Shown here: positions 1-64,000 of the stretch, piece by piece
Numbering within the stretch: position 1 is the stretch's first letter
Layout of the letters: the number at the start of each line of letters is the position of its first letter
Notes under the pieces: generated by a model
The model's database searches: none
What the model was told of the DNA's origin: nothing
The model's input: the letters and a program-made list of their open reading frames with translations, nothing else
Made by a program: the position numbers and the translations under genes
IMG/VR virus record: IMGVR_UViG_2974782369_000001
Span: 64,001-128,000 of that record
Strand: one strand, 5' to 3'
Origin: a virus
Taxonomy: Duplodnaviria > Caudoviricetes
Length of the DNA stretch: 64,000 nucleotides

Positions 1-629
1 CCAGCATTACTTGTATCATCATCCCACTCCAATGTAAATTCAACATTGCCGCCAGCACCACCAACAATCAACTGAGATCCATCATCACTAAAAGCAACTG
101 TCATGGTATCAGTCTCTTCAGAGAAAGCATCTACAGGATAGGTAACTGGAGATGATCTTTCTACAGCATATTTTTTTATGTTTACTCCAGATCCATCTGT
201 GAAAATTGTTGGTCTGATATTAATATCTGGTCTATATGGGACACATGAATCTGGTCCAAGTCTAGGGACAAAAAACTCATCATCAATACCAAATCCCGCT
301 TGAGACTCTTCCTCCCAATTAAAACACACACCACTATTATTAATACATGTAGTGCCATTAAAATCACTGATGTCATCTACTGTAGTGACTGATCTGCAAT
401 CGTAGTATTCAATACTACCATCTGGAAGTGTCCTCTGCTTACACTCTGTCCTTAAAACGGATGGCACTTCTGCAGGAAAATTTCTATCTCTTCCATCTGT
501 AGGATCAATAGTAACAAATGGATCATCTAGAACAGCAACCTGCTCCACAGGAGGTCCTGCCTCTGCTCTAGCGGACGACCCAGGATCACAAAGAGGTCCA
601 AAATATCCTTCTGGTTGATAAAATGCCAT
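1..629 (-). CDS. N-terminal part of a probable virion structural/hypothetical protein (truncated by window edge)
   Basis: ATG at 629 (MAFYQPEGYFGPLCDP...), frame appears open towards the left edge; ATAAATA late promoter upstream. Not in the ORF track because it has no stop in the window. Confidence 0.7.
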   Translation of the reverse strand, partial: MAFYQPEGYFGPLCDPGSSARAEAGPPVEQVAVLDDPFVTIDPTDGRDRNFPAEVPSVLRTECKQRTLPDGSIEYYDCRSVTTVDDISDFNGTTCINNSGVCFNWEEESQAGFGIDDEFFVPRLGPDSCVPYRPDINIRPTIFTDGSGVNIKKYAVERSSPVTYPVDAFSEETDTMTVAFSDDGSQLIVGGAGGNVEFTLEWDDDTSNA

Positions 630-630
630 T

Positions 631-655
631 AAAAAAGAGGGGTCCTAACCCCTCT
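631..655 (-). terminator. Rho-independent terminator-like hairpin
   Basis: AGAGGGG-ttagga-CCCCTCT followed by a U-run on the minus strand. Confidence 0.6.
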
Positions 656-661
656 ATTTAT
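655..661 (-). promoter_or_regulatory. T4-type late promoter (ATAAATA)
   Basis: ATAAATA about 25 nt upstream of the ATG at 629. Confidence 0.55.
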
Positions 662-663
662 TT

Positions 664-1272
664 TTAAACTGTAAGAGCAGTGAGAGATGTCTGATCTCCA
701 AAGTCACCACTAGCAAATACATTAAATGCTAGAGATATTCTTTCACTATTTCCTTCGACTGGAGCAACATAATGTCTAAGATGAGATGGAAATAATAGCA
801 AATCACCTGTCTTAACAGGTAACCACCAATTCATAGAGTTATATAAGTTTGGTTTTACTGGGGGAATAGCAATATCTCTAGAAGATAAAACTTCATTATT
901 GAAATATATTCTATCCATATTACCAGCACTAAAGTAAAAGACACCAGAAATAATACTATTCATGTGTTTGTGTTTGTGATGAGATCCCCCAGGTGAAGTG
1001 TAGTTTAACCAAGACTGAGTAATTTTAAATAAAACTGAGTCATTGGGACAAATAATATTTTCAGAATACTGTCTTACTGCATCATCTATAAATTGTCGCA
1101 ACTCAGGAAAGGATTTATCTAAAACATAAGTTTCCTTTGTAACCCTATTGCCAGTATTGATATTCACCTGATCCGAATACAACTTAACTGTATCCAGATC
1201 TTTATTTGTAATTCCATCATACCGCAGTTGCACTACAGGTATTGGAAACAAATTGTGAATTACAACATTCAT
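664..1272 (-). CDS. 2OG-Fe(II) oxygenase (TIGR02466-like)
   Basis: SWLN...HxH (HKH), SGVFY, GDLLLFPSHLRHYV, RISLAFN motifs. Confidence 0.85.
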   Translation of the reverse strand: MNVVIHNLFPIPVVQLRYDGITNKDLDTVKLYSDQVNINTGNRVTKETYVLDKSFPELRQFIDDAVRQYSENIICPNDSVLFKITQSWLNYTSPGGSHHKHKHMNSIISGVFYFSAGNMDRIYFNNEVLSSRDIAIPPVKPNLYNSMNWWLPVKTGDLLLFPSHLRHYVAPVEGNSERISLAFNVFASGDFGDQTSLTALTV

Positions 1273-1772
1273 TTTTTAATTCTCATCTTGTATGCAAGAG
1301 TAACACGAAGTCCCGTAAACAATTTACTAATCGGCATTGCAAAGTGTGGGATAGTGCCCTTAAAATATATACCGCTATAGGGGAATGGATATACCATCTG
1401 AAGGTTACCGTCAATATTAAAACATGTCAGTCCACCATACTCAGGATTCCAATCCTCATTGCAGTAGATTATAAATGTCCTCCCATCTTCATCATCACAA
1501 TCCTGGTGAAAAAGACCATGCTCACCAGATGTGTATCCATTCATGTAGACTCTCTCAAGGATTAGATCATCTCCCGTCATGTCTTTGATTGCTTCAAAAA
1601 CAAACTTTCTATAGAAGGAATCGCTGTTGAGTTTTTGAATCCAAAACTTCATATCCAACCGATCATCTCTATCGTGGTGATCATATTCCCACTGAGGTTT
1701 CTTGATCGTTTCTTGAATATATTTTTGAGCATCTTCTGTTAAAAAGTCTGCGTATGATTTAAGATTGTCCAT
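1269..1772 (-). CDS. 2OG-Fe(II) oxygenase
   Basis: HQD facial-triad motif, WNPEYGG, distal PH and LRVTLAYK. Confidence 0.85.
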   Translation of the reverse strand: MDNLKSYADFLTEDAQKYIQETIKKPQWEYDHHDRDDRLDMKFWIQKLNSDSFYRKFVFEAIKDMTGDDLILERVYMNGYTSGEHGLFHQDCDDEDGRTFIIYCNEDWNPEYGGLTCFNIDGNLQMVYPFPYSGIYFKGTIPHFAMPISKLFTGLRVTLAYKMRIKK

Positions 1773-1773
1773 T

Positions 1774-1798
1774 AAAAAGAGGGTCGTTTCCGACCCTC
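1774..1798 (-). terminator. Terminator downstream of psbD
   Basis: GAGGGTCG-gaaa-CGACCCTC plus U-run. Confidence 0.75.
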
Positions 1799-1804
1799 AG
1801 TATA

Positions 1805-2860
1805 TCACAGAGCATTGCCTCTTGGCAACACCTCTTCAGGGAATACAAAGTTTTCGTGTGGTTGGTCTACTGGAGCCATCCAGGCACGGAGTCCTTCATT
1901 GAGGAGGATGTTTTTCGTATAGAAAGTTTCAAACTCTGGATCCTCTGCTGCTCTAACTTCCTGAGACACAAAGTCATAAGCACGAAGATTAAGTGCGAGA
2001 CCGATGATACCAATAGAACTTGTCCAAAGTCCCATGACAGGAACGAAAAGCATAAAGAAGTGAAGCCAACGCTTATTGCTGAAAGCAATACCAAAAATCT
2101 GAGACCAGAATCGGTTAGCAGTGACCATGGAATAAGTTTCCTCTTCCTGAGTCGTATCAAATGCCTTGAAAGTGTTTGCTTGCTCACCATCTTCATACAA
2201 AGTATTCTCTACTGTAACACCATGAATGGCAGAAAGCAATGCTCCGCCTAAGATACCTGCTACACCCATCATGTGAAATGGATTCAACGTCCAGTTGTGG
2301 AATCCTTGGAGGAAGAGGAGGAATCGGAAGATCGCCGCCACCCCGAAAGACGGTGCGAAGAACCACGACGACTGTCCCAGAGGATAGATAAGAAAAACAC
2401 TAACGAATACAGCAATAGGACCTGAGAAAGCAATAGCATTGTATGGTCTGATCCCTACGAGACGTGAGATTTCAAACTGCCGAAGCATAAAACCTATGAG
2501 AGCAAAGGCTCCGTGGAGCGCCACAAAAGCCCAGAGTCCCCCAAGTTGGAGCCAGCGGACGAAATCTCCCTGAGACTCAGGACCCCAAAGTAGAAGAAGA
2601 GAATGACCCATAGCGTCAGCAGGAGTTGACACAGCTGCCGTGAGAAAATTAGCACCCTCAAGATAGGAAGACGCGAGTCCGTGGGTATACCATGACGTAA
2701 CAAACGTCGTGCCAGTAAGCCAGCCACCAATTGCCAGATAAGCAGTGGGAAAAAGTAGTAGTCCAGACCAACCCACAAATACAAAGCGGTCTCGTTTAAG
2801 CCAGTCATCGAGGACATCAAACCACCCCCTTGTTGGTGCTTGTAGTGTACTTGTTGTCAT
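1805..2860 (-). CDS. psbD: Photosystem II D2 protein
   Basis: 351 aa; [16 protein letters not shown] ... [10 protein letters not shown]. Confidence 0.99.
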
Positions 2861-2957
2861 TTGTTTTTTCCTTAGTTTCTTTTTTTAACCAGTATAACTG
2901 AGGCCAAGTATCCATGATAATCTCACGCATTTTAGATGGCGTGTTATCTTGAATCAT
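2817..2957 (-). CDS. Small hypothetical protein (46 aa, [23 protein letters not shown]...)
   Basis: Manually translated; ATG overlaps the stop of the upstream ORF; 3' end overlaps the psbD start. Confidence 0.45.
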
Positions 2958-3136
2958 TTTACCTTATCATAGATTGAAGAGTCACCATAATCTCGGTGAA
3001 GTTTATACCCAACCACAGCACCCTTGGTATTCATCAGTGCTGGCATAAAAACGATAGTGAAGAAAACTGCTGGTGCTCCTACAAACAGGAGAGCAACGAT
3101 CACATAATAAGTAAGCAATTCAACGAGGTCAGGCAT
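2954..3136 (-). CDS. Small membrane protein between psbA and psbD
   Basis: 60 aa with a long hydrophobic segment. Confidence 0.65.
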   Translation of the reverse strand: MPDLVELLTYYVIVALLFVGAPAVFFTIVFMPALMNTKGAVVGYKLHRDYGDSSIYDKVK

Positions 3137-3160
3137 AATAAAACTTTACATTGTTGGTGA

Positions 3161-3186
3161 AAAAGAAAGGGGACCGAAGTCCCCTT
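3161..3186 (-). terminator. Terminator downstream of psbA
   Basis: AAGGGGAC-ttcg-GTCCCCTT plus U-rich tail. Confidence 0.8.
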
Positions 3187-3228
3187 AGTTGTTTTCTTAA
3201 TAAACGATGTTTATTAGGAATCCGAGTA

Positions 3229-4308
3229 TCAACCGATAGCAGGTGCTTGAAGTGCCACAGGAGTGGACTCAGCAGCAGCAAGGTCAAGAGGGAAGTTGTG
3301 AGCGTTACGCTCGTGCATGACTTCCATACCCAGACCAGCACGGTTGAGGACATCTGCCCAAGTGTTGAGCACACGACCCTGACCATCGATGATGGACTGG
3401 TTGAAGTTGAAACCATTCAGGTTGAATGCCATGGTGCTAACGCCCAGTGCAGTAAACCAGATACCGACAACAGGCCAAGCAGCAAGGAAGAAGTGTAGCG
3501 AACGAGAGTTGTTGAACGAAGCATACTGGAAGATCAGACGACCGAAATAACCATGAGCAGCAACGATGTTATAAGTCTCTTCTTCTTGACCAAACTTGTA
3601 ACCATAGTTTTGGGACTCGTTTTCGGTAGTCTCACGGACCAGCGAAGAGGTAACCAGACTACCATGCATTGCCGAGAAGAGAGATCCACCGAAGACACCA
3701 GCCACACCAAGCATATGGAAGGGGTGCATCAGGATGTTGTGCTCTGCTTGGAAAACAAGCATGTAGTTGAAGGTGCCGCTGATACCCAGAGGCATTGCAT
3801 CGGAGAAAGAACCTTGACCGAAAGGATAGACCAGGAAGACGGCGCTAGCAGCAGCAACAGGTGCGCTGTAAGCAACACAGATCCAAGGACGCATACCAAG
3901 ACGGTAAGACAATTCCCACTCACGACCCATATAAGCATAGATGCCAATCAGGAAGTGGAAGATAACAAGTTGGAAAGGACCACCATTGTAGAGCCACTCG
4001 TCGAGAGACGCTGCTTCCCAAATAGGATAGAAGTGAAGTCCGATTGCGTTAGAAGAGGGGACAACAGCACCAGAGATGATGTTGTTACCATACATGAGCG
4101 AGCCAGCAACGGGTTCGCGGATGCCGTCGATGTCCACAGGGGGAGCACCGATGAAGGCGATGATGAAACAAGTGGTTGCTGCCAGCAGGCAGGGGATCAT
4201 CAGGACGCCAAACCAACCGACATAAAGACGGTTATCGGTTGAGGTAACCCAGTTGCAGAATTGCTCCCAGGCATTAGTAGAACGTTGTTGTGAAAGAGTT
4301 GCAGTCAT
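3229..4308 (-). CDS. psbA: Photosystem II D1 protein (high-light-type Glu in GREWE)
   Basis: 359 aa, uninterrupted; [13 protein letters not shown] ... [13 protein letters not shown]. Confidence 0.99.
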
Positions 4309-4325
4309 TGTAATTAAACAGGTAG

Positions 4326-4430
4326 TAAGACCATCAGGGAAATGGTGGAGTTACTATGCTCCCCGCACCCTCAGCGGGGATATGAGAGACGGATTGGTAA
4401 CCCTGCCTAGTCTCGGTCAAGCGGCAGGGG
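4326..4430 (-). ncRNA. PhotoRC-II-like structured 5' leader of psbA
   Basis: Stems CCCUGCC/GGCAGGG (loop GAGAC can pair with downstream GUCUC), UCCCCGC/GCGGGGA and ACCAU/AUGGU just upstream of psbA; the position matches the known cyanophage motif. Confidence 0.75.
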
Positions 4431-4468
4431 CGGTAACAAAACTCAAAGGTCCGTTACATTTGTTTACC

Positions 4469-4502
4469 TATTTATCATAATACGGATTTCCGTATTTGTC
4501 AA
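4469..4502 (-). promoter_or_regulatory. psbA dual promoter: sigma70 TTGACA-17-TATGAT overlapping late ATAAATA
   Basis: -35 at 4497-4502, -10 at 4474-4479, ATAAATA at 4469-4475. Confidence 0.75.
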
Positions 4503-4936
4503 TGGAATTGTCGGATACCTGTGCCAGATGTCCAACCGCCTGGTCCTTCGTGGAAGTTTTCCGATCCGCCAGGAGGATCCAACTGAAGAGTAGTAGCACT
4601 GCCTTTGGTGGCAATCTCATACATCTTCTGATGAATGTCCGATGATTCTACCACATGGTCACTCTCATCGGCAAGGATTTGATTGTCTGCAATCGCTTGC
4701 TCGTGTGCTTCTTTGACTGTCAGTTGCTTCTCGGAAAACACAGGAGCAGGAAACCAGGGATCTTCAGGAAGATAATCGGGAGCGGGCACACCAGTATATG
4801 CCTCTCTTTCCCTCACTTCTTCTTCAATCCACTCTTCATAGTTAGTGGTATCTTCATCTACAGTTGGAGATTTTGTAACTTCAATTGTAGTGAAGGATGC
4901 AATGGTTTCCTTTAGTTTGCGAATGATCATGACCAT
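4499..4936 (-). CDS. Hypothetical acidic protein
   Basis: 145-aa ORF tightly packed with its neighbours. Confidence 0.7.
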   Translation of the reverse strand: MVMIIRKLKETIASFTTIEVTKSPTVDEDTTNYEEWIEEEVREREAYTGVPAPDYLPEDPWFPAPVFSEKQLTVKEAHEQAIADNQILADESDHVVESSDIHQKMYEIATKGSATTLQLDPPGGSENFHEGPGGWTSGTGIRQFH

Positions 4937-5538
4937 ACAAGTTTCTTAGTGTAATCGTAAGCATACTTTTCACGATGACCTTTAATGCCCCAACCCAACC
5001 AGTAATATGCTCCAACCATATACTGTGTTACAGTCTGACCAGGACCTTCAAATTCGGGAAGGTATTTCTGGAAGGTATACTCGTTAATCATGTATGCGGT
5101 TTGTCCCTCAAGACTAGAGGGGTCGTATCCATACTTCTTAGCGAAACGTCCTAACCCCAGATAACGGTTCGTAGAGGTCCACTGAATGAGTCCGTAACCA
5201 CCGCGAAGGCAACGATCGTAAGGAACTCTAGCACCTCCCTCGCAAATGTTGGGATGGAAGTTGCTCTCCGATTTAATGTTTCCCATGATCGTTGCAAGGG
5301 CATTGCGATCGGAGATTTTTGTTTTCTTTTGGAGTTGCTCAAGGACATATTTCTCGTTAGTGTTACATCCAGGGCACTTCCAGGACTTTTCTACCACTTG
5401 AATCGGCACTGCCTTTTCTTTGTTAACTGTCACATCAACTTCAGGAGGATTTTTGATTTCGCTGATACTTGGATAGGCACAAGCAGCAAGCGGAATCATT
5501 GTTGCCGTAGCAAGAGGAAGAATTTTGTTAAAAAGCAT
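4927..5538 (-). CDS. Phage tail-lysozyme-family (lysozyme-2-like) protein with a lipoprotein signal
   Basis: ATIMGNIKSES and GYGLIQWT motifs; N-terminal hydrophobic stretch ending LAAC; start placed at MLFNK (track start 5559). Confidence 0.7.
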   Translation of the reverse strand: MLFNKILPLATATMIPLAACAYPSISEIKNPPEVDVTVNKEKAVPIQVVEKSWKCPGCNTNEKYVLEQLQKKTKISDRNALATIMGNIKSESNFHPNICEGGARVPYDRCLRGGYGLIQWTSTNRYLGLGRFAKKYGYDPSSLEGQTAYMINEYTFQKYLPEFEGPGQTVTQYMVGAYYWLGWGIKGHREKYAYDYTKKLVWS

Positions 5539-5602
5539 TAGAATAATAGAACTCAGCATTCACTGCCACGAGAAATGATTCGATAAGTGACTCAGAGTAT
5601 GT

Positions 5603-5647
5603 ATAATAGCAAAAAAATAGAGGGGTGTCAACTGGATTGTGCCAGTT
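5603..5647 (-). promoter_or_regulatory. Early promoter TTGACA-17-TATTAT with upstream AACTGGCAC element
   Basis: Direct sequence match; the element starts 39 nt upstream of the -10 box. Confidence 0.7.
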
Positions 5648-5696
5648 ACCCCTCCGTCTGCGCCGACGATATTCAATTGTATTTAGTCACGATGTA

Positions 5697-5780
5697 TCAT
5701 GACAGCATTGGTGCAAGGACTGCCCAACTAAAAAGAGAAGATACTGATCCAAAGAGTAAGGTTGTCGTAGTAAAAGACAT
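5697..5780 (-). CDS. 27-aa hydrophobic micro-protein (MSFTTTTLLFGSVSSLFSWAVLAPMLS)
   Basis: Manual translation; single-TM composition. Confidence 0.4.
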   Translation of the reverse strand: MSFTTTTLLFGSVSSLFSWAVLAPMLS

Positions 5781-5844
5781 ATTTACTAAAGGCAAACTTC
5801 ATAATTATGTATGTATCATAGTGATACAAAACATGTATCTATTT

Positions 5845-5925
5845 TTACTCTTCCCCAGATTGTGTTAGCATTGCAGCACCAAAGAAAGTGCCAAAAAGAA
5901 TTACTGCCGTTGCAAAAAGTGCCAT
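5845..5925 (-). CDS. 26-aa single-TM micro-protein (MALFATAVILFGTFFGAAMLTQSGEE)
   Basis: Manual translation; TAAATA late-promoter-like motif just upstream. Confidence 0.5.
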   Translation of the reverse strand: MALFATAVILFGTFFGAAMLTQSGEE

Positions 5926-5958
5926 CGGACTATCTATAGAAGAGTAGGTATTTATTCC

Positions 5959-6108
5959 TTACTCTGTATCTTTTTTTACTTTTATGATGATTTGATCATT
6001 TTCAAAGTCTGCTTTAAATTCCAGAGGTTTATCTGCTGGCCAACATAACTCTTCGTAAAGCATGTTGAGAGTTTCCATATCTTGATAGAGATCGGTTACG
6101 TCAGACAT
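5959..6108 (-). CDS. Hypothetical protein
   Basis: Start placed at MSDVTDLY, overlapping the stop of the upstream gene. Confidence 0.65.
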   Translation of the reverse strand: MSDVTDLYQDMETLNMLYEELCWPADKPLEFKADFENDQIIIKVKKDTE

Positions 6109-6391
6109 ATTGATCAAACAGTTTACGGATAGATTGTGTGATTTGCATCCCACCTGTATATTTACCTAACATAGTGCCCTCAGAGTCGGTAACAACCAAT
6201 ACAGGAGTGGCAGTTACCCCATACTTTTTAGCAATAGCAAGGTTTTCTTCGGGGATGGGGATGTCACTGAAGTCTTCTAGTTGAATTTCTTCGATGACTT
6301 CAGTGCGATCATCCTTAAGTGCTTTCATGTATTTTTTAACTAGACCACAAGGACCGCACGAATCCTTGGTAAACATCAAGAAACGATTCAC
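6101..6391 (-). CDS. Glutaredoxin/thioredoxin-like protein
   Basis: CGPC active site and TP cis-Pro motif. Confidence 0.85.
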   Translation of the reverse strand: MNRFLMFTKDSCGPCGLVKKYMKALKDDRTEVIEEIQLEDFSDIPIPEENLAIAKKYGVTATPVLVVTDSEGTMLGKYTGGMQITQSIRKLFDQYV

Positions 6392-6498
6392 CAGATGCCA
6401 GGAATAACTTGACCAGTGGTGAAGTATGCACCAAGAGCAGCAACGAAACCGATCATTGCAGCACGTCCATTCAGTTTTTCTGCTTTGTCATTAAACAT
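6388..6498 (-). CDS. hli: High-light inducible protein (36 aa)
   Basis: MFNDKAEKLNGRAAMIGF...TGQVIPGIW; below the track cutoff. Confidence 0.95.
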   Translation of the reverse strand: MFNDKAEKLNGRAAMIGFVAALGAYFTTGQVIPGIW

Positions 6499-6499
6499 T

Positions 6500-6586
6500 T
6501 TAGTAAGTCTCCGAAAGTTGTTGTACAGAATAACCAAGCAACACAAAGAAAGCGATGCTGGTTGCGGTAAAGATTACTTCAGTCAT
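6500..6586 (-). CDS. 28-aa single-TM micro-protein between the hli genes (MTEVIFTATSIAFFVLLGYSVQQLSETY)
   Basis: Fills the gap exactly, with a TGATG stop/start overlap. Confidence 0.65.
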   Translation of the reverse strand: MTEVIFTATSIAFFVLLGYSVQQLSETY

Positions 6587-6789
6587 CAGAAGATGCCAAA
6601 GAAAAACTTACCAGTGATAGCATAAGAAAGGAAACCCGAGACAATGCCCATCATAGCCCAGCGTCCATTATAACGCTCGATGTATTGCTGAGGGGAATCC
6701 AAACCTTTACGGTTGTATTCTTCAACAACCATTTGGGGCTCTTTGGCAAAGAGATTATTTTGTCCGAGCTCATTGGTTGTAACAGTCAT
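6586..6789 (-). CDS. hli: High-light inducible protein
   Basis: QNNLFAKEP N-terminus, ERYNGRWAMMG, TGKFFFGIF. Confidence 0.95.
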   Translation of the reverse strand: MTVTTNELGQNNLFAKEPQMVVEEYNRKGLDSPQQYIERYNGRWAMMGIVSGFLSYAITGKFFFGIF

Positions 6790-6814
6790 GGTCTTTGTAA
6801 CGATTTATGACATA

Positions 6815-6843
6815 ATTATATAGCAATTATAAAATTTTGTCAA
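6815..6843 (-). promoter_or_regulatory. Perfect sigma70 promoter for the hli operon
   Basis: TTGACA-17 nt-TATAAT. Confidence 0.85.
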
Positions 6844-6871
6844 GACCTTGAATGTTTTGGTTTCCTTATGA

Positions 6872-6953
6872 TACACATGAGAGGACTTGAACCTCCACAG
6901 ATTGCTCTACTGGAACCTAAACCCAGCGCGTCTACCAATTCCGCCACATGTGC
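6872..6953 (-). tRNA. tRNA-Leu(TAG)
   Basis: Acceptor GCACATG/CATGTGT, anticodon arm CTGGG-ttTAGgt-TCCAG, long variable arm, GGTTCAAGTCC T-arm; no encoded CCA. Confidence 0.95.
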
Positions 6954-6954
6954 G

Positions 6955-7270
6955 TGTGCTGGTTTTGACTGGACCAGAAACCAGGCGGGGTAACCCCATC
7001 CGCACCACCTGCTTTTGAGAGAAGCAGGAAACTCCGAGGGGTCGAAGACCCATCCCGACCAGGGTTGTTAACGTGTCTCCATCACGGGCATATTAGGGAT
7101 GACTCCACCAGTGTTTTTAACGTCTTTCCATGACGGGGCGGGGGCGCTAACCCCCCATGCACGCCACCAATTCTTTACAAGGAAAAATTGGAAACCTCGC
7201 GTCAACGAGTGTATAAACATCTCTCATGCGTTGAAAACCATCTAGTTTAAAGTCTATTGGCAAAGACTAG
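6955..7270 (-). ncRNA. Structured RNA, manA-like, built from repeated pseudoknot/hairpin modules upstream of tRNA-Leu
   Basis: ORF-free 310-nt region with three H-type pseudoknots, UGGYG motifs and two similar hairpin modules; family name from memory of tRNA-adjacent cyanophage RNAs. Confidence 0.6.
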
Positions 7271-7545
7271 GAAAATGTAATAACATCTTGACCGAGATCA
7301 AGATCTACTGGACCAGCGGCGTAAACATTATAGTCGGGATCATACCCATTCACAATGTCTTCGTAACTTAGTTTGATACTATCTTCCTCAGTTACCTTTT
7401 CGGAAATTGCTTTCATTCCAAGGTAGTGTCTCCAAACTTCAGAGAGATCATTTTGATTAAAATTTGGATCATCTATTGCAGACTTAAGTGCTACTCGGAT
7501 AGCATCAACTGCTTTTTTGAAGTCTTTTTTAAGTGTCATTTGCAA
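7267..7545 (-). CDS. Hypothetical protein
   Basis: ORF with operon-like overlap. Confidence 0.7.
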   Translation of the reverse strand: MQMTLKKDFKKAVDAIRVALKSAIDDPNFNQNDLSEVWRHYLGMKAISEKVTEEDSIKLSYEDIVNGYDPDYNVYAAGPVDLDLGQDVITFS

Positions 7546-8168
7546 GATGGTTGTAGGTTTACTCTTCCAGTGTTTTGTCCAATTACACCTTCAACAAAAT
7601 AGTTGAATGCTAAACAATATCTATTTTCGTTAGATCTATTTACTTCGGTGTAATGGGTAAGGTGAGATGGAAAAATGAATAAATCATTTTTTGTTAGTGG
7701 AAATCCATAAGTTTTTGAATTCCACATATTCATCTCCTTTACCTCGGGAGATACTGTGGTGGTGCAGTAGGTAGGTATCTCTTGAGGATACCAGAAGATA
7801 AGTCCACCACCATTTTGAGGAGCATTCAGATAGTATACACCACTATAGCATGAATTGCTATGAGAATGTTTCTGTGAATACTCTCCAGGTTTATGAAGAT
7901 TAATCCAAGAAGATGCGTGAGTAAGTTTTCCTTGTGAGAATTGAAGGATATCATTATATTTTACATTGATAACTTTCTCTATTTCTACTCTAAGATCTTT
8001 AAAAATATCCTCTAAAAGAATATTTTGATTAACACTACCATGACCATTACCACTAGTGTATTGATAATAATCAAGTGACTCAAGATATTTTAAGTCAATG
8101 TTAGACGCAACAGTTGCTTTTACAACTGGTGTGGAAAAAAGTGGGATTACTTCTAGTTGCATAATCAA
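7536..8168 (-). CDS. 2OG-Fe(II) oxygenase (TIGR02466-like)
   Basis: SWIN, HSH, SGVYY, FPSHLTH, RYCLAFN. Confidence 0.85.
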   Translation of the reverse strand: MIMQLEVIPLFSTPVVKATVASNIDLKYLESLDYYQYTSGNGHGSVNQNILLEDIFKDLRVEIEKVINVKYNDILQFSQGKLTHASSWINLHKPGEYSQKHSHSNSCYSGVYYLNAPQNGGGLIFWYPQEIPTYCTTTVSPEVKEMNMWNSKTYGFPLTKNDLFIFPSHLTHYTEVNRSNENRYCLAFNYFVEGVIGQNTGRVNLQPSCK

Positions 8169-8407
8169 GTATATTTTCGATAAGCACCCACTTCAGGATC
8201 TGGGTCTAACCATTTGGTATATTCAAAGTCTTCCATAGCGGTATCAATTTGCATACCGTTGTCACAGAGATACATGTCTCTATAACGTTTGGTCCACTCA
8301 TGAAATTTTTGGATTCGATAGTCGGGATACCCGTTGTCGAGCATCCCAACAGAGACATATCGATAAGGAAACCGTTCTAGAAGAACATTCACATCATGCA
8401 TAATCAA
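8165..8407 (-). CDS. Cyanophage hypothetical protein
   Basis: 80-aa ORF (RFPYRYV...PDYRIQK...KWLDP), overlaps its neighbours. Confidence 0.75.
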   Translation of the reverse strand: MIMHDVNVLLERFPYRYVSVGMLDNGYPDYRIQKFHEWTKRYRDMYLCDNGMQIDTAMEDFEYTKWLDPDPEVGAYRKYT

Positions 8408-8606
8408 GTGTTAGGTCTGTTTCAAGTTTAGTTAGGAGGATATCATAATCCTCATCTACATCACCGTAGAAGTCAACACCTTTCTCCTCATAAAATTTCA
8501 AGACTTTATTATAAAGGTTAGGATACTCGATGTCAAGTGTAATCTGTCTGTTAACTGCATCCCAAAGAATGTCAATGGCAGACGAGAATTTCTGTGCTGT
8601 AGTCAT
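8394..8606 (-). CDS. Hypothetical protein
   Basis: Start placed at MTTAQ after a GAGG Shine-Dalgarno. Confidence 0.7.
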   Translation of the reverse strand: MTTAQKFSSAIDILWDAVNRQITLDIEYPNLYNKVLKFYEEKGVDFYGDVDEDYDILLTKLETDLTLDYA

Positions 8607-8650
8607 AGACTTTACCTCTATTGGACCTAGATGCCACACAATTGTGGCAA

Positions 8651-8857
<207 letters not shown>

Positions 8858-8883
8858 CGGGACTCCCCCTTGACTACCTCGTA

Positions 8884-8927
8884 ATTATAGCAGACCCTTC
8901 AGCAAGGGTCAAGGGGTGTGGTCAGTT
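8884..8927 (-). promoter_or_regulatory. Early promoter TTGACC-17-TATAAT with upstream AACTGACCAC element
   Basis: Direct sequence match. Confidence 0.75.
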
Positions 8928-9382
8928 GGAAAATAGTCCTTACGCATGTATCGACCGAGGATGTTACTGTTGTAATACGCTGGTGTCCCATCTGACATCG
9001 CCTCCGTTAATACATTGTTGATAAAAAGTTGACGGGTCTCTTCAAAGTTTGTGAGTCCCTTACTTTTATGTAGGCTCAAAATGTCTCGTTTGAAGACCAG
9101 ATTCCCGAACCTTTTTCTGTCATCAGATAATTCAGCACTGCTGCCGTAGTATTTTTTCCAGTCACTTTCACTCTTAACTCTCCTGCCACCACCTCTAGGC
9201 TTTCGTAACTGGTGGAAGTATTTTCTACCGATGTATCTTTTCCCAGTGAGTGTATTTGTAATGCAATAGACAAAACCGAAATAGTCGTTAATGTCCTCAG
9301 ATAGAAAAGGGTGTCCGTTAAAAATCCAGGGGTTTTCATAGTCAATTTCTTTTTCATTCGTATTCTCCGTCGTCATCTTCAA
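8909..9382 (-). CDS. GIY-YIG-like endonuclease-domain protein
   Basis: GFVYCITN...YIGRK, YYGSS, YYNSNI. Confidence 0.75.
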   Translation of the reverse strand: MKMTTENTNEKEIDYENPWIFNGHPFLSEDINDYFGFVYCITNTLTGKRYIGRKYFHQLRKPRGGGRRVKSESDWKKYYGSSAELSDDRKRFGNLVFKRDILSLHKSKGLTNFEETRQLFINNVLTEAMSDGTPAYYNSNILGRYMRKDYFPTDHTP

Positions 9383-9506
9383 CGCGAACCTTTCTCACAT
9401 TCTCTTTATCTAGGTAAGATTCAGGATCGCCATAAACTTCTGCTTTGATTTCACCCAAAAGAAATTCAAGATCTCTAATTAAAATTTTTAAATTGTTCTT
9501 ATTCAT
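9354..9506 (-). CDS. Hypothetical 50-aa protein (MNKNNLKILIRDLEFLLGEIKAEVYGD...)
   Basis: Manual translation; has its own promoter immediately upstream. Confidence 0.65.
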   Translation of the reverse strand: MNKNNLKILIRDLEFLLGEIKAEVYGDPESYLDKENVRKVRVEDDDGEYE

Positions 9507-9529
9507 TCCCTATCAACCCTGGCAGTGTT

Positions 9530-9558
9530 ATTCTAGTGTCAAAAACGATACTCGTCAA
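9530..9558 (-). promoter_or_regulatory. sigma70-like promoter TTGACG-17-TAGAAT
   Basis: Direct match; the downstream 25 nt are duplicated at 52884-52908. Confidence 0.65.
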
Positions 9559-9700
9559 GTATCTCTAATACTCTATTGAGCTCATAATGGGCACCCCGAT
9601 GCCACTCTCCTGTTTTATCGGGGTGGTTAAAATTCAATTCATGCTTGAGTTTTAAGACTCTACACTTCAATTCATCTTTTGTTATTGGATTACGAGGCAT
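9539..9700 (-). CDS. Hypothetical protein
   Basis: Start placed at MPRNP, coupled to the talC stop. Confidence 0.7.
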   Translation of the reverse strand: MPRNPITKDELKCRVLKLKHELNFNHPDKTGEWHRGAHYELNRVLEILDEYRF

Positions 9701-10356
9701 TACAGATTCTCCTGTAATGATTTCCAATCCTTATCAAACAACTCAAGTCCTTTGTCTGTCAGCGTGTGATCGTATAGTTTCTGGAAGATGTCATAAGGCA
9801 TAGTGCAAACGTCAGCACCCACTCTAAAGCAAGCGGGTACTTGACGAGCCTCCCTGATAGAAGCAGCAAGGACTTCAGTCTTAACGTTATGTGTTGCATA
9901 CAGATCCGCAATTTCTTCAATGAGTCCGATACCATCCCAATACTGGTCATAGAGACGACCAACAAAGGGAGACACATAGGATGCCCCTGCCTTCGACGCT
10001 AGGATCGCCTGACCCGCTGAGAAGACCAGAGTGACATTCACCTTCATCTCCTCGTCTGAGAGCGCCTTACATGCCTTCAGACCCTCTCTTGTGCATGGTA
10101 CTTTGATCGTAATGTTTGGACTGATCTCCATGTAGTCTTCTGCCATTGTCAGCATCTCACTAGCGGTCTCTCCGACCACCTCAGCAGATACTGATGCATT
10201 CCATGGAAATATATCTGAGATCTCTTTAATGACACTTACTGGATCTTTCCCTGCCTTTTTCATTAGACTGGGATTCGTTGTCACACCATCAATCAACCCT
10301 GTTGAATACGCTTGGGCGATGAGGTCTGGATCAGAGCAGTCTAGAAAGATTTTCAT
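9700..10356 (-). CDS. talC: Transaldolase (TalC/MipB type)
   Basis: IFLD, GVTTNPSL, TIKVP, VNVTLVFS, YVSPFVGRL, LAASIR. Confidence 0.97.
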   Translation of the reverse strand: MKIFLDCSDPDLIAQAYSTGLIDGVTTNPSLMKKAGKDPVSVIKEISDIFPWNASVSAEVVGETASEMLTMAEDYMEISPNITIKVPCTREGLKACKALSDEEMKVNVTLVFSAGQAILASKAGASYVSPFVGRLYDQYWDGIGLIEEIADLYATHNVKTEVLAASIREARQVPACFRVGADVCTMPYDIFQKLYDHTLTDKGLELFDKDWKSLQENL

Positions 10357-10392
10357 GACTCTCCTGCATAGGTTGTACGTATTTAGGATAAC

Positions 10393-10416
10393 AAAAAAGC
10401 ACCCTTACGGGTGCTT
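10393..10416 (-). terminator. Terminator after the YRG-peptide genes
   Basis: AAGCACCC-gtaa-GGGTGCTT plus U-run. Confidence 0.75.
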
Positions 10417-10435
10417 CATGTGCATATCAAGACAA

Positions 10436-10600
10436 TTATTTTTTATTATAGATTGGATCTATATTTAATAATTCATCAAAATATTCGCGCAAGTGAATTT
10501 TGTAACAGGACCAGTATGTTACCCCTCTATATTTGAGTTGGTAACAACTGGGTGGTCTGTTACTAGCATCCATATCATCAAAGTGATATCGATAATCCAT
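10436..10600 (-). CDS. 54-aa protein with a YRGVxY (DUF4278-like) motif
   Basis: MDYRYHFDDMDASNRPPSCYQLKYRGVTYWSCY...; TGATG coupling to the upstream gene. Confidence 0.65.
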   Translation of the reverse strand: MDYRYHFDDMDASNRPPSCYQLKYRGVTYWSCYKIHLREYFDELLNIDPIYNKK

Positions 10601-10764
10601 CACTTATTATAGGTGTGACCGCGATAGCAGAATGTGCCATGAGTTTCTTCAACACCTTGCTTGCACTCATATACTACACCACGATAAGCGGTGTGAGAAA
10701 TTTGTGCATCGTGCAGTGCTGCTGCTTTCTGGATCTGCTTCTTGATCAGAGTAAGTGTGTTCAT
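10600..10764 (-). CDS. DUF4278-like 54-aa peptide (two YRG motifs)
   Basis: MNTLTLIKKQIQKAAALHDAQISHTAYRGVVYECKQGVEETHGTFCYRGHTYNK; AGGAG SD; directly downstream of the riboswitch aptamer. Confidence 0.8.
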   Translation of the reverse strand: MNTLTLIKKQIQKAAALHDAQISHTAYRGVVYECKQGVEETHGTFCYRGHTYNK

Positions 10765-10798
10765 TTGTTTTCTCCTGAAATACTAAGGTTAGTTAAAA

Positions 10799-11012
10799 CC
10801 CGTTCCTTCAGTCGTTTGCGTCCTTGCTATCAAAACAATGGGGATCTGTATGATTAATCCAATGGATTAAGATATCAGATTTTTCAGCGGGAGTGAAAAG
10901 AGTTGTCTCTTGCAGTCCCTGCTTCAACCATTCATAGTCTTCACAGCGAAGATGATTCTCCACTGGGACATGACTAAAAAAGATGAGTGCTAATGATAAC
11001 ATAGGATGAACG
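10799..11012 (-). ncRNA. Glutamine-II (Downstream-peptide) riboswitch-like aptamer 2, split by an ORF in its P2 loop
   Basis: 5' half CGUUCA-UCCU-a-UGUUAUC (11012-10995); 3' half GAUAGCA-AGGA-CGCAAACGACUGAAGGAACGGG (10831-10799). Confidence 0.7.
10808..11002 (-). CDS. 64-aa protein nested inside the riboswitch aptamer
   Basis: GGAG SD 10 nt before the ATG; hydrophobic N-terminus, two Cys; the last codons (DAND-stop) are the conserved aptamer 3' strand. Confidence 0.7.
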   Translation of the reverse strand: MLSLALIFFSHVPVENHLRCEDYEWLKQGLQETTLFTPAEKSDILIHWINHTDPHCFDSKDAND

Positions 11013-11013
11013 C

Positions 11014-11068
11014 TCCGTTCCGCGACTTACTTGCGTCTCACCATCGGAAAGAGAGGGTGAGATGAACG
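11014..11068 (-). ncRNA. Glutamine-II (Downstream-peptide) riboswitch-like aptamer 1
   Basis: CGUUCA-UCUCACC-loop-GGUGAGA-CGCAAGUAAGUCGCGGAACGG; P1 CGUUC/GAACG and a 7-bp P2. Confidence 0.75.
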
Positions 11069-11074
11069 TAAATG

Positions 11075-11088
11075 GTAACTTTCGTTAC
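11075..11088. promoter_or_regulatory. NtcA-box-like palindrome GTA-N8-TAC
   Basis: GTAactttcgtTAC between the ATAAATA promoter and aptamer 1; could instead be a GAAA-tetraloop hairpin. Confidence 0.45.
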
Positions 11089-11093
11089 ACTTA

Positions 11094-11100
11094 TATTTAT
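11094..11100 (-). promoter_or_regulatory. Late promoter ATAAATA
   Basis: Direct match upstream of the riboswitch leader. Confidence 0.55.
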
Positions 11101-11109
11101 GAGAGACTA

Positions 11110-11283
11110 CTATTCTGAAGTAGTTTCGAGTGATACATTTTGCATCGCCTTCTTTTTCTCATTTGCCCAGAGCATCTCGGCAAAGGGATTACCGAATTGC
11201 TCTGTCTTGTCTAGTATAGCATCAAAGGCTGAATCCTGCAAACGTTCCTGCGGTGATGTCTTGTTTGATTCCTCCGACGACAT
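11110..11283 (-). CDS. Possible small protein overlapping the 3' end of nrdB (MSSEESNK...)
   Basis: ORF continues about 110 nt past the nrdB stop and fills the gap to the promoter. Confidence 0.35.
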   Translation of the reverse strand: MSSEESNKTSPQERLQDSAFDAILDKTEQFGNPFAEMLWANEKKKAMQNVSLETTSE

Positions 11284-12385
11284 AAGATTCGATCTCCGTT
11301 TCTTGTGGTGCATTCTGCTGACCCTTAGAGTTGAGCCAGTGCTCAGTCCAGGGCAGAGGATTATTCTTGGCAGGGATGTCGTAGATGGGTTTTAGACCAA
11401 TTGCTTTCATACGACGGTTAGCAATCCACTCAACATAGTTGTTGAGAAGACGATCATTAAGACCGATCATGCTACCATCACGGAAAAGATATTCTGCCCA
11501 ACACTTCTCTTCGTTGACAGTCCTCTTAAACATTTCAATCACATAGTCTTGCTCTTCGTTAGCAATCTGCTGCATTTCAGAATCATCACCTTCACGCCAC
11601 TTGTTAAGAATGTTTTGAGTGATAACAAGATGCTGATTTTCATCACGAGCAATCAGTGAGAGAATCTTTGCGCTACCTTCCATGAGTTTGTTTTCACCGA
11701 AAGCAAACGAGCAGGCGAAGGAAACATAGAAGCGAATACCCTCTAGAATATTCACATTAGCAACTGCACGATACAGTTTACGCTTCAACTCAATGCGCTC
11801 AAAGGTGCCAGCATAGTGACCTTCCTTTGCCAATTCCCACATAGTCCCACCATCATACTGATGAGCAGCTTCAATAAAACTGTCATAAGATTCGGTGACA
11901 GATGCAGCACGCTCTAGAATGTTTTCGTCGTCCAGGATGGTGTCAAACACTTCACTAGGATTGGGATAAACATTCTTGATGATGTGTGTATAAGAGCGAC
12001 TATGAATCATCTCCATAAACTCCCAGACAGTCATACATGCTTCTAACTCAGGGAGTGAGCAGTAAGGGATAAAAGCCATCCCAGGACCACGCCCTTGTAC
12101 AGAATCCAGCATGATCTGGTATTTAAGATTGCTGGTGAAGATGTGCTTCTGCTGCGGTGTAAGTTGTTGATAGTCACTTCGATCCTTTTGGAGGGAGACC
12201 TCCTCAGGTCTCCAGAAGTAACCAAGTTGTTGTTGAGTGAGCCTATCGAAGACAGGATACTTGTATGAATCATAGCGTTGGACGCTGAGGGGAGCACCAA
12301 AAAACATAGGTTGTTTCTTGGTGTCTACTTTCTTTTTGTTAAATACGGTCATTCCTTTTACTTCTTTAGACTTTACAGGACTCAC
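11222..12385 (-). CDS. nrdB: Ribonucleotide reductase class Ia beta subunit
   Basis: FWRPEEV, LDSVQG, EMIHSRSY, LEGIRFY, DENQH. Confidence 0.97.
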   Translation of the reverse strand: MSPVKSKEVKGMTVFNKKKVDTKKQPMFFGAPLSVQRYDSYKYPVFDRLTQQQLGYFWRPEEVSLQKDRSDYQQLTPQQKHIFTSNLKYQIMLDSVQGRGPGMAFIPYCSLPELEACMTVWEFMEMIHSRSYTHIIKNVYPNPSEVFDTILDDENILERAASVTESYDSFIEAAHQYDGGTMWELAKEGHYAGTFERIELKRKLYRAVANVNILEGIRFYVSFACSFAFGENKLMEGSAKILSLIARDENQHLVITQNILNKWREGDDSEMQQIANEEQDYVIEMFKRTVNEEKCWAEYLFRDGSMIGLNDRLLNNYVEWIANRRMKAIGLKPIYDIPAKNNPLPWTEHWLNSKGQQNAPQETEIESYVVGGIKQDITAGTFAGFSL

Positions 12386-14663
12386 AATCTTCCTCCTCCA
12401 ATTGTAGTAGATCTTCGATTAGTTTGTCAACATCACTCGCCTCTTCAATCGGGGCGTCCTTTTTGTTATCATATGTATTTTGATAATAAGAAGTCTTCCA
12501 ACCATACTTGTATGTAGTCAACAAATCTTGTGCCATAATTGACACAGGAATTTCATTGTCTGCATAATTCTCGGGGTTGTATGACCAGTTGCCAGAGATT
12601 GCCTGATCAAAGAATTTCTGCATCACTGCAGTAACTCGAATGTAACCATCATTAGAAGGCATATCCCAAAGAAGGGTGTATGCATTCTTCAGCGTAGTAT
12701 ACTGCGGAACAATCTGCTTAAGGGGTCCCTTCTTACTCTTCTTAATGGACAGGTAGTCTCTAGGAGGCTCGATTCCGTTTGTGGCATTTGACACAACGGA
12801 ACTGCTCTCTGAAGGCATTTGTGCGGACAATGTGCTGTGTCGCAGTCCGTATTGCTGAATGCGCCCACGAAGAAACTCCCAATCACACTTGAGCTCATTT
12901 GCAACGATTTCATCAACCTCTTTCTTATATGTGTCGATAGGCAGAATGCCATCTGCATACTTAGTGCGATCAAAGTAACCACACTTACCTTTCTCCATTG
13001 CCATGGCACAGGATGCACCCAAAAGGGCAAACTGGAAACGCTCAGTCAGATCATGGACAAGTTGCCATGCTTTCGGTTGATCATAGCGAGCATCATTCTT
13101 TGCCAGGTAGTGTGCCAAACCAATGAAACCAATGCCTAGTGAGCGGCGATTCTTGGTGCTCTTCTCTGCTGCCTTGACAGGATACTGCTGATAATCGATA
13201 AGGGCATCCAGACCCCTTACAGCAAGGTCACACAACTCATCCAACTCATCCAGTTGCTTGATCTTGCCAACGTTGATAGCAGACAGGATACACAGAGCAA
13301 TCTCACCACTACCATCGATGTGCTGAATAGGATCTGTGGGCAGGGTGATTTCCTGGCACAGGTTAGACATATTCACCTTGTCTTTGAAAGACGAATGGGT
13401 ATTGCAGTGATCGATATTCATGATGTAAATACGACCAGTCTCTGCTCGCTCTTTCAGCAGGTCTAGGATCAATTCCTGGGCAGCGATTGTCTTACGGGGA
13501 ATAGATTCGTCTTTCTCGTATGTGGTATAGAGAGTGTCGAAAGCATCAGTGCCAAAAGCATCATATAGACCAGGCACGTCATGAGGCGAGAAGAGAGTGA
13601 TACTTTCATTTTTAATAAACCGCTCGTAAAACAGTTTACTGATCTGAATAGAATAGTCAAGCTTACGGACACGATTATCCTCAGTCCCTTTATTATTCTT
13701 AAGGACCAGAATATCTTCTATCTCTTGGTGCCAGATAGGAAAGTGGACAGTCGCTGACCCACCTCGGATGCCGTTTTGTGTGCAGCATCGGACAGTTGCT
13801 TCAAACTTTTTGAGGAAGGGGACCACACCTGTGTGTTGAACCTCTCCGCCTCTGATCTTACTGTTGATGCCACGGATTCTGCCTGCGTTGATACCGATTC
13901 CCGCCCTTTGTGCAACGTATTGGCCAATTGCCATATCAGAGCTAAAGATAGAATCGAGGGTGTCATCAACATCAACAAGAACACAGCTAGCAAATTGTCG
14001 AAGTGGAGTTCGCACTCCTGCCATGACAGGTGTGGGAATGTTGATTTTGTGCTTTGAGATTGCGTTGTAGTATTTTCGGACATAATCTACACGATAGAAG
14101 GGATCGTCATCCTGAAACAGCGTGGCTGCAATCATCATATACATGAATTGTGGAGTCTCATAGATCTCTCCACTGCTACGATCTTGCACTAGATACTTGT
14201 CAACTACTTGACGCATACCTGCATAGGTGAAAAGATAGTCACGCTCATGATCGATGAAACTATTTAACTTCTCCCACTCTTCAGCAGAATACTTTGTTGC
14301 AATTCCACTATCATACACACCGAGTTTGATGCACTTCTCTACATGCTCTTGAAGAGAAGGACGGACATCAGGATGCCCATTATATACCTGCTTCCTCAGT
14401 GCAAACAGAAGAAGACGAGCAGCAACAAATTGATAGTTGGGTGCTTCCAGAGAAATTAGATCATTTGCAGATCGAATAAGAATCTCCTGAATATCTTTCG
14501 TTTCAATCCCATCAAAGAATTGAAGACCTGCATTCATTTCAACTTGTGATTCAGACACACCAGCAAGACCCTTGCAAGCGTGCTCAACCATCACATGAAT
14601 CTTGTCTAGGTTTAGTTTTTCGGTTTCGCCATTTCGTTTGACAACTTTGATACCGTTGCTCAT
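12366..14663 (-). CDS. nrdA: Ribonucleotide reductase class Ia alpha subunit
   Basis: ATP cone, ASC, SNLCQEI, C-terminal CESC; start placed at MSNG. Confidence 0.98.
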   Translation of the reverse strand: MSNGIKVVKRNGETEKLNLDKIHVMVEHACKGLAGVSESQVEMNAGLQFFDGIETKDIQEILIRSANDLISLEAPNYQFVAARLLLFALRKQVYNGHPDVRPSLQEHVEKCIKLGVYDSGIATKYSAEEWEKLNSFIDHERDYLFTYAGMRQVVDKYLVQDRSSGEIYETPQFMYMMIAATLFQDDDPFYRVDYVRKYYNAISKHKINIPTPVMAGVRTPLRQFASCVLVDVDDTLDSIFSSDMAIGQYVAQRAGIGINAGRIRGINSKIRGGEVQHTGVVPFLKKFEATVRCCTQNGIRGGSATVHFPIWHQEIEDILVLKNNKGTEDNRVRKLDYSIQISKLFYERFIKNESITLFSPHDVPGLYDAFGTDAFDTLYTTYEKDESIPRKTIAAQELILDLLKERAETGRIYIMNIDHCNTHSSFKDKVNMSNLCQEITLPTDPIQHIDGSGEIALCILSAINVGKIKQLDELDELCDLAVRGLDALIDYQQYPVKAAEKSTKNRRSLGIGFIGLAHYLAKNDARYDQPKAWQLVHDLTERFQFALLGASCAMAMEKGKCGYFDRTKYADGILPIDTYKKEVDEIVANELKCDWEFLRGRIQQYGLRHSTLSAQMPSESSSVVSNATNGIEPPRDYLSIKKSKKGPLKQIVPQYTTLKNAYTLLWDMPSNDGYIRVTAVMQKFFDQAISGNWSYNPENYADNEIPVSIMAQDLLTTYKYGWKTSYYQNTYDNKKDAPIEEASDVDKLIEDLLQLEEEDCESCKV

Positions 14664-15646
14664 ACTCTCTTCCATTCGGTAAATTTTACTTTTGCTTCTA
14701 ATCCTTGGTAGGTGCTTGATTCTACCAGAAGTCTTACATCATGTCCAGCAAGGACCATATCATTTAAATCCTTTTCAATAAGGTTTATAGGCCAGATAAC
14801 TACCTTATCACCCCTGTCGATTGCGTTCGATATTCGATCACATATCTGTTTGTTACGAGGTTCGTTATCAAAAATATAGACGTGATTCCAATTAAAACTG
14901 GAGATATCAACATCAGCGCCACACATCGCAACTCCGTTGTGGACAAATAGCGAATCGAAGGGACCTTCGACAATGTAGACAGTGGATTCGGGTTTGATTC
15001 GATTGAGTCCATATACTTTAGGTCGATCCTCATCTAGCATGACAGTGATGTATCGCAGGGTATCATTTGGTGTTAATGACCTGCCTTGAAATCCAAACCA
15101 CTTTCCATCTGTGTCAATGAAAGGAATAATAATTCTGGGGTGATCCTTCTTGACATTCTTGAAAGTTGGTTTCTGTTTATTTACCCACTCGCAAAACTTC
15201 TCTGCATAGTAGAATTCCGAAAAATATTCTTCTGGAATACCACGACCAAGGAGATATCCTTTCGCTGGGTGAGAGTTATTTAGCTCGGAAACCTTAGGTA
15301 AATCTGTTTGGCTTTTTACAAATTCTGGTTTGTCAAATTCAAACTTTGGTGCAGCAACGTTTCTCCCCTTACCAGTGAGTCCTGCCTTGTATCTCTCCAT
15401 GACATACTCATCATGAAGGTCGTTAGCATTGTCCTTCAGGAAGTTTGCAAACGATCTCCCTACGCCACAGTTATGGCACTTGAAGACCAGTCCACTCTTC
15501 TTTGCGAAGAAGTATCCACGAGTCTTGTTTTTATACTTCTCCGAGTCCCCACAGTAGGGACAACGAAAAGTGTACACTCCATTCCTTACCTGTTTAAACT
15601 TCTCAAGACGAGAAGAAACTAGGTTGGCATAAATGACATCAATCAA
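14660..15646 (-). CDS. g61: DNA primase gp61
   Basis: CPYCGD...CHNC zinc finger; TOPRIM VEGPFDS. Confidence 0.95.
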   Translation of the reverse strand: MIDVIYANLVSSRLEKFKQVRNGVYTFRCPYCGDSEKYKNKTRGYFFAKKSGLVFKCHNCGVGRSFANFLKDNANDLHDEYVMERYKAGLTGKGRNVAAPKFEFDKPEFVKSQTDLPKVSELNNSHPAKGYLLGRGIPEEYFSEFYYAEKFCEWVNKQKPTFKNVKKDHPRIIIPFIDTDGKWFGFQGRSLTPNDTLRYITVMLDEDRPKVYGLNRIKPESTVYIVEGPFDSLFVHNGVAMCGADVDISSFNWNHVYIFDNEPRNKQICDRISNAIDRGDKVVIWPINLIEKDLNDMVLAGHDVRLLVESSTYQGLEAKVKFTEWKRV

Positions 15647-16071
15647 CCGATAGACCTAACGACCTCAGCGCCCATACTAGCACTCTTGGGGGTGGGAGTC
15701 AAGGACAATCCGATGTTTGGAAGCACTTGTAGGATTGTCACTGCAGTGGTAAGGACAGCACCCGCCATCCAGATCCACTTTTGATTCTCTTCAATCTTTT
15801 TATTCTGCTCATGAAACTTTAGTTTCACGCCCTTATCAATATCAGCGATCTCTTCTTTCAATTCTTCAATCATCTTGATGATGAGTTGGTCTGCTCTCTC
15901 ACTCTCAGCAAGACGATTCTCGTGACGCTCTAGAATAATTGCGACCCTGTTACTATTTTCACTAATAGTCGCAACTGCTCTTTCAAGCTTATCGAGCATT
16001 TCTTTTGAGAGGTCTTCATAGATATCGAGTTTAGATTCAAGTACTGCTAATTTTTGGAGACCGAATGCCAT
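15643..16071 (-). CDS. Coiled-coil protein with a C-terminal TM helix
   Basis: Heptad-rich body followed by WIWMAGAVLTTAVTIL. Confidence 0.75.
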   Translation of the reverse strand: MAFGLQKLAVLESKLDIYEDLSKEMLDKLERAVATISENSNRVAIILERHENRLAESERADQLIIKMIEELKEEIADIDKGVKLKFHEQNKKIEENQKWIWMAGAVLTTAVTILQVLPNIGLSLTPTPKSASMGAEVVRSIG

Positions 16072-16072
16072 C

Positions 16073-16825
16073 TTACCTATCTACAGTCTGTTGAGCACCA
16101 CCAGTTCTTGCTTTCAACTTCAAAGACTGAATCTTTTTCTGAAGTTGCTTCTGCATTTCCATTTTCTTCATTTCAACTTTCTTCTTCTCATTAGCAATCT
16201 GCTGTTGCGTCATCTGCATTTGCATTTGCTTATCGTCCTGCTCTCTCACATTACGAAGTGCTTTCTGACGCTTGTCCATATAGAATTTACCTGCTTCGCC
16301 AGGAAAGATTCTTTCAATCTTAATGTCGCCTCTGTAGCGAGGATTGATAAGAAGACGCATCTTCTGTGCCAACTCTGCAGGAGAGTTTGCGAAGATGATT
16401 GTATCTCCAACCTCAGGAATGCTTACCTTGTATTGGAATAGTCTAGAGGGCATCGTAGGATTCTCTCTAGACTCTGTAGTATATCCTGCTGCAGCATCAG
16501 TGTTGTGCTCGGTGTCAGTGATCTTTGCTTGGACCCAAGCAGGAATATTCTTTTCTTTATTACCTAACTTCTTCTTAAGTGTCTTAATATTTTTCTCTGC
16601 CTTCTTCAACTGTGCCTGCGCCATAGACACTTCATGATCCTTCTCTTCTTTGTGTGTATTACCAGGCATCATAGTGCCATCAGGCATGACGTGGTAACCT
16701 TTCTTTTCTTCTTTCTTTTTATCCTTCAACTTGCGGCGAAACTTCATGACAGGATCATACCCAGCGGTAGGACCAGTTGCTGCGTCCCCGCCAGTGAATC
16801 CAGTTGTCATCATTTCTTCCTTCAT
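16073..16825 (-). CDS. Hypothetical modular protein (putative internal head protein)
   Basis: Lys/Gln/Met-rich; HVMPDGTMM and HEVSMAQ...WVQAKIT modules. Confidence 0.7.
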   Translation of the reverse strand: MKEEMMTTGFTGGDAATGPTAGYDPVMKFRRKLKDKKKEEKKGYHVMPDGTMMPGNTHKEEKDHEVSMAQAQLKKAEKNIKTLKKKLGNKEKNIPAWVQAKITDTEHNTDAAAGYTTESRENPTMPSRLFQYKVSIPEVGDTIIFANSPAELAQKMRLLINPRYRGDIKIERIFPGEAGKFYMDKRQKALRNVREQDDKQMQMQMTQQQIANEKKKVEMKKMEMQKQLQKKIQSLKLKARTGGAQQTVDR

Positions 16826-17184
16826 ATCTTTACCAGATTTTCCTGAATGTCTTCGTCTATCTCCAATTCGGGTAGCATACCCATAGGATATTTATTCAAG
16901 AACACTAAAAAGGTTTTCAACATGCACCAATACTCCCTCTCTAACTTAAAGAAGAGTAATGGTGTAGTCGCTTCGCCAAAAACATTATACAGAATAATGA
17001 GATGGTTAATAATAAGGTGGGTCCTGAGTGACCCACCTTTTAGGTATCTCTTAAACAATCGCTTGAGATACTTAAACCTTTTCATGTCTTCGTCGAAATC
17101 CTCTCTGGTTACACAGTGAGGATTTTCATAATGTTTCATAGCGAAGAGAATGTAGTTTCCTTCATTCAATTCGCTGAAATTCAT
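16822..17184 (-). CDS. Conserved T4-like hypothetical protein
   Basis: AMKHYENP...RFKYLKRL...NHLIILYNVFG. Confidence 0.8.
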   Translation of the reverse strand: MNFSELNEGNYILFAMKHYENPHCVTREDFDEDMKRFKYLKRLFKRYLKGGSLRTHLIINHLIILYNVFGEATTPLLFFKLEREYWCMLKTFLVFLNKYPMGMLPELEIDEDIQENLVKI

Positions 17185-17190
17185 ATATTA

Positions 17191-17802
17191 TCAGGTGCCG
17201 AATGTCAGAGTTGCTGCGCCATCAGAGATGACTTCTTCCGTGCCACCCGCAGAGGTGACCTTGACGCGATACTTGTAACCATCCAGGCTACCATCTGCAA
17301 GACCGCTGTATGCGAGAGTTGCAGTTGTGAAGTCTGCATAGGTGATACCGCTGTCAAGCGATGCACTGATGTTGGTCCAGCGAGTGCCGCTTGCAGTCTT
17401 ACGCTGCCAGACATAGGACAGAGCACCAGGAGTGCCTGTAGTAGTGGTGGTAAGAGTGAAGGTGCCAGCGCCAGATGCCGATGTGCTGTTTGCAGGTTGT
17501 ACCGAGATCGTTACTGCCGATGCTACGTCTGCAACGATGGTGTCATCAGACTGAGTTTCTGTGCCATCAGGGTTGGAGATGAATGCGAGCATCTCTGCCT
17601 TGTGGCGAGTGTTACCTGCTCCATCAGTGTATGTGCGATATGACCACCAACCAGGACCAGTGATACCACGAGATGCGTTTTCGGCAAGACTTGCTTCAGT
17701 CCCGTCAACGAAAACGATGGTTTCTGTGCCAGCGACAGCAGTGCGAAGTGCTTCGATTGCTTGTTTGTTGGCGGTTGCGTCAGTTCTTCCGTATAAAGAC
17801 AT
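17191..17802 (-). CDS. Virion structural protein with a C-terminal Ig-like domain
   Basis: ITGPGWW N-domain; ISVQP...YVWQ...DGYKYRV Ig-like signature; TATAAATA promoter upstream. Confidence 0.75.
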   Translation of the reverse strand: MSLYGRTDATANKQAIEALRTAVAGTETIVFVDGTEASLAENASRGITGPGWWSYRTYTDGAGNTRHKAEMLAFISNPDGTETQSDDTIVADVASAVTISVQPANSTSASGAGTFTLTTTTTGTPGALSYVWQRKTASGTRWTNISASLDSGITYADFTTATLAYSGLADGSLDGYKYRVKVTSAGGTEEVISDGAATLTFGT

Positions 17803-17830
17803 TGTGCTCCGAAAACGTTTTCCTAATATT

Positions 17831-17838
17831 TATTTATA
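17831..17838 (-). promoter_or_regulatory. T4 late promoter TATAAATA
   Basis: Perfect consensus. Confidence 0.8.
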
Positions 17839-17862
17839 AAAAAGGGGCTTTCGCCCCCTTTT
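17838..17862 (-). terminator. Terminator hairpin
   Basis: AAAAGGGGGC-gaaa-GCCCCTTTTTT. Confidence 0.7.
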
Positions 17863-17864
17863 GA

Positions 17865-18059
17865 TCAGCGTGCTTCAAGCGCCGCTTTAACTTTTTCAAA
17901 CAACTCGTCGTCTGCGGTTGTCTTAGTTAGTTTGACTGCTTTGCCAACGATTAGAAGGCAGAGGTCGATGAGTTTCTCACCTAATTCTGCATCATCAGGG
18001 ATCTTAGCAACTGCAGCATCGACTACTTTATATGCTAATGGAAGTAGAAATGATACCAT
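17865..18059 (-). CDS. Small hypothetical protein
   Basis: Start placed at MVSFLLP; ends TKTTADDELFEKVKAAL. Confidence 0.7.
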   Translation of the reverse strand: MVSFLLPLAYKVVDAAVAKIPDDAELGEKLIDLCLLIVGKAVKLTKTTADDELFEKVKAALEAR

Positions 18060-18094
18060 GATTGTTACCAAATAGGATTGTATCCTATATAGGC

Positions 18095-19393
18095 TCAATC
18101 TCTTGGCGAAGTGTGCTTTGCCATCGATTCAACTTCTTTCTTTTCTTTAGAAGTGTAACCATGCTTGACGACCCTAGAAACCTGACGACCAACTCTTCTG
18201 TTATGAGTTTCTGCAGGAGTCTCCTTAGCACCTTTCACCTTTTTCTCTTGACGAGAACCGCCAAAGTGTTTGGCATGTGTTTTGCCCTCAGGTGTTTTGC
18301 CGATATCAAGTTTCTTGCCAGTCTTCTTCTCGTAAGTATCGAGGACTTTCTGACGAGCACGTTTTGCAGCAAGAGTTGCAGCAGATTGCTTGGCACGAAT
18401 AGCAACACCTACACGGTGCTCATCTTTCTTGCCTTCTTTTGCAGCACGAGTTGCTTCATCAAGTTCAATCTCTTCAACATACTGAGAGCGATACTGCCCA
18501 CCAGTTGCCCTATGAGTATCAGCAAGTTCTGCTGCTCTTGCGTCAGCATACTTTTTGCTCTTTACAGGTTTGCCAATCTTCTTCTCCTTCTTTCCATCAG
18601 GAGAACCCATTACTTGAAAGGGCATTTCGTCAAGTTGCTCACCTTCGGGTTCAAAAGAATTCTTGAGAGCAGTCCTAGCAGCACCCTTGAAGTGATCTTT
18701 TCTCACACCCACTTTCTCAGCTTGTCTTGCGACACTAGCAGGAACACCGCCAGGAGAATTGGAAAGTCTAGCAATGTTACTAGCAATCTCCTCTCTACCT
18801 TTTCTGATGTTCTTTACATTTGCTGCACGTCTCTTGGCAGTTTCCTTTGGATTTCCAAGGTATCTGTCCTTCATGCGATCCATGCGGACAGACCTTTCTT
18901 GAATGAAATCGCCAAATGTCAAGAGAGTTTCGGTTTCTGCGATGCTTTGATTGCTTTCTTCTGAAACTTCTTCTTGACTGACATAGGCTACGTCCTCTGT
19001 TTTAGTAGTTTTCTTGGTTTTCTTTTTGGCAGGTTTACCAGACTGACCACGAGTCCTTTCGGCTTCATCATGATCAAAGTCAGGATCTTCCATAGGGTCA
19101 TAATAACCTTCTTCCATACCCTTTGCTTTACGCTTTGCTGCTGCCTTTGCCTTAAGGCGTTCGGCAGCGGCATCACGCTCACTCTTAGGGATAGCGGTAA
19201 CAGCACCGAGTCTTTCAGCAGGTTTGCCAGGGACTGCTGACTCATCCATCTCCTTATCATGACAGGAGCACTTACACTCCTTGTCACAAGTATCCTCACA
19301 TTTAGAGCAACCCTTCTTCTCCTTCAACTGATCCAGTTTAGGATTGATAGTTACTTTTGTTTTTTTCTCGGATAATTCTCTGAAACTTAACAT
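18095..19393 (-). CDS. Basic low-complexity protein, putative internal head polyprotein
   Basis: MLSFRELSE N-terminus; repeated (L/I/M/V)xE sites separating Lys/Arg-rich blocks. Confidence 0.7.
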   Translation of the reverse strand: MLSFRELSEKKTKVTINPKLDQLKEKKGCSKCEDTCDKECKCSCHDKEMDESAVPGKPAERLGAVTAIPKSERDAAAERLKAKAAAKRKAKGMEEGYYDPMEDPDFDHDEAERTRGQSGKPAKKKTKKTTKTEDVAYVSQEEVSEESNQSIAETETLLTFGDFIQERSVRMDRMKDRYLGNPKETAKRRAANVKNIRKGREEIASNIARLSNSPGGVPASVARQAEKVGVRKDHFKGAARTALKNSFEPEGEQLDEMPFQVMGSPDGKKEKKIGKPVKSKKYADARAAELADTHRATGGQYRSQYVEEIELDEATRAAKEGKKDEHRVGVAIRAKQSAATLAAKRARQKVLDTYEKKTGKKLDIGKTPEGKTHAKHFGGSRQEKKVKGAKETPAETHNRRVGRQVSRVVKHGYTSKEKKEVESMAKHTSPRD

Positions 19394-19401
19394 GTTGCTC
19401 C

Positions 19402-19611
19402 TTATTTCAAGTTGTTTGGTATAATTCTGTCATCCATCCACTTGTCCCCAGTCCTTAAAGGTTCTCCAGGTCGGGGTGCAGGAGCACCCTGACACAGAGC
19501 ATTGTTATATCTCATAACCAACATTAATTCTTGCTGAGTCATTTCACCTGGGGCATATGCTAACTTCTCACGAAGATAGCACATTTGATGATATTGTTTC
19601 TTGTCCAGCAT
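19402..19611 (-). CDS. Hypothetical protein
   Basis: 69-aa ORF filling the gap between large genes. Confidence 0.6.
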   Translation of the reverse strand: MLDKKQYHQMCYLREKLAYAPGEMTQQELMLVMRYNNALCQGAPAPRPGEPLRTGDKWMDDRIIPNNLK

Positions 19612-19614
19612 AAA

Positions 19615-21324
19615 TCACTTACCCTTTTTCTTATCTGCCTCTTGCTTCTTGAGCATTGCCTTACGGTATAGAAGGTCAGCACGAGTGCCACTATCCATTC
19701 TACCCTGAGACTTGGGCTTGGTCTTGCCACCTACATCAGATTGCATACCAGGGTTTGCTGCCTTGACTCTGCGACCGTGAGTGAATTCAGCACCCGATTG
19801 CTTGGAGTCACCAGAGACCATCTTACCGCCATCTGAGCGGGAGTCAGCATACTCTTTGTCAGACTGACCGTGCTTGCCCTTGTAACGCTCTTCAATGACA
19901 TTCTCAATCTCTTCCATAGTGAAGAGACCAGACTCATAGAGATGAGCAATGTGCTCATAGTCTTCACCAAGACGACGAGCAAGTTTGTCACTACCCTTAG
20001 AGATAAGACGAGAGGTCTTACCAACTGCTTTCTTAAGACCTTTCTTGACAAGTCTGCCAACAGATCTTAGAGCACCACCAGCAGCTCTACGGGTTTCACC
20101 AGATTTGCTGGAAGACCCACCACCAGAACTAGACCCATGGCTATTAACGTTAACAGTAACCCCGCCACCACCAGAGGAAGAAGTGCTGCTAGAAGATTTG
20201 CCTCTGGTATCTGCTAGTAGTTTATCGAGTTTGCCACCCGTGCCGTCATCATCGTCAGACTTTTCTTTTGCGGGAGTCTTCTGCATCGAAGCACGCTTTG
20301 CTTTGATTCTTGCTGCTTCTTTCTCACCCTGATAGGTGCCTGCAACTTTACCAGCAGTAGAAACAGCAGCCTTACCTGCCAGTTTAGCACCTGCCTTAAC
20401 AGCGCCACCAACTTTCTTAGCAGCACTCTTTGCAGCAGACTTCATACGCTGTAGTCTAGAAGGTCTAGCAGGAGCACTAGACTTTTCAGCAGCAGACTTC
20501 ATTGCAGCACCAGTTGCAAGTCTATCCTTTGCCTGATCTCTACGACGTTGGATCTCTTTGGGATCCATTCTTTCAGAAATAACTTCTACTTCGTCAAGTG
20601 CTTCGCAGATTTCAAGTAGATCTTGCTCATCTTCAGCAACTTCCAGAATGATTTCTTCCATGAAGTCGATGAGCTCCTCATCGGTCATGACATCAATCTC
20701 TTCACCGAGCATTGCCAACTCTTGCCACTCTGCATCAGAGAATGCAAATGCTTCTTGCTTTTTCTTCTCTTTCTCAATACGAGCAGACATCCTACGAATC
20801 TGGTCGATACTCATGTTACCAATACCAGTGAAACCTGCCTTGGAAGGATCGGTTTGCTTTTTGCTGTCATCCTTATAACCACCCGCAGCACGAGCAGCAG
20901 CACGATTCTCACCTAACACTTCAGCATTCTTGTCGTAGTTATCGAAGTGCTCATGCTTCTCGGAAATCAGAATCTCAAGATCTTCGACAGGGACATTCTC
21001 GTAGATATACTTGCCGTTAGTGATATCGTAGTGAGTTACGGTGCCATCCTCAAGCATCGTGTGCATTTCGGGGATGACATCAAACTCTTCCTTAACGCTA
21101 CCATCGGGAGCATACTTGACAAGTTTTGCACAGTCATGACCTTTGGGTTTCTTCTTACCACCCTCTTCGTCTTGACCAAGAGCACCAGTAACAATGTCTG
21201 CCTGGGTTACTCTGTCATAAGGCACGGCATTATTAGCAAGATTGCCGTCTCCTTTTTTCTTTGCTTCGTACATCTGCACCTGTCTCAGTGCATCTGTCAT
21301 GTCTGGAAGATCTCTAAGATTCAT
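19615..21324 (-). CDS. Modular low-complexity protein, putative internal head polyprotein
   Basis: Alternating acidic and Lys/Ala/Gly/Ser-rich blocks with ISE/LGE/IEE junctions. Confidence 0.7.
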   Translation of the reverse strand: MNLRDLPDMTDALRQVQMYEAKKKGDGNLANNAVPYDRVTQADIVTGALGQDEEGGKKKPKGHDCAKLVKYAPDGSVKEEFDVIPEMHTMLEDGTVTHYDITNGKYIYENVPVEDLEILISEKHEHFDNYDKNAEVLGENRAAARAAGGYKDDSKKQTDPSKAGFTGIGNMSIDQIRRMSARIEKEKKKQEAFAFSDAEWQELAMLGEEIDVMTDEELIDFMEEIILEVAEDEQDLLEICEALDEVEVISERMDPKEIQRRRDQAKDRLATGAAMKSAAEKSSAPARPSRLQRMKSAAKSAAKKVGGAVKAGAKLAGKAAVSTAGKVAGTYQGEKEAARIKAKRASMQKTPAKEKSDDDDGTGGKLDKLLADTRGKSSSSTSSSGGGGVTVNVNSHGSSSGGGSSSKSGETRRAAGGALRSVGRLVKKGLKKAVGKTSRLISKGSDKLARRLGEDYEHIAHLYESGLFTMEEIENVIEERYKGKHGQSDKEYADSRSDGGKMVSGDSKQSGAEFTHGRRVKAANPGMQSDVGGKTKPKSQGRMDSGTRADLLYRKAMLKKQEADKKKGK

Positions 21325-21328
21325 TTTA

Positions 21329-22477
21329 CTAAGCGTCCTTGTCCTTTTTATTTATCTTGCGAATGAATTCACCAGGGGTGAGTTTTCTCATATAGTTAGC
21401 AAGTTTATCTGTACCCATCTCACCAGCAGGTGTGAAGTCAAACAATTTGATATCGATTCTCTCAACCAAATCCTTCAACCATGCTCTATAAACATTGTCA
21501 TTCTCATCAATGTAAATAAGATGATTGCTGCCTCTGCTAACAATCTTTCCAATAACACCAGTGTTTACATTCTCAACAAAGGTGCCAACCTTAAACATGT
21601 CACCGTTGATGTATGCTTCACGCAAACCTCTGGGATCTAGTTTAGGTGCAATCTCGTGCAGAGAGAAAGATGCATCACAGAAATCTTCAACTGATTCAAG
21701 TTGCATGGAGTTTCTAACTGCCTTATACAATTGCTCCTTTTCCTTCACACTCATCGAAGAAGGAATACCTGACTTGAAAGTATTGAAATCATCTTCTGCT
21801 GCTGCCTGTCTCATCTTAGATGCAGACATACCTTCAACGCCATCAGCATCGGGGTCACGATCACCAGCAGAAACAACTAGAATATTCTCAAACTCATAGA
21901 GATCACCGTTGTATTTCTGTGCAAGAGAATTGAATTCAGAAACTCTATCTCCACCAACGACGATCTTTACCTCAGAGAATCCTTCATCAGAGAGCGTCGT
22001 TAGCACATCAAAGATGGTGCGAAGCTCAGAAGATGTAGAAATTGCATTGGCATAATCGGGATATGCCATCTTCATAAACTTAATCTTCTCATTAGGACTG
22101 AGAGGATTCTTCTTAGGATCTTGAGTTTGACTAGGATAGATTCTAAATGCTCCACCCTTCGCTTCCATCTCTACTTTTCTAAGGAGTTTTTCATGCCCAA
22201 CAGTAGGGGGATTGAATCTTCCAAATGTAATAGCAATTGAGCCTTGATCTTGCGCTGGAGATGCCTCTCCAGTATCATCTTGAGATACATTTTGAGTTGC
22301 TGATACTTGCTCGTCAGGAGTTAATTTTACCAGTTTACCCTGGCGTGACATATGCGTCACCTTGCCTCTTGGATCGGCATACTTGCCATATCCAATGTGC
22401 TTAAGTCCTAATGCACTTGCTGATTTTGCTGCTAGAGATTGTTCTGCTTCGGATAGGAAAGCACTAAACTTCTTCAT
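21329..22477 (-). CDS. Cytidylyltransferase-family nucleotidyltransferase
   Basis: FGRFNPPTVGH, KNPL, VVGGDR, MSASKMR motifs; N-terminus MKKFSAFLSEA. Confidence 0.88.
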   Translation of the reverse strand: MKKFSAFLSEAEQSLAAKSASALGLKHIGYGKYADPRGKVTHMSRQGKLVKLTPDEQVSATQNVSQDDTGEASPAQDQGSIAITFGRFNPPTVGHEKLLRKVEMEAKGGAFRIYPSQTQDPKKNPLSPNEKIKFMKMAYPDYANAISTSSELRTIFDVLTTLSDEGFSEVKIVVGGDRVSEFNSLAQKYNGDLYEFENILVVSAGDRDPDADGVEGMSASKMRQAAAEDDFNTFKSGIPSSMSVKEKEQLYKAVRNSMQLESVEDFCDASFSLHEIAPKLDPRGLREAYINGDMFKVGTFVENVNTGVIGKIVSRGSNHLIYIDENDNVYRAWLKDLVERIDIKLFDFTPAGEMGTDKLANYMRKLTPGEFIRKINKKDKDA

Positions 22478-23393
22478 TCGTCCAATTTTTATCTAGATTA
22501 AAGTTTGCTTTACTAAAGGTTAGGCGGTCTACAATTTTATAGGGATTGTTAGATACAATCACAAATCCTTCATGGCGAGTCGGTTGACCTTCGATGAAGC
22601 ATTTAACATTACTATTATCTTCAATAGCATCAAGCAGACGCATTTTCAGTTGGTATATCAAAGACCACACTTTGAATGTGTTGAGATTGACATCCTTCTT
22701 ATATTTATCAGGTAGCGCAACATACATTGCGGAGACCGCTGGAAGACTACCTGCACGAATAAAATTGTTGATGTGCTTACAGATTTCTACGCGGACTTTT
22801 GCATTTGGGATCTTAGTAAAGGGGAGCAATGCCACAACCTTTGCAAGAATATCTATACCAGCAAAAGGACACTTATGCATATGAGCAGTCATGGTATTGA
22901 CCATGTAGCAAGTGTCAGAAGAATCGATGGTCAGACCAACACGACCCTTAGCATCAGGAGCAACACGCTCATAGAAAGTATGCGGTGCTAGAATAATTTG
23001 CTGAGTAATCGGGTGAGCAAACTCATACTCCAGAGTATTAGGAGAAAAAACATTACCCCCACCGACACCGATCCAATCAGCTTGGACAATACCACGGATG
23101 CGAGGAGCATAGCGATAAACCAACCGCAGAATATCAGCAACATTACCTTTGTGATTCTTAGCAATGTCCTCATAGGAATAGTTGATTAGGACTTTCTTTT
23201 TATTAAAGACCGACTTAGTGCCCACAAAGAAGCGACCGTTATCAGGATTGGTGCCAAAAACAACAGCAGGTGCGCCATCATACTTGACGCTGATATTGCT
23301 GGTCATGGTCAATGCCTGCTTGATAGCATATAATGCGGTGCGACGACCATAGAAAATGGAGTCTTCTATATGCTCTAGGTGCTTATTGGGCAT
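22464..23393 (-). CDS. DUF6267-like protein with ATP-dependent ligase-type motifs
   Basis: KHLEH, SVKYDG (KxDG), FVGTKSVFN, HEGFV, KIVDR. Confidence 0.7.
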   Translation of the reverse strand: MPNKHLEHIEDSIFYGRRTALYAIKQALTMTSNISVKYDGAPAVVFGTNPDNGRFFVGTKSVFNKKKVLINYSYEDIAKNHKGNVADILRLVYRYAPRIRGIVQADWIGVGGGNVFSPNTLEYEFAHPITQQIILAPHTFYERVAPDAKGRVGLTIDSSDTCYMVNTMTAHMHKCPFAGIDILAKVVALLPFTKIPNAKVRVEICKHINNFIRAGSLPAVSAMYVALPDKYKKDVNLNTFKVWSLIYQLKMRLLDAIEDNSNVKCFIEGQPTRHEGFVIVSNNPYKIVDRLTFSKANFNLDKNWTNEEV

Positions 23394-23418
23394 GAAGGGG
23401 CGTTTTCTTGACCCTTAT

Positions 23419-23463
23419 ATAATAGCATGAAAAAACCCCCATGGTGGGGGTCTTGTGCCAGTT
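23419..23463 (-). promoter_or_regulatory. Early promoter (AACTGGCAC element plus TATTAT) overlapping a terminator hairpin
   Basis: Element 39 nt upstream of the -10 box; ACCCCC-accat-GGGGGT plus U-run lies between them. Confidence 0.6.
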
Positions 23464-23475
23464 TTTATATAGTCC

Positions 23476-25224
23476 CTAGTAGACCTTCACATAGACACTA
23501 GCATTCATTTTTGTTTTACGAGTGGGGGCAAAACCACCTGCTTCTATCAATGCACGCTCTTCACTATTAAGTCCTGTGCCAAAAGCAACAGATGCACATG
23601 CTTCATATAGATTGGTAATAAGTCTCAGCTGCACTTGCTTTTGTTTAATCCCTGCTATAGAAAGACCAAACTCACCTGCCATTGCTTTACTTGCTAGTTT
23701 AGTAGCATTATTCAATTCAGTAATCTTACTAAAGTCTGGTGCGTTATCCTTAGTAATTTCTTTCCAAATTTCACCAACATATTGTTGAAGACGAGCATAT
23801 TGTGCATCATCAAGTTTGTCTAAGTTTGCGTTAAACCAAGGATTAGTTTTAACTCCAATGTCACTATAGTCTTCTTGAATTTGATTTAGTCTGTTCACAC
23901 CTTGCTTTGCAGTGCCATCGATGATGCTTGTAAAATTTCCATATCCTAGAGATCCCATTTTTGCTCTTACGCCAGAGGGTTTCTTTGTTTGCTCAAACTC
24001 CAATTCAATTTTTTTATTATTAACATGATACTTGATACGAACATGCTTCTCCGTACCAGCTTTGACCCGTCCATTTGCAATAGCACCTCTTCTCCTTGCT
24101 GCAAGCATTCCCCTTAAACCTCTGGTCGAAGGAATTTGTATTGTCTGTAATGTAAAATTAATTTTAACATCTCTGTTTTCGGCAGTCATTTCAACCGTAG
24201 GATTATTAGTTAATCCCAATACAACTCTTTCAAAATATTCATCACTATTCACTACGACAACATGTGGTTTCTTAGATGGTTTCTTCAAAGAAATTGGAAT
24301 GATATCCCTAGATCTAAACTTCTCCATCAAGAAGTTATTGCATACATTGATGGCTGGGGTATTTTTTCTTGCCTTGATCACCCTATTAAAATGCACCTGA
24401 TCTATAAGACCTTTCTTAGTCATTACCCAAATGTCTGCGGGATTCCACTTATCTGTTCCAGGAAGACCTAGTTCTTTCTTCACGCGAAGATATGGTGTAT
24501 ATGGATTTCCACTAAAAGTGGTAGCATCAAAGATCTTATCATTGAAGATTTTATGCACGTCTCTCAGATCGAATTTAGTTTTAACTTCCAGCATTGCCAA
24601 CCCTTGAGTATCAATCCAATACTCATTCGTTGCAATTGGTTGTGATCCAAACCTAGCAAGTCTATTTCTAAAATTTGCAGTATTTAAATTAAATCCTCCA
24701 GGTGTGACCATCAATGGTTTACACTTGGAGAATACATCCGATTTAAATTCTACATTTGTGCCATCAATATTCAGCGAATTTTGCATCGTTGCTGCCTCAC
24801 CAAATACAATAGCATATGCCAGACAGTATTGTGCTAATACTTCCGAGTATATTTCAGTATCTCTGCCACCAATTTTATCACCACTATTGGCTTTCATTGG
24901 TTTCACATTGTCTTTCCAAAGATCAGTAACCTTTACTGATCCACCACCCTGCGTTGGTAACGTGTAGGGTCCCAATCCTCTAGGTGTGCCAGACTGCAAA
25001 TATCTTCTCACTTGAGCAACAGTCACCTGCTGCTTCATCTTCTGCACCATTCTCTTGGTGTTTGCTTTGTTGTTAGATGCAATAATAACTTCACCGTTTT
25101 GACCTTGAGTGCCAAGTTTAAATGATTCTCCTTTATCAACCATTTCAATAAATGGCCACCAGTATTTTAGAAGCCCTGTTTTACTATCAACTTTAGATAA
25201 ATCAACCTTGCTTAACTTTGCCAT
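23476..25224 (-). CDS. Large hypothetical protein with a PD-(D/E)xK-like nuclease motif
   Basis: DKWNPADIW ... IIPISLKK. Confidence 0.6.
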   Translation of the reverse strand: MAKLSKVDLSKVDSKTGLLKYWWPFIEMVDKGESFKLGTQGQNGEVIIASNNKANTKRMVQKMKQQVTVAQVRRYLQSGTPRGLGPYTLPTQGGGSVKVTDLWKDNVKPMKANSGDKIGGRDTEIYSEVLAQYCLAYAIVFGEAATMQNSLNIDGTNVEFKSDVFSKCKPLMVTPGGFNLNTANFRNRLARFGSQPIATNEYWIDTQGLAMLEVKTKFDLRDVHKIFNDKIFDATTFSGNPYTPYLRVKKELGLPGTDKWNPADIWVMTKKGLIDQVHFNRVIKARKNTPAINVCNNFLMEKFRSRDIIPISLKKPSKKPHVVVVNSDEYFERVVLGLTNNPTVEMTAENRDVKINFTLQTIQIPSTRGLRGMLAARRRGAIANGRVKAGTEKHVRIKYHVNNKKIELEFEQTKKPSGVRAKMGSLGYGNFTSIIDGTAKQGVNRLNQIQEDYSDIGVKTNPWFNANLDKLDDAQYARLQQYVGEIWKEITKDNAPDFSKITELNNATKLASKAMAGEFGLSIAGIKQKQVQLRLITNLYEACASVAFGTGLNSEERALIEAGGFAPTRKTKMNASVYVKVY

Positions 25225-25431
25225 CTACTCTATGGGATCGTCAAGACTATTTAGATAATCTTTCTCATTCTGGTAGACTTTTTTCTGTCCTGACCATATC
25301 TGATACCCTTCAACAACATCAGGGATTAACCATTGGTCCACCCTATAGCAATACTTCCAGTTGACAGGTTGAATACAATTCATCACGACAACTTGGAAGA
25401 ATGCTACTAGGTGGATCCAGAAACTATACAT
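25225..25431 (-). CDS. Hypothetical protein
   Basis: 68-aa ORF abutting the next start. Confidence 0.65.
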   Translation of the reverse strand: MYSFWIHLVAFFQVVVMNCIQPVNWKYCYRVDQWLIPDVVEGYQIWSGQKKVYQNEKDYLNSLDDPIE

Positions 25432-25552
25432 CTACAGAAACAAATTCAACAACATATCTTGTCGTGCGCTCCCCGTATGAGTTGACGGTTTCGACTCGAT
25501 ACCATCGTCCATCATTCAGTTTCGCTAGGTTGTCCAATTGCATCTTGGACAT
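25424..25552 (-). CDS. Hypothetical 42-aa protein (MSKMQLDNLAKLNDGRWYRVET...)
   Basis: Manual translation; fills the gap. Confidence 0.45.
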   Translation of the reverse strand: MSKMQLDNLAKLNDGRWYRVETVNSYGERTTRYVVEFVSVDV

Positions 25553-25799
25553 GATGTCCTTTTCGTTCTGGGTCATCGTTTACTGAGGGGGCGAAGGGTG
25601 AGCGAGTGTTGTTTTTAATTACAATGAAAGCATCTTTGTTGTATTTACGAGTGCCAATAGGTGACTGCCACTTCTCATTATAGACTTCACCAACATCGAT
25701 ACCAGAGACTTGAGTGCCTCCGATATCAATTGCAATGTCGTCAGAGGGATCCCAACCCAGTGCTTCAAATGCTTCGATAAACTGAGGGATGATATTCAC
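25512..25799 (-). CDS. Cyanophage hypothetical protein
   Basis: IGGTQVSGI...KW...GTRKYNKDAFIVIKN. Confidence 0.75.
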   Translation of the reverse strand: MNIIPQFIEAFEALGWDPSDDIAIDIGGTQVSGIDVGEVYNEKWQSPIGTRKYNKDAFIVIKNNTRSPFAPSVNDDPERKGHHVQDAIGQPSETE

Positions 25800-26197
25800 A
25801 GATCACCTGCCTTCCGATTCTCGGAATAGTGGACATCAAACTCACCACCAGGATAACGAGACTTGAGTTTGTCAACATTCATCTCGATGATTTCTTCAGG
25901 AGAAACATCCAATGCCATACATGCCTGCATGAAATACCACATAATGTCACCCATCTCACGCTTCAAGTGAAACAGATTCTCTTCGGTCGGCTCCTTACCT
26001 TGGAAAATAATCTTCTTCACAACCTCAGTGAATTCACCCGACTCGGCACAGAGACCTACAGCAGCAGTAAGCAGTCGCTCGGAAGGAAAGTTTTTTTCTT
26101 TAAGATACGCAAGACGCTCAAAGAATACACTATTTTCTTTACTCTCGAAGGACGTGACCTCGTTGACGAATTGTGCATATTTAATAAAGTCAATCAT
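25796..26197 (-). CDS. mazG: MazG-like nucleotide pyrophosphohydrolase
   Basis: GLCAESGEFTEVVKK, REMGDIMWY, KLKSRYP. Confidence 0.92.
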   Translation of the reverse strand: MIDFIKYAQFVNEVTSFESKENSVFFERLAYLKEKNFPSERLLTAAVGLCAESGEFTEVVKKIIFQGKEPTEENLFHLKREMGDIMWYFMQACMALDVSPEEIIEMNVDKLKSRYPGGEFDVHYSENRKAGDL

Positions 26198-27581
26198 AGG
26201 AAAGTTTTGCTAAAGTTTTCTTGTTTTGGAATCGTTTTACGAGATCAATCTGCTCTTCTTTGTTGCCATGGTCTTGACCTGAGTCAACCAAGTTTTCTTG
26301 AGCGGATTGCTCTACATCATACAACTTCATCTTCGCTCTGTCAATACCCACACAGAATCTTTTATTTCGATTGAGATCGTTATAGCGATTCTTCAACTGC
26401 TTGACCATGATTTGATTCATGCCCTCAAGCTCCTCCGTGCTAATAAGGGCAAACATAAGATCAGCAGTAGCAGGGAGACCAAAGGATTCGCTAGTGTCAG
26501 TAAGGTCAACATCACTGCTACCATAACCTGCACGGGTGGTTTGCGTAGCAGATACAATAGGTACGTCACACTCCACAGCAAGACCCCGAAGCTCTTCTGC
26601 GATTGCTTTGACGTAGGTATAGGAGTTGACAACGCTCCCTTTATATCTTTGGGAAGCACAGATATTAAGGTAATCCACAAAGATAATATCGGGTCGAATA
26701 GACCGCTTAAGAGCAAGATCACTAATAAGAGACTTAAAGTGTCCAACGTGTGCTGATGCCGTAGGGTATTCTTTAATAATTAGCTTACCTTGAGTCTTCT
26801 TACTAAGGTTTGTTAACTTATTCTCAAACATCACCTTTGGTAATGTTGCAAGATCTTGGATATTTACATTCAAGAGGTTGGCATCGATTCGCTCTGCGAT
26901 CCTTTCTTCTGCCATTTCCATCGTGATGTAAAGGACATTCTTACCTTGGAGTAAACACGATGCAGCCACATGACACATAAAGAGAGACTTACCAACACCA
27001 GTGCCAGCGAGAGCGATATTAAGAGTTTTGGACGGGAGCCCACCCTTCGTGATTTTATTGAAGAACTCCAGATCGAATGGAATCTTTTCTTCTGTTCTAT
27101 GATAGTAGTCATATCGTGCTAGTGCGTCATCTATGTAGTCGTGTCCAATATGACTATCAAATGAGACTGCCAATGCTTCAGATAGAATGTGAGGAATAGC
27201 ACCCTTGTCTTTCTTAGTGTCTTGTCCATCAGCAATCTTGATAGACTCCATCAGGGAAAGATAAATTGCCCTCTCCTGACACCATTTCTCAGTGGTATCT
27301 ACCATCCATTTGAAATCACTCTCTTCATTGACAATTCCATCAATAATACTCACCACCTCTTTGTAGGAGGACTCACTCAAATCATCTCTCTTATCAATCT
27401 GAATAGAGAGCACAGTTTTGGTGGGAAGAGCATCATACTGAATCACATAATCTGAGATCTCATTGTAAACAATCTTACAACCAGCACTCGTGAAGTATTC
27501 TTCTTTGATAAAAGGAATTACCTTTCGACAATAATTCTCATCATGGACAAGATTATTGATAATGGTATTCTCAATGCTCAT
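26190..27581 (-). CDS. g41: Replicative helicase gp41
   Basis: AGTGVGKS, VDYLNI, SATQTTR, KQLKNRY. Confidence 0.97.
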   Translation of the reverse strand: MSIENTIINNLVHDENYCRKVIPFIKEEYFTSAGCKIVYNEISDYVIQYDALPTKTVLSIQIDKRDDLSESSYKEVVSIIDGIVNEESDFKWMVDTTEKWCQERAIYLSLMESIKIADGQDTKKDKGAIPHILSEALAVSFDSHIGHDYIDDALARYDYYHRTEEKIPFDLEFFNKITKGGLPSKTLNIALAGTGVGKSLFMCHVAASCLLQGKNVLYITMEMAEERIAERIDANLLNVNIQDLATLPKVMFENKLTNLSKKTQGKLIIKEYPTASAHVGHFKSLISDLALKRSIRPDIIFVDYLNICASQRYKGSVVNSYTYVKAIAEELRGLAVECDVPIVSATQTTRAGYGSSDVDLTDTSESFGLPATADLMFALISTEELEGMNQIMVKQLKNRYNDLNRNKRFCVGIDRAKMKLYDVEQSAQENLVDSGQDHGNKEEQIDLVKRFQNKKTLAKLSYD

Positions 27582-28147
27582 AGGTAATGAAGGTAACTTC
27601 CAACGATGTATTTCGTCCCTCTAGTTACAGGTCTACCAGCGTGGCGGTACAACCAGACGGATGGAAACATAAGTAGTCTACCACACTTTGGTTGAATTGC
27701 ATGGTCCAATTTTGGAAATGCTGTTTGACCTCCCTCGGTCACATCCTTCAAATACAAGAAACAAACTAAGAATCTTCTTGCTGATGTAAAGTCTTGCACG
27801 TCAACGTGATCACGAAACTCATCATTTACAGTGCTATATTTCTTGATTCTGAATTGCTCGAAGGCATACTTTGCAGGAAAGTCCTGACCGATGTCCAGAT
27901 CTTTCATGTAAAGATTAACATACTCCACAAAAGTTTTCTGCAGAGTATTCTGAATATCTACCCACCTCTCATCCTTTTCTAAAAACCTTTCGGTGATATT
28001 CAATTCAGTAAAGGTAGGTCTCTTTTCACGATCAATATAATTTTGGTGGAGAAGATCTAGATCATATGCTCTGATCACTTCCCTACAAAATTCACCCGTG
28101 AATGCATCATCGTATACTTTGATGTAATCTTTTAACTCAGTTGCCAT
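27578..28147 (-). CDS. 2OG-Fe(II) oxygenase (prolyl-hydroxylase-like)
   Basis: HVD, FLYLKDV.EGG.T.F, G.LLMFPS.W.Y.HAG, KYIVGSY. Confidence 0.85.
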
Positions 28148-29147
28148 ACCTAAACTCCTTTGCTGCACACTCATCAAGTGCTTGCATCACTTCGGGGGTG
28201 AAGTATTTTTCGGGATCAGCGAGAATAGACTTAGGATAAACAGCAGATTCACCAACCATGATACGATTCCCCTTGCGCTGGAAGACTCCGTGCTTCTCAC
28301 CCAACTCCAGTAGTCCGTAATAGCGGTCCAATCCACGGTCGTAATAAAGACGAGTTTCAATCTGGGAATTCTCCTTAGTGAGACGAGACTTCTGTGCCTT
28401 ACACTTAATGATATTACCTACAACCTCAGTGCCATCCTTCTCTTTCTTCTTAGACAGATAGATGATAGTAGAAGATGCATACTTCAGACCAGATCCACCA
28501 CCCATTTCCTTAGTGGGAATGTATGACCCAATGACATCATAGGTGTGGTTGGTGACCAGCATCGGTACGTTTGCCTTACCAAGTTTCAAAGTGAGCACAC
28601 GGAATGCACCCTTGATCAACTGAGACTTAGACATATCACGGACCTGCTTATCATTAGCAACGTCCTCAACTTCCTTCGTAGAAGAAAGCATACCCAGAGA
28701 ATCCAAGACAAACATCATCGGTTGACGCTTATCTTTATCCTGCTCCATATACTTGTCCAGAATGCGACAAGACTGAGTGCGAAACTCTTCGATAGTAGAC
28801 ACAGGCACGATCATCATACGATCGGCAGGAATACCACGATCCACAATCATCTGCTTGGAGATAGCAGACTCAGACTCAAAGTAGATTACCCCAGCATCGG
28901 GATTTGATTCAAGAAAATGCTGGACAATCCCAAGGCAAAAGAAAGTCTTGCCAGTAGAAGACTCACCAGCGATAGCCGTGATCTTGTTTCCAGGGACTCC
29001 ACCGTAGATTGAGCCACTAACCAGAGCATTGAAAATGTAACTACCAGTATCAATGTAACCAGAAGTGTCTCCTGCCGCGACACCATCACTAACCAGTCCT
29101 GCATACTCATTACCAATCTCCTTCACTACATCCTGTAGAAAATTCAC
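28137..29147 (-). CDS. uvsX: RecA-like recombinase UvsX
   Basis: [25 protein letters not shown]; GTG start after GGAGG. Confidence 0.96.
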
Positions 29148-29296
29148 GCTTTCTCCTCCAAAATTGTTGTAATATATTGTGCCCGTTTCATGGCACGGGA
29201 AAACCATTTTGCGTCTTCTTCATTGGCAAACTCCTTTTCCTCACGGACAGAGAAACCAAATGCTTTTTGATAGGATACGATGTACTTTTTACTCAT
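29144..29296 (-). CDS. Hypothetical protein
   Basis: Start placed at MSKKY, overlapping the g43 stop. Confidence 0.65.
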
Positions 29297-31791
29297 CCAA
29301 ATAGAAACTCCAGTGATGCTACTTTTTCGGTTTTCCATCCAATCGTGTCCATGATAACTCGGATAGGCTCAAGGAAACTCTTATCAAATTGTAAGTCATA
29401 GTCCACCTGTTTGTCAATCCCCAACTCTTTGGGGAAGGTCTGGAAGAATGAGATAACATTCTCATTGATCTTGTTAGGTGTCTTTAGATAAACAAACTTG
29501 ATCTTTTCTCCATCCTGAATCAATGGATACTTATGTGATAGTTTGTTTTTCTTGATATAGAAATTGTACAGAAGAGCGCCACGCACATGAATCGGTGTGC
29601 CTTTTGTGTATACCGTCGCAGGATTGGACCACTTATTTAGATTGTTACAACCACGAGGGAATGAAATATCTTCGACTGGTAACTCAGAAAAATGATCTCG
29701 AAAATCAGCAATAAACTTTTGCACAGACTCTTCGTCTTCATTCATGATGACGTTAAGTGCATCCTTAATTTTTTGACGGCAGGGAGCAGGAGTAGAAGAC
29801 TTAACTGCTTCAATACCCATCATCTTCAGTTTGGGTTTCTCGTAACGGACACCCTCACTATCCCACACGTTGAGAATGTATCGCTTCTTGGCAGTCCAGA
29901 TACCTTTATCAGCGATATTCTCACGCTTCATCTTCATCTTCTGATCATATGCAGAAACATACGTCGCCAATTCCTGATATGACGATTCAATAAATGGCTC
30001 CAACTTCTCCTGGCAGATCTTGTCAAGTATGGAAACAATCGCTGCTTTATCGCTAGACTTATTAGCAAAGAATTTACTAACAAGAGGTCCAAGGTTAAGA
30101 TAGATTGAGTCAGTGTCAGATGCGACAACATAATCGACTTCTTCTGTGGACAAAAGTTTATTTAGGTATTTGTTGATTTTACTTTCAATCCAACGAATCG
30201 AGACTTGACCCGAGAGAGTAATCGCCTCAGCATTTGCCAGATTGTAATACCTGAAGTATTGGTTGCCAATGGCACCATAGGCAGAGTTGAGTTGGATCTT
30301 TCTTGCCATTTGAATGTTGTTGAATTTGGACACATCTTTTTGAAGTGCGATGGTCTCAGATGTTGTCTTGGAATGCTCAAGATCTTGCTTAGCGGCAAGC
30401 ATTCGTTTCTTGTAAATGGTCCTTTCATCATAAATCTTCTGCATCATTTCGGGGAGGAATCCTAAGATGTCCTTACGGTATTGGGCACCGTTAGCACATA
30501 CACAATACTCCCCATCAATATCAATCTCTTGATTCAACAACCTATCTACGGTTGCTTGCGGGTGCCTGACATCCACCAGCGTTTCTGGCGAGATGTTGTA
30601 CTGCATAATGAGGTGAGGGTAGAGGGAGTTGAGGTCAAAAGAGACCACCCATTCATACATTCCTGGCACAGGCTCTTTGACATACGCACCAGCATACTTT
30701 TCATCCTTCTTTGCTCCTTTGCGAGGGGGGACTACAAGGTTTCGATCTTTGAGATAATTATATATCATCGTGTCCCACATCCGCACCTGTGAGTAGACAT
30801 CTTCTAAATTGACCTTAGCGTCATACGCCATAGTCACCGCCAACTCAATAAGTTTCATCTTATCTTCGAGACGGTCAATCAACTCAACGTCTTGAATGTT
30901 GTATTCAACAAACTTCTGCCAGTCAGATGTATAGAAGTCCTTGAAGTTTTCATACTCACTATGGTCCAACTTGCGCTGACCCAACTCAACGTGAGCAATG
31001 TGGTCCAGTCTATATGACTCCTGGTTGGTATAAGTAAACTTCTTATACAGATCCAGGTAGTCTAGGATGTTGATACCAGAGAGATCATATGCAATGTGAG
31101 TGCGACCCATGATGTTGATCTCGCGCTCGTTAGCACGATTCCAGGGAGAAAGAGTCTTCATCCACTTCTCGCCCAACACACGGTTAACACGGCGGCAAAT
31201 GTATGGCACGTCATACAGGTTGACATTCCAACCCGTCAAGACATCAGGAGTATTCTCTGCCCACCACCTAACAAAGTGATTAAGCATTTCTTGCTCAGTC
31301 CAAAACACAAAGAATTCAACACCTTCGGGAGGATTGAATTCTCGTGTGCCCCACACAAATACCTCTTTGGTATTCATGTCTTTGATTGTGATACAAAGCA
31401 TCTCTTCAGCAGATGCCTCAACGTCAGGAAAACCATTCTCACATGCCACCTCAATGTCCATAGAGAAGATCTTCATCTGCTTCATATCATAATCAATCTC
31501 ACCAGGAAACTCCTTAGCAATAAATTGATAGACATAACGCTCGTATCCATAGACACTAAAGTTTTCTACACCTTCATACTTGGCGATAAACTCTCTCGCC
31601 TCTCGGGGAGATTCAAACTGAATAGGTTTGACATACTCACCAGTGAGAGTTTTAAACTTCTCCTTCTTGTTTGAAGTGACAAACAACGTAGGCGAAAAGT
31701 GGGTACGAGATTGGACTTGCTGCCCATCCTCGTACCCACGATATAAAATAGTATTACCAGCGAGTTGAATATTCGTGTAGAAACTACCCAT
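29293..31791 (-). CDS. g43: Family B DNA polymerase gp43
   Basis: DIE exonuclease motif, DLNSLYP, KIQLNSAYG, SDTDS. Confidence 0.98.
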   Translation of the reverse strand: MGSFYTNIQLAGNTILYRGYEDGQQVQSRTHFSPTLFVTSNKKEKFKTLTGEYVKPIQFESPREAREFIAKYEGVENFSVYGYERYVYQFIAKEFPGEIDYDMKQMKIFSMDIEVACENGFPDVEASAEEMLCITIKDMNTKEVFVWGTREFNPPEGVEFFVFWTEQEMLNHFVRWWAENTPDVLTGWNVNLYDVPYICRRVNRVLGEKWMKTLSPWNRANEREINIMGRTHIAYDLSGINILDYLDLYKKFTYTNQESYRLDHIAHVELGQRKLDHSEYENFKDFYTSDWQKFVEYNIQDVELIDRLEDKMKLIELAVTMAYDAKVNLEDVYSQVRMWDTMIYNYLKDRNLVVPPRKGAKKDEKYAGAYVKEPVPGMYEWVVSFDLNSLYPHLIMQYNISPETLVDVRHPQATVDRLLNQEIDIDGEYCVCANGAQYRKDILGFLPEMMQKIYDERTIYKKRMLAAKQDLEHSKTTSETIALQKDVSKFNNIQMARKIQLNSAYGAIGNQYFRYYNLANAEAITLSGQVSIRWIESKINKYLNKLLSTEEVDYVVASDTDSIYLNLGPLVSKFFANKSSDKAAIVSILDKICQEKLEPFIESSYQELATYVSAYDQKMKMKRENIADKGIWTAKKRYILNVWDSEGVRYEKPKLKMMGIEAVKSSTPAPCRQKIKDALNVIMNEDEESVQKFIADFRDHFSELPVEDISFPRGCNNLNKWSNPATVYTKGTPIHVRGALLYNFYIKKNKLSHKYPLIQDGEKIKFVYLKTPNKINENVISFFQTFPKELGIDKQVDYDLQFDKSFLEPIRVIMDTIGWKTEKVASLEFLFG

Positions 31792-32032
31792 TAATCTCCT
31801 GATACTTTTTAGCGATGTCTGGTGACGGATCCACTATAGTAAAGATCGACTCAGATGTCAAGAAGAGATCCCGCTGACCAGAGTATTTGGGATACTCCTC
31901 CAACTCACCATCAACAATGCGATAACATGCTTCGATGAATACCGCTGGCTCTTCATCCAACTCCTGCACTTGACCAATCAAATAATCATTCAGATTCCCG
32001 TTCTTCAGCAGAATCACTTTGAGATTTTCCAC
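31784..32032 (-). CDS. Hypothetical protein
   Basis: ORF overlapping both neighbours. Confidence 0.7.
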   Translation of the reverse strand: MENLKVILLKNGNLNDYLIGQVQELDEEPAVFIEACYRIVDGELEEYPKYSGQRDLFLTSESIFTIVDPSPDIAKKYQEING

Positions 32033-32348
32033 TTGTTGCCTCCACTAATTCTTGGTATTTTTCGATGACTTCATCGTGTGTTTCATATGCTGTAATAACT
32101 TCATCCAGTTTCAGCATAATTGCCTTCCCCTTCAGAAGAGGCATCCATGGCTCAAAAGAAATCTCTGGGGCGGTGAGTTTATGAATCTCACCGTCTGCCT
32201 CTGCAGTCATACCACCTTGAATCCACACTGAATATGGATTGACAAGTTGAAAAGCAATGACGGTTTCCTGATCTTCCTTGGTAGTAACCTCATACAAATC
32301 AGAGATTACATCTTCACCGCTTCTTGTTCTTACGATTCTTACGCTCAT
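31986..32348 (-). CDS. Hypothetical protein (Sm-like, SGEDVI motif)
   Basis: RSGEDVIS...NPY...PWMPL pattern, typical between hsp20 and g43. Confidence 0.7.
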   Translation of the reverse strand: MSVRIVRTRSGEDVISDLYEVTTKEDQETVIAFQLVNPYSVWIQGGMTAEADGEIHKLTAPEISFEPWMPLLKGKAIMLKLDEVITAYETHDEVIEKYQELVEATSGKSQSDSAEERESE

Positions 32349-32556
32349 AACATCTTCTTTCGATTTCTAAAATTGATTCTCGGATAATATCCTTTAGCAT
32401 CTTCTCGGAAGAAGATCCTGTCATTTCTGCGATAGGTCTAATAACCCTCAACAATTCGTCAGTATAGGATGCTGGCACCTCAACTGTCAAGAGATCCGAT
32501 TCCCCATCATAATTTGGTTTAGTTAAATTGACATACACATTCATAGCATACTCCAA
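32314..32556 (-). CDS. Hypothetical protein
   Basis: 80-aa ORF. Confidence 0.6.
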   Translation of the reverse strand: MEYAMNVYVNLTKPNYDGESDLLTVEVPASYTDELLRVIRPIAEMTGSSSEKMLKDIIRESILEIERRCYERKNRKNKKR

Positions 32557-32559
32557 AAT

Positions 32560-32588
32560 AAAAAGAGACCCCCAGCGGGAGTCTCTTT
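32560..32588 (-). terminator. Terminator hairpin
   Basis: AAAGAGACTCCC-gct-GGGGGTCTCTTTT. Confidence 0.7.
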
Positions 32589-32604
32589 AGTTGTATACTA
32601 TATA

Positions 32605-32796
32605 TCAATCAAAGTCAGAGATAATCCTCTCACACTTTTCAAGATTCTTTTTGCAGAAGTTACGGACGTAACTTTCAACATCAAGGTCCATATTGTAATG
32701 AGCGTGAAGGTGGAGTCCCTGAATTGCAATCAGAAACCCCACAACCAACAGGTTGAATTGAGTAACTGGATGAAGTAATACCTTCAGGTATTTCAT
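32605..32796 (-). CDS. Small membrane protein
   Basis: N-terminal TM segment, HLHAH, two Cys. Confidence 0.7.
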   Translation of the reverse strand: MKYLKVLLHPVTQFNLLVVGFLIAIQGLHLHAHYNMDLDVESYVRNFCKKNLEKCERIISDFD

Positions 32797-33152
32797 CAGA
32801 AGCGATACTTAGTGCCGACTTCAACTTTCCAATCAGTCTTATTGCTGATTTGGATTGCCTCTGCCTTTACTTTAGCAGAAAGTTGCTTAGTCAGTTTGAT
32901 GCCAGTACCAACTTCAGCAGAAACTAGACCTTTGCTGTCTCCACCATCGGGGGTCTTAGCACCACCACCAACTTCAACATAAGGGCTGGCAATACCAACC
33001 TTCCAGTCATAACCAAGACGTGCTTGGTTGACTGCTTCTTTATAATTGTCGTCGCTAAATTTGAATTCAGATTTAGTCATGACGTAGGGACCAGCAAGGG
33101 CAGGTGCTGCGATCATGGGCAGTGCCAGAGCAGCAAGAGCGAGTGCTTTCAT
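32796..33152 (-). CDS. Small outer-membrane beta-barrel-like protein
   Basis: Signal peptide MKALALAALALPMIAAPALA, amphipathic strands, C-terminal KYRF. Confidence 0.75.
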   Translation of the reverse strand: MKALALAALALPMIAAPALAGPYVMTKSEFKFSDDNYKEAVNQARLGYDWKVGIASPYVEVGGGAKTPDGGDSKGLVSAEVGTGIKLTKQLSAKVKAEAIQISNKTDWKVEVGTKYRF

Positions 33153-33246
33153 TTGAAAATTCCTTTGAGTAAATTTACTAGGTGCCCAACTCATGAGCAC
33201 CCATGTAATATAGCACACTTAGCACCAGATTACGGTAAAGGATCGT

Positions 33247-33702
33247 TTAAGGTTTTGTGCTAATCTCATAAACCTTGAGTTTTTGGTGGTCTGGGATGAT
33301 TCTCTTCAATTCAATTGTCAGCAATCCATTATCAAACTTGACATCTCCAACTTCAACATCATCCGATAAGTTGAATCCTCTAGCAAAGGTGCGAGTAGAA
33401 ATACCTCTGTGCATGTATTCTTCTTCACCCTTTGGTTTTCCTGCAATAGATCTAACTAGAAGGACATTACTTTCAGTTGAAACTTCAATCTCTTCCCTTG
33501 CCCAACCAGCAAGTGCTACTTCAATCCTCCACTTGACATTAGATTCTTCGACAATATTGTATGGGGGATATGCTTCATTAACCGATCCCATTCCATAAGA
33601 GTGCAATCTGTAGAATAGATCATCGAATCCTACACTATATCTTTGTGCAGCATCTACCACGGCATTAAGATCTTTCGTGGTGAACTTACGCAGTCCAGTC
33701 AT
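33247..33702 (-). CDS. hsp20: Small heat-shock protein
   Basis: YPPYNI, VALAG, HRGIS.R.F, DNGLLTI. Confidence 0.95.
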   Translation of the reverse strand: MTGLRKFTTKDLNAVVDAAQRYSVGFDDLFYRLHSYGMGSVNEAYPPYNIVEESNVKWRIEVALAGWAREEIEVSTESNVLLVRSIAGKPKGEEEYMHRGISTRTFARGFNLSDDVEVGDVKFDNGLLTIELKRIIPDHQKLKVYEISTKP

Positions 33703-33861
33703 TTGTTATGCTCCTTTAATAAGCGAGTTTGATTGTGTGGTCCCCGAAGGCAACCATACTTATTTAACAGTAATACCTAGAAATACATTGTCAAGCAAAC
33801 CGAACACATCTGTAAAGTTTTCCCGACCTACATATAGATAGGACTCTTAATCGATGGAAAA

Positions 33862-34314
33862 ATGCGTAAACTTCTTCCTATCGTAATGCTATTGATGGCA
33901 ACACCTGCATACGCTGGTGGTCTTGTTACTAAACATGCTTCTTCAGTCCAACTGACTGTTGATGCTGCTCGCTCTACTGCGGTAAGAATCGGTGGTAGTT
34001 ATTCTGCTTCTGGTTCTAACATCACGGCAGGCACGATGGGTGGTGTTTCCACTGGTGCTGGCACATATACTGTCACCACATCTGGACAAGATTGGTCGTT
34101 GAGTGAAACATACAACGCAGCAGATAGTGTTCCTGCATCTGCTGTTAGCACAGGTGATGTTCCTAACTTCGGTAACCTTACCTCTTATGCTGCTGGTTCT
34201 GCTGGCACACTCGCAGGCACGATTGACAGAACTCATGCTATCACGCTGACTGCTGGTGGTGCTGGTTCATCTGCAACAGGACAATTCGTTACTGAGATCA
34301 CTGTTATCGACTAA
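33862..34314 (+). CDS. Secreted Gly/Ser/Thr-rich protein
   Basis: Signal peptide ending AYA; beta-rich. Confidence 0.8.
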   Translation: MRKLLPIVMLLMATPAYAGGLVTKHASSVQLTVDAARSTAVRIGGSYSASGSNITAGTMGGVSTGAGTYTVTTSGQDWSLSETYNAADSVPASAVSTGDVPNFGNLTSYAAGSAGTLAGTIDRTHAITLTAGGAGSSATGQFVTEITVID

Positions 34315-34326
34315 TACTATATAACC

Positions 34327-34743
34327 ATGAAGAGATTATTTTTCGTGGCATTACTACTGGGATCACCAGCAATGGCAGTCCCAGTAGTCCCTAACTTCAC
34401 ACAGGGGTCGATGACAAGCCACACAGAGACGACACAAAAAATTACAGAGACCATCAACTCGATGGACTATAACACAGGGTATCAATACTCTGTGACAGGG
34501 AGTGGAATTACAGCATCAGGTTCTTTACAACCAGGAACAGGTGCTAACAATGTAACTATAGATGGCGTGACATCATCATGGACAGGACTAACAAGCAGAC
34601 CAAACTTTACGCAGACAACTCCAGGGGGAGCATTTCAGTTCACAGAATCTTACCAAGGTCCTGGTTTAAGCAATCAAACAATCATTCAAAGAACAACAGA
34701 AGTAACAAGCATAACCGACACTACCTCTATCTTCTCACAGTAG
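34327..34743 (+). CDS. Secreted Thr-rich protein (VPVVPNFTQG)
   Basis: Signal peptide ending AMA. Confidence 0.8.
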   Translation: MKRLFFVALLLGSPAMAVPVVPNFTQGSMTSHTETTQKITETINSMDYNTGYQYSVTGSGITASGSLQPGTGANNVTIDGVTSSWTGLTSRPNFTQTTPGGAFQFTESYQGPGLSNQTIIQRTTEVTSITDTTSIFSQ

Positions 34744-35423
34744 GTATCAATCTTGCTTTCCCAATTCAAGCATACGCTGAAGTCGGGGGTGTTAGTGCTA
34801 CAGCTGCTCCCGTTGCTAATTCTTCAGGCTCGGTAACCAACCAAGCTATTCAGGTTTTACAAGGACCCTACATTACAAACACCTATGGGAATGGGATTCA
34901 GTGTCAGGGTCCCACACTAAACTTCACACCCTATGTCACTGGTAGTGCTTCTGCTACCAAACCATACGAGCCATATTACTATGATCCTGTCTATGACATG
35001 AGGGACATGGATGACGATGGAGCACCTGACAATCCTGGGTCTGTTTTGTATCGTGTCCCTGTAAGGACTGGACAGAAGGATAACTACAACCTAGGTGTTG
35101 GTTTCTCTGCTACATGGTCTCGTCCTTTGGATAAGAAATTGCAGGATCAATGCAAAGAAGCAGCTGCTGCTAACATCGCACTGATGCAACAGCAAACTGC
35201 TAACAAGAGATTAGATTTTGAGATCGCTAGACTAAAGAATTGTGGCGAGTTGATGAAGCAGGGTATCATGTTCCACCCACGCTCACCTTATTATAAAGTC
35301 TGTGCTGATGTGGTTGTGAATAATCCTCCAGGTCATACTCACCCACACGTACATAAAATTCCTACTCCTGTGTCTCGGAATGCTGAGGACCTTGGTCCCG
35401 CTCTAACAACTGGTAAGGAGTGA
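34578..35423 (+). CDS. Secreted/outer-membrane-like protein; start uncertain
   Basis: Internal signal-like segment ending QAYA; beta-strand region followed by a Cys-containing helix; overlaps the previous gene by 166 nt. Confidence 0.75.
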   Translation: MDRTNKQTKLYADNSRGSISVHRILPRSWFKQSNNHSKNNRSNKHNRHYLYLLTVGINLAFPIQAYAEVGGVSATAAPVANSSGSVTNQAIQVLQGPYITNTYGNGIQCQGPTLNFTPYVTGSASATKPYEPYYYDPVYDMRDMDDDGAPDNPGSVLYRVPVRTGQKDNYNLGVGFSATWSRPLDKKLQDQCKEAAAANIALMQQQTANKRLDFEIARLKNCGELMKQGIMFHPRSPYYKVCADVVVNNPPGHTHPHVHKIPTPVSRNAEDLGPALTTGKE

Positions 35424-35727
35424 GTGCTTCATTCAATGCCTCAAGCACATTCTCTTTGAATGTACGATATGGAATGAACAGTTCATCATCCTCAGTCTTA
35501 TAGTCCTGGTGTGTCTCTTTGAACTTACGATCTACATCATAGGTCAGATTTGTTACGATATCATTGATGATTTCAATAGACTTTGCGGTAAGTCCGTTCC
35601 AAGATGTATTGGGAAACATATCATCCTTGACACGATCTAGCAGTGCTTTCTTGCAATGCCATTGTTGATCAAAGATTTGGGTAAATGCTTCCCAGTCGTG
35701 TTGGGATTTGAAATGGGGGATACTCAT
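35362..35727 (-). CDS. Hypothetical protein
   Basis: 121-aa ORF convergent with the plus-strand cassette. Confidence 0.7.
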   Translation of the reverse strand: MSIPHFKSQHDWEAFTQIFDQQWHCKKALLDRVKDDMFPNTSWNGLTAKSIEIINDIVTNLTYDVDRKFKETHQDYKTEDDELFIPYRTFKENVLEALNEALTPYQLLERDQGPQHSETQE

Positions 35728-35910
35728 AGTGATTCTACCTTTGATTTTACAGATTTGGGAGTTGCTCTTAACTCTTTCTCCCTTTTATATCATCATCTAA
35801 GATATTTTCTATTTCCTTAATCAAATCAATTTGGTGTTTATTCTCCATGTCTAAAATAAAATTGTGGGAAATTCTATAGGTAATTCCCTTATAGTTTTTT
35901 TTATATTCGG

Positions 35911-36690
35911 TCATTTAGGTTTGAGCGTTTGTCTCAATGCCATTATAGCACGGTTTCGGTCTCTTTGCTCGTTTCTACGCTCGGCAGTGGACAGTACAGT
36001 AACTGACTTCCCCCTGATAGCAGCAATCTTTTTCATAACTTTCTTGACCGTTGGTTTGATAACCTTTAGTAGGATATCTGCCAGCGGTTTTGCCATAAGT
36101 GCTGATGCTGTTGCCACTACAGCAATACTTGAGGTAGTTACAACTGTCCCAGCAGCAGGAAGACCAGCAATTACTTGCTCTGGTAGAGGCACAGGTTCTG
36201 TAATCTGAATACACTGGTTGCCAACTAACTGATAGTCAGTAACTTTCTTTCTAAACCCCTCAATGTATGTGCCTACAGGTTCCTTCGCTGCTTGTGCTGG
36301 TGTGGGGCAGTCTATCTTAGCAGTAGCAGCGGGAGTTTTAGGTATCGGTAGATCAGGTGCTTCGGGAGCTTTGGGTTGCCTTGTATCTACTCCCGAAGGT
36401 TTAGTAGGAACTATCTGGTTAGGTTCAAAATTAATAGGATTATAACTAGGGACGCCAGAATCGCAGTACGTAACCAGACCTCTGTCGTCATCACTTCCGA
36501 GAGTTTTAGATTTGTTATTCGCTTCGTGGGCTTCGACACAACCAGGCACGTCAACGATAGGCACACCAATATTTACCACTACAGGTGCTGCTAGTGGAGT
36601 TGATGTGTAATATTCGTTAGCAGTTACGACCTTTGGAATGTCAATCTCCCTGATGTTAATGTTGGGAGAAGTAATGTTAGGAATCTCCAT
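35911..36690 (-). CDS. Pro-rich protein with Cys pairs and a C-terminal membrane anchor plus basic tail
   Basis: PIVDVPGCVEAH...CD.GVPSY.P; hydrophobic segment then KPTVKKVMKK. Confidence 0.75.
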   Translation of the reverse strand: MEIPNITSPNINIREIDIPKVVTANEYYTSTPLAAPVVVNIGVPIVDVPGCVEAHEANNKSKTLGSDDDRGLVTYCDSGVPSYNPINFEPNQIVPTKPSGVDTRQPKAPEAPDLPIPKTPAATAKIDCPTPAQAAKEPVGTYIEGFRKKVTDYQLVGNQCIQITEPVPLPEQVIAGLPAAGTVVTTSSIAVVATASALMAKPLADILLKVIKPTVKKVMKKIAAIRGKSVTVLSTAERRNEQRDRNRAIMALRQTLKPK

Positions 36691-36803
36691 CAGTCATCGT
36701 CTTTGAATAAATTCGCAATCGCAGTGAATACCGAGTGGAATGCAACATAAAGAAAAAACTTTCCTTCAGCATCCCTGTCTCTTTTCCTTCTTGTAGTAGT
36801 CAT
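36690..36803 (-). CDS. 37-aa micro-protein (MTTTRRKRDRDAEGKFFLYVAFHSVFTAIANLFKDDD)
   Basis: Fills the gap with TGATG coupling. Confidence 0.55.
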   Translation of the reverse strand: MTTTRRKRDRDAEGKFFLYVAFHSVFTAIANLFKDDD

Positions 36804-36805
36804 AA

Positions 36806-37414
36806 TTAACAATCATTGAATACAGAACCAACTTGGCTACCAATATTAGATCCGACTCTACCACCTAGAAGAGTTACCCAACCAGCAGCCAACCATCCTA
36901 TATAGGGGATGTTGACCACTGCAGGCACGAGAGCACCAGCAGCAATGCTAGTCCCTGCTAGGGCACCTTGACTCCGTGCGCCAGCGTCCGCCCGTATGCA
37001 CTCTTCGCTTTTCGCACCCGTCTTTCCCATGCCGTCAGCGGCACCTCCTAGGTTTCTAGCACCATCCATAGTATATTGATCGACGCGATACTCTCTGCGA
37101 CTTTCAATACCACCTCCACCAAACAATCCACCTTTCTTCTGATCTAACTTTAGTTGTCTCTCAGAATTTAGAATAGCAGGATCGTTTGCTTTGTATTCAA
37201 TCTTATATCCATCCCTAGTTGCTTCCACCTTATAGGAAGAGTAGTCACCATTAGGAAAATTAATTACAGGATACTGCGGTCTGTTTACCAGATGACCGAG
37301 CACACCAATATGAGCAACACCTACAACACCAAGTAATGCCAATCCAGCAATCTTTATTGGCGATCTTTTCTTTGTTGGTGTTTCAGTTGATGTTTCGGTC
37401 TTCTTAGTAGTCAT
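36806..37414 (-). CDS. Membrane protein with a C-terminal glycine zipper
   Basis: N-terminal TM; IPYIGWLAAGW...GxxxGxxxG...DC. Confidence 0.75.
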   Translation of the reverse strand: MTTKKTETSTETPTKKRSPIKIAGLALLGVVGVAHIGVLGHLVNRPQYPVINFPNGDYSSYKVEATRDGYKIEYKANDPAILNSERQLKLDQKKGGLFGGGGIESRREYRVDQYTMDGARNLGGAADGMGKTGAKSEECIRADAGARSQGALAGTSIAAGALVPAVVNIPYIGWLAAGWVTLLGGRVGSNIGSQVGSVFNDC

Positions 37415-37416
37415 GG

Positions 37417-37695
37417 TTAGAAGGGGAGAGCAGGTCCAGTGACAGCAGGAGCACCTCCACCGACTCCAGGAGCGGCAGGAAGGGCACCACCAGTAACCTT
37501 AGGCATCTTGGGCATAGCAGATTCCAGCATCCCTGGGAGGGCACCAGCGACTGCTTCTGTTGCTGCCTTGGTGGCAGCAGTCTTTGCCTGCTCGATCAAA
37601 GCATCTTTATTAAGAAGCACATATGCACTACCGCCAATGAGAGCAGCAGATGTAAGACCAGACAGAAGAGCGATAACGTTAATTAGTTTTTGCAT
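37417..37695 (-). CDS. Small membrane protein with a Pro/Gly tail
   Basis: MQKLINVIALLSG TM segment. Confidence 0.75.
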   Translation of the reverse strand: MQKLINVIALLSGLTSAALIGGSAYVLLNKDALIEQAKTAATKAATEAVAGALPGMLESAMPKMPKVTGGALPAAPGVGGGAPAVTGPALPF

Positions 37696-37699
37696 GGTT

Positions 37700-38176
37700 T
37701 TAGATAGTAGGCATTACAGGTGGCTCACCGTCCTTCTTAGGTGCAGTGGCAATTTGAATCGGGGCTTGCTCAATACGAATCGTTTGCGCTGGAGCCGTCT
37801 GCGCCGCAGCTTGGATGAGTTTCTCAAGATCTGCCTTGGAGACACCGCCGCCAGCAACACCCTTGAATGTGCCATCGCCATTCTTCTTTGCTGTCTGGAC
37901 GCCAAAGGTAGCGAGCACCCCTGTAAAAACAGACGCGATAAAAGTGGGATCGAGTTTCTGCTCTGGGATGCCGAGTGCGGGCGGCAACTTAATGTAAGCA
38001 AGGGTAAGGATGCCACCAGACCAGACGAGGATACCAAGACGCACGAAAGTGCTAATGATGGCAAGGTGTTCCTCGCTATCACCAGCAGCTTCCTTGAGCT
38101 TAGCAAAAGGTCCCTTCTTCTTTTCGGCCTGTTTTACCTCTTCCTTTTCAAGAGATTCTTTTACTTCTTCGGACAT
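37700..38176 (-). CDS. Two-TM membrane protein
   Basis: VRLGILVWSGGILTLAY, DPTFIASVFTGVLATFGV; ATAAATA upstream at 38200-38206. Confidence 0.8.
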   Translation of the reverse strand: MSEEVKESLEKEEVKQAEKKKGPFAKLKEAAGDSEEHLAIISTFVRLGILVWSGGILTLAYIKLPPALGIPEQKLDPTFIASVFTGVLATFGVQTAKKNGDGTFKGVAGGGVSKADLEKLIQAAAQTAPAQTIRIEQAPIQIATAPKKDGEPPVMPTI

Positions 38177-38202
38177 TGAATGAGCTGACGAGGCTCATCT
38201 AT

Positions 38203-38625
38203 TTATGATTCAGCAACTTGTTTTTTCTTACCGATATTATACTTAGATTCTAAAGACCATTCACCCTTATCTTTATAAGAGATAACTTTAATTTGACTTA
38301 GTGGTGCAGCATCTACAATCTCATCAGACTTTGCAACTTCAATCAAACCCCAATCGGATAAGAGTTGAATGATGCGATTGCGTCGTTGTAGATCGTTAGT
38401 AGAAATATTTGCTTTCTTACCATCAAGAGCAAACAACTCTTTGAAATGCACGATGTAATATTGACCCTTCTTATGAAGAATGTGGCACGACTGATAGAGT
38501 TTCTTTTCCTTTCGTGAGGCGACACCAATACGAGTCAGCGTCTCACGCACCTTAAGAAAATCATCAGGCTCCTTGAGCATCACTTGAATCATATTATCTT
38601 TAGACCATTGTAGATCTTCACTCAT
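38203..38625 (-). CDS. regA: Translational repressor RegA
   Basis: DFLKVRETLTRIG, LYQSCHILHK, VHFKELF. Confidence 0.96.
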   Translation of the reverse strand: MSEDLQWSKDNMIQVMLKEPDDFLKVRETLTRIGVASRKEKKLYQSCHILHKKGQYYIVHFKELFALDGKKANISTNDLQRRNRIIQLLSDWGLIEVAKSDEIVDAAPLSQIKVISYKDKGEWSLESKYNIGKKKQVAES

Positions 38626-39026
38626 TTTTTCTTTCCCCCTTTATTCAGTTTATTTTTAATGACATCTAATTGATCAGGAGTCAGAATGTTAAGAGCCTGT
38701 CGTGCTTTTTCATTACTATAACCATAGTATTGCTTGACAACTTCCAAATCATTCATCTTCTGTTTTTTGTCCCAAGGCGAAAACCTTTTACGAGACCTGA
38801 CGATATTTATAAAAAAATCATATTGAAGTTTCTTATCAAGATGAGAATACATATTCATCTCGTTGGCATACATCACGGTATCCATGTGATGTGACATGCA
38901 CTTATTCACAATATAAGGGGGGTAATTCTTTTCCCAACTAGGATCATCAGATTCCATCACACTCTTTTTGGTATAGTTAATGGAGTTGAGGTAATCCTTC
39001 AGGGGATACCTGTCATCAATTGCCAT
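38622..39026 (-). CDS. g62: Clamp loader small subunit gp62
   Basis: YLNSIN, ANEMN, QYDFF, YYGYSNEKA. Confidence 0.92.
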   Translation of the reverse strand: MAIDDRYPLKDYLNSINYTKKSVMESDDPSWEKNYPPYIVNKCMSHHMDTVMYANEMNMYSHLDKKLQYDFFINIVRSRKRFSPWDKKQKMNDLEVVKQYYGYSNEKARQALNILTPDQLDVIKNKLNKGGKKK

Positions 39027-39849
39027 AGTTTAAAAGCAGTAATTCCTTTCGTTGTTTCTGGTCGCTCATGTACGATCCCACGGATCGCATAGTATAGGTG
39101 AGGTCGAATTCGCCTGCTTGCCACCCTTCAAACCTTTCCTTGACAAGTTGGTCCGAATTATAAGATACAAGTTGATCACCGACGAAGCGGTCACAATCAA
39201 CAGCAAAGGTATCATGATCGAAGCACTTGTGCATACTACCTCGCCTTCCGTATAGGTTAGATTTAATGTCGTAGGGGGGATCAAGGTAGGTGAAGCACTT
39301 TTTGTCATCAGTAAGGAGTTGCTCATAGGATAAGTTGGTAATCTTCCAATCTTTGATTAACATGGAATAGTGAGGAAGATTCTCTATCCCTCGCATTGAG
39401 AAGTTTGAATCGCTCGCCTGGGCAGAAAAGGATGAGGACTCAGAGAGACCAGAAAAAGAGCACTTGTTAATAACGTAAAAACTAACGGCACGATGAAAGG
39501 ATTCGGTTTTTCGGGCGTCATGAGACAGATACTCCTTTGCTTCTAGAAATAGTTTCTTTGCACTGACAGAATCACAGTGACGATTCTTGAGTTGCACCAA
39601 CTCGTCACGAAGTTGTCTGCCTTCATCTTGCAAAACCCTCCAAAAATTATATAGAGGTTCGTAAAGGTCATTGACCCAGATATCCAAATGAGGATATGTC
39701 TGAGTCATCCAGATAGCGAAAGATCCACCACCTAGAAATGCCTCACGATATTCAGTGTAGTTATTCATGTCAGGCAGAAACTGTGCCATCTTCTTGATGG
39801 CACGAGACTTTCCACCAGGATAACGAAGAGGGGTCTTTAGGACGGTCAT
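39016..39849 (-). CDS. dam: DNA adenine methyltransferase (D12 class)
   Basis: PLRYPGGKS, FLGGGS, YLDPPY. Confidence 0.92.
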   Translation of the reverse strand: MTVLKTPLRYPGGKSRAIKKMAQFLPDMNNYTEYREAFLGGGSFAIWMTQTYPHLDIWVNDLYEPLYNFWRVLQDEGRQLRDELVQLKNRHCDSVSAKKLFLEAKEYLSHDARKTESFHRAVSFYVINKCSFSGLSESSSFSAQASDSNFSMRGIENLPHYSMLIKDWKITNLSYEQLLTDDKKCFTYLDPPYDIKSNLYGRRGSMHKCFDHDTFAVDCDRFVGDQLVSYNSDQLVKERFEGWQAGEFDLTYTMRSVGSYMSDQKQRKELLLLNYGN

Positions 39850-40136
39850 CAGGTAATAATTTTCTTAGAGGGTGCAGATACTTTACCAAAGGTGTCGCAG
39901 TATTGTTGCTCCAGATTAGGAAGCAGTTTAGTCATGTAGAGCACATGCTGTTTGAGAATCTTCACTTCTTTCTCATCAGGATCACCGAGGGGACAGAAAG
40001 GAGCGAATCCAAGTTGATCATTGCCTTGGGGTGCAGCAATCAATGCATCACAAACAAGGAGATACTCATCAGTCTCTTCAATGAGATCAACAATCAATTG
40101 CTCTCCATTAGAGAGACGCACATTTTTTACAGTCAT
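39849..40136 (-). CDS. Hypothetical protein (Sm-like)
   Basis: RLSNGEQLI...FAPF pattern. Confidence 0.7.
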   Translation of the reverse strand: MTVKNVRLSNGEQLIVDLIEETDEYLLVCDALIAAPQGNDQLGFAPFCPLGDPDEKEVKILKQHVLYMTKLLPNLEQQYCDTFGKVSAPSKKIIT

Positions 40137-40282
40137 TTTAGTTTTTCAATTACGGAGTTTACAGATTCGGACATCTGGCGGTAACCAGTGCCAACATAAA
40201 TTTGTCCTGCCACAACGGCAAAGGTGGCAATACCCCAGAAGATATAATACCACTTGGATTTTACTTGGTGCTTCTTTCCCAT
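40133..40282 (-). CDS. Small single-TM protein
   Basis: Start placed at MGKKHQ; WYYIFWGIAT..VVAGQ. Confidence 0.7.
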   Translation of the reverse strand: MGKKHQVKSKWYYIFWGIATFAVVAGQIYVGTGYRQMSESVNSVIEKLK

Positions 40283-40283
40283 T

Positions 40284-41033
40284 CTACTCCATCTCCTCGG
40301 TTTTGACAAACTCTTTGAGGATATCAACGAATGTTTCTCCAGGATCCTGCTCTCGCGCTTCAGCAATTTCTAATAGCATTCCATGCAGTCTTTCACCCTC
40401 CTTCCCAACAAATTCAATTTGAGTATCTTCCCACTCCTGAATTACAGGATTGTATCTTCCATCATGAATAACAATGGGATCAACTTGTTTGGATTTGTTT
40501 GTTACATTTCCTCCATAAAATTTGACTGCGGCTTGAATATTCTCTTTTTGAGTTGTATATTCTAAATTATCAACGCAATTATTAGTGGCATCATGATCTA
40601 TATGATTCACCACAACATTACCAGATATCCAAGATTTATAACTATCAGGGATGCGGGGTTGTCCAATCATGTCTGCAGTAATGACTTGATTCCATTCCGA
40701 TGCTAATCTATCTGGGGCATATTCATCCATTGGTCGATGTGCTTGCATCACCAATCTATGCACATCCTCAGTCCTTTTACAAGTTGTTTTGCTTCTACTA
40801 TTATAGACCCAATCACCATCAAAAAAATCTAGGGGATAATAAATATCCACCCTAGCATAAACATTATCCCGCGATCTATTAAAGCATTTAATTTTTCTCG
40901 AATATGAAGGATCTGCGATATTGCCCCCAGCAGTTCTTCGTATATGAGAAACAACATTACCAAGATTGGATACGGAATACCAATCATGGATTTTGCCATC
41001 GATTACAAGATGTTTCCAAATTTCGGTTGTCAT
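40284..41033 (-). CDS. HNH homing endonuclease (NUMOD4-like plus HNH_3)
   Basis: EIWK...YSVSNLGNV; VHRLV; VNHIDHDATNN..DNLEY. Confidence 0.85.
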   Translation of the reverse strand: MTTEIWKHLVIDGKIHDWYSVSNLGNVVSHIRRTAGGNIADPSYSRKIKCFNRSRDNVYARVDIYYPLDFFDGDWVYNSRSKTTCKRTEDVHRLVMQAHRPMDEYAPDRLASEWNQVITADMIGQPRIPDSYKSWISGNVVVNHIDHDATNNCVDNLEYTTQKENIQAAVKFYGGNVTNKSKQVDPIVIHDGRYNPVIQEWEDTQIEFVGKEGERLHGMLLEIAEAREQDPGETFVDILKEFVKTEEME

Positions 41034-41039
41034 TTGAAT

Positions 41040-41618
41040 TCACACTCCTTCAGTATAGTATCTTGGTGCTGATTCATACTCTTTTCCATCTCTATGCAAA
41101 ATATTATTTTGATGGTCAACCCATTCAAGATTTTCAATGGAGTTATCAGACCTGTTTTTATTTTTATGGTTTACTTCAGTAAATGTTTCGGGGTCAGGAT
41201 TTTTTAACCATGCCTCTGCCATTAAACGATGCACTAGTTTACCATTGTAAACTGCATATCCTTCTTCATTTAAATAAAAGTTAGAAACAGTCTCCTGCGT
41301 TTTGACATTTTTAATTCTTCCATCATAGTAGTAAATATAATTACCAACTTTTCGCATGTGAGGTCTGCATGAAGAAGAGGGCACTTTAACTTTACCATTT
41401 TCCCACAACCACATCAACCATTTTTTAATTGGTTTTCTTGCTTTAGTAGGAAGATTGCCATTCTCAAAGTCTTTCCTTAACCGATGTTTAATTTTTAAGT
41501 ATGACCTTTCAGTGTAATCATATCTAGGTGGAATTCCAACCAAAAATTTTTCAAAAGAAACTACTTCCTTTCCACTAATAACTTTCTGATAGATATCAAT
41601 TTCAAACTGTTTACTCAT
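41040..41618 (-). CDS. HNH endonuclease (HNH_3)
   Basis: VHRLMAEAW, VNHKNKNRSDNSIENLEW. Confidence 0.85.
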   Translation of the reverse strand: MSKQFEIDIYQKVISGKEVVSFEKFLVGIPPRYDYTERSYLKIKHRLRKDFENGNLPTKARKPIKKWLMWLWENGKVKVPSSSCRPHMRKVGNYIYYYDGRIKNVKTQETVSNFYLNEEGYAVYNGKLVHRLMAEAWLKNPDPETFTEVNHKNKNRSDNSIENLEWVDHQNNILHRDGKEYESAPRYYTEGV

Positions 41619-42556
41619 TTGAATTCACACTCCATCATAATTTGAGTAAGTGCTGCTAAAAGATTGATCTCCTGGTCAGCAACGAATGCAGTCTTGTATT
41701 GATATTCAGCAATAATCAAAACTGCTGCTGCAATACTAGGACCTTCCATATTTTCTGCAAGACCATCATACAACTTACGAAGAATTGCGTTGGGGTCAGC
41801 ATCAAGATTCTGCGTGACCCACTTCTTCACATCATTGAATTTCTTATTCTTCAGAGCAGCAATAAGATCCTTGGTGTTTGCATCACCTAGCGTCGCCAGA
41901 ATGCCAGTGTCGATAGCGCCCGTGGAGGAGTATCGCTGCAATTCGTTGAGGGTGCGTCGGAAGTCTGGGAAGTATTTTTGGACGACCTCAGCAACAACTC
42001 TAGGTTCGAAGGAGACCTCTTCCCGTTTGAGGATATCTCGGCAACGATTGAAGAAAGCGCCTGCCAACTCTTGCTTAGTTTGTCCACGAACATTGAAGTC
42101 AACTACCGTTGTCCTACTATGTAGGGGGTCGATAATCTTGTTTTTGAAATTACAAGTGAATATGAACCGACAGTTTTTTTGAAACTCTTCGATACTGGCA
42201 CGAAGGAGTAGTTGGACATCTGGGGTTGTGTTGTCTGCCTCATCAATGATAAGGACTTTGTGACGAGCAGAAGCAGTGAGAGACACAGTAGAAGCAAAGG
42301 ATTTTGCCTGATTGCGTACAGTGTCCAAGAAACGTCCCTCATCAGACCCGTTGATAACATAGTAGTCTGCTCCCAATTCATTGCAGAGTGCTTTTGCGAT
42401 GGTGGTCTTGCCAACACCAGCAGTGCCAGAGAGGAGCAGATTGGGGATCTCACCCTGATCTACAAAACTCTGAAAGGTGGTCTTCACAGATTCGGGGAGA
42501 ATGCAGTCCTCAATAGTTTGAGGACGATACTTCTCTACCCAAAGGAAATCATTCAT
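41615..42556 (-). CDS. g44: Clamp loader large subunit gp44
   Basis: LWVEKYRP, GTAGVGKT, IIDEAD. Confidence 0.97.
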   Translation of the reverse strand: MNDFLWVEKYRPQTIEDCILPESVKTTFQSFVDQGEIPNLLLSGTAGVGKTTIAKALCNELGADYYVINGSDEGRFLDTVRNQAKSFASTVSLTASARHKVLIIDEADNTTPDVQLLLRASIEEFQKNCRFIFTCNFKNKIIDPLHSRTTVVDFNVRGQTKQELAGAFFNRCRDILKREEVSFEPRVVAEVVQKYFPDFRRTLNELQRYSSTGAIDTGILATLGDANTKDLIAALKNKKFNDVKKWVTQNLDADPNAILRKLYDGLAENMEGPSIAAAVLIIAEYQYKTAFVADQEINLLAALTQIMMECEFK

Positions 42557-42888
42557 TCTAAAGGTCTTTGAAATTCACGACTAATAATATTAGATGCATG
42601 AAGCATCTGTTTCATGTATTCTACACCATCCTGAGGTGTAGTGTGGTCTCCACAAGTAAAGACATCACAAACTGCCATACCCAACTCTGGCCAAGTGTGA
42701 ATGCTGATATGACTTTCAGCGAGCATTGCCACACAAGTTACACCTTGAGGATCAAACTTGTGTGAGTTGAGTGCCAGCAGCGTAGACTGACACTTCACAC
42801 TGGCGTGATAGATTACATCCCTAATGTATTGCTCATCATCCAGAAGAGCCATACTGCACCCCTTAAGGGTGAAAAGGATGTGTCTCAT
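42553..42888 (-). CDS. speD: S-adenosylmethionine decarboxylase proenzyme
   Basis: HKFDPQGVT, LAESHISIHTWPE, DVFTCG. Confidence 0.93.
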   Translation of the reverse strand: MRHILFTLKGCSMALLDDEQYIRDVIYHASVKCQSTLLALNSHKFDPQGVTCVAMLAESHISIHTWPELGMAVCDVFTCGDHTTPQDGVEYMKQMLHASNIISREFQRPLE

Positions 42889-43550
42889 TAGTTGTTAGGC
42901 TCCAACGCAATGAGATACTTAACGTTGTCTGCTTCAAAGCGAGCAACATTGTGCTTGCTGATAGTGACATCATAACCCTGATTATAGAGTTTCAGATTCT
43001 CCATCTTGAAGCAATAGCAAAACTCATCATCGGTCTCACCAACTTCGATCGAATAAGAGTTGGAAGTTTCATTCTTCTTGTCGGTCAGACACAGATTCAT
43101 AGTGCCTTCATGACCATACAAGCAGAGATCGGGCACACCACAAATAGACCATGCCTTGCGGATTTGCTGCAGGACAGGTGCCTCAAGACGGAAGCGCACA
43201 TCTTCAGTAGGAAGATCAACGTCCTTCTCGGGTGGTTGCACAATGATATCTGGGTCGGAGTAGAAGAATTTAACCTTAGAGCGACCACCAGGATTACTGA
43301 TCACGAGATGTTGATCAGCATCAGTATCAATGACGGGAGTGCCATCAAACAGATTGAAAACTGCAATCAGAGAAGGGAGATCATAGATTGCCATGTCTCG
43401 GGTAAACGTTTCCTCAACCTTTGCCTTAGCAAGGATATTCTTATTCAGACTCAGGGTCTGAATCTGATTGCCAGGTTTGATAACAATCGACTTGTTGATG
43501 GTCGAAAAGTTTTGAAGTAGGTCAATAGTCTCTTTGGAGATTACGGTCAT
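42888..43550 (-). CDS. g45: Sliding clamp gp45
   Basis: LQNFSTINKSI, AIYDL, FKMENLK, YLIALE. Confidence 0.93.
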   Translation of the reverse strand: MTVISKETIDLLQNFSTINKSIVIKPGNQIQTLSLNKNILAKAKVEETFTRDMAIYDLPSLIAVFNLFDGTPVIDTDADQHLVISNPGGRSKVKFFYSDPDIIVQPPEKDVDLPTEDVRFRLEAPVLQQIRKAWSICGVPDLCLYGHEGTMNLCLTDKKNETSNSYSIEVGETDDEFCYCFKMENLKLYNQGYDVTISKHNVARFEADNVKYLIALEPNN

Positions 43551-43831
43551 CGGTTGGGATACTCCTCACGGGTTGCATTTTTATCGTTAAAGTGTAGCAG
43601 CAAAAGTGCATAGTGCAAGATCTTAATAATGTCTCGCCGTGCGCTGCCTTTCTTATCGTAGCGAGAGGCATACTTAAGGATATTACTCCGACAGAATGCT
43701 TCACCATCGCCACAAGATTCAATCAAATCAAGGGTTTGAATACCAGCATCACCAGTAGAGTAATGCTGGTTGTAGGTCCCTTGAATATACTGCTTCAGTT
43801 CTTCAAGCAGTGCTTCTTCATTGTATTTCAT
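43547..43831 (-). CDS. Conserved phage protein (DUF3310-like)
   Basis: TYNQHY, FCRSNILKYASRY.KKG, DIIKILHYA. Confidence 0.75.
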   Translation of the reverse strand: MKYNEEALLEELKQYIQGTYNQHYSTGDAGIQTLDLIESCGDGEAFCRSNILKYASRYDKKGSARRDIIKILHYALLLLHFNDKNATREEYPNR

Positions 43832-43833
43832 AA

Positions 43834-44904
43834 TCAGAATGGGGCTTCCTCCTCATTGTACTCGGATTCCTCTCCTGCGTCAACCTTAGTATACAGATCG
43901 AGGAAAGATTGTTTGGTATCAGTGTCGAAACGATTGATACAGTTGGTGATTGCTTTGATGCGATCACCGAAGATTTGATTCGCTTGGACAATATGCACCA
44001 GGCGACGGGTGGTGATAATCTCATCCACACCACCATCGTAGAAGGTCTTGCGGATCACACCTGCCCACTTAACAAGGTTATCAGCAAACTGCTCATCACA
44101 ACCATTGTTGATGAGGATCTTGGTTTCAGTGGTTGCAGTAGGATACTCCTGCTCAAAAGTCACAGGGAAACGCTCAAGGAATGCTTCGTTGAGCACATTG
44201 GTGCCAACAAAACGACCGTCATCGCTACCCTTACCTTTGGTGTTGGCAGTGGCAAAAACAGTGAAACCAACAGCAGGTTTCACATACTTACCAATCTTCT
44301 TCAGGAAGATACCTTTACCTTCAAGCACAGACTGAAGACACAGGATCTTATTGGATGCCAGGTCAACCTCGTCTAGAAGCAGCACAGCTCCGCGTGAAAG
44401 AGCTTCCACGACGGGTCCATTATGCCAGACAGTTTCGCCGTCAACAAGACGAAACCCACCAATAAGATCATCCTCGTCAGTCTCAATGGTAATGTTTACA
44501 CGAATGAGCTCTCTATTTAGAGCAGCACATGCTTGCTCAACAGAGACAGTCTTACCATTACCAGACAGACCAGTGATGAAAGTAGGATAAAACTGACGAG
44601 AAGAGATAATCTTCTTCACATCAGAGAAATTCCCGAACGGGACATAGTTAGCATCTTTGTCAGGAATGAAGCACTGATCTTCCCGTACGGTATCATCAAG
44701 TTGCTTTTCAAGACGCTCAGCAATAGTCAGATTCCACTTGCCACGACCAGTTTTATATTCATCTAGACGCTTACATGCAGTGGGATATGAAACATCAAGA
44801 TTCTCAGCAATAGCACGGACATGCTCTGTGCAGACTTCAGCACCATAGGCATTGATCAGGTTTTCGACGATCTGGGCGGTAGTAACTTCAGACTTGCGGG
44901 GCAT
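43834..44904 (-). CDS. cobS: CobS/MoxR-like AAA+ ATPase
   Basis: GLSGNGKT, LLLDEVD, ATANTKG, AFLERF. Confidence 0.92.
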   Translation of the reverse strand: MPRKSEVTTAQIVENLINAYGAEVCTEHVRAIAENLDVSYPTACKRLDEYKTGRGKWNLTIAERLEKQLDDTVREDQCFIPDKDANYVPFGNFSDVKKIISSRQFYPTFITGLSGNGKTVSVEQACAALNRELIRVNITIETDEDDLIGGFRLVDGETVWHNGPVVEALSRGAVLLLDEVDLASNKILCLQSVLEGKGIFLKKIGKYVKPAVGFTVFATANTKGKGSDDGRFVGTNVLNEAFLERFPVTFEQEYPTATTETKILINNGCDEQFADNLVKWAGVIRKTFYDGGVDEIITTRRLVHIVQANQIFGDRIKAITNCINRFDTDTKQSFLDLYTKVDAGEESEYNEEEAPF

Positions 44905-44927
44905 TGCTCTCCTTTGATTACCTTGTA

Positions 44928-44972
44928 ATTATAGCAGAAAACCTGCCTTGTGGGGCAGGTCGGTGGACAGTT
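44928..44972 (-). promoter_or_regulatory. Early promoter (AACTGTCCAC element plus TATAAT) overlapping a hairpin
   Basis: Element 39 nt upstream of TATAAT; ACCTGCC/GGCAGGT stem between them. Confidence 0.7.
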
Positions 44973-44980
44973 TTTAATCG

Positions 44981-45499
44981 TCACACCCAATCTGGTTTGC
45001 GGGATCCGTCACGAAGATAATTAGATGCAACCCAAGGTTTGCTGCTAATGTAATTTTTGTAAGCAGTAAAAGTGTCAATGCTTGTGTCAAATTTAAACTC
45101 ATTGGGCATTGCTCGTGCGAAAGGAGTTAAGTCAGTAAAGTGTGCTGGATCTAGAGGAAATATCTTATTCGCATACGCTAGTGTATGTAGGCAAGAATGT
45201 ATTTTTTTATAGCGATGGGAATACTCTTCACATAATGCAAGACCATGTTTGATCAACCATCTTGCGTTTGCTATAGTTTCATTTGCCCAGATAGTGCAGG
45301 GATGATTACGAAAGGCACCCTTAGCAGTTGCATATGGTGTGCCGTCTGCTTTGGGAAGAGTGCCATAACCATGACCCCACTTCTCGGATGCTACGATAGA
45401 GAGCATTTGACAGCACTCTAAGGGCATTTTAACAACGTGCTTGTCAGGGAGACACTGTGCCGATTTGACTGGAGATGGATCAGTGACAAAAATATTCAT
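44981..45499 (-). CDS. Pyrimidine-dimer glycosylase (DenV)-like family protein
   Basis: MNIF..D..P...A..L.DKHVVKM.LE..QML, NHPCT.W, FARAMP. Confidence 0.65.
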   Translation of the reverse strand: MNIFVTDPSPVKSAQCLPDKHVVKMPLECCQMLSIVASEKWGHGYGTLPKADGTPYATAKGAFRNHPCTIWANETIANARWLIKHGLALCEEYSHRYKKIHSCLHTLAYANKIFPLDPAHFTDLTPFARAMPNEFKFDTSIDTFTAYKNYISSKPWVASNYLRDGSRKPDWV

Positions 45500-45639
45500 T
45501 TAAATTTGGTTGTTACGCTTACTACTGTAGCACCAGGATTGCGAGCAAGAGCAACTTTTCTTGCATCTTGATAGTCCGTAGCAATTACTTCTTCAGTAAA
45601 TACGGTGCCAGCCTTGAATAGTTTAACTTCACATTTCAT
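45496..45639 (-). CDS. 47-aa conserved small protein (MKCEVKLFKAGTVF...ALARNPGA)
   Basis: Manual translation; ATGA overlaps at both ends. Confidence 0.75.
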   Translation of the reverse strand: MKCEVKLFKAGTVFTEEVIATDYQDARKVALARNPGATVVSVTTKFK

Positions 45640-47711
45640 GCAATTTGCTCAATGAATGCATTGAGGATAGTTTTGTTTGTCATTTTGGACCCCATGTGCT
45701 TTTTAAATGCACGGGTCAATTCTGCCTTAGTGGCAACTTCTTTCTTCTGCTTGACTTCTAGATCTTCAGTGCCATTTCCAATATAGTTATTGGGCATAAA
45801 GAACTGTTTGTTGAATCCAGTCTCTCCGTCAAGGGCAACGAATCGCTCCTTTGTCCATTGCTTATTGTATTTGTCCTGCATTTCAAACGGGACATACTCA
45901 TTCAACATACGATTCAAGTCAGACTTGGAGCAGAGACGAATACCGATCCAGTTGTAGTCAGTAATCTCTTTGTAGAAAGAAACAATCTCAGAAGTAGTTT
46001 GATAAGGACTACTAGAAATTTTACGGGAGTATCCAGTCTCAGGGTCACGAAGAATAAAGACTTTATTGCGATGATGGCAAAGGTAATCGCAACGAACATC
46101 ACCGTGACGATAATGATCTTCGGGATAGGTGCCAACAACCCAACTCATAGGATTTGCTTCACCATCTGTCAAAGCAACCACATTAACTTTCTGCACATTC
46201 TCAACACGCTTCATCTCTTTGACTGCCTGACGCATACACATAGTTGCTTCTGCGAGAGGAGTGCCGCCGAGAGAATACATGGGATTGGGTTTTACATTGT
46301 ATGCATTCTGACCCCATGCCTGCGCCCAGATATAACGCATCTGCTTATCAAGGGTTTTAGCATTCATCTGAGATGAGAAGAATTCTAGTAGACGAAAATC
46401 ATCAGAGATGTGCAGAGTTTTGTCTTCTCCGCCACGGACAACATCACTTCCATAACCACTCTGGAAAGCATAGACACGAAATGCGATGCCAACCTTACGG
46501 CAAAACCAGATCAGATTATAGGTTTGCTTGAGGGTATCCATAAGCACATTCGCCATAGATCCAGACCAGTCAAGAAGCATCACCAATCCATGATTCTTAC
46601 CATCAGGGACAACTGCAACCTTCTTGAAGACATCTTCATTGTAACGATAGGTGTGCAGTTTGTTAGTATCAAGCACACCAGTCTTGGACATAGAAGTGCG
46701 AGCATACTGATCAGCAGACTTCTTCATCTCAAACTGTTTGACCAGATAGTTTACAGATTTCTGGGCAGACTTCTTATATTCTTCACACTTATCAAAAGTA
46801 AACTGAAGACCATTGCTATCATACTCGGTGAAGTGCTCCTCCAGAGAATAATAAATTGTCTTCCAAGTAACCAGATACTCATCTAGTTTAATCTTAGGAA
46901 GATCAAGATACACCCACTCCTTTGCATTATCATCAACCAAAGTCTCAAGTGCTTCGCGCAATGCTTCTTCGGTTACAGATTGCGTTTCGTCAAAGGTTTC
47001 TCCACCAAGACCATAGGAAGGAGTGTTGAGATCGGCAGGGTCATCTCCGATCGGATCTTCGTCTGTATCACCCATATCTTGAGTGGCATCACTCCCCTCT
47101 GGGGTGACTTCTTCACTCTGCTGCTCACCAGGACCATCCTGAGTTTGTGGTGCAGGGAGATCCATCTCTTTCTCTTTCTGCTTCTCTTCAGCAAATCCGT
47201 AGATCTCTTTGGCGAGAGCAATCACCTCTTCAAAGGTATTGGTGTTTGCTGCACGAGTGACAAAATCCTTTTCATCATCGGCAAAGTTTACACCAGGATT
47301 GCCCTTGAAGTAAAGATTGATACGATCGATAAGAGGCAGAGTATCAACATTACACTCTTTAACACCGAAGAAATCTTTCTCCCACAACTCACGATAACCT
47401 TGAAAGAAGGACTTACGGAGACCAGGATAGGTGCGCTTCATCATCTTCTCGATACGAGCATCCTCCAAGACATTCACAAAGTCCTTCGGAGCACCCTCAT
47501 AATCAACGTTGGGGGTATAGAGAGCATGACCCACCTCATGACCCACCAGAAGGTCATACACGGTCGCTGAGGCAGTCTTCCAGATAGGAAGGATCAGCAC
47601 ACGGTTATTGACATCAAAACAAGCGGTGGTGATCTTACGGTGCTCTACCTTGAGATTCTCAGTAGCGAGCAGTTTGGCAAGAGTGCCTTTCACTTCGGTG
47701 TTGACGATCAT
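45636..47711 (-). CDS. CobT-like protein: HExxH metallopeptidase domain, acidic linker and vWA domain
   Basis: HEVGH, NVLEDARIE; MIDAS LDWSGSM, GGTPL, LTDGE. Confidence 0.85.
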   Translation of the reverse strand: MIVNTEVKGTLAKLLATENLKVEHRKITTACFDVNNRVLILPIWKTASATVYDLLVGHEVGHALYTPNVDYEGAPKDFVNVLEDARIEKMMKRTYPGLRKSFFQGYRELWEKDFFGVKECNVDTLPLIDRINLYFKGNPGVNFADDEKDFVTRAANTNTFEEVIALAKEIYGFAEEKQKEKEMDLPAPQTQDGPGEQQSEEVTPEGSDATQDMGDTDEDPIGDDPADLNTPSYGLGGETFDETQSVTEEALREALETLVDDNAKEWVYLDLPKIKLDEYLVTWKTIYYSLEEHFTEYDSNGLQFTFDKCEEYKKSAQKSVNYLVKQFEMKKSADQYARTSMSKTGVLDTNKLHTYRYNEDVFKKVAVVPDGKNHGLVMLLDWSGSMANVLMDTLKQTYNLIWFCRKVGIAFRVYAFQSGYGSDVVRGGEDKTLHISDDFRLLEFFSSQMNAKTLDKQMRYIWAQAWGQNAYNVKPNPMYSLGGTPLAEATMCMRQAVKEMKRVENVQKVNVVALTDGEANPMSWVVGTYPEDHYRHGDVRCDYLCHHRNKVFILRDPETGYSRKISSSPYQTTSEIVSFYKEITDYNWIGIRLCSKSDLNRMLNEYVPFEMQDKYNKQWTKERFVALDGETGFNKQFFMPNNYIGNGTEDLEVKQKKEVATKAELTRAFKKHMGSKMTNKTILNAFIEQIA

Positions 47712-47732
47712 GTCCTCTTTGCGTATGGACCT

Positions 47733-47776
47733 ATTATAGGTCATCTTCCCCTCCCAGGTCAATGAGGTAGACAGTT
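47733..47776 (-). promoter_or_regulatory. Early promoter TTGACC-18-TATAAT with AACTGTCTAC element
   Basis: Direct match. Confidence 0.65.
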
Positions 47777-49346
47777 ATTCTTCTGGCACATTAGCATAGA
47801 TACCATCTTTCAAAAATTGATAATGACTCGGACACTCTCTAGCAAACTCATGTAGTTTTGCTTTCATTTGATTCCATTGATAATCAATTTTACCAACTAT
47901 AGATTCTGCGTTGATGTTATTATAAAACTCAATTTCTTTAAGCATCGATGGAGTGATTCGATCGTATCCCAATCCAATGGCAACAAAATTCATACCATCA
48001 TAATACTCTTCTGGATTATCTTTCAATACAGACAATCCCATAAAACGAGCACCATCACATGCCATACCCCTATGATTTAGAGGAATCTTTGCAGTATCTT
48101 TCCAGTATGGAGTGTCTCTTCTCTGACTAAAGACATAGTGTGCTGAAACAAAATCTGCAAATTCACTAAAATATTTAAACACTGCAGTATTATAAATGTC
48201 CCGATCATATTGAGTGATATACTCTCTTCCCAAGATTCTCACAAGTTTCAATGCAAACTCATGAATCGTTAGCAGTCCATTACCTTCCAAAGGTTCCATG
48301 AATCCTGCAGACAACCCAATAGCAATACAGTTTTTAACCCAGGTCCGTTTATGGATACCGACTCGGAATGACAAATCTCTAAATTCAAGATCATCAATTT
48401 CCTTACCTAGAGAAACTAGATGGTCTTTAAATTCTTGTAATGCATCTTCTTTACTAACATAATTATCGGAATAAACATATCCCATACCAATTCTAGTCCA
48501 GGTAGGAGTATTCCAAACCCACCCATTAGAGAGTGCTACACAATCAGTATATGGTTTCATCTCAGTTTCTTTATCTGAGTATGGGACTCTTGCTGCCCAA
48601 GCACGATTATTTGGAAGTTGATCATTAAATGAAACAAACTCTTCACCGAGAGCATCGCCAATCAATAGACTCTTGAATCCTGTACAATCAATATACACAT
48701 CAGACGTAATGAATCTACCAGCATCATCAAGATAAATTCTCTCAATACCCTCTTCACCAACATCAACTGAAGTGACCGTTGCTGGAATATGATTTACGCC
48801 CCGAGGAATACAGTATTCATCACGCAACCAGTTTGCAAACTTAACAGCATCAACGTGGAAAGCACTATCCTGCTTTACATCAAAGTTTCCAAATTTTCCC
48901 TCTTCATTATAATCCAATTTTCCAGCATCAATGAGTGCCATCTGTGGATAATATGATTTGGCAAAATCTTGGACTGGAGTATTGGGATACAATGCTTTTT
49001 TCATTCTCCAATCATTCAATCCACTATATGAATCGGGGAAAAAGTGGGGTGATCCGAAAGGATAATGAAATCCAGTCTTGTCATTTTCATTACTAAATCC
49101 AGTGAATTTTACACTCAACTTATAAGTTGCATCACACGCTGCCATAAAATCACTATCCTGAATACCAACAACATGCATCCAAGATCTAAGAAGTTGGAGT
49201 GTGCTTTCACCAACACCAATTCTAGGCACATCAGGACTTTCAACAACAGTTATTTGTTTGTATGGGTGAGTTGCAACGATCGTTGCTGCAGTCATCCACC
49301 CAGCTGTGCCACCACCAACAATTACAATTTTTTCAGTCTTCATCAT
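47775..49346 (-). CDS. Flavin-dependent (tryptophan) halogenase family protein
   Basis: GGGTAG, GVGEST, ATYK, IDCTGF, GWVWNTP, GFMEPLE. Confidence 0.92.
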   Translation of the reverse strand: MMKTEKIVIVGGGTAGWMTAATIVATHPYKQITVVESPDVPRIGVGESTLQLLRSWMHVVGIQDSDFMAACDATYKLSVKFTGFSNENDKTGFHYPFGSPHFFPDSYSGLNDWRMKKALYPNTPVQDFAKSYYPQMALIDAGKLDYNEEGKFGNFDVKQDSAFHVDAVKFANWLRDEYCIPRGVNHIPATVTSVDVGEEGIERIYLDDAGRFITSDVYIDCTGFKSLLIGDALGEEFVSFNDQLPNNRAWAARVPYSDKETEMKPYTDCVALSNGWVWNTPTWTRIGMGYVYSDNYVSKEDALQEFKDHLVSLGKEIDDLEFRDLSFRVGIHKRTWVKNCIAIGLSAGFMEPLEGNGLLTIHEFALKLVRILGREYITQYDRDIYNTAVFKYFSEFADFVSAHYVFSQRRDTPYWKDTAKIPLNHRGMACDGARFMGLSVLKDNPEEYYDGMNFVAIGLGYDRITPSMLKEIEFYNNINAESIVGKIDYQWNQMKAKLHEFARECPSHYQFLKDGIYANVPEE

Positions 49347-51064
49347 GAATCATCCGATAGTTTTGAAAAGTCATTAACCTTTTCAAATTTTAATGTGCGT
49401 AAGAATTTATCTACCAAGATCTCACCCTTATGTGAGATTACAAATACGTTGGTCTCATTACCGAGACTGCGAAGAATTTTAAGGAGCTCATTAGTGCCTT
49501 CCGTATCAAGAGATGAGTCAAAGACTTCATCCAAGATAAGAAGATTAGTTGCTACAGAGTTTTTCATTCTTGCAACTTCTCTCCAAGTAAACAAAAGTGC
49601 TAGATCGATCTTTTGCTTTTCTCCTTCAGAAAACGAAGCATAACTAAATTCATCCCTGAAGCGACTCTTAATAACTTCGTTAAACTCTTCGTCAAGTGTG
49701 AAGTTGACATAGAAGTCCATCGATTGCAAATATTTATTAATCAGTTGATTAAAAACTGGAATATATTTTTTGATAATCTGACTTTTAATACCACTGTCTT
49801 TTAGAAGATACGAAGCAACGTTGTATTCATCAAGTCTCCTACTAATATCTCCACAATTAATTCTATTTTTTTCCAATTCTTTAGTAGCAACACTAAGACT
49901 GGTTTCGGCATCAGAAATAGTAGTAGTATTTGAGTGATGATCAATCAGTTGTTTTTGAATTTCTAGATTCTCAAACTCAAGACGGACAATTTCTCTCTCA
50001 AGAATATTGATCTCACTACGAATTTCATGTGCCTGAGAAGACTTCTCATCCATCTCAGTAAGTTGTGCTGTCAGTCTATCAATCTCCTTTTCAATATTCC
50101 AAACTTCTTTTGTAATAACGCTACCCTGATCACTCAAGGATTCGATTTGTTTTTCTTTGAAGTTATCTTGAATACTTTGTCCACAAGTAGGACAATCACT
50201 ATGACTTTCAAAAAACTTAACGTCTCCAATAAGTCTCTTAATGTCAGACTTTTTGACTGCTCGGTCTTGCTTGAATTTTGAAACATTCTGCTTCGTCTCA
50301 TTATATGCGGTCAAATCAAATTCCACCATGCCGAGTTGCTTCTGCTTTTCGACAAGTTTGATTTGCGTATCATCAATTTTAATAAGATTTTCCGATACCT
50401 TATTTTCTTTCTCTTTTAGATAATTTGTATTAACTTCTCGGAGTGAATCAATAAGTTTTTTCTTTGATGTTACTTTCTCTACAGATAACTCAAGCAAATG
50501 CTCACAATCTTTACTCTGTGCTTGTGCTGCTCGTATCTTGTCTTTTAGCATCGAATTCATCGATGAGAAAATACCAATATCTAGAAGATCTTCGATAACC
50601 TCTCTTCGATGAGCAGCAGCAAGCTGCATAAAAGGCACAAAAGTGCTACTACCAAGAATAACAACCTGAGTGAAAGACTTGTAGTTAAGTTTAAGTACAG
50701 ACTGCTCAAGGTATTTCTGAGTGTCTTTTGCTGCCGCATCTTGATCTACCAGTTTGTTGTTTTTGTAAATCTCGAATGTGTTGGGTTTGATCCCACGAAA
50801 CACCCGATAGTCATCAGGACCAATACTAAAACAAACTTCAACCTTCAAACCCTTTTCGTTAATACTATTAACAAGTTGAGGTTTGTTAATCTTACGAAAC
50901 GGTTTATTGAATAAAGCAAAACATAGTGCATCTAAAATGGTGGACTTTCCTGCACCATTCTGACCGATAATAAGAGTAGATGGACTTTCATCAAATTTAA
51001 CTTCAGTCCACTGGTCACCTGTTGAGAGAAAATTCTTCCAACGAATAGTTTCAAATAAGATCAT
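49343..51064 (-). CDS. g46: Recombination ATPase gp46 (Rad50/SbcC-like)
   Basis: GQNGAGKS, CPTC hook, FSEGE, LDEVFD. Confidence 0.97.
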   Translation of the reverse strand: MILFETIRWKNFLSTGDQWTEVKFDESPSTLIIGQNGAGKSTILDALCFALFNKPFRKINKPQLVNSINEKGLKVEVCFSIGPDDYRVFRGIKPNTFEIYKNNKLVDQDAAAKDTQKYLEQSVLKLNYKSFTQVVILGSSTFVPFMQLAAAHRREVIEDLLDIGIFSSMNSMLKDKIRAAQAQSKDCEHLLELSVEKVTSKKKLIDSLREVNTNYLKEKENKVSENLIKIDDTQIKLVEKQKQLGMVEFDLTAYNETKQNVSKFKQDRAVKKSDIKRLIGDVKFFESHSDCPTCGQSIQDNFKEKQIESLSDQGSVITKEVWNIEKEIDRLTAQLTEMDEKSSQAHEIRSEINILEREIVRLEFENLEIQKQLIDHHSNTTTISDAETSLSVATKELEKNRINCGDISRRLDEYNVASYLLKDSGIKSQIIKKYIPVFNQLINKYLQSMDFYVNFTLDEEFNEVIKSRFRDEFSYASFSEGEKQKIDLALLFTWREVARMKNSVATNLLILDEVFDSSLDTEGTNELLKILRSLGNETNVFVISHKGEILVDKFLRTLKFEKVNDFSKLSDDS

Positions 51065-51315
51065 TGGTTGGGGGGTATAACAAAATCATTAGATGTAATT
51101 ACTGAATATCCATATCCATAATTTTCACAATTCACTGCCACGGTGCTCAATTCAACTTCCATGACCTCAAGATCATCATCAAGATCATCTGCTAGTAGCA
51201 ACTCCTGATATCTAATGGCATCATCTTCTTCTTCAAAAACCTGCACAGTTTTGACTCGATCTTTATCAAAGACGGCATAAACACCACCAGTATTTTTGTC
51301 CGTAAGGATATACAT
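51061..51315 (-). CDS. Conserved hypothetical protein between g47 and g46
   Basis: FEEEDDA.RY...FVIPP. Confidence 0.8.
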   Translation of the reverse strand: MYILTDKNTGGVYAVFDKDRVKTVQVFEEEDDAIRYQELLLADDLDDDLEVMEVELSTVAVNCENYGYGYSVITSNDFVIPPNQ

Positions 51316-52337
51316 TAGAGCTCACATGCTTCGATGTACAGAGATCTCATAAGAGATTTGATGTTGTTATTGTCAACTTTTAGGTCGATACCATCTATGT
51401 ATTTATCCAGGAGGGTTAAGGTGTCTTCGGTTTCCATCACTTCGCCACTCATTTCAACAGAAAGATCTTCAATAATTTTTAGATCTGCAAGACCAATATC
51501 CTGCAAGAGTTTGACATCATAATCAAAATTGGCATTGTCTCCTTTATCCTCAACAATAAGTTTGACGTATGTGCCTTGCAAATTATCTGGCACATCCATA
51601 CCAGCATTGTAATTGATTTTATGAAACATGTCAAATGGATTGCGGTAGAAGGTGGTCTTTAATGTCTCAGTATCAAAAACATGGAATCCCCTTTTACATC
51701 CATAGTCATTCCAATACAACTGATATGGATTACCAAGATATGTAATGTTACCTTTAGTGGACTTCATATGATAGTGTCCACTGAATACTTTTTTGAATTT
51801 GGAGAATATAGAAGACTCCATACCAGACTCCATCACATGCCCAGGGTGAGCCTCAAAACCGTTAAGCTCAAGATGGCCCATGCAGACATCAGCAGTACTG
51901 TTTGCAATTTCATCGAATGCTCGATCTCTGTTGTCATCACAAATCCAAGGAAGAAGAAGTATATCACGACCGCCAAAGTTAACAGTGGTAGGACTGTCAT
52001 GGACTGTGATATTTCCGTATTCTCCAAGTAGCTCTCTAGGGGCATTGACTCTCAGGGTATTCTTGTAATAGATGTCATGATTACCCGCGAGCATATGCAT
52101 CGATACACCCATGTCCTCAAGAGGATTAAACCACATTTCCTTTGCCTCATTCAGAGACATGAAATTGATAGACCTTCGTTTATCAAAGGTATCACCAAGA
52201 GCAATCACTGTGCTAATCTTAGATACCTTGATAAAAGGGACAACTATTTGGTTGTAAAACTTTTTATATAAATTTAGAAATGCCTGATTGTCATTGCGTA
52301 CACCAAAATGCTGGTCAGTTATCAGGAGAATCTTCAT
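51315..52337 (-). CDS. g47: Recombination nuclease gp47 (Mre11/SbcD-like)
   Basis: TDQHFG, LGDTFD, GNHD, SGHYH. Confidence 0.96.
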   Translation of the reverse strand: MKILLITDQHFGVRNDNQAFLNLYKKFYNQIVVPFIKVSKISTVIALGDTFDKRRSINFMSLNEAKEMWFNPLEDMGVSMHMLAGNHDIYYKNTLRVNAPRELLGEYGNITVHDSPTTVNFGGRDILLLPWICDDNRDRAFDEIANSTADVCMGHLELNGFEAHPGHVMESGMESSIFSKFKKVFSGHYHMKSTKGNITYLGNPYQLYWNDYGCKRGFHVFDTETLKTTFYRNPFDMFHKINYNAGMDVPDNLQGTYVKLIVEDKGDNANFDYDVKLLQDIGLADLKIIEDLSVEMSGEVMETEDTLTLLDKYIDGIDLKVDNNNIKSLMRSLYIEACEL

Positions 52338-52807
52338 CGTTTGGTGTTTATTGCAATGCGTGATTTAATCTGATTATACTCGGATCCACCATCTCCGTCA
52401 ACCGAGAAGACTTCATCGTATCCAGACTTCTCAAGAATTTTCTCCTTAATATCCATCTGCCTTTTTTCTTTAGCGATGCGTCTCAAGAAAGCATAGTATA
52501 CAATCTGTGTAAAGTATGCAAATGGATTCTTAGATTTTTCTGGATCGAAGTTATCAATATATTGAATACAGTTTTCAATGCCATCACACACCATGTCGTC
52601 CTTATACATGTAGTTAATGAAGTTGGGACGATATGATAGGTGGGTAGCAATCTTCAAGAAGCATCCGCCAATGTAATTGTTGACTCGTGGTTTTGGAAGT
52701 CCACGAATTTCAGCAATCTCCACCTTCTCCTTATACTTGATAAGAGCAGCAAGAAATTCCTTATTATCAACGTAATGTTGTTTTTTCTTTGGTGGAGTTG
52801 ATTTCAT
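52334..52807 (-). CDS. g55: Late-transcription sigma factor gp55
   Basis: HYVDNKEF, RPNFINY, NPFAYFTQI. Confidence 0.96.
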   Translation of the reverse strand: MKSTPPKKKQHYVDNKEFLAALIKYKEKVEIAEIRGLPKPRVNNYIGGCFLKIATHLSYRPNFINYMYKDDMVCDGIENCIQYIDNFDPEKSKNPFAYFTQIVYYAFLRRIAKEKRQMDIKEKILEKSGYDEVFSVDGDGGSEYNQIKSRIAINTKR

Positions 52808-52832
52808 ATGACGTATACTTTTTCATGTTTGT

Positions 52833-52861
52833 ATTATAGCACACTAGTAAAGACTTGACAA
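52833..52861 (-). promoter_or_regulatory. g55 promoter TTGTCA-17-TATAAT
   Basis: Direct match upstream of g55. Confidence 0.6.
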
Positions 52862-52883
52862 CTACCTATTTTCTCTGTAGAAT
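52855..52883 (+). promoter_or_regulatory. Antisense-oriented promoter TTGACA-17-TAGAAT
   Basis: Near-consensus; overlaps the -35 of the g55 promoter; no plus-strand ORF follows. Confidence 0.6.
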
Positions 52884-52890
52884 AACACTG

Positions 52891-53325
52891 TCAGGGTTGA
52901 TTGGGATTCTTATAGATCTTTTCAAAGATCTTTCTTGCATCATCAATACTTCCTAGGTATCCCATTTCTTTTTGGGGTGCCACTTTTTTTCGGTCGGTTG
53001 GTTTAACAACTTGCTCACCGTTTACATATGCCTCATACATGAAGATGTATTCTTTAGACATCGATGCTAGAGAAATAACATCCTTCTCTCTGACAATGAA
53101 AAAATCTTCATCAGATAGTTGCATCCAGTGAGCAAAACCCATTCCTCGGGCAACTCTACCATCTTCGGTTTCTTTGGTGAAGATCTCGATCGTAACTGGA
53201 TTAGTTAAGAAAATAATTGATTCGCCTTGATCTTCTGTAATTACTGCTCTACCGCAAACTTCTTCACCATTTACTAGTTTGAAAATGCCGTAGAATTCTT
53301 CGTCGTGTTTTGCGTAATTAATCAT
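52891..53325 (-). CDS. Conserved hypothetical protein between uvsW and g55 (Sm-like)
   Basis: KLVNGEE, MGYLGSI..AR..FE. Confidence 0.8.
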   Translation of the reverse strand: MINYAKHDEEFYGIFKLVNGEEVCGRAVITEDQGESIIFLTNPVTIEIFTKETEDGRVARGMGFAHWMQLSDEDFFIVREKDVISLASMSKEYIFMYEAYVNGEQVVKPTDRKKVAPQKEMGYLGSIDDARKIFEKIYKNPNQP

Positions 53326-54787
53326 AAGCTTTTACTTTTACGTCTATGATTTCATAATCAAATTTTTCTTCGTTATATACTTTGATTCTTTCCATCAAAT
53401 GATTCAGAGTATAGTTATTTCCCCTGTCGGTAGAAATATCGTCAGCAAGATCATATAGTGTTGCTTGTGATTTGTTTTCGCCTTTCCTTAGCACACGACC
53501 AATTGATTGTAGATTGCGTACTCTGGACTTAGAAGGAGAAGCGAAAATAACGTTATGTAATCTTTTAATGTTGATGCCTGTAGAAAATGTGCCGTATGAA
53601 GCAACGATAATAGCATTATCAGATTGCTCAGTTAATACACGGATGTCCTCACGGTCATCAACATCAACACCACCATGCACTAGATGCACGGGTCTGTTTG
53701 TATGACTATTTATCAATTCGTAAAGGGGGATCCCGTGACGATCTACATAATTGAATAGGACTAAAGTATTTCCTTTTAGATCGCAGGCAAGGTTGCGAAT
53801 AAATTTATTTCTCCCCTCATGCTCAATTAGGTAATCAATCTCATCTTGATATCCCTCAAATAGTTTTTCTTCATGTTTCATCAGGACAATTTTAACTTTA
53901 AGTTTGGCAACATGCCCTGCCTTCATTAATTCATTAGTGCGTGTGACTTGAGAGCATCTACCAAATACACCTTCTAGCACCAGTTGATTTACATTTGCAC
54001 CGTCTAATGTCCCAGTAAATCCGATTCGATACTTACACTCATGCAACTTAGACATCAAAGAGGTAAGAGATTTAGCTTTGAAAAGGTGTGCCTCGTCACC
54101 AATCACGACATCAAACCTGTCAAACCACTTACGCGGTTCCTTATAGATAGACTGCCAAGTGGTAATTACCACCTGATGTTTCGTGTATTTTTCTGCCCCC
54201 GCATATATTTTGTGGCAGTATTCGGACGCCATCCATCCATATTCTTCAAAGTCCTTATACATCTGCTCCACCAAGCTGGTGGTAGGGACTACAATGAGAA
54301 TATCTCTATTTAAATTCACATGATATCTAACCAATGCGTAAATCATTAACGACTTACCTGATGCTGTTGGTGATAGCAGTAAACGTCTATTATACTTTAG
54401 AGCTTCATAGATTGCTTTATACTGATAGTCCCGCACAGGGAATGGTAAGTGTAGAGACTTCACAAACCCCGCTACACCTTGAGGAGTAATTAAATCATTC
54501 TGTGCTAAAGGGTGACCGAAGAATTTACATTCCTCCATCTCATACCTATATCCCCTTTCATCCGCCCAGTCCAAGAGGTAGTCAATGAGACCAACATATA
54601 TCTCTCCTGTTCCTGGGGAATAGAGACGGATTTTTCCATCCCATCCTTTATATCTTTTATTCTTCTGCATGAATTTTGCAGACTCTACCTCAAATGTAAA
54701 GAAGTCTGCTAATTCGTAATTGATGTGTGGCTCTGCTTCGACCTTTAGATAAACTTCATTCTTCTTTCTGATCTTCAAATCAAACAT
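53318..54787 (-). CDS. uvsW: RNA/DNA helicase UvsW
   Basis: PTASGKS, DEAH, TGT, QSIGRVLR. Confidence 0.96.
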   Translation of the reverse strand: MFDLKIRKKNEVYLKVEAEPHINYELADFFTFEVESAKFMQKNKRYKGWDGKIRLYSPGTGEIYVGLIDYLLDWADERGYRYEMEECKFFGHPLAQNDLITPQGVAGFVKSLHLPFPVRDYQYKAIYEALKYNRRLLLSPTASGKSLMIYALVRYHVNLNRDILIVVPTTSLVEQMYKDFEEYGWMASEYCHKIYAGAEKYTKHQVVITTWQSIYKEPRKWFDRFDVVIGDEAHLFKAKSLTSLMSKLHECKYRIGFTGTLDGANVNQLVLEGVFGRCSQVTRTNELMKAGHVAKLKVKIVLMKHEEKLFEGYQDEIDYLIEHEGRNKFIRNLACDLKGNTLVLFNYVDRHGIPLYELINSHTNRPVHLVHGGVDVDDREDIRVLTEQSDNAIIVASYGTFSTGINIKRLHNVIFASPSKSRVRNLQSIGRVLRKGENKSQATLYDLADDISTDRGNNYTLNHLMERIKVYNEEKFDYEIIDVKVKAYD

Positions 54788-55331
54788 AAGGCGGACCATA
54801 AAACCATGCTACAAGGGATTTTCTATGTCCAGCAGTGACGGGACGGACCCTATGCCATTGATCTGCTAGAAAGAAAACTGCGGAATACTTTTTGGGTTTG
54901 ATAGTAACAAACCTTTGTGTATCCCCTGGTTTATATATCTCCAAATCAAACTCGCCTCCTTCGTAGTCATCATTAAGGAAGAGAGACATGCTGATTTTTC
55001 TTACCACACCATTGATTATCTTTGGATGCTGATCAATATGCCAATCGTAGAATCCACCTTCACCGTAAGATCCAAACTGCACAGGTTCTACACCAGTGAT
55101 GTTTAGATTCCAATGTGCTCCTCTGTTAATTTGTTTTACCATACGCAAAAGCATGAGCAAAAGACTTTGGTCTTTCACCCATGCTACGTCGGTCATTCTT
55201 TTTGTGCCGCTTTTTTGATTATATAATCTTCCTTCTTCCCACTCTAATGTAGCAGTTGTTATTGCTTTCTGGACTGTTGCTATGGAGTCACGATTGAAGG
55301 TGACTTGCTTGTAGAAGAGACCGTAATTCAT
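54780..55331 (-). CDS. 2OG-Fe(II) oxygenase (PKHD-like)
   Basis: YDWHID, RKISMS, YEGGEF, HRVRPVT.G.RKSLVAW. Confidence 0.88.
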   Translation of the reverse strand: MNYGLFYKQVTFNRDSIATVQKAITTATLEWEEGRLYNQKSGTKRMTDVAWVKDQSLLLMLLRMVKQINRGAHWNLNITGVEPVQFGSYGEGGFYDWHIDQHPKIINGVVRKISMSLFLNDDYEGGEFDLEIYKPGDTQRFVTIKPKKYSAVFFLADQWHRVRPVTAGHRKSLVAWFYGPPYV

Positions 55332-55765
55332 TAGAAACCATTCTTAAATTTCTCCCACTCAATTGCATTTTTGATTTGGAATGTCCTGTTGTTTATTTGT
55401 TTCAGTACACTTTCAAGAAATACTAGAGTCTGATCTATGTATGCAATCTTATACTGAAGTTTTTTGATGTCGTCATCAGCATCAATAAACATAGAGATCT
55501 CTTCCTTAGTGGTGAGTTTGAGATCAAATGGCATCTCCTTATAGACCGAAGATGGTGCCTTACCCTTATAATACAACCACTTATCACGGACAAGTTGATT
55601 CAATTCCAACTCTCTTTCTTTTTTCATTAAGGAGTATGTATTGAAAAACTCCATATATTTCATATGAAGTTGTGGCACTTTAGTGGATTCTTCACAATAT
55701 AGATCAGTGTCAATGACACTATCTTTTCTCCACATTCCTTGAAGCGTTTCTAAATTCATTATCAA
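55331..55765 (-). CDS. uvsY: Recombination mediator UvsY
   Basis: W.KDS.ID, PQLH.KY, WLYYKGKA, R.FQIKNAIEW. Confidence 0.92.
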   Translation of the reverse strand: MIMNLETLQGMWRKDSVIDTDLYCEESTKVPQLHMKYMEFFNTYSLMKKERELELNQLVRDKWLYYKGKAPSSVYKEMPFDLKLTTKEEISMFIDADDDIKKLQYKIAYIDQTLVFLESVLKQINNRTFQIKNAIEWEKFKNGF

Positions 55766-56162
55766 ATCCTATAAATGCGTCGTTCCAGTCCCCCGAGTAA
55801 TCCCACGGGTCAGGTATTTGTATCTTAGTGCTTGAAGGTGCCACGCTTGTGCTAGGCTCTTCGGTCCCTCTTTCAACAACTGGATTTCTAATTCTGAGAG
55901 AGGGAAGGTTGGGCACGCTAGAAGGTCCCTCTTCCACTGTTGGTCGTTGCTCATTTTCTTGCCATTGTTTTTTAATTTCCTCTGCTTGACGGTCAACGGA
56001 GTCCATCTCCAACTCTACTTTACCATCTACCCAGTGTTTATACAACCATTCAATGAAACCCAATGCGAGATGATTGATGGGAAACTTTTGTTTGTTTGCC
56101 CACCTCTTACTTTTGGTATACCAAGTATCTTCACCACCCCATTGGTGCTCAAATTTGATCAT
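55719..56162 (-). CDS. Hypothetical protein
   Basis: 147-aa ORF coupled to the g3 stop. Confidence 0.65.
   Translation of the reverse strand: MIKFEHQWGGEDTWYTKSKRWANKQKFPINHLALGFIEWLYKHWVDGKVELEMDSVDRQAEEIKKQWQENEQRPTVEEGPSSVPNLPSLRIRNPVVERGTEEPSTSVAPSSTKIQIPDPWDYSGDWNDAFIGFDNEFRNASRNVEKR
55769..55954 (-). CDS. Nested hypothetical protein (MSNDQQWK...EGPKSLAQAWHLQAL)
   Basis: Protein-like helical sequence in another frame; ends just before the uvsY start. Confidence 0.55.
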   Translation of the reverse strand: MSNDQQWKRDLLACPTFPLSELEIQLLKEGPKSLAQAWHLQALRYKYLTRGITRGTGTTHL

Positions 56163-56707
56163 CGCCGTGTCTGCCTATTCTTTTCTCTTACTTCGTAGAG
56201 AGTATACTTGAATGTGACTGTTGCGGTTAAGAAATCATTGTCCCCACCAGTGACATCAAACGACAGTGTAGATAATTCTGTTGGCCAAAGACTCTTAAAC
56301 ACAACGTCAAAGTTTACATTGTTGTTGTTATTTAAAACTTGGAGAGTGCCATCGGAGAAACGATACTCCTGTCTTTCTACGGTTTGATTCGTATCTTTAA
56401 AATCAGTCCTATCAGAAATACTTTGTGGCGTGCCTAATGCACGCATCCAGTTGTGAATTTCCATGTAGTTGCGTAGATCTTCATCCACGATAAACTCCAA
56501 ACTAAAATCGCCATAGGAAATATTACCTTCCACAGGAATAGGGACTAAACCCCTAGTTGGAATCTGCACATCACCTACAGAAATTGATGGAATCTCTGCC
56601 GACTGGCACAAGAAAGAAACCTTTCTTGCCTTATCCAATGTGAATATAAATCCAATTGGAGAAAGAAAGTTTCTATTTGTTAGTTGATCTTCGTACCAGT
56701 TTGCCAT
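56159..56707 (-). CDS. g3: Tail completion/tube terminator gp3
   Basis: NRNFLSPIGF, FIVDEDL.NY.EIHNW, SDGTL; ATAAATA at 56721-56727. Confidence 0.88.
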   Translation of the reverse strand: MANWYEDQLTNRNFLSPIGFIFTLDKARKVSFLCQSAEIPSISVGDVQIPTRGLVPIPVEGNISYGDFSLEFIVDEDLRNYMEIHNWMRALGTPQSISDRTDFKDTNQTVERQEYRFSDGTLQVLNNNNNVNFDVVFKSLWPTELSTLSFDVTGGDNDFLTATVTFKYTLYEVREKNRQTRR

Positions 56708-56715
56708 GTTGGTTT

Positions 56716-57360
56716 TTAGTTATTTATGATTGTGCTGGTGTCCAATCCAATATTTCCTGAGACTGAAATTCTATCCTCAGCACAATCGAAAAATGGATAG
56801 ACCTGATGATTTAATTTAGATGGAAACATTACTAACATTCCCTCATGCTCATCCGAAAGTTTATATTGGTGCAGAGAAATTTCTCCTAATATATTTGTAT
56901 ATGCAAATTCAAATGCTGATATTACTTGTGAATTTGCATTTTTACTTATTGGATTTTTATTTTGCTGCTCAAATGTAGTTGGTATTTTCATCCAAATAGC
57001 AAAACTATATACACCAGTGTGGCAGTGTATAGGATTAAATTCATTTTGTTTTTGGTAGTTTACCCACCAAGAGTGTAACTGAAATGCATGTTTATGATTT
57101 ACGGGAATTTTATCTCCCAAATTTGAGAATGCCTCTCCATAAATTTGTACGAGTGGTAGAAGAGTATTGTGCCAAAATAGATCCTCAATATCTTCTAACA
57201 AATTACTTTCATGTATATTGCCAGCAAGATTGCCCTTAAATGTTTCCGTTTCTCTTTGTTCTATGCATTTCCAGATGTGACCAATTTCATCCCTATTTAA
57301 TTTTTTCTCCAACCATCCAACGTTTGGTGGAGTAACAACACGAATTTCACCTTCTTTCAT
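56716..57360 (-). CDS. 2OG-Fe(II) oxygenase
   Basis: WVNYQ...FNP.H.H.G, FPSKLNHQVYPF, RISVSGN. Confidence 0.85.
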   Translation of the reverse strand: MKEGEIRVVTPPNVGWLEKKLNRDEIGHIWKCIEQRETETFKGNLAGNIHESNLLEDIEDLFWHNTLLPLVQIYGEAFSNLGDKIPVNHKHAFQLHSWWVNYQKQNEFNPIHCHTGVYSFAIWMKIPTTFEQQNKNPISKNANSQVISAFEFAYTNILGEISLHQYKLSDEHEGMLVMFPSKLNHQVYPFFDCAEDRISVSGNIGLDTSTIINN

Positions 57361-57602
57361 TAGACAAACAAACCCCGATCTTTCATATATTGAAGAGTTT
57401 CTTTCAAACCACCAACGTGCTTAAACCCTATATTAATTTGTGGATAATCGGCACCTTCACCAAACTCTTTATCAAATCCTTTTTGGGTAAAATGCTGTCC
57501 TAGTTTATATTCTAAAAATTCACCGCCAAGAGATTTAAGGAGCATTGCAATACGCTCACATTCTTGACTGCCATTACTGTAAATCACTACCGTTTCAGTC
57601 AC
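57360..57602 (-). CDS. Glutaredoxin-like protein (SxxC)
   Basis: YSNGSQEC, YPQI, HVGG; GTG start after GGAGG. Confidence 0.75.
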   Translation of the reverse strand: MTETVVIYSNGSQECERIAMLLKSLGGEFLEYKLGQHFTQKGFDKEFGEGADYPQINIGFKHVGGLKETLQYMKDRGLFV

Positions 57603-57909
57603 GTTGCCTCCAATCATCAGATTTGTCTTGCTTAAACCAATCTACAATTTCATCTGCAGATTGAAACCCCTTTTTGTAATTAGATGGGTCGGGGTCTCCT
57701 AGTCCCATCTTATTCATAAAATCATCCATGCTTCCTTCTTGGATGTCGCCAGATGCTTGTCGTCTTGCTTTATTTAACCAGTCTCTAGCAGTTGTATATC
57801 TCTTGGCAAGTTTCTCTGCCCAAATCATATCCTCTAGTTTTACTTCTTCGTTGTTTGCAATACGCTGGCAAATAAATTCTAACCGCAGTCGGTATTGTGT
57901 AGACAGCAT
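57595..57909 (-). CDS. Conserved cyanophage/cyanobacterial-type hypothetical protein
   Basis: MLSTQYRLRLE.IC...LGDPDP...DWRQRD. Confidence 0.8.
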   Translation of the reverse strand: MLSTQYRLRLEFICQRIANNEEVKLEDMIWAEKLAKRYTTARDWLNKARRQASGDIQEGSMDDFMNKMGLGDPDPSNYKKGFQSADEIVDWFKQDKSDDWRQRD

Positions 57910-57941
57910 ACACCCCTCTTCACACCTTGATTATTTAGGAC

Positions 57942-57968
57942 AAAAAAAGAGGGGTCCGAAGACCCCTC
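57942..57968 (-). terminator. Terminator after g23
   Basis: GAGGGGTC-ttcg-GACCCCTC plus U-run. Confidence 0.8.
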
Positions 57969-58001
57969 AACACTTCCTTCACACGGTAAAGGTATTTATC
58001 A

Positions 58002-59378
58002 TCACATGAGGTTAGCAACCTGGACGCGACGATAGTAGCGGTTGCTATTAGCGGTGAGAGCACCGCTGCCCTGGGTGAGACCTTGAGCGAAGGGATTCGA
58101 GACCATGCCGTAGCGAGTCTTGAAGCCAATCTTGGGCTGGAAGGTGTCAGGGTTGATAGCACGGACCTGCTGGAGGGGGACGTAGGGGCAATAGAAGAGA
58201 CCTGCGTCATAGGGGCTGGTGCCCTTATAACCAGCAACGTAGAAGTGCTTATCAGCAACGTTTGCCGAATAAGGATCAACGTAGACCTTGATGCGACCGT
58301 TGAGAGTACCAACGAGAGTGCTGGAGGTGTCATCAACACCAGTCAGACCATTGTTGCCAGCGAGAGCAGGGGTGTAATCGAGGACGCCTGCCATGCCGAG
58401 TGCCGAAGCAACGTCAGCGGAGCAGATCAGGACATTACCCTTGCCACGACGAGTTTGCTGACCGATTGCGTTTGCATCGCGCTCGATCTGGAAAAGCAGA
58501 CCCTTAAACTTCTCAACCGACCAACGACCGTTGGAATCAACGTCAAGGTCAAAGATACCAGCGTTAGCGGTGTTGTTTTGAGCACCAGCAACAGCGTTAG
58601 TGTAGATGGTACGGACAACTTCACGGTTGATCTCAGCGAGGATCTCAGTGCTGAGGATGTTTGCGAGCTCTTGCTCAGCATCGAGACCATGGATCGCCTT
58701 GAGATCCTGTGCCATTTCGATGCTGTATTCTGCCTTCAGGGCGCGTGCTCTTGCGGTGACGGTGACCTTCTCGATCGAGAAACCCATCTCACGGAAAGCA
58801 GTGCCAGCTGCAGCGTCAGAAAGTGCTTCAGCAGTAGCGGTGGTCATGCCAGTTGCATCGCCTGCCTGCTCATAGGTGCCAGCGGGGCTGTCATTGAGGA
58901 GACCAGGGTTGTTACCTTCTGCATCGTTGTCGGCAGAGCCAGATGCACCAGGATCGTAGGTGCCAGGACCACCAGAGAAACCAGCGTTGGGCTCGTTGAA
59001 GAATGCTTCATCGTAGCCAGCTGCTGCGGGGTTACGCTCTGCGCCATAGTTGGTACGCATTGCGAAGATAAGACCTGTAGGACCAGTCATTGGCTGGACG
59101 CCTGCAACGTCATAAGCGATCAGTTGGGGCATCGAGCGACGGATCAGGGAGATCAGTACGGGATCGAAACCAGCAACGGGACCAGTTGCGGTGTCACCAC
59201 CAGTGTAGCCTGTGGTTTGGAGAGTTTCGGTGAGGATCTTACCTTCCTCAGCGATTGCTCTTTCTTGGTTTTCAAGAAGTTGTGCGACAACGCCTTTCTT
59301 ATAGGTGTCCTTGATCTCAGGAAGAGAATCGTGGTTAAGAACGGGTGCCCACTTTTCTTGTAAGGATGCGAATGCCAT
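58002..59378 (-). CDS. g23: Major capsid protein gp23
   Basis: GVQPMTGPTGLIFAMR, RALKAEY, GLFYCPYVPL, IGFKTRYG. Confidence 0.99.
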   Translation of the reverse strand: MAFASLQEKWAPVLNHDSLPEIKDTYKKGVVAQLLENQERAIAEEGKILTETLQTTGYTGGDTATGPVAGFDPVLISLIRRSMPQLIAYDVAGVQPMTGPTGLIFAMRTNYGAERNPAAAGYDEAFFNEPNAGFSGGPGTYDPGASGSADNDAEGNNPGLLNDSPAGTYEQAGDATGMTTATAEALSDAAAGTAFREMGFSIEKVTVTARARALKAEYSIEMAQDLKAIHGLDAEQELANILSTEILAEINREVVRTIYTNAVAGAQNNTANAGIFDLDVDSNGRWSVEKFKGLLFQIERDANAIGQQTRRGKGNVLICSADVASALGMAGVLDYTPALAGNNGLTGVDDTSSTLVGTLNGRIKVYVDPYSANVADKHFYVAGYKGTSPYDAGLFYCPYVPLQQVRAINPDTFQPKIGFKTRYGMVSNPFAQGLTQGSGALTANSNRYYRRVQVANLM

Positions 59379-59420
59379 TGATTGTTGCTCCGTTTAAAAA
59401 AAAGTAGTTTTACAAATTAA

Positions 59421-60443
59421 TCATTTAGACCACATCTTAAGTGCATCCACGTACTTCGACATGGTGCCAGATGTAGTGTCTTCTACAAGGGGCTCACTTC
59501 TGTCCTCGGTAGGATCCACAGATTGCTCTGCTACCTTGCGAGTGAAGTAGGATTCCTTGATTGTTTCGATTTTCTTACGAAAATCTGCTTCAGTTTCAAA
59601 CTCAACACCCTCTGCTAGAGAAGCGAGCTTCTCTTTTTGGGTCTCTGCGAGACCTGCAGCGCACTCGTTCACGATTTCCATTTTGATATAAGAACCAACT
59701 CTCTTATTGAGTTGGACGTTGGCGTCGATTTGCTCGTTGAGTTTAGCTTCCATCTCATCAAGCTCTTCAACCATGCCGTCAAGCAGGTTGAATTTCTCTT
59801 CGGGCACACTCATGTTGTGCTCAATGAAGAGAGTCTTTAGACCGTCAAAGAACGACTCCGAAATTTCATTCTTAATGCCGTGCTCGATCTGGAGTGCATT
59901 TTCCTTCATCCAGGTCTCAGCGACATAAGAAAGGTAGTCGTCAACTTTAGCAGCCAATTCTGTTTTGATGCTCTCGACTTCTTCAGTCAGAGTAGCTTCA
60001 AATGCTTCGGTGATCGCTGCAACTTCATCATTGACTTTAGCAGTTACTGCTGCTTCAAAGATTGTTGCTGCGCGTTGTCTGAATTCTTCGGAGAGCTCTT
60101 CACCAGCGACAAGAGCGTCAACATCCTCAGTAAAGTCGTATTTGGTTTCAGCGAGGGTTTCCTCTTCGCCATCTTCTACGTCCTCCATTTTAGCGGATGC
60201 ATCAGAAGGTTTGGTCTTCAGGGACTTGTCACCTTCGTGCTTCACTGCACCTGCAGCAGAAGCGCCAGCATTTTTAGTGCCCTTAGCACCTTCTTCGGAA
60301 TCAGAGGTTACCGTGATCACCTTAGTAGCGCCACCCTTAGAGGTGTCGATTTTCTCACCAGGCTTAGCATTTTTGGTGACGGGATCAGAACCTTCGGCCA
60401 CTGTTTCCATGTTATCTAACTCTTTGTCGAGGGATTCAGACAT
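59421..60443 (-). CDS. g22: Prohead core scaffold gp22
   Basis: AATIFEAAV, VDDYLSYV, IKESYF; start placed at MSESL. Confidence 0.93.
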   Translation of the reverse strand: MSESLDKELDNMETVAEGSDPVTKNAKPGEKIDTSKGGATKVITVTSDSEEGAKGTKNAGASAAGAVKHEGDKSLKTKPSDASAKMEDVEDGEEETLAETKYDFTEDVDALVAGEELSEEFRQRAATIFEAAVTAKVNDEVAAITEAFEATLTEEVESIKTELAAKVDDYLSYVAETWMKENALQIEHGIKNEISESFFDGLKTLFIEHNMSVPEEKFNLLDGMVEELDEMEAKLNEQIDANVQLNKRVGSYIKMEIVNECAAGLAETQKEKLASLAEGVEFETEADFRKKIETIKESYFTRKVAEQSVDPTEDRSEPLVEDTTSGTMSKYVDALKMWSK

Positions 60444-60479
60444 TTGATCTACTCCGTTTAGCATTTGTTTGTCTATGTT

Positions 60480-60487
60480 TATTTATA
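60480..60487 (-). promoter_or_regulatory. T4 late promoter TATAAATA
   Basis: Perfect consensus upstream of g22. Confidence 0.8.
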
Positions 60488-60489
60488 AA

Positions 60490-61134
60490 TTACAAACTCT
60501 TCAGAAACGCCTTGAACGCGGAAATCTTGCGCTCTTGAAGATTGATTAGAGTTGCTTGGTCAATTTCATCCTTAATTGCTGCTACAGCAGACTCTTTGAG
60601 GATTCCATTTTCCCAAACCCACTCTTTTCCTTCCATAATTCCATCAACAAATGCATCAGGAGCAGAAGGATCTGCTACGATATCAGCAGCGGTGGCAAGC
60701 ATAAAGTCATCTGCAACAACGTTGCAACCTTCTCTTTTAACTAGGGATCCCATTCCGCGAGAAGAGACACCTAACTTGACACCTTCATCAAGCAGACTTT
60801 TTGCAATGTTGCCCATTGGTGTATCAAGAATTTGAGCACGACCAATGAAGTTATTGCCTTCTTGTTTGAGAGATGTAATACGATGAGAAACACGATCTAA
60901 ATTGATCGAGGGACCATCAGGATGACCCAACTCACCAAGAGCACGTCCTTTCTGGATGTAACTCTCATCATATTTAGCAACTTCTCTAGCGAGAGTTTTC
61001 ACAGGATACATTCTGCCATTGCGGTTTTGGATCTCCGCTTGCAGAAAGATACCTTCGATGAAGTGACGCTTTTTGCCATCACTCTCTTCGGTAAGAAAAT
61101 CTACTTGTGTTACTTCTTCACTGATCAGTTTCAT
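60490..61134 (-). CDS. g21: Prohead protease gp21
   Basis: MKLISE start; NRNGR.Y, ALGELGHP, GVSSRGMGS, DIVADPS. Confidence 0.96.
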   Translation of the reverse strand: MKLISEEVTQVDFLTEESDGKKRHFIEGIFLQAEIQNRNGRMYPVKTLAREVAKYDESYIQKGRALGELGHPDGPSINLDRVSHRITSLKQEGNNFIGRAQILDTPMGNIAKSLLDEGVKLGVSSRGMGSLVKREGCNVVADDFMLATAADIVADPSAPDAFVDGIMEGKEWVWENGILKESAVAAIKDEIDQATLINLQERKISAFKAFLKSL

Positions 61135-61420
61135 CGGTTGTTTCCTCTTCGGTTTCTGGGGTTTCTTCTTCCGCCGAAGCTTCAACTTCGGTTTCATCTT
61201 CATCTGGGGTATTATCGGGTAGTGCATCAGAAACTGCATCTGCAGCATCTTGAGCAGTATCACCCAAATCAAAACCCATCGTCTTAGCAAATTCCAACTT
61301 TCGTTGTTGGACTAAATCGTAGGTAATACCAGCAAGGGCATCTTTTGTCGCGTCAAGTGCTTTGGATTTTTCATCTCCAAAGATACGATTAATAATTTCA
61401 GCAGCAATTTCAGAAGGCAT
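61118..61420 (-). CDS. Acidic prohead-core-like protein between g20 and g21
   Basis: Gene position and acidic tail; ATAAATA upstream at 61442-61448. Confidence 0.7.
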   Translation of the reverse strand: MPSEIAAEIINRIFGDEKSKALDATKDALAGITYDLVQQRKLEFAKTMGFDLGDTAQDAADAVSDALPDNTPDEDETEVEASAEEETPETEEETTDETDQ

Positions 61421-61451
61421 GATAATAGTGTCCAATACTAATATTTATTAT

Positions 61452-63053
61452 TTAGAATTCTCCTCGTTTTAGGTCCGAGGGATCAGGACCCATTTCTTCC
61501 GCAGGTGGTTGTGCCATTTCTGCAGGAGGTGCTTCACCACCCATAGCAGCAGGATCTTCCATAGCAGCAGGATCAGCAATAATACCTGCTTCCATTTCCG
61601 CTTCAATCTGCTCATCAATTTCCTTGATTTCAACGTCAGTTTGTTTCAGGACTTGACGGCGAATGTATTCGACGCTAAAGTATTTTCCAACATAGGGATC
61701 CATCGAGTTGACAATATTGAGACGCTCGTTAGTAATCTCATTATCTTTCAACTCACTGAAGTAGTTGTCCGCAATGTAATCAAACTGGACATGCTCCTTC
61801 ATCTCATCCCATTCTTCAATGGTAATGATGCCTTTGAGGACGAGTTGTGTCTTCAGAAGATCAGTAAACAATTCGGAGAAACGCTTACGAAGACGAGCAA
61901 CAAACTTTTGGAATTTAACTTCGTCACGAGTGATTTCAGCAGCACGACCAATATTGAAAGTCGTTTCTGTTTCTAAACGAGACGAGGGAACGTTGAGTGC
62001 CTTGTAAAGTTTCTTTTGGAAATACTTAACGTCTTCCAACTCACCCAAGTTTTGACCACCAGGAAGAGTTGTGATCTCAGTGCCACGACCACCTTCACGA
62101 CGAGGAAGCCAGAAGTCTTCCAACATGGACATAAACTTCTTGTCGTCTTTAATCTCGCCAGTGTTGGCATCGTATACAAGTTTGTTACGATAGCGACCCA
62201 TGACTTCGCGCAGATATTGCTCTGCCTTATTCTTGGGAAGATTACCAACATCGATGTAGAAAATTCTACGCTCAGGTGCTCTACTCAAACGATAGATAAC
62301 CAGAGAGTCTTCAATCATGCGGAGTTGGTTAACCGCTTTGATTGCTTTGTGTAGGTGCGAAAGCACCATGTTTTTGTTGAGATCTTGAATACCAGAGTGG
62401 CAATAGCAGATAGAATCTGGTGCAATCTTCAAACCCTGGTTGGTAGAATTCTTTAAACCTTTTGGATCATACAAGAAATACTCTGCTGCCTTTGCAGTCA
62501 GTGCTTCATTGAGAGGAGCACCACGCAACTGCTCAGGTCTCTTTTGCTCATGCTCTGTAATTTTGCGAATCTTACGGGGATCGATATAACGTAACTCAAT
62601 CAAACCACCACTGGGATTCTGTGGATCAATTACTTTATGATAGAATAGTCTGCCGTCAACATACCAACGACGGAAGATTTCATACGAGCGATTTTCAAAA
62701 TCGAGAAGACGAAGAATCTCATGAAACTCTTCTCGGATTAACTTTTTAATTTTATCAGAAACTTTGAGATTTGATAACTCCACCTCTACAGGCACGTCAT
62801 CAAAGTTTCCACAAATAGTTTCATTGACAATATCATCAACTGCACTATCACATTCTGGTTGTAAAACCATCTCTCGATATCGAGAGATTAACTGATATTC
62901 ATTACGAACAGTTCCGTCGAAGTCAACGGTATAACCATAGTAACCACCACCAGATACTGGCTGTGATCCATCTAAGTTATCCTTTTGCACGAAAGAAGGC
63001 CCTTTTGGGGCCTTCTTAGCACGATCCAACGAAAATCCAAATAGTTGAGACAT
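61452..63053 (-). CDS. g20: Portal vertex protein gp20
   Basis: FRRWYVDGR, RAPERRIFYIDVGN, EDFWLPRREG. Confidence 0.98.
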   Translation of the reverse strand: MSQLFGFSLDRAKKAPKGPSFVQKDNLDGSQPVSGGGYYGYTVDFDGTVRNEYQLISRYREMVLQPECDSAVDDIVNETICGNFDDVPVEVELSNLKVSDKIKKLIREEFHEILRLLDFENRSYEIFRRWYVDGRLFYHKVIDPQNPSGGLIELRYIDPRKIRKITEHEQKRPEQLRGAPLNEALTAKAAEYFLYDPKGLKNSTNQGLKIAPDSICYCHSGIQDLNKNMVLSHLHKAIKAVNQLRMIEDSLVIYRLSRAPERRIFYIDVGNLPKNKAEQYLREVMGRYRNKLVYDANTGEIKDDKKFMSMLEDFWLPRREGGRGTEITTLPGGQNLGELEDVKYFQKKLYKALNVPSSRLETETTFNIGRAAEITRDEVKFQKFVARLRKRFSELFTDLLKTQLVLKGIITIEEWDEMKEHVQFDYIADNYFSELKDNEITNERLNIVNSMDPYVGKYFSVEYIRRQVLKQTDVEIKEIDEQIEAEMEAGIIADPAAMEDPAAMGGEAPPAEMAQPPAEEMGPDPSDLKRGEF

Positions 63054-63102
63054 TATGTGCTTTGAATTAATTCCCTGATATATTTATCAGGGTTTAAATT
63101 CC

Positions 63103-63687
63103 TCAGTTTCCTTCGACTGCTTGAGGTGCCCAATACTGGACTTGAAGCTCAACAGTGAATTCTTCAATAGCATCATTGTTGCCGTAATCAAGATCGATTG
63201 CGGAAATGTTGCTGGGGAATACGTTGTAGAATTTGTAAGACTTGAGAATCTTGGGAGACTCACCATCCTTGATATCACGAGCGAGTTGATGGACGCTCAT
63301 GTCTGCAAAGTAACCAGTTGCGTCACTTGCATCACCAAGAGAACCAGCGGCAGTAAAGTTTTCATTTGCTGCTTGAATGCTGTTTGCCCAAAGTTCGAAT
63401 GCATTTCTAAGGACAAACTTGCTATCATTCATGATAGTAATTGTCCAAGGCTCGAATGTGCGGTCACCAGCGATCTTTAATACACGACCTCTGAAAGGCA
63501 CTTCGATAACACCAATCTGAGAAGCAGGAAGGTTTGCTGCTCTTACCGTAAACTTGCCGAAGGTGCTGAGTGCAGATTCGTTAATAATTCCAGTAGGGAA
63601 GTTAAGGTCTACTTGGAATAGATTAGGTCTAGCAAAGTCACTGACTACACTAGCCTTAAAGTCATCAATAGTTCCTCTAATTGCCAT
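63103..63687 (-). CDS. g19: Tail tube protein gp19
   Basis: ARPNLFQV, FRGRVLKIAGDRTF, IEEFTV. Confidence 0.96.
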   Translation of the reverse strand: MAIRGTIDDFKASVVSDFARPNLFQVDLNFPTGIINESALSTFGKFTVRAANLPASQIGVIEVPFRGRVLKIAGDRTFEPWTITIMNDSKFVLRNAFELWANSIQAANENFTAAGSLGDASDATGYFADMSVHQLARDIKDGESPKILKSYKFYNVFPSNISAIDLDYGNNDAIEEFTVELQVQYWAPQAVEGN

Positions 63688-63726
63688 GGTTCTTAAATGT
63701 CTCCGTCGTTAATATTTAGACTAATT

Positions 63727-63758
63727 AAAAATTTCAGGGGGTCTTTCGACCCCCCTTT
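63727..63758 (-). terminator. Hairpin between g18 and g19
   Basis: AGGGGGGTC-gaaa-GACCCCCT followed by a U-rich stretch. Confidence 0.55.
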
Positions 63759-63761
63759 AAA

Positions 63762-64000
63762 TCAGTTAGCGACTTCGCTGAAGGAAACGCCCGTGCGGGT
63801 TGCCACGAAGGACAAGGTTACGAAGTTAATCGTGCGGGTTGGTTTCACGAAGATCTCAGCGTAGAATTCGCCACGATCAACTGCATCAGGTGGGTTGTTG
63901 GTTTCATCGCACTTGACGAGGAAGTCAGTTACACCACGACGACCTTGGACATCACGGAGATATGGCTCAACGATGTTGATAAAGAGGTTTCTTTGTGCCT
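63762..64000 (-). CDS. g18: Tail sheath protein gp18, C-terminal part (truncated)
   Basis: ...RRGVTDFLVKCDETNNPP...IFVKPTRTINFVTLSFVATRTGVSFSEVAN*. Confidence 0.95.
   Translation of the reverse strand, partial: AQRNLFINIVEPYLRDVQGRRGVTDFLVKCDETNNPPDAVDRGEFYAEIFVKPTRTINFVTLSFVATRTGVSFSEVAN

Follow-up and report, generated by a model that had tools for sequence, protein, structure and literature searches.

A cyanomyovirus cassette between nrdB and talC with a nested leader of glutamine riboswitch type, an embedded small gene, and two DUF4278-like peptides

Organization of the cassette

The window (the whole 64,000-nucleotide stretch analyzed) comes from an ocean cyanophage, and all of the features described here lie on its minus strand. 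Between nrdB (12385-11222; PF00268, E 8.6e-55) and talC (10356-9700; PF00923, E 1e-57) it carries a unit running from a promoter-like box to an intrinsic terminator (10417-10388), the latter consisting of a 9-bp stem with a GUAA loop (stem-loop part, 10417-10396) and a U run. The original prediction placed the cassette between these two genes with a terminator ahead of talC, and all of these are present. Its proposal of a phage-borne, self-contained unit is supported, as is that of a leader of glutamine riboswitch type ahead of DUF4278-like peptides, a pairing described for hosts by Klahn et al. 2018 (PMC6212724). The same layout was found in 14 of 14 GenBank cyanomyoviruses examined and in hundreds of viral contigs, and the whole cassette is far beyond chance.

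Promoter-like box, 5' hairpin, and a possible NtcA site

The expected ATAAATA box is found at 11100-11094, within the T4-late-type promoter-like box CATAAATA (11094-11101) read from the sequence, and TATAAATA-type boxes occupy the equivalent position in 19 late-type relatives. A sigma-70-type promoter adjoining the window's leader was looked for, and none was found. The 14-nt GTA-N8-TAC palindrome at 11088-11075 is also present as sequence. In full it reads GTAACGAAAGTTAC and, by sequence and predicted fold, corresponds to a hairpin, GUAAC-GAAA-GUUAC. The equivalent stems of relatives vary (GTAGC:GCTAC, GGTAGG:CCTACC, GTGATG:CATCAC, and GGCAGC:GTTGCC), and the palindrome resembles a hairpin at the RNA's 5' end.

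The further proposal that this palindrome is an NtcA box was not supported for the window: it lies downstream of the sole promoter-like box, its perfect hairpin is kept in relatives by compensation, and 3 of the 19 leaders of late type contain no GTA/TAC. A role of the palindrome as an NtcA operator at the start of transcription, by which the cassette would be repressed at high 2-oxoglutarate as gifB is by NtcA, would be compatible with an RNA hairpin but is, in our judgment, rather unlikely. The exact motif is present and is kept in 13 of the 19 late-type leaders. However, GTA-N8-TAC occurs in the window at near-chance frequency (16 observed versus 8.1 +/- 2.7 expected), so that a single occurrence is unremarkable, and every late-type leader has a complete hairpin at this place, maintained by compensatory changes and G.U pairs and, in the window, capped by a GAAA loop. 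NtcA activating sites are not usually found downstream of the promoter, which is where the palindrome sits. The sigma-70-type relatives are more favorable to the operator: GTA-N8-TAC stands just upstream of the -35 box, at a distance of 8 nt, in 149 of 227 such leaders, versus 3.06 expected, and its inner positions lack consistent self-complementarity, the pattern expected of a protein site. These relatives lend support to the idea of NtcA control at the level of the family, and Sullivan et al. 2010 (PMC3037559) proposed NtcA sites in cyanomyoviruses.

Peptides A and B and the question of glutamine synthetase

At the distal end of the cassette lie the two predicted 54-aa ORFs, which overlap. 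Peptide A (10764-10600) contains the motifs YRGVVY and YRGHTY and matches phrog_545, the DUF4278-like "Gp198" family. Peptide B (10600-10436; 54 aa counted from its ATG) contains YRGVTY, and its start shares the overlap TGATG with the stop of peptide A. The HMM comparison with DUF4278 (PF14105) gave a divided result. The individual scores of peptide A (20.6 bits) and peptide B (18.3 bits) are both below the Pfam gathering cut-off of 25.3 bits, but 66 of 72 members of the peptide A family match PF14105 at E <= 0.01 (best E, 1.7e-7). Conversely, a peptide A profile recovers PF14105 proteins at ~E 2e-5. The peptide A family may be read from these matches as a distant, phage-specific DUF4278-like branch. 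In the Protein Atlas, peptide A falls in "Gp198" clusters only; peptide B had no match in the PHROG search and has 22 related clusters, all unnamed.

The YRG-rich DUF4278 segment is common to the phage peptides and the N terminus of IF17, and it had been suggested that the peptides act on glutamine synthetase (GS). It is quite improbable that peptides A and B are IF17-like inactivating factors that shut down host GS at high glutamine, and the analysis gave this claim no backing. Apart from the DUF4278 signal itself, the reading can draw on the same riboswitch-DUF4278 pairing that governs IF17 in Synechocystis (PMC6212724) and on the suggestion that PMM1846-type host peptides are possible inhibitors (PMC6316151). 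However, the GS-binding segment of IF17 and IF7, with its critical arginines, is C-terminal according to the literature, whose description is our source for that part of IF17. At 54 aa, the phage peptides, known from sequence alone, match only the DUF4278 part and apparently lack the C-terminal GS-binding part. The DUF4278 part is N-terminal in IF17 and reportedly dispensable for GS inactivation, and picocyanobacterial homologues are described as being without the C-terminal part (PMC6212724, PMC6316151). A search for longer fused forms brought up nothing but extended gene calls of these same peptides, and the peptide A profile matched 0 solved structures.

Two nested cores in the leader RNA

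Between the hairpin and peptide A, the original prediction placed two glutamine aptamers in tandem. Two glutamine-aptamer-like units are indeed present, but covariation and the P3 helix indicate that they are strand-swapped, nested, and wrapped around an additional gene. The first unit (about 11071-11009) gives sub-threshold Rfam matches; the "second aptamer" is split into a 5' half, CGTTCATCCTATG (11012-11000), and a 3' half, GGACGCAAACGACTGAAGGAACG (10823-10801), ~180 nt apart.

The outer core begins with strand a (CGUUC, 11064-11068), the 5' strand of P1, and closes with the segment 10801-10809, which comprises the loop-E-side junction GAAG and the 3' strand of P1, b' (GAACG, 10805-10801). 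The P2 hairpin (UCUCACC...GGUGAGA, 11036-11062) has 4 of 4 counted pairs changed on both sides, and the loop-E-side junction strand CGCAAGUA (11028-11035) fits the RF01739 consensus aCGGAAGUA and is conserved in all parsed leaders. P3 pairs AGUCG (11023-11027) with CGACU (10810-10814), by covariation and in the Rfam alignment. Within P3 lies the inner core: the P1' hairpin (11008-11020), composed of b (GAACG), a GAG loop, and a' (CGUUC); the P2' 5' strand UCCUA (11002-11006), which pairs with 10825-10821 across an ORF, 5 of 5 pairs being changed on both sides; and the segment 10815-10825, with the P2' 3' strand AAGGA and the junction strand CGCAAA. In 7 relatives, a plain short hairpin replaces the P2' insert.

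We propose that the leader would fold as one Glutamine-I (glnA-type) three-way junction formed by P1 (a:b'), P2, the loop-E strands, and P3, with P3 continuing into a second, circularly permuted aptamer-like junction formed by P1' (b:a', capped by GAG), P2', and the strand ACGCAAA; the P2' loop would house the embedded gene. The inner junction is without loop-E strands, having CAAA and CG in place of AAGUA and GAAG, and the inner core is therefore only a putative second glutamine site.

Several lines of evidence favor this topology, the choice of which rests on one variable base pair per P1 helix plus P3, the remaining four P1 pairs being invariant and identical in both units. First, across 123 distinct leaders, which are related so that compensatory cells are not independent events, the discriminating a:b' pair is CG in 115, UA in 4, UG in 1, and unpaired or other in 1; 99.8% of the cells in this helix are paired, with 4 double changes. 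Second, the outermost b:a' pair is GC in 111, CG in 12, and unpaired in 0 of the same leaders, and the a:b' and b:a' pairs change independently in leaders L208, L212, and L188. Third, P3 occurs in 22 strand combinations among 318 parsed of 338 loci, with lengths of 5, 6, and 8 bp altered jointly on both strands and with A-U, G-C, and G.U exchanges. Leader L214 has a 7-bp P3, GAGCAUA:UAUGCUC, and a metagenome variant contains A.C positions that some sequences restore to A-U or U-A.

A side-by-side arrangement of two independent glutamine aptamers (a:b and a':b'), each with its own output and the second with a long P2 loop, is a very unlikely alternative by the same data. The linear order does read as two units, unit 1 alone gives its sub-threshold matches, and unit 2 alone, in relatives without the ORF, reaches 30.9 bits with RF01739 (L051) and up to 34.0 bits with RF01704 (L044); Sherlock et al. 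2022 (PMC9481103) count 157 doublets as pseudo-cooperative tandems. Against this, side-by-side pairing leaves 12 and 13 unpaired cells at its discriminating pairs in the 123 leaders, with 0 double changes, where nesting gives compensation; the covarying P3 links both units; and the nested Rfam alignment scores more (38-44 bits).

Riboswitch class and closest known RNAs

The window's leader did not reach an Rfam cut-off in any reading: it scored 23.1 bits (E 0.023) with Glutamine (RF01739), below the cut-off of 35, and 23.0 bits (E 0.0031) with Glutamine-II (RF01704), below the cut-off of 33. The low RF01739 score is explained by the 200-nt insert in P3, which exceeds the span of the model, and in the nested alignment relatives without the ORF score 43.6, 42.9, 40.3, and 38.4 bits, above the cut-off of 35, with the inner element within P3. 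The window itself has the Glutamine-I features of a P1 helix CGUUC:GAACG (in the nested reading), a P2 directly after CGUUCA, and loop-E strands ACGNAAGUA and GAAG with P3 between them. Glutamine-II was considered as an identity and rejected, because of the score of 23.0 against 33 bits and because 13 of 123 leaders lack the a':b' pairing that this class requires. Selective binding of L-glutamine by the leader is predicted from this resemblance to Glutamine-I.

Tandem glycine riboswitches consist of two aptamers that are separate docking domains. They resemble the phage leader in having two ligand cores in one leader with one expression platform, whereas in the phage one core is inserted in a helix of the other, with a gene inside. 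Glutamine-I is described as a three-way junction with a loop E, P3 to one side, and a ligand that touches the first P1 pairs (Huang 2019, PMC6698751). The phage leader shares with this class, as in the Synechocystis gifB/IF17 leader (RF01739; PMC6212724), the core CGUUCA, P2 hairpin, ACG-N-AAGUA, P3, GAAGGAACG, as well as a downstream gene of DUF4278 type and an expected translational ON action. It differs in that its P3 carries the second, permuted aptamer-like junction, a protein-coding gene occupies a helix loop, the location is a phage, and the copy in the window is below the Rfam cut-off. Tandem glutamine riboswitches (Weinberg 2010, PMC2864571; Sherlock 2022, PMC9481103), for which a steeper dose response has been proposed, also have two aptamer-like units per leader; compared by their description, the published doublets are treated as neighbors, whereas the phage units exchange strands and share P3. 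The Glutamine-II/Downstream-peptide leaders (yfr6, PMM1846; RF01704) are found in picocyanobacteria, the phage's host group, ahead of a short DUF4278 peptide, and an NtcA motif has been reported at PMM1846 (PMC6316151). They are, however, single units of pseudoknot type, in which CGUUC pairs with the GGAACG loop of a 3' hairpin, requiring the a':b' pairing that covariation in the phage contradicts.

A gene within the P2' helix

The hairpin of the inner unit encloses an ORF that the original prediction did not describe. This ORF, ORF64 (11002-10808; 64 codons, 64 aa), is in the ORF list and matches the function-unknown family phrog_13397 (E 1.9e-46); its start codon is within P2' and its stop, UGA, within the sensor core. 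Differences among 27 homologues fall on the three codon positions in the ratio 340/168/554, and 16 residues, including two Cys and two Trp, are invariant. Lengths of the P2' insert differ almost only by multiples of three, and in 117 of the 130 relatives parsed the frame runs to the same in-core stop, even though the protein families of the inserts differ; the embedded ORFs have strong PHROG family matches. Judged by these coding signals, ORF64 is a real gene. It is scarcely credible that the 190-nt insert is structured or spacer RNA and ORF64 untranslated: the lack of a Shine-Dalgarno sequence at a good distance from the start, the position of the start codon at the base of a helix, and a low Atlas recognition value could be cited for this but are set against the third-codon-position bias, the length shifts by threes with the frame kept to the same stop, the PHROG matches, and the invariant residues.

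In the Protein Atlas, ORF64 falls in viral hypothetical clusters only. An hhalign comparison with the short embedded ORF family gave a probability of 65% (E 6e-5), a value that derives partly from the aptamer-encoded C terminus; comparison with the ORF that other phages have in their outer P2 loop gave a probability of 2%. These values do not establish common descent.

Anti-Shine-Dalgarno helix and model of the switch

The segment CUGAAG (10806-10811) overlaps the end of P3, the ORF64 stop, and the junction GAAG and can pair, by covariation and predicted folds, with UUUCAG (10780-10775) in the segment 10772-10780, which also includes the Shine-Dalgarno sequence AGGAG of peptide A. In 110 leaders, 99.4% of the cells of this anti-Shine-Dalgarno helix are paired, and its third pair is GC in 49, AU in 31, GU in 29, and other in 1. 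A contingency analysis over 236 leaders and predicted folds are also supportive; the same helix is not obviously formed in a subgroup with CCGAAG/UCUGGAG (35 of the 236 leaders). The covariation supports a helix that would sequester the Shine-Dalgarno sequence and be released by the folded sensor, and the arrangement is consistent with a glutamine-ON translational switch. Glutamine riboswitches of both types have been described as ON switches when they precede DUF4278 genes (Klahn 2018, PMC6212724). In the absence of glutamine, CUGAAG would pair with UUUCAG/AGGAG and mask the ribosome site of peptide A. In its presence, the outer core would fold, engaging a, b', P3, and the loop-E strands and taking up CUGAAG; UUUCAGGAG would be freed, peptide A translated, and peptide B translated after it by coupling. 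Taken together, we find it fairly probable that the locus is a self-contained cyanomyovirus cassette, with a promoter, 5' hairpin, nested sensor leader, three small genes, and terminator, operating as a glutamine-ON switch.

The position of ORF64 adds a further layer. With its start in P2' and its stop in the anti-Shine-Dalgarno segment, translation of ORF64 and the folded sensor should be mutually exclusive. A ribosome terminating at the ORF64 stop would also open the peptide A site, which would weaken control by glutamine and creates a tension in the coupling model. An extended version of the switch, which is speculative and on the whole unlikely, would have the strand-swapped double core bind glutamine at two sites and turn on the DUF4278 peptides steeply. 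Ribosomes on ORF64 would have to melt the core, terminating in the anti-Shine-Dalgarno segment, so that a single RNA would yield ORF64 when glutamine is low and peptides A and B when it is high, either in opposition or in sequence; in the infected host, nitrogen assimilation would then be the target of the peptides.

In a fold of the whole leader, strand a pairs with AUGAAC at the start of peptide A. Of 167 second codons for Asn, 157 are AAC, compared with 64% of internal Asn codons. As 105 of 272 leaders start differently, this pairing is kept as a weak idea only.

Relation to previous work

Earlier work has established glutamine riboswitches and their link to DUF4278 genes and has noted that T4-like cyanophages carry them. 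None of the papers searched describes the layout of the cassette. As far as the searched literature goes, three features would be new: a sensor of two strand-exchanged cores with a common helix, an aptamer helix that encloses a translated gene, and an anti-Shine-Dalgarno segment that also holds the stop codon of that gene. If true, their combination would make the cassette a compact natural example of a translation-gated riboswitch.

Occurrence in genomes and RNA libraries

Hundreds of viral contigs from the ocean and from fresh water contain the cassette, which is also present in metatranscriptomes and may therefore be relevant to the way in which abundant cyanophages sense the nitrogen status of their hosts. 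A genome scan with peptide A found none in cyanobacteria and only 3 full-length copies, in marine MAGs labeled Euryarchaeota or Verrucomicrobiales, which are probably phage DNA. RNA-library contigs from 4 runs of 4 studies cover 10449-11058, as evidence of presence only; there were none over 11059-11241, a gap that proves nothing. Summed word depth at 10449-11058 is far above that of the nrdB and talC flanks, although depths of this kind add up the signal of relatives and give no ranking of genes. Some RNA contigs skip 10820-11007, and these probably come from relatives without the ORF.

Architecture of the glutamine leader

The cassette occupies the nrdB-talC interval (nrdB, 12385 to 11222, PF00268; talC, 10356 to 9700, PF00923), the setting given in the original prediction, which had also placed two glutamine aptamers in its leader; all window features described here are on the minus strand. 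The first, aptamer-like unit 1 (approximately 11071 to 11009), is recognizable from its sequence and from matches below the Rfam cut-offs (23.0 bits with Glutamine-II, for which 33 are required, and 23.1 bits with Glutamine, for which 35 are required). Rfam reported no second unit in the window, because the 5' half (CGTTCATCCTATG, 11012 to 11000) and 3' half (GGACGCAAACGACTGAAGGAACG, 10823 to 10801) of unit 2, both located by sequence reading, flank a 64-codon gene, ORF64 (11002 to 10808), which the original prediction did not contain. The second aptamer is therefore split, and the arrangement is nested.

Four short strands distinguish nested from side-by-side pairing: a (11068 to 11064), b and a' (within 11020 to 11008) and b' (10805 to 10801). 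In related leaders, a G-to-C change in b is always accompanied by C to G in a', and C to U in a is accompanied by G to A in b', independently of the b/a' change. Among 123 distinct aligned leaders, the nested a:b' pair is CG in 115, UA in 4, UG in 1 and another combination in 1, while the nested b:a' pair is GC in 111 and CG in 12 and is never unpaired. Side-by-side pairing of the same leaders is disfavored, as the discriminating pairs then have 12 and 13 unpaired cells and no double changes. Covariation also identifies a helix, P3, between AGUCG (11027 to 11023) and CGACU (10814 to 10810), with 22 strand combinations in the 318 of 338 loci that were parsed. Both strands co-vary in versions of 5, 6 and 8 bp, with A-U, G-C and G.U exchanges, and one related locus, L214, has a 7-bp version. 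The consensus of the Rfam Glutamine model includes a P3 stem, and four ORF-less relatives in nested alignment reach 38.4 to 43.6 bits with this model (cut-off, 35), more than single units do. Strand covariation, P3 and the Rfam alignment together indicate, at the level of sequence, that the leader is one Glutamine-I three-way junction with P3 extended by a second junction.

This inner junction repeats the outer design in circularly permuted form, with a GAG-capped P1' (b:a'), a long-range P2' and the strands ACGCAAA and CG, and it has no loop-E strands. In Glutamine-I, as described in the accessible text of Huang et al. (2019, PMC6698751), the ligand touches a G of the junction as well as the first pairs of P1, and P3 points to one side. 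The ligand-contacting parts described there are retained in both window cores, and an insertion in P3 is plausibly compatible with the fold sterically.

Several variants of the leader were observed. Four loci (L089, L130, L199 and L218) carry an insertion in the inner P1' hairpin loop, between b and a'; that of L199 encodes a 190-aa ORF with an N terminus that is GIY-YIG-like by eye but has no Pfam match at an E value of ≤0.01. A variant with the junction ACGGAAGTA occurs in at least 118 metagenome contigs (L343 to L460), with the layout unchanged in the 100 of 118 parsed by script and YRG peptides after most, generally of the MSKVVYRGVEYDT type. Its P3 has two A.C oppositions, restored to A-U or U-A in some sequences, and a P2' insert of 125 to 150 nt is present in about one-half of the contigs that were parsed.

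A gene within the aptamer

P2' covaries at five of five pairs and is a plain hairpin of 11 to 26 nt in seven relatives, but its loop contains an ORF in most. Insert lengths differ nearly always by multiples of three, and a common in-core stop is reached in 117 of 130 parsed relatives (TGA in 83 and TAA in 34). Since this stop lies inside a junction strand, the proteins end in ...DAND, encoded by the aptamer itself. The window ORF64 belongs to phrog_13397, and the commoner version of 53 to 56 aa is phrog_504. Differences between ORF64 and 27 homologues number 340, 168 and 554 at codon positions 1, 2 and 3, respectively, and 16 residues are invariant, including two Cys and two Trp.

The outer P2 loop contains a further ORF (phrog_6471) in approximately 44 contigs (L020, L025, L028, L040, L041 and about 40 other loci). 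It encodes approximately 66 aa with the pattern MLALLLAFTLAHH..C..C, starting in the P2 5' strand and stopping just ahead of GACGCAAG.

Proposed control of peptide A translation

A segment, CU[G/A]AAG (10811 to 10806), that spans the P3 end, the ORF64 stop and GAAG has its complement in [C/U]UU[C/U]AG, which leads into AGGAG, the Shine-Dalgarno (SD) sequence of peptide A, and together with it occupies 10780 to 10772. Of 236 distinct leaders, 40 have the A variant, always with U and never with C as its partner; the G variant is matched by C 92 times and by U 56 times. In 110 aligned leaders, 99.4% of the cells of this anti-SD helix are paired (variable pair GC in 49, AU in 31, GU in 29 and other in 1), and folding of the window sequence also predicts the helix (local energy, −11.5 kcal/mol); a CCGAAG subgroup has no obvious fit to it. 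Formation of the helix is incompatible with the outer-core elements P3, loop E and P1. As it excludes the folded outer core, glutamine binding, by folding that core, would free the ribosome site of peptide A, in agreement with the ON behavior reported for both glutamine riboswitch types in the accessible text of PMC6212724 and PMC6698751.

Promoter region and NtcA

The predicted ATAAATA box (11100 to 11094) and palindrome GTAACGAAAGTTAC (11088 to 11075) were both located by sequence reading. The box is of the late type (CATAAATA) and is followed by a hairpin. The palindrome had been proposed as an NtcA box, but the window has 16 GTA-N8-TAC motifs where 8.1 ± 2.7 would be expected, a single copy being near chance, and the element forms a full hairpin in 19 of 19 late-type leaders, with compensatory and G.U changes. 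The motif fits 13 of these leaders, and 3 retain the hairpin with other sequences. We therefore read the window palindrome as a putative 5' RNA stem-loop, and NtcA binding at this copy is unsupported, although a double role as hairpin and NtcA box is conceivable.

Relatives with sigma-70-type promoters have GTA-N8-TAC in 149 of 227 cases (3.06 expected), usually with 8 nt between the motif and the −35 box downstream of it. Only 60 to 78 of the 149 show self-complementarity at the inner positions, as would be expected for a protein site, and NtcA sites in these phages were proposed by Sullivan et al. (2010; PMC3037559, accessible text). In such relatives (e.g., L041, L074 and L003), the −35 box overlaps a late-type box (CTAAATA or CATAAATA) and a covarying palindrome immediately 5' of the aptamer has the −10 box, TATAAT, in its loop, which suggests two promoters with a common 5' hairpin.

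Downstream peptides

Both predicted adjoining ORFs with YRG motifs were found, peptide A at 10764 to 10600 and peptide B at 10600 to 10436, with a TGATG overlap at the junction, as was the terminator after them (10417 to 10396). The proposed DUF4278 (PF14105) affiliation holds for the peptide A family, 66 of 72 members of which match at an E value of ≤0.01, but window peptide A itself (phrog_545; “Gp198” in Atlas) is below the cut-off of 25.3 bits, at 20.6 bits. Peptide B scores 18.3 bits, has no PHROG match and is limited to a subset of cassettes, the others having a small hydrophobic peptide or nothing in its place. A genome scan found no MNTL-type peptide A in cyanobacterial genomes.

An action on glutamine synthetase had also been suggested. 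DUF4278 is the N-terminal part of IF17 and is reportedly dispensable for glutamine synthetase inactivation (PMC6316151, accessible text), and a search for longer relatives found no genuinely longer forms of the peptides; a role in glutamine synthetase control is therefore unsupported, though conceivable. What stands of the proposed phage nitrogen module is predicted glutamine sensing ahead of DUF4278-like peptides. A 30-codon ORF (10578 to 10670) overlies the end of peptide A in another frame, which is fused to peptide B in some relatives, giving longer gene calls; it is probably an effect of overlapping frames.

Distribution and genomic setting

The accessible literature describes glutamine riboswitches in T4-like cyanophages (PMC9602691 and PMC9964418), frequent tandem arrangement of glutamine aptamers (PMC2864571 and PMC9481103) and DUF4278 genes downstream of them (PMC6212724). 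No description of nested cores or of a gene inside an aptamer was found in the accessible glutamine-riboswitch literature. The original observation was real but incomplete. The architecture would be a new form within a known riboswitch class and is tractable to experiment.

The locus is matched by 412 phage records (blastn), and part order is identical in all 14 GenBank phages fetched. Eight of these have the nrdB-talC context; the cassette is near the thymidylate synthase gene in S-RSM4, S-WAM2 and S-H9-1, after speD in S-RIM32 and after thioredoxin in S-SCSM1, and this varying context implies that it moves as a unit. Scanning of viral contigs gave at least 120 loci, at least 595 relatives of peptide A and another 120 loci in which P3 differs.

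The window genome is a T4-like cyanomyovirus near Cyanophage S-RIM4 (L001), its nearest GenBank relative, with 98.2% identity over the locus and 96.7% across the surrounding 4 kb; S-RIM4 has an additional 795-nt hypothetical gene (2243 to 3037 of L001) between peptide B and talC that is absent from the window. Upstream, a 67-aa ORF (11110 to 11313; phrog_12245) overlaps the nrdB 3' end and stops just ahead of the promoter-like box. Just 3' of talC, a 157-aa ORF (8909 to 9382) encodes a GIY-YIG endonuclease domain of the SegE type (PF19835; E value, 4e-53). Also above their Rfam cut-offs are two tRNAs (8651 to 8724 and 6872 to 6953), a wcaG RNA (6944 to 7036; 65.1 bits) and a PhotoRC-II RNA (4346 to 4441; 55.6 bits).

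What the first reader, a model, noticed from the sequence alone, without database searches (positions are those of the whole stretch)
10799..11012. A riboswitch aptamer with a whole protein-coding gene inside its stem-loop
Seen in sequence (minus strand): a compact glutamine-II/Downstream-peptide-like aptamer (11068-11014: CGUUCA-UCUCACC...GGUGAGA-CGCAAGUAAGUCGCGGAACGG) is followed at once by a second CGUUCA-UCCU. The partner half of the second copy (AGGA-CGCAAACGACUGAAGGAACGGG) only appears about 180 nt later. The halves are complementary: P1 CGUUC/GAACG, and P2 UCCU-a-UGUUAUC / GAUAGCA-AGGA. The interval is exactly the 64-codon ORF 10808-11002. Its AUG lies in the 5' strand of P2, and its last codons (D-A-N-D-UGA) are the conserved 3' aptamer strand. 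Its GGAG Shine-Dalgarno abuts the 3' P1 strand of aptamer 1. Inference: a two-tier logic gate in which aptamer 1 gates translation of the nested ORF, a translating ribosome would melt aptamer 2, and aptamer 2 gates the downstream YRG peptide. Such a split aptamer would be missed by standard covariance-model scans. I know of no described riboswitch with a gene in its loop.
Basis: partly seen in the sequence, partly recalled or inferred. Interest (0 to 1): 0.9.

Follow-up and report, generated by a model that had tools for sequence, protein, structure and literature searches.

The report
Gene nested inside cyanophage glutamine riboswitch
In this T4-like cyanophage, a glutamine-sensing RNA switch built from two interlocked sensor units closes one of its hairpins around a real 64-codon protein gene, so sensing the host's nitrogen state and translating that gene should compete on one mRNA.

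Summary
On the minus strand, 11068-10801, a complete 64-codon ORF (11002-10808) lies between two halves of a glutamine-riboswitch-like unit. Its AUG is in the 5' strand of the closing helix and its last codons and stop are in the conserved 3' strand. In 163 unique related phage sequences, 152 carry an ORF there, and the 4-bp core of the closing helix P2(2) pairs in 162 of 163, with 13 strand combinations. The ORFs are under purifying selection (median dN/dS 0.21-0.36).

The units are interlocked, not independent. The first CGUUC pairs with the last GAACG. The middle GAACG-GAG-CGUUC forms a local hairpin holding the nested gene's GGAG. AGUCG/CGACU forms a shared P3.

ORF-less natural homologues pass Rfam's glnA threshold as one composite aptamer in 4 of 7 loci scanned. 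The likely mechanism, which is inferred, is that the folded glutamine-bound RNA masks the nested gene's start and frees the SD of the downstream IF17-like gene, while ribosomes on the nested gene prevent folding.

I found no paper describing this. A 16-codon uORF in a mycobacterial B12 aptamer is the nearest precedent. This scan has noted the same layout before in other phage genomes.

The parts
11064..11068 (-). Strand 1, CGUUC: 5' strand of the outer P1
   Evidence: Pairs with 10805-10801. In alignment A1, column 7 with 363 is C-G in 109 and U-A in 2 of 111, with none unpaired. Coordinates.
11036..11062 (-). P2(1) hairpin: UCUCACC / GGUGAGA with a 13-nt loop
   Evidence: All 4 core pairs show changes on both sides and 97.0% of cells are paired. 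It is recovered by unconstrained folding. In other phages this loop also holds an ORF.
11028..11035 (-). Junction CGCAAGUA
   Evidence: Matches the Rfam glnA consensus CGGAAGUA except for one letter (alignments). Invariant in A1, but it was part of the anchor of the second scan.
11023..11027 (-). P3 5' strand, AGUCG
   Evidence: Pairs with CGACU at 10814-10810. Column 80 with 357 is G-C in 106, G-U in 3 and A-U in 2 of 111, and the helix is 100% paired.
11008..11020 (-). Inner hairpin GAACG-GAG-CGUUC (strands 2 and 3). The nested gene's GGAG (11016-11013) spans the last stem pair and the loop.
   Evidence: Column 86 with 99 is G-C in 99 and C-G in 12 of 111, none unpaired. Over unique sequences, CAACG goes with CGUUG in 14 of 14 and GAACG with CGUUC in 149 of 149. 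GGAG is present in 137 of 152 ORF-bearing loci and 1 of 11 compact loci (Fisher p 1.2e-8). Recovered by unconstrained folding.
10994..11006 (-). P2(2) 5' strand: UCCU core, bulged A (the first letter of the AUG), then UGUUAUCA
   Evidence: Duplex with 10832-10821 is predicted at -12.7 kcal/mol. It is in the unconstrained MFE fold.
10808..11002 (-). Nested gene, 64 aa (phrog_13397), stop UGA at 10810-10808
   Evidence: ORF. Found in 37 phage records at 56-98% identity. phrog_13397 E 1.9e-46. Median dN/dS 0.21, and 180 of 180 pairs are below 1. AlphaFold model mean pLDDT 81, helices 20-32 and 38-49, Cys20 and Cys56 invariant.
10821..10832 (-). P2(2) 3' strand: UGAUAGCA + AGGA, lying within the last codons of the nested gene
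   Evidence: The core 4 bp pair in 162 of 163 unique sequences with 13 strand combinations. All 4 pairs have double changes and 99.8% of cells are paired.
10815..10820 (-). Junction CGCAAA of the inner unit
   Evidence: Conserved. It is read as codons in the nested gene, with no synonymous change.
10810..10814 (-). P3 3' strand, CGACU
   Evidence: Covaries with 11027-11023.
10801..10809 (-). Junction GAAG (10809-10806) and strand 4, GAACG (10805-10801), the 3' strand of the outer P1
   Evidence: Matches the Rfam consensus GAAGGAACG. AAACG co-occurs with CGUUU in strand 1 in 2 of 2 unique sequences.
10772..10811 (-). Expression platform of the downstream gene: CUGAAG (10811-10806) can pair with UUUCAG (10780-10775), which overlaps the SD AGGAG (10776-10772)
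   Evidence: Covariation at the third pair: G-C 75, G-U 47, A-U 32, A.C 0, with 5 odd rows that are probably wrong-site picks and 4 rows with no SD found. Present in the MFE fold.
10436..10764 (-). Output genes: two YRG-motif small proteins (10764-10600, 54 aa, phrog_545; 10603-10436, 55 aa), weakly DUF4278/IF17-like
   Evidence: phrog_545 E 1.4e-33. Pfam DUF4278 E 5.7e-4 (20.6 bits) and 3e-3 (18.3 bits), both below the 25.3-bit cut-off.
10396..10417 (-). Terminator-like hairpin with a T run, after the second YRG gene
   Evidence: 1 found against 0.5 expected. This is a consensus match only.

Best explanation
The stretch 11068-10801 (minus strand) is one type-1 (glnA-type) glutamine riboswitch sensor made of two interlocked units, not two aptamers in series.

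Helices:
- Outer P1: the first CGUUC with the last GAACG.
- Shared 5-bp P3: AGUCG (unit 1) with CGACU (unit 2).
- Inner hairpin: the middle GAACG and CGUUC, closed by a GAG loop.
- Each unit has its own P2 hairpin.
- P2 of the inner unit closes around a real 64-codon gene. Its AUG is in the 5' strand, and its last eight codons and the start of its stop codon are in the 3' strand, the junction and P3.

Shown here by comparison of sequences: the helices, the reality of the gene, a GGAG that goes with the gene, and an anti-SD helix for the downstream gene.

Inferred mechanism:
- When glutamine is high and the ORF is free of ribosomes, P2(2), P3 and outer P1 clamp across the ORF. The nested gene's GGAG and AUG are then held in helices. 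The CUGAAG segment is taken up by P3 and the junction, so the SD of the IF17-like YRG gene is free and that gene is ON, as in the Synechocystis gifB switch.
- When ribosomes translate the nested gene, or glutamine is low, the long-range helices cannot form. CUGAAG pairs with UUUCAG and the downstream gene is OFF.
- The result would be reciprocal expression of the nested small protein and the glutamine-synthetase-inhibitor-like peptides.
For: 1. Rfam RF01739 aligns ORF-less natural homologues as one composite aptamer, with this P1 and P3, at 46.4, 43.6, 39.6 and 35.6 bits against a cut-off of 35. That is 4 of 7 loci scanned. Unit 2 alone scores 30.1 and 32.8 bits. Unit 1 alone in the window scores 23.1 bits.
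2. On 111 distinct sequences, the interlocked model has 99.4% of cells paired, 11 of 23 pairs with double changes, and 0 of 500 shuffles as good.
3. The outer P1 has 2 compensatory C-G to U-A changes. The inner hairpin has 12 compensatory G-C to C-G changes. P3 goes G-C to G-U to A-U.
4. P2(2) pairs in 162 of 163 unique sequences with 13 strand combinations. Cognate arms pair better than non-cognate arms with the same core: -10.89 against -9.26 kcal/mol over 145 loci.
5. Unconstrained folding of the window RNA gives -93.1 kcal/mol, z = -4.47, and recovers P2(1), the inner hairpin, P2(2) over the AUG, and the CUGAAG/UUUCAG helix.
6. The gene is real: 149 of 152 split loci keep an ORF of at least 40 aa, spacing classes run in steps of 3, and median dN/dS is 0.21-0.36.
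7. GGAG is present in 137 of 152 ORF-bearing loci and 1 of 11 compact loci.
8. The anti-SD helix covaries, with no A.C combinations.
9. The final codons show no synonymous change in 37 of 37 loci.
10. The ON-switch logic, with an anti-RBS stretch released by glutamine, is the published model for type 1 (PMC6212724 and PMC6698751, passages read).
Against: - No binding or expression experiment exists; ligand sensing is inferred from homology.
- The window's composite cannot be scored by Rfam because of the 195-nt ORF. 3 of 7 loci gave no hit at gathering: two compact ones, and one with a gene in P2(1).
- Positive covariation for the outer P1 rests on 2 of 111 sequences, possibly a single event. 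All other P1 columns are invariant.
- The loci were fetched with exact patterns that fixed parts of the element, so invariance there is partly by selection.
- The sequences are related, so the shuffle statistics overstate significance.
- The MFE fold pairs strand 1 with AUGAAC at the YRG start rather than with strand 4.
- Closing a loop of about 190 nt is costly, and ribosome traffic in vivo is unknown.
- 15 of 152 ORF-bearing loci lack GGAG.
- The RNA-library data were too fragmentary to show a single transcript.
Confidence: 0.65

Rival explanations
1. One reading: two independent aptamers in series. Aptamer 1 is the first CGUUC with the first GAACG. Aptamer 2 is the second CGUUC with the last GAACG, split by the ORF. 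Each gates its own downstream ORF.
For: In the window and in 140 of 160 tabulated sequences, all four P1 strands are the consensus, so both wirings are possible. Each unit alone resembles the aptamer: 23.1 bits for unit 1 and 30.1 and 32.8 bits for loop-less unit 2. The tandem-riboswitch review treats glutamine doublets as independent pseudo-cooperative switches (PMC9481103, passages read). While the ORF is being transcribed, strand 4 does not yet exist, so strand 1 with strand 2 could form transiently.
Against: 12 of 111 sequences are unpaired in each of the two P1 helices under this wiring, while the interlocked wiring keeps all of them. Two sequences with CGUUU / CAACG / CGUUG / AAACG pair only as 1-4 and 2-3. 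Neither unit has its own P3; AGUCG and CGACU covary between the units. Each unit alone is below Rfam's cut-off, while the composite is above it.
Confidence: 0.08
2. Passive passenger. The riboswitch is real and interlocked, but the ORF is merely tolerated in a peripheral loop, as homing-endonuclease genes are in group I intron loops. Its translation has no regulatory link to the switch.
For: P2 loops are the variable part of the aptamer: 4 to 40 nt in compact forms. Different gene families occupy the same site (phrog_13397, phrog_504; S-RIM2 carries a 55-aa gene where S-RIM8 has the 64-aa gene), and P2(1) can carry phrog_6471. This looks like cassette exchange between conserved flanks.
Against: In the listing (its middle part was cut from view), the AUG is at +9 to +11 from CGUUCA, inside the helix, in the ORF-bearing sequences shown, apart from one wrong 5'-half pick. 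The stop lies inside or directly against the 3' strand in nearly all of them. GGAG in the inner hairpin tracks the presence of the ORF, 137 of 152 against 1 of 11. A ribosome on the first or last codons must physically open P2(2), P3 and P1, so some coupling is hard to avoid.
Confidence: 0.2
3. The conserved flanks are no longer a ligand sensor. They serve another purpose, such as a protein-binding site, an RNase site or recombination boundaries of a gene cassette, and the resemblance to the aptamer is a relic.
For: The window itself fails Rfam's thresholds. Glutamine binding is untested. One junction letter differs from the type-1 consensus (CGCAAGUA against CGGAAGUA).
Against: The junction nucleotides are invariant, even at synonymous sites of the gene. 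All five helices are kept by covariation. ORF-less homologues pass the curated threshold. The context is the usual one, upstream of DUF4278-like genes with an anti-SD helix.
Confidence: 0.05

Closest known systems
Glutamine-I riboswitch (glnA RNA motif, Rfam RF01739), for example the Synechocystis gifB/IF17 leader (Klahn 2018, PMC6212724)
   Same: Three-way junction P1/P2/P3. Conserved CGUUCA...GACG-AAGUA...GAAGGAACG. Sits before a DUF4278/IF17-like gene. A translational ON switch with an anti-RBS stretch. ORF-less homologues pass the Rfam cut-off.
   Different: P3 is not a simple hairpin. It opens into a second, permuted unit (inner P1 capped by GAG, its own P2, junction CGCAAA). One or both P2 loops hold a protein-coding gene of 50-75 codons. 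It is found in phages.
Tandem glutamine riboswitches (157 doublets and 4 triplets; Sherlock et al. [quoted passage not shown]
   Same: Two glutamine-sensor units side by side before one gene.
   Different: They are described as complete, independent pseudo-cooperative riboswitches, and that survey discarded candidates with intervening ORFs or long gaps. Here the units share P3 and swap P1 strands, and one unit encloses a gene. I could not read Ames and Breaker 2011 or any supplements, which may show such doublets in detail.
Translated uORF uMetE2 inside the P9-P10 extension of the M. tuberculosis metE B12 aptamer (Kipkorir et al. 2024, PMC11260477)
   Same: A translated ORF lies inside an aptamer. 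Translation and ligand-induced folding are presumed to be mutually exclusive. Translation lowers expression of the downstream gene.
   Different: That uORF runs from +123 to +170 (16 codons) and shows limited conservation. Here the genes are 50-75 codons, belong to conserved families under purifying selection, fill the whole loop, and have their start and stop built into the closing helix.
Tandem glycine riboswitch (two aptamers, one expression platform)
   Same: Two sensor units for one ligand that contact each other and act through one platform. This is my own knowledge plus the abstracts listed.
   Different: Glycine aptamers each keep their own P1 and dock by tertiary contacts. They do not swap strands, do not share a helix, and hold no gene.
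Group I introns with homing-endonuclease ORFs in peripheral loops (T4 td, nrdB, sunY). Recalled, not checked here.
   Same: A protein gene is carried in a loop of a functional structured RNA in a T4-like phage, and long-range helices close across it.
   Different: That is a ribozyme, not a ligand sensor. The ORF is a selfish endonuclease. No downstream gene is controlled.

Membership tests
Glutamine-I riboswitch (glnA RNA, RF01739) | Covariance-model score at or above the curated cut-off (35 bits) | tested here: inconclusive
   Window: no hit at gathering, and unit 1 alone scores 23.1 bits. The composite cannot be scored across a 195-nt ORF. Natural ORF-less homologues with the same conserved core motifs score 46.4, 43.6, 39.6 and 35.6 bits in 4 of 7 loci scanned. 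Of the other 3, two are compact and one has a gene in P2(1).
Glutamine-I riboswitch (glnA RNA, RF01739) | Three-way junction of P1, P2 and P3 kept by compensatory change | tested here: met
   P1 100% paired with 1 pair showing double change; P2(1) has 4 of 4 pairs with double change; P3 100% paired with G-C, G-U and A-U. 0 of 500 shuffles reach the observed values (the sequences are related, so this is not a probability).
Glutamine-I riboswitch (glnA RNA, RF01739) | Conserved junction nucleotides (CGUUCA, GaCGGAAGUA, GAAGGAACG) | tested here: met
   The alignments to the consensus match apart from G to C in CGCAAGUA. The same letters are in the window.
Glutamine-I riboswitch (glnA RNA, RF01739) | Selective binding of L-glutamine | not testable with these tools
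   Needs in-line probing or ITC.
Glutamine-I riboswitch (glnA RNA, RF01739) | Leader of a DUF4278/IF17-like gene, with an anti-RBS element | tested here: met
   Downstream ORFs hit DUF4278 weakly (E 5.7e-4 and 3e-3, both below the cut-off). The CU(G/A)AAG: UU(C/U)AG helix overlapping the SD covaries.
Glutamine-II riboswitch (Downstream-peptide motif, RF01704) | Score at or above 33 bits, and a pseudoknot architecture without a P3 three-way junction | tested here: not met
   23.0 bits in the window, and 23.1 and 20.3 bits on loop-less unit 2. A covarying P3 helix is present.
Independent tandem (pseudo-cooperative) glutamine riboswitches | Each aptamer closes its own P1 and is complete by itself | tested here: not met
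   12 of 111 sequences are unpaired in each P1 under that wiring, against 0 of 111 under the interlocked wiring. P3 forms only between the units.

The most novel reading that the evidence does not exclude
The element is a three-input RNA device. Because the two 5' P1 strands are identical, and so are the two 3' strands, the RNA can exchange P1 partners. During transcription, unit 1 could first close by itself (1-2), which leaves the nested gene's SD and AUG open. Only after the ORF has been transcribed and cleared of ribosomes can the interlocked form (1-4, 2-3, P3, P2(2)) lock in with glutamine. Ribosome traffic on the nested gene would thus act as a timer and second input to a nitrogen sensor. 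That would give reciprocal expression of a small two-cysteine protein and IF17-like inhibitors of host glutamine synthetase. The sensor unit and its nested gene may also have duplicated together: the three nested-gene families align cysteine to cysteine (hhalign E 1.6e-5 to 2.8e-4).
Probability: 0.3. Interest if true: 0.9.

Novelty: new variant of a known kind. Interest (0 to 1): 0.8.

Why it matters
Riboswitches are treated as non-coding leaders, and phages are said to use them rarely. McCown 2017 (PMC5473149, passage read) found glutamine aptamers in only two cyanophage genomes. Here the interlock junction is present in 289 isolate cyanophage records. In 152 of 163 unique sequences sampled, the sensor encloses a protein gene, which standard scans cannot bridge.

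If the coupling is real, it is a natural case of a metabolite sensor and ribosome traffic sharing one RNA fold. It would control phage-encoded, IF17-like candidate inhibitors of host glutamine synthetase, and so nitrogen flow in infected marine Synechococcus. It also shows that aptamer hairpin loops can host whole genes, which matters for how riboswitch searches and phage annotation are done. The nested proteins (phrog_13397, phrog_504, phrog_6471) have no known function, and this context gives a first handle on them.

Tried and rejected
1. A joined sequence may not be typed, and I took Infernal not to be in the script box, because it is not in the tool list (not checked). I used natural ORF-less homologues instead.

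2. RNA evidence. Four metatranscriptome assemblies hold the conserved parts only as fragments of 70-180 nt from mixed relatives. No piece spans the element. Depth is not comparable between parts. The fall in cover 5' of 11071 may only reflect divergence of P2(1) and the flank. The 'joints' that skip 174-190 nt are compact-form relatives, not splicing. No verdict on transcript structure.

3. Function of the nested protein. There is no Pfam hit. Atlas hits score at most 0.81 and are all hypothetical viral proteins. No PDB fold match reaches E 0.001; the rows at E of 2.3 and above are noise.

4. Hosts. One scan of bacterial genomes with the exact junction gave 18 hits. 11 lack the flanking motifs and look like chance. 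7 carry the element. Two of those sit beside an nrdB 71-73% identical to the phage's, and none is shown to be chromosomal. The pattern was narrow, so this says nothing about diverged host versions.

5. The sigma-70 scan finds no promoter directly upstream of the element. A CATAAATA at 11101-11094 resembles the T4-type late promoter motif; this is recalled and was not tested.

6. My heuristic for finding the first 5' half failed in 7 of 160 rows (AGTT... picks) and found nothing in 3 more. These rows were left out of alignment A1. A1 holds the window plus 110 unique complete elements with a compact P2(1) and a split P2(2), out of 163 unique sequences.

7. Literature. Searches found no description of a gene in a glutamine aptamer or of interlocked units. 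Ames and Breaker 2011 and Ren et al. 2015 are not held. Supplements are closed, so Additional file 1 of Weinberg 2010 and Tables S1 and S2 of Klahn 2018 could bear on the claim and were not seen.
Full report
**What the window is.** The region lies in a T4-like cyanomyovirus about 99% identical to Cyanophage S-RIM4. On the minus strand the order is nrdA, nrdB, a small ORF, the element, two YRG-motif small genes, a terminator-like hairpin, then talC. Rfam at gathering scores finds PhotoRC-II, wcaG and two tRNAs in the window, but nothing at the finding.

**Observation.** CGUUCA-UCUCACC...GGUGAGA-CGCAAGUAAGUCGCGGAACGG lies at 11068-11014. A second CGUUCA-UCCU lies at 11012-11003. The 64-codon ORF runs 11002-10808. 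AGGA-CGCAAACGACUGAAGGAACGG lies at 10824-10800. The 3' motif occurs twice against 0.04 expected. The 5' octamer alone is not above chance. At permissive thresholds, unit 1 alone scores 23.1 bits for glnA (cut-off 35) and 23.0 bits for Glutamine-II (cut-off 33).

**The layout is conserved and common.** The 64-aa protein is found by tblastn in 37 phage records at 56-98% identity. In 15 fetched isolate loci the halves flank an ORF every time. S-RIM2 carries a different 55-aa ORF in the same place.

Together with the isolates they give 163 unique sequences from the second 5' half to the second 3' half. Of these, 152 have 147-207 nt between the halves and 11 have 16-31 nt. The commonest spacings run in steps of three: 157, 160, 163, 166 ... 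190. In about 30 of 131 loci in the first set, and in 35 of 160 unique rows later, P2 of unit 1 is also split, by 182-250 nt. It then holds a gene of 65-75 codons whose stop abuts GACGCA. The junction sequence is in 289 isolate cyanophage records.

**The ORF is a gene.**
- 149 of 152 split loci keep an ORF of at least 40 aa starting at an ATG in the 5' arm.
- Median dN/dS, excluding the terminal codons, is 0.21 for the 64-aa class (180 of 180 pairs below 1) and 0.36 for the 53-aa class (784 of 794). It is 0.23-0.29 for three further classes.
- The proteins fall in phrog_13397 (the window's, E 1.9e-46), phrog_504 and phrog_6471, all of unknown function. One protein hits both of the first two.
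- Profile comparison aligns the three groups cysteine to cysteine (hhalign E 1.6e-5 to 2.8e-4, probability 41-79%). This suggests common origin but does not prove it.
- A model with mean pLDDT 81 shows two helices between two invariant cysteines. It has no PDB match and no Pfam hit.

On natural ORF-less loci, Rfam's glnA model passes its cut-off in 4 of 7 loci scanned (46.4, 43.6, 39.6 and 35.6 bits). It does so as one aptamer spanning both units. P1 is the first CGUUC with the last GAACG. P2 is hairpin 1. P3 is AGU/ACU, with the second unit as a 38-41-nt insert. The loop-less second unit alone reaches only 30.1 and 32.8 bits.

Covariation decides between the two wirings:
- CAACG in strand 2 goes with CGUUG in strand 3 in 14 of 14 unique sequences, and GAACG with CGUUC in 149 of 149.
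- Two unique sequences read CGUUU / CAACG / CGUUG / AAACG. These pair only as 1-4 and 2-3.
- AAUCG goes with CGAUU in 3 of 3.

On an alignment of 111 distinct elements, the interlocked model has 99.4% of cells paired, 11 of 23 pairs with double changes, and no unpaired cell in either P1 or in P3. The helix that actually spans the gene, P2(2), is common to both models and is strongly supported. It pairs in 162 of 163 unique sequences with 13 strand combinations, including UCCU/AGGA, CCCC/GGGG, UCUA/UAGA and GAUU/AAUC, and all four pairs have double changes. Its extension over the AUG pairs better with its own partner than with partners from other loci that share the same core (-10.89 against -9.26 kcal/mol, 145 loci).

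Caveats: the sequences are related; the fetching patterns fixed parts of the element; and the positive evidence for the outer P1 comes from two sequences.

**Thermodynamics.** Unconstrained folding of 11075-10755 gives -93.1 kcal/mol (z = -4.47). It recovers P2(1), the inner hairpin, P2(2) with the AUG, and a CUGAAG/UUUCAG hairpin. It pairs strand 1 with AUGAAC at the start of the YRG gene rather than with strand 4.

**Expression platforms.**
- The nested gene's GGAG spans the last stem pair and the GAG loop of the inner hairpin. GGAG is present in 137 of 152 ORF-bearing sequences and in 1 of 11 compact sequences (Fisher p 1.2e-8).
- For the downstream gene, CU(G/A)AAG overlaps P3 and the GAAG junction, and it can pair with UU(C/U)AG, which overlaps the SD. 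The third pair is G-C 75, G-U 47, A-U 32 and never A.C. This is the logic published for the type-1 switch, where glutamine frees an occluded ribosome-binding site.
- The last four sense codons of the nested gene show no third-position change in 37 of 37 loci fetched without that half. Interior third positions vary by 22-70%.

**Mechanism.** The structure is shown by comparison. The regulation is inferred and is set out under Best explanation.

**Comparison with what is known.**
- Klahn 2018 does not mention phages or nested ORFs.
- Sherlock 2022 counts 157 doublets and 4 triplets as pseudo-cooperative and filtered out arrangements with intervening ORFs.
- McCown 2017 found two glutamine aptamers in two cyanophage genomes.
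- Kipkorir 2024 shows a 16-codon translated uORF inside a B12 aptamer whose translation suppresses MetE. This is the nearest precedent.
- Eight full-text searches found no description of this layout.
- Ames and Breaker 2011, Ren 2015 and all supplements could not be read.

**Earlier notes of this scan.** The same layout was noted and followed up in other phage genomes, with the same reading. A first-stage note on this stretch already called it interlocked. I tested the wiring myself.

**Verdict.** This is a new variant of a known riboswitch class, with a conserved gene inside a sensor hairpin and an interlocked two-unit topology. Interest 0.8.

Noticed in passing
window 11063-11068 and 10759-10764 (minus strand): GUUCAU of the first 5' half is complementary to AUGAAC at the start codon of the downstream YRG gene. 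The unconstrained MFE fold uses this 6-bp helix instead of the outer P1. It could be a further OFF-state pairing that hides the YRG start, or it could be chance. Some relatives start the gene differently.
   Followed up: no
window 11075-11101 (minus strand): CATAAATA (11101-11094) resembles the T4-type late promoter motif, and GTA-N8-TAC (11088-11075) resembles an NtcA site. Both lie just upstream of the element. Relatives have TATAAATA or a TATAAT inside a short palindrome there. The motif names are recalled, and earlier notes of the scan flagged the same.
   Followed up: no
window 10436-10603 and 10396-10417 (minus strand): A second YRG-motif ORF (55 aa; DUF4278 E 3e-3, below cut-off) overlaps the end of the first by 4 nt. 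It is followed by a terminator-like hairpin, which suggests one operon of nested gene, YRG1 and YRG2.
   Followed up: partly
L020, L025, L029, L064, L083 and others (IMG/VR loci): In about a fifth of the sampled sequences, the P2 loop of the first unit also holds a gene (phrog_6471-like, 65-75 aa, with a WHMSCERF motif). Its AUG is at +10 or +11 and its TAG or TAA stop abuts GACGCA. L029 has the gene in unit 1 only.
   Followed up: partly
L198, L199, L200, L187, L190, L193 (genome contigs): Assemblies labelled Nonlabens (a 188-kb contig), Euryarchaeota MAG, Verrucomicrobiales MAG and a Synechococcus MAG (a 194-kb contig) carry the phage-type element. L198 and L199 also hold a cyanophage-like nrdB. 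These are probably cyanophage DNA binned or co-assembled with other organisms.
   Followed up: partly
window 4346-4441, 6944-7036, 6872-6953, 8651-8724 (minus strand): PhotoRC-II RNA (55.6 bits), wcaG RNA (65.1 bits) and two tRNAs are called by Rfam. The wcaG hit abuts and overlaps the start of a tRNA by 10 nt.
   Followed up: no
window 10820-11013, runs X1-X4: Metatranscriptome contigs join the two halves directly, skipping 174-190 nt. One has CCGAAG in between on the plus strand. These are compact, gene-less relatives present in the same RNA libraries.
   Followed up: no
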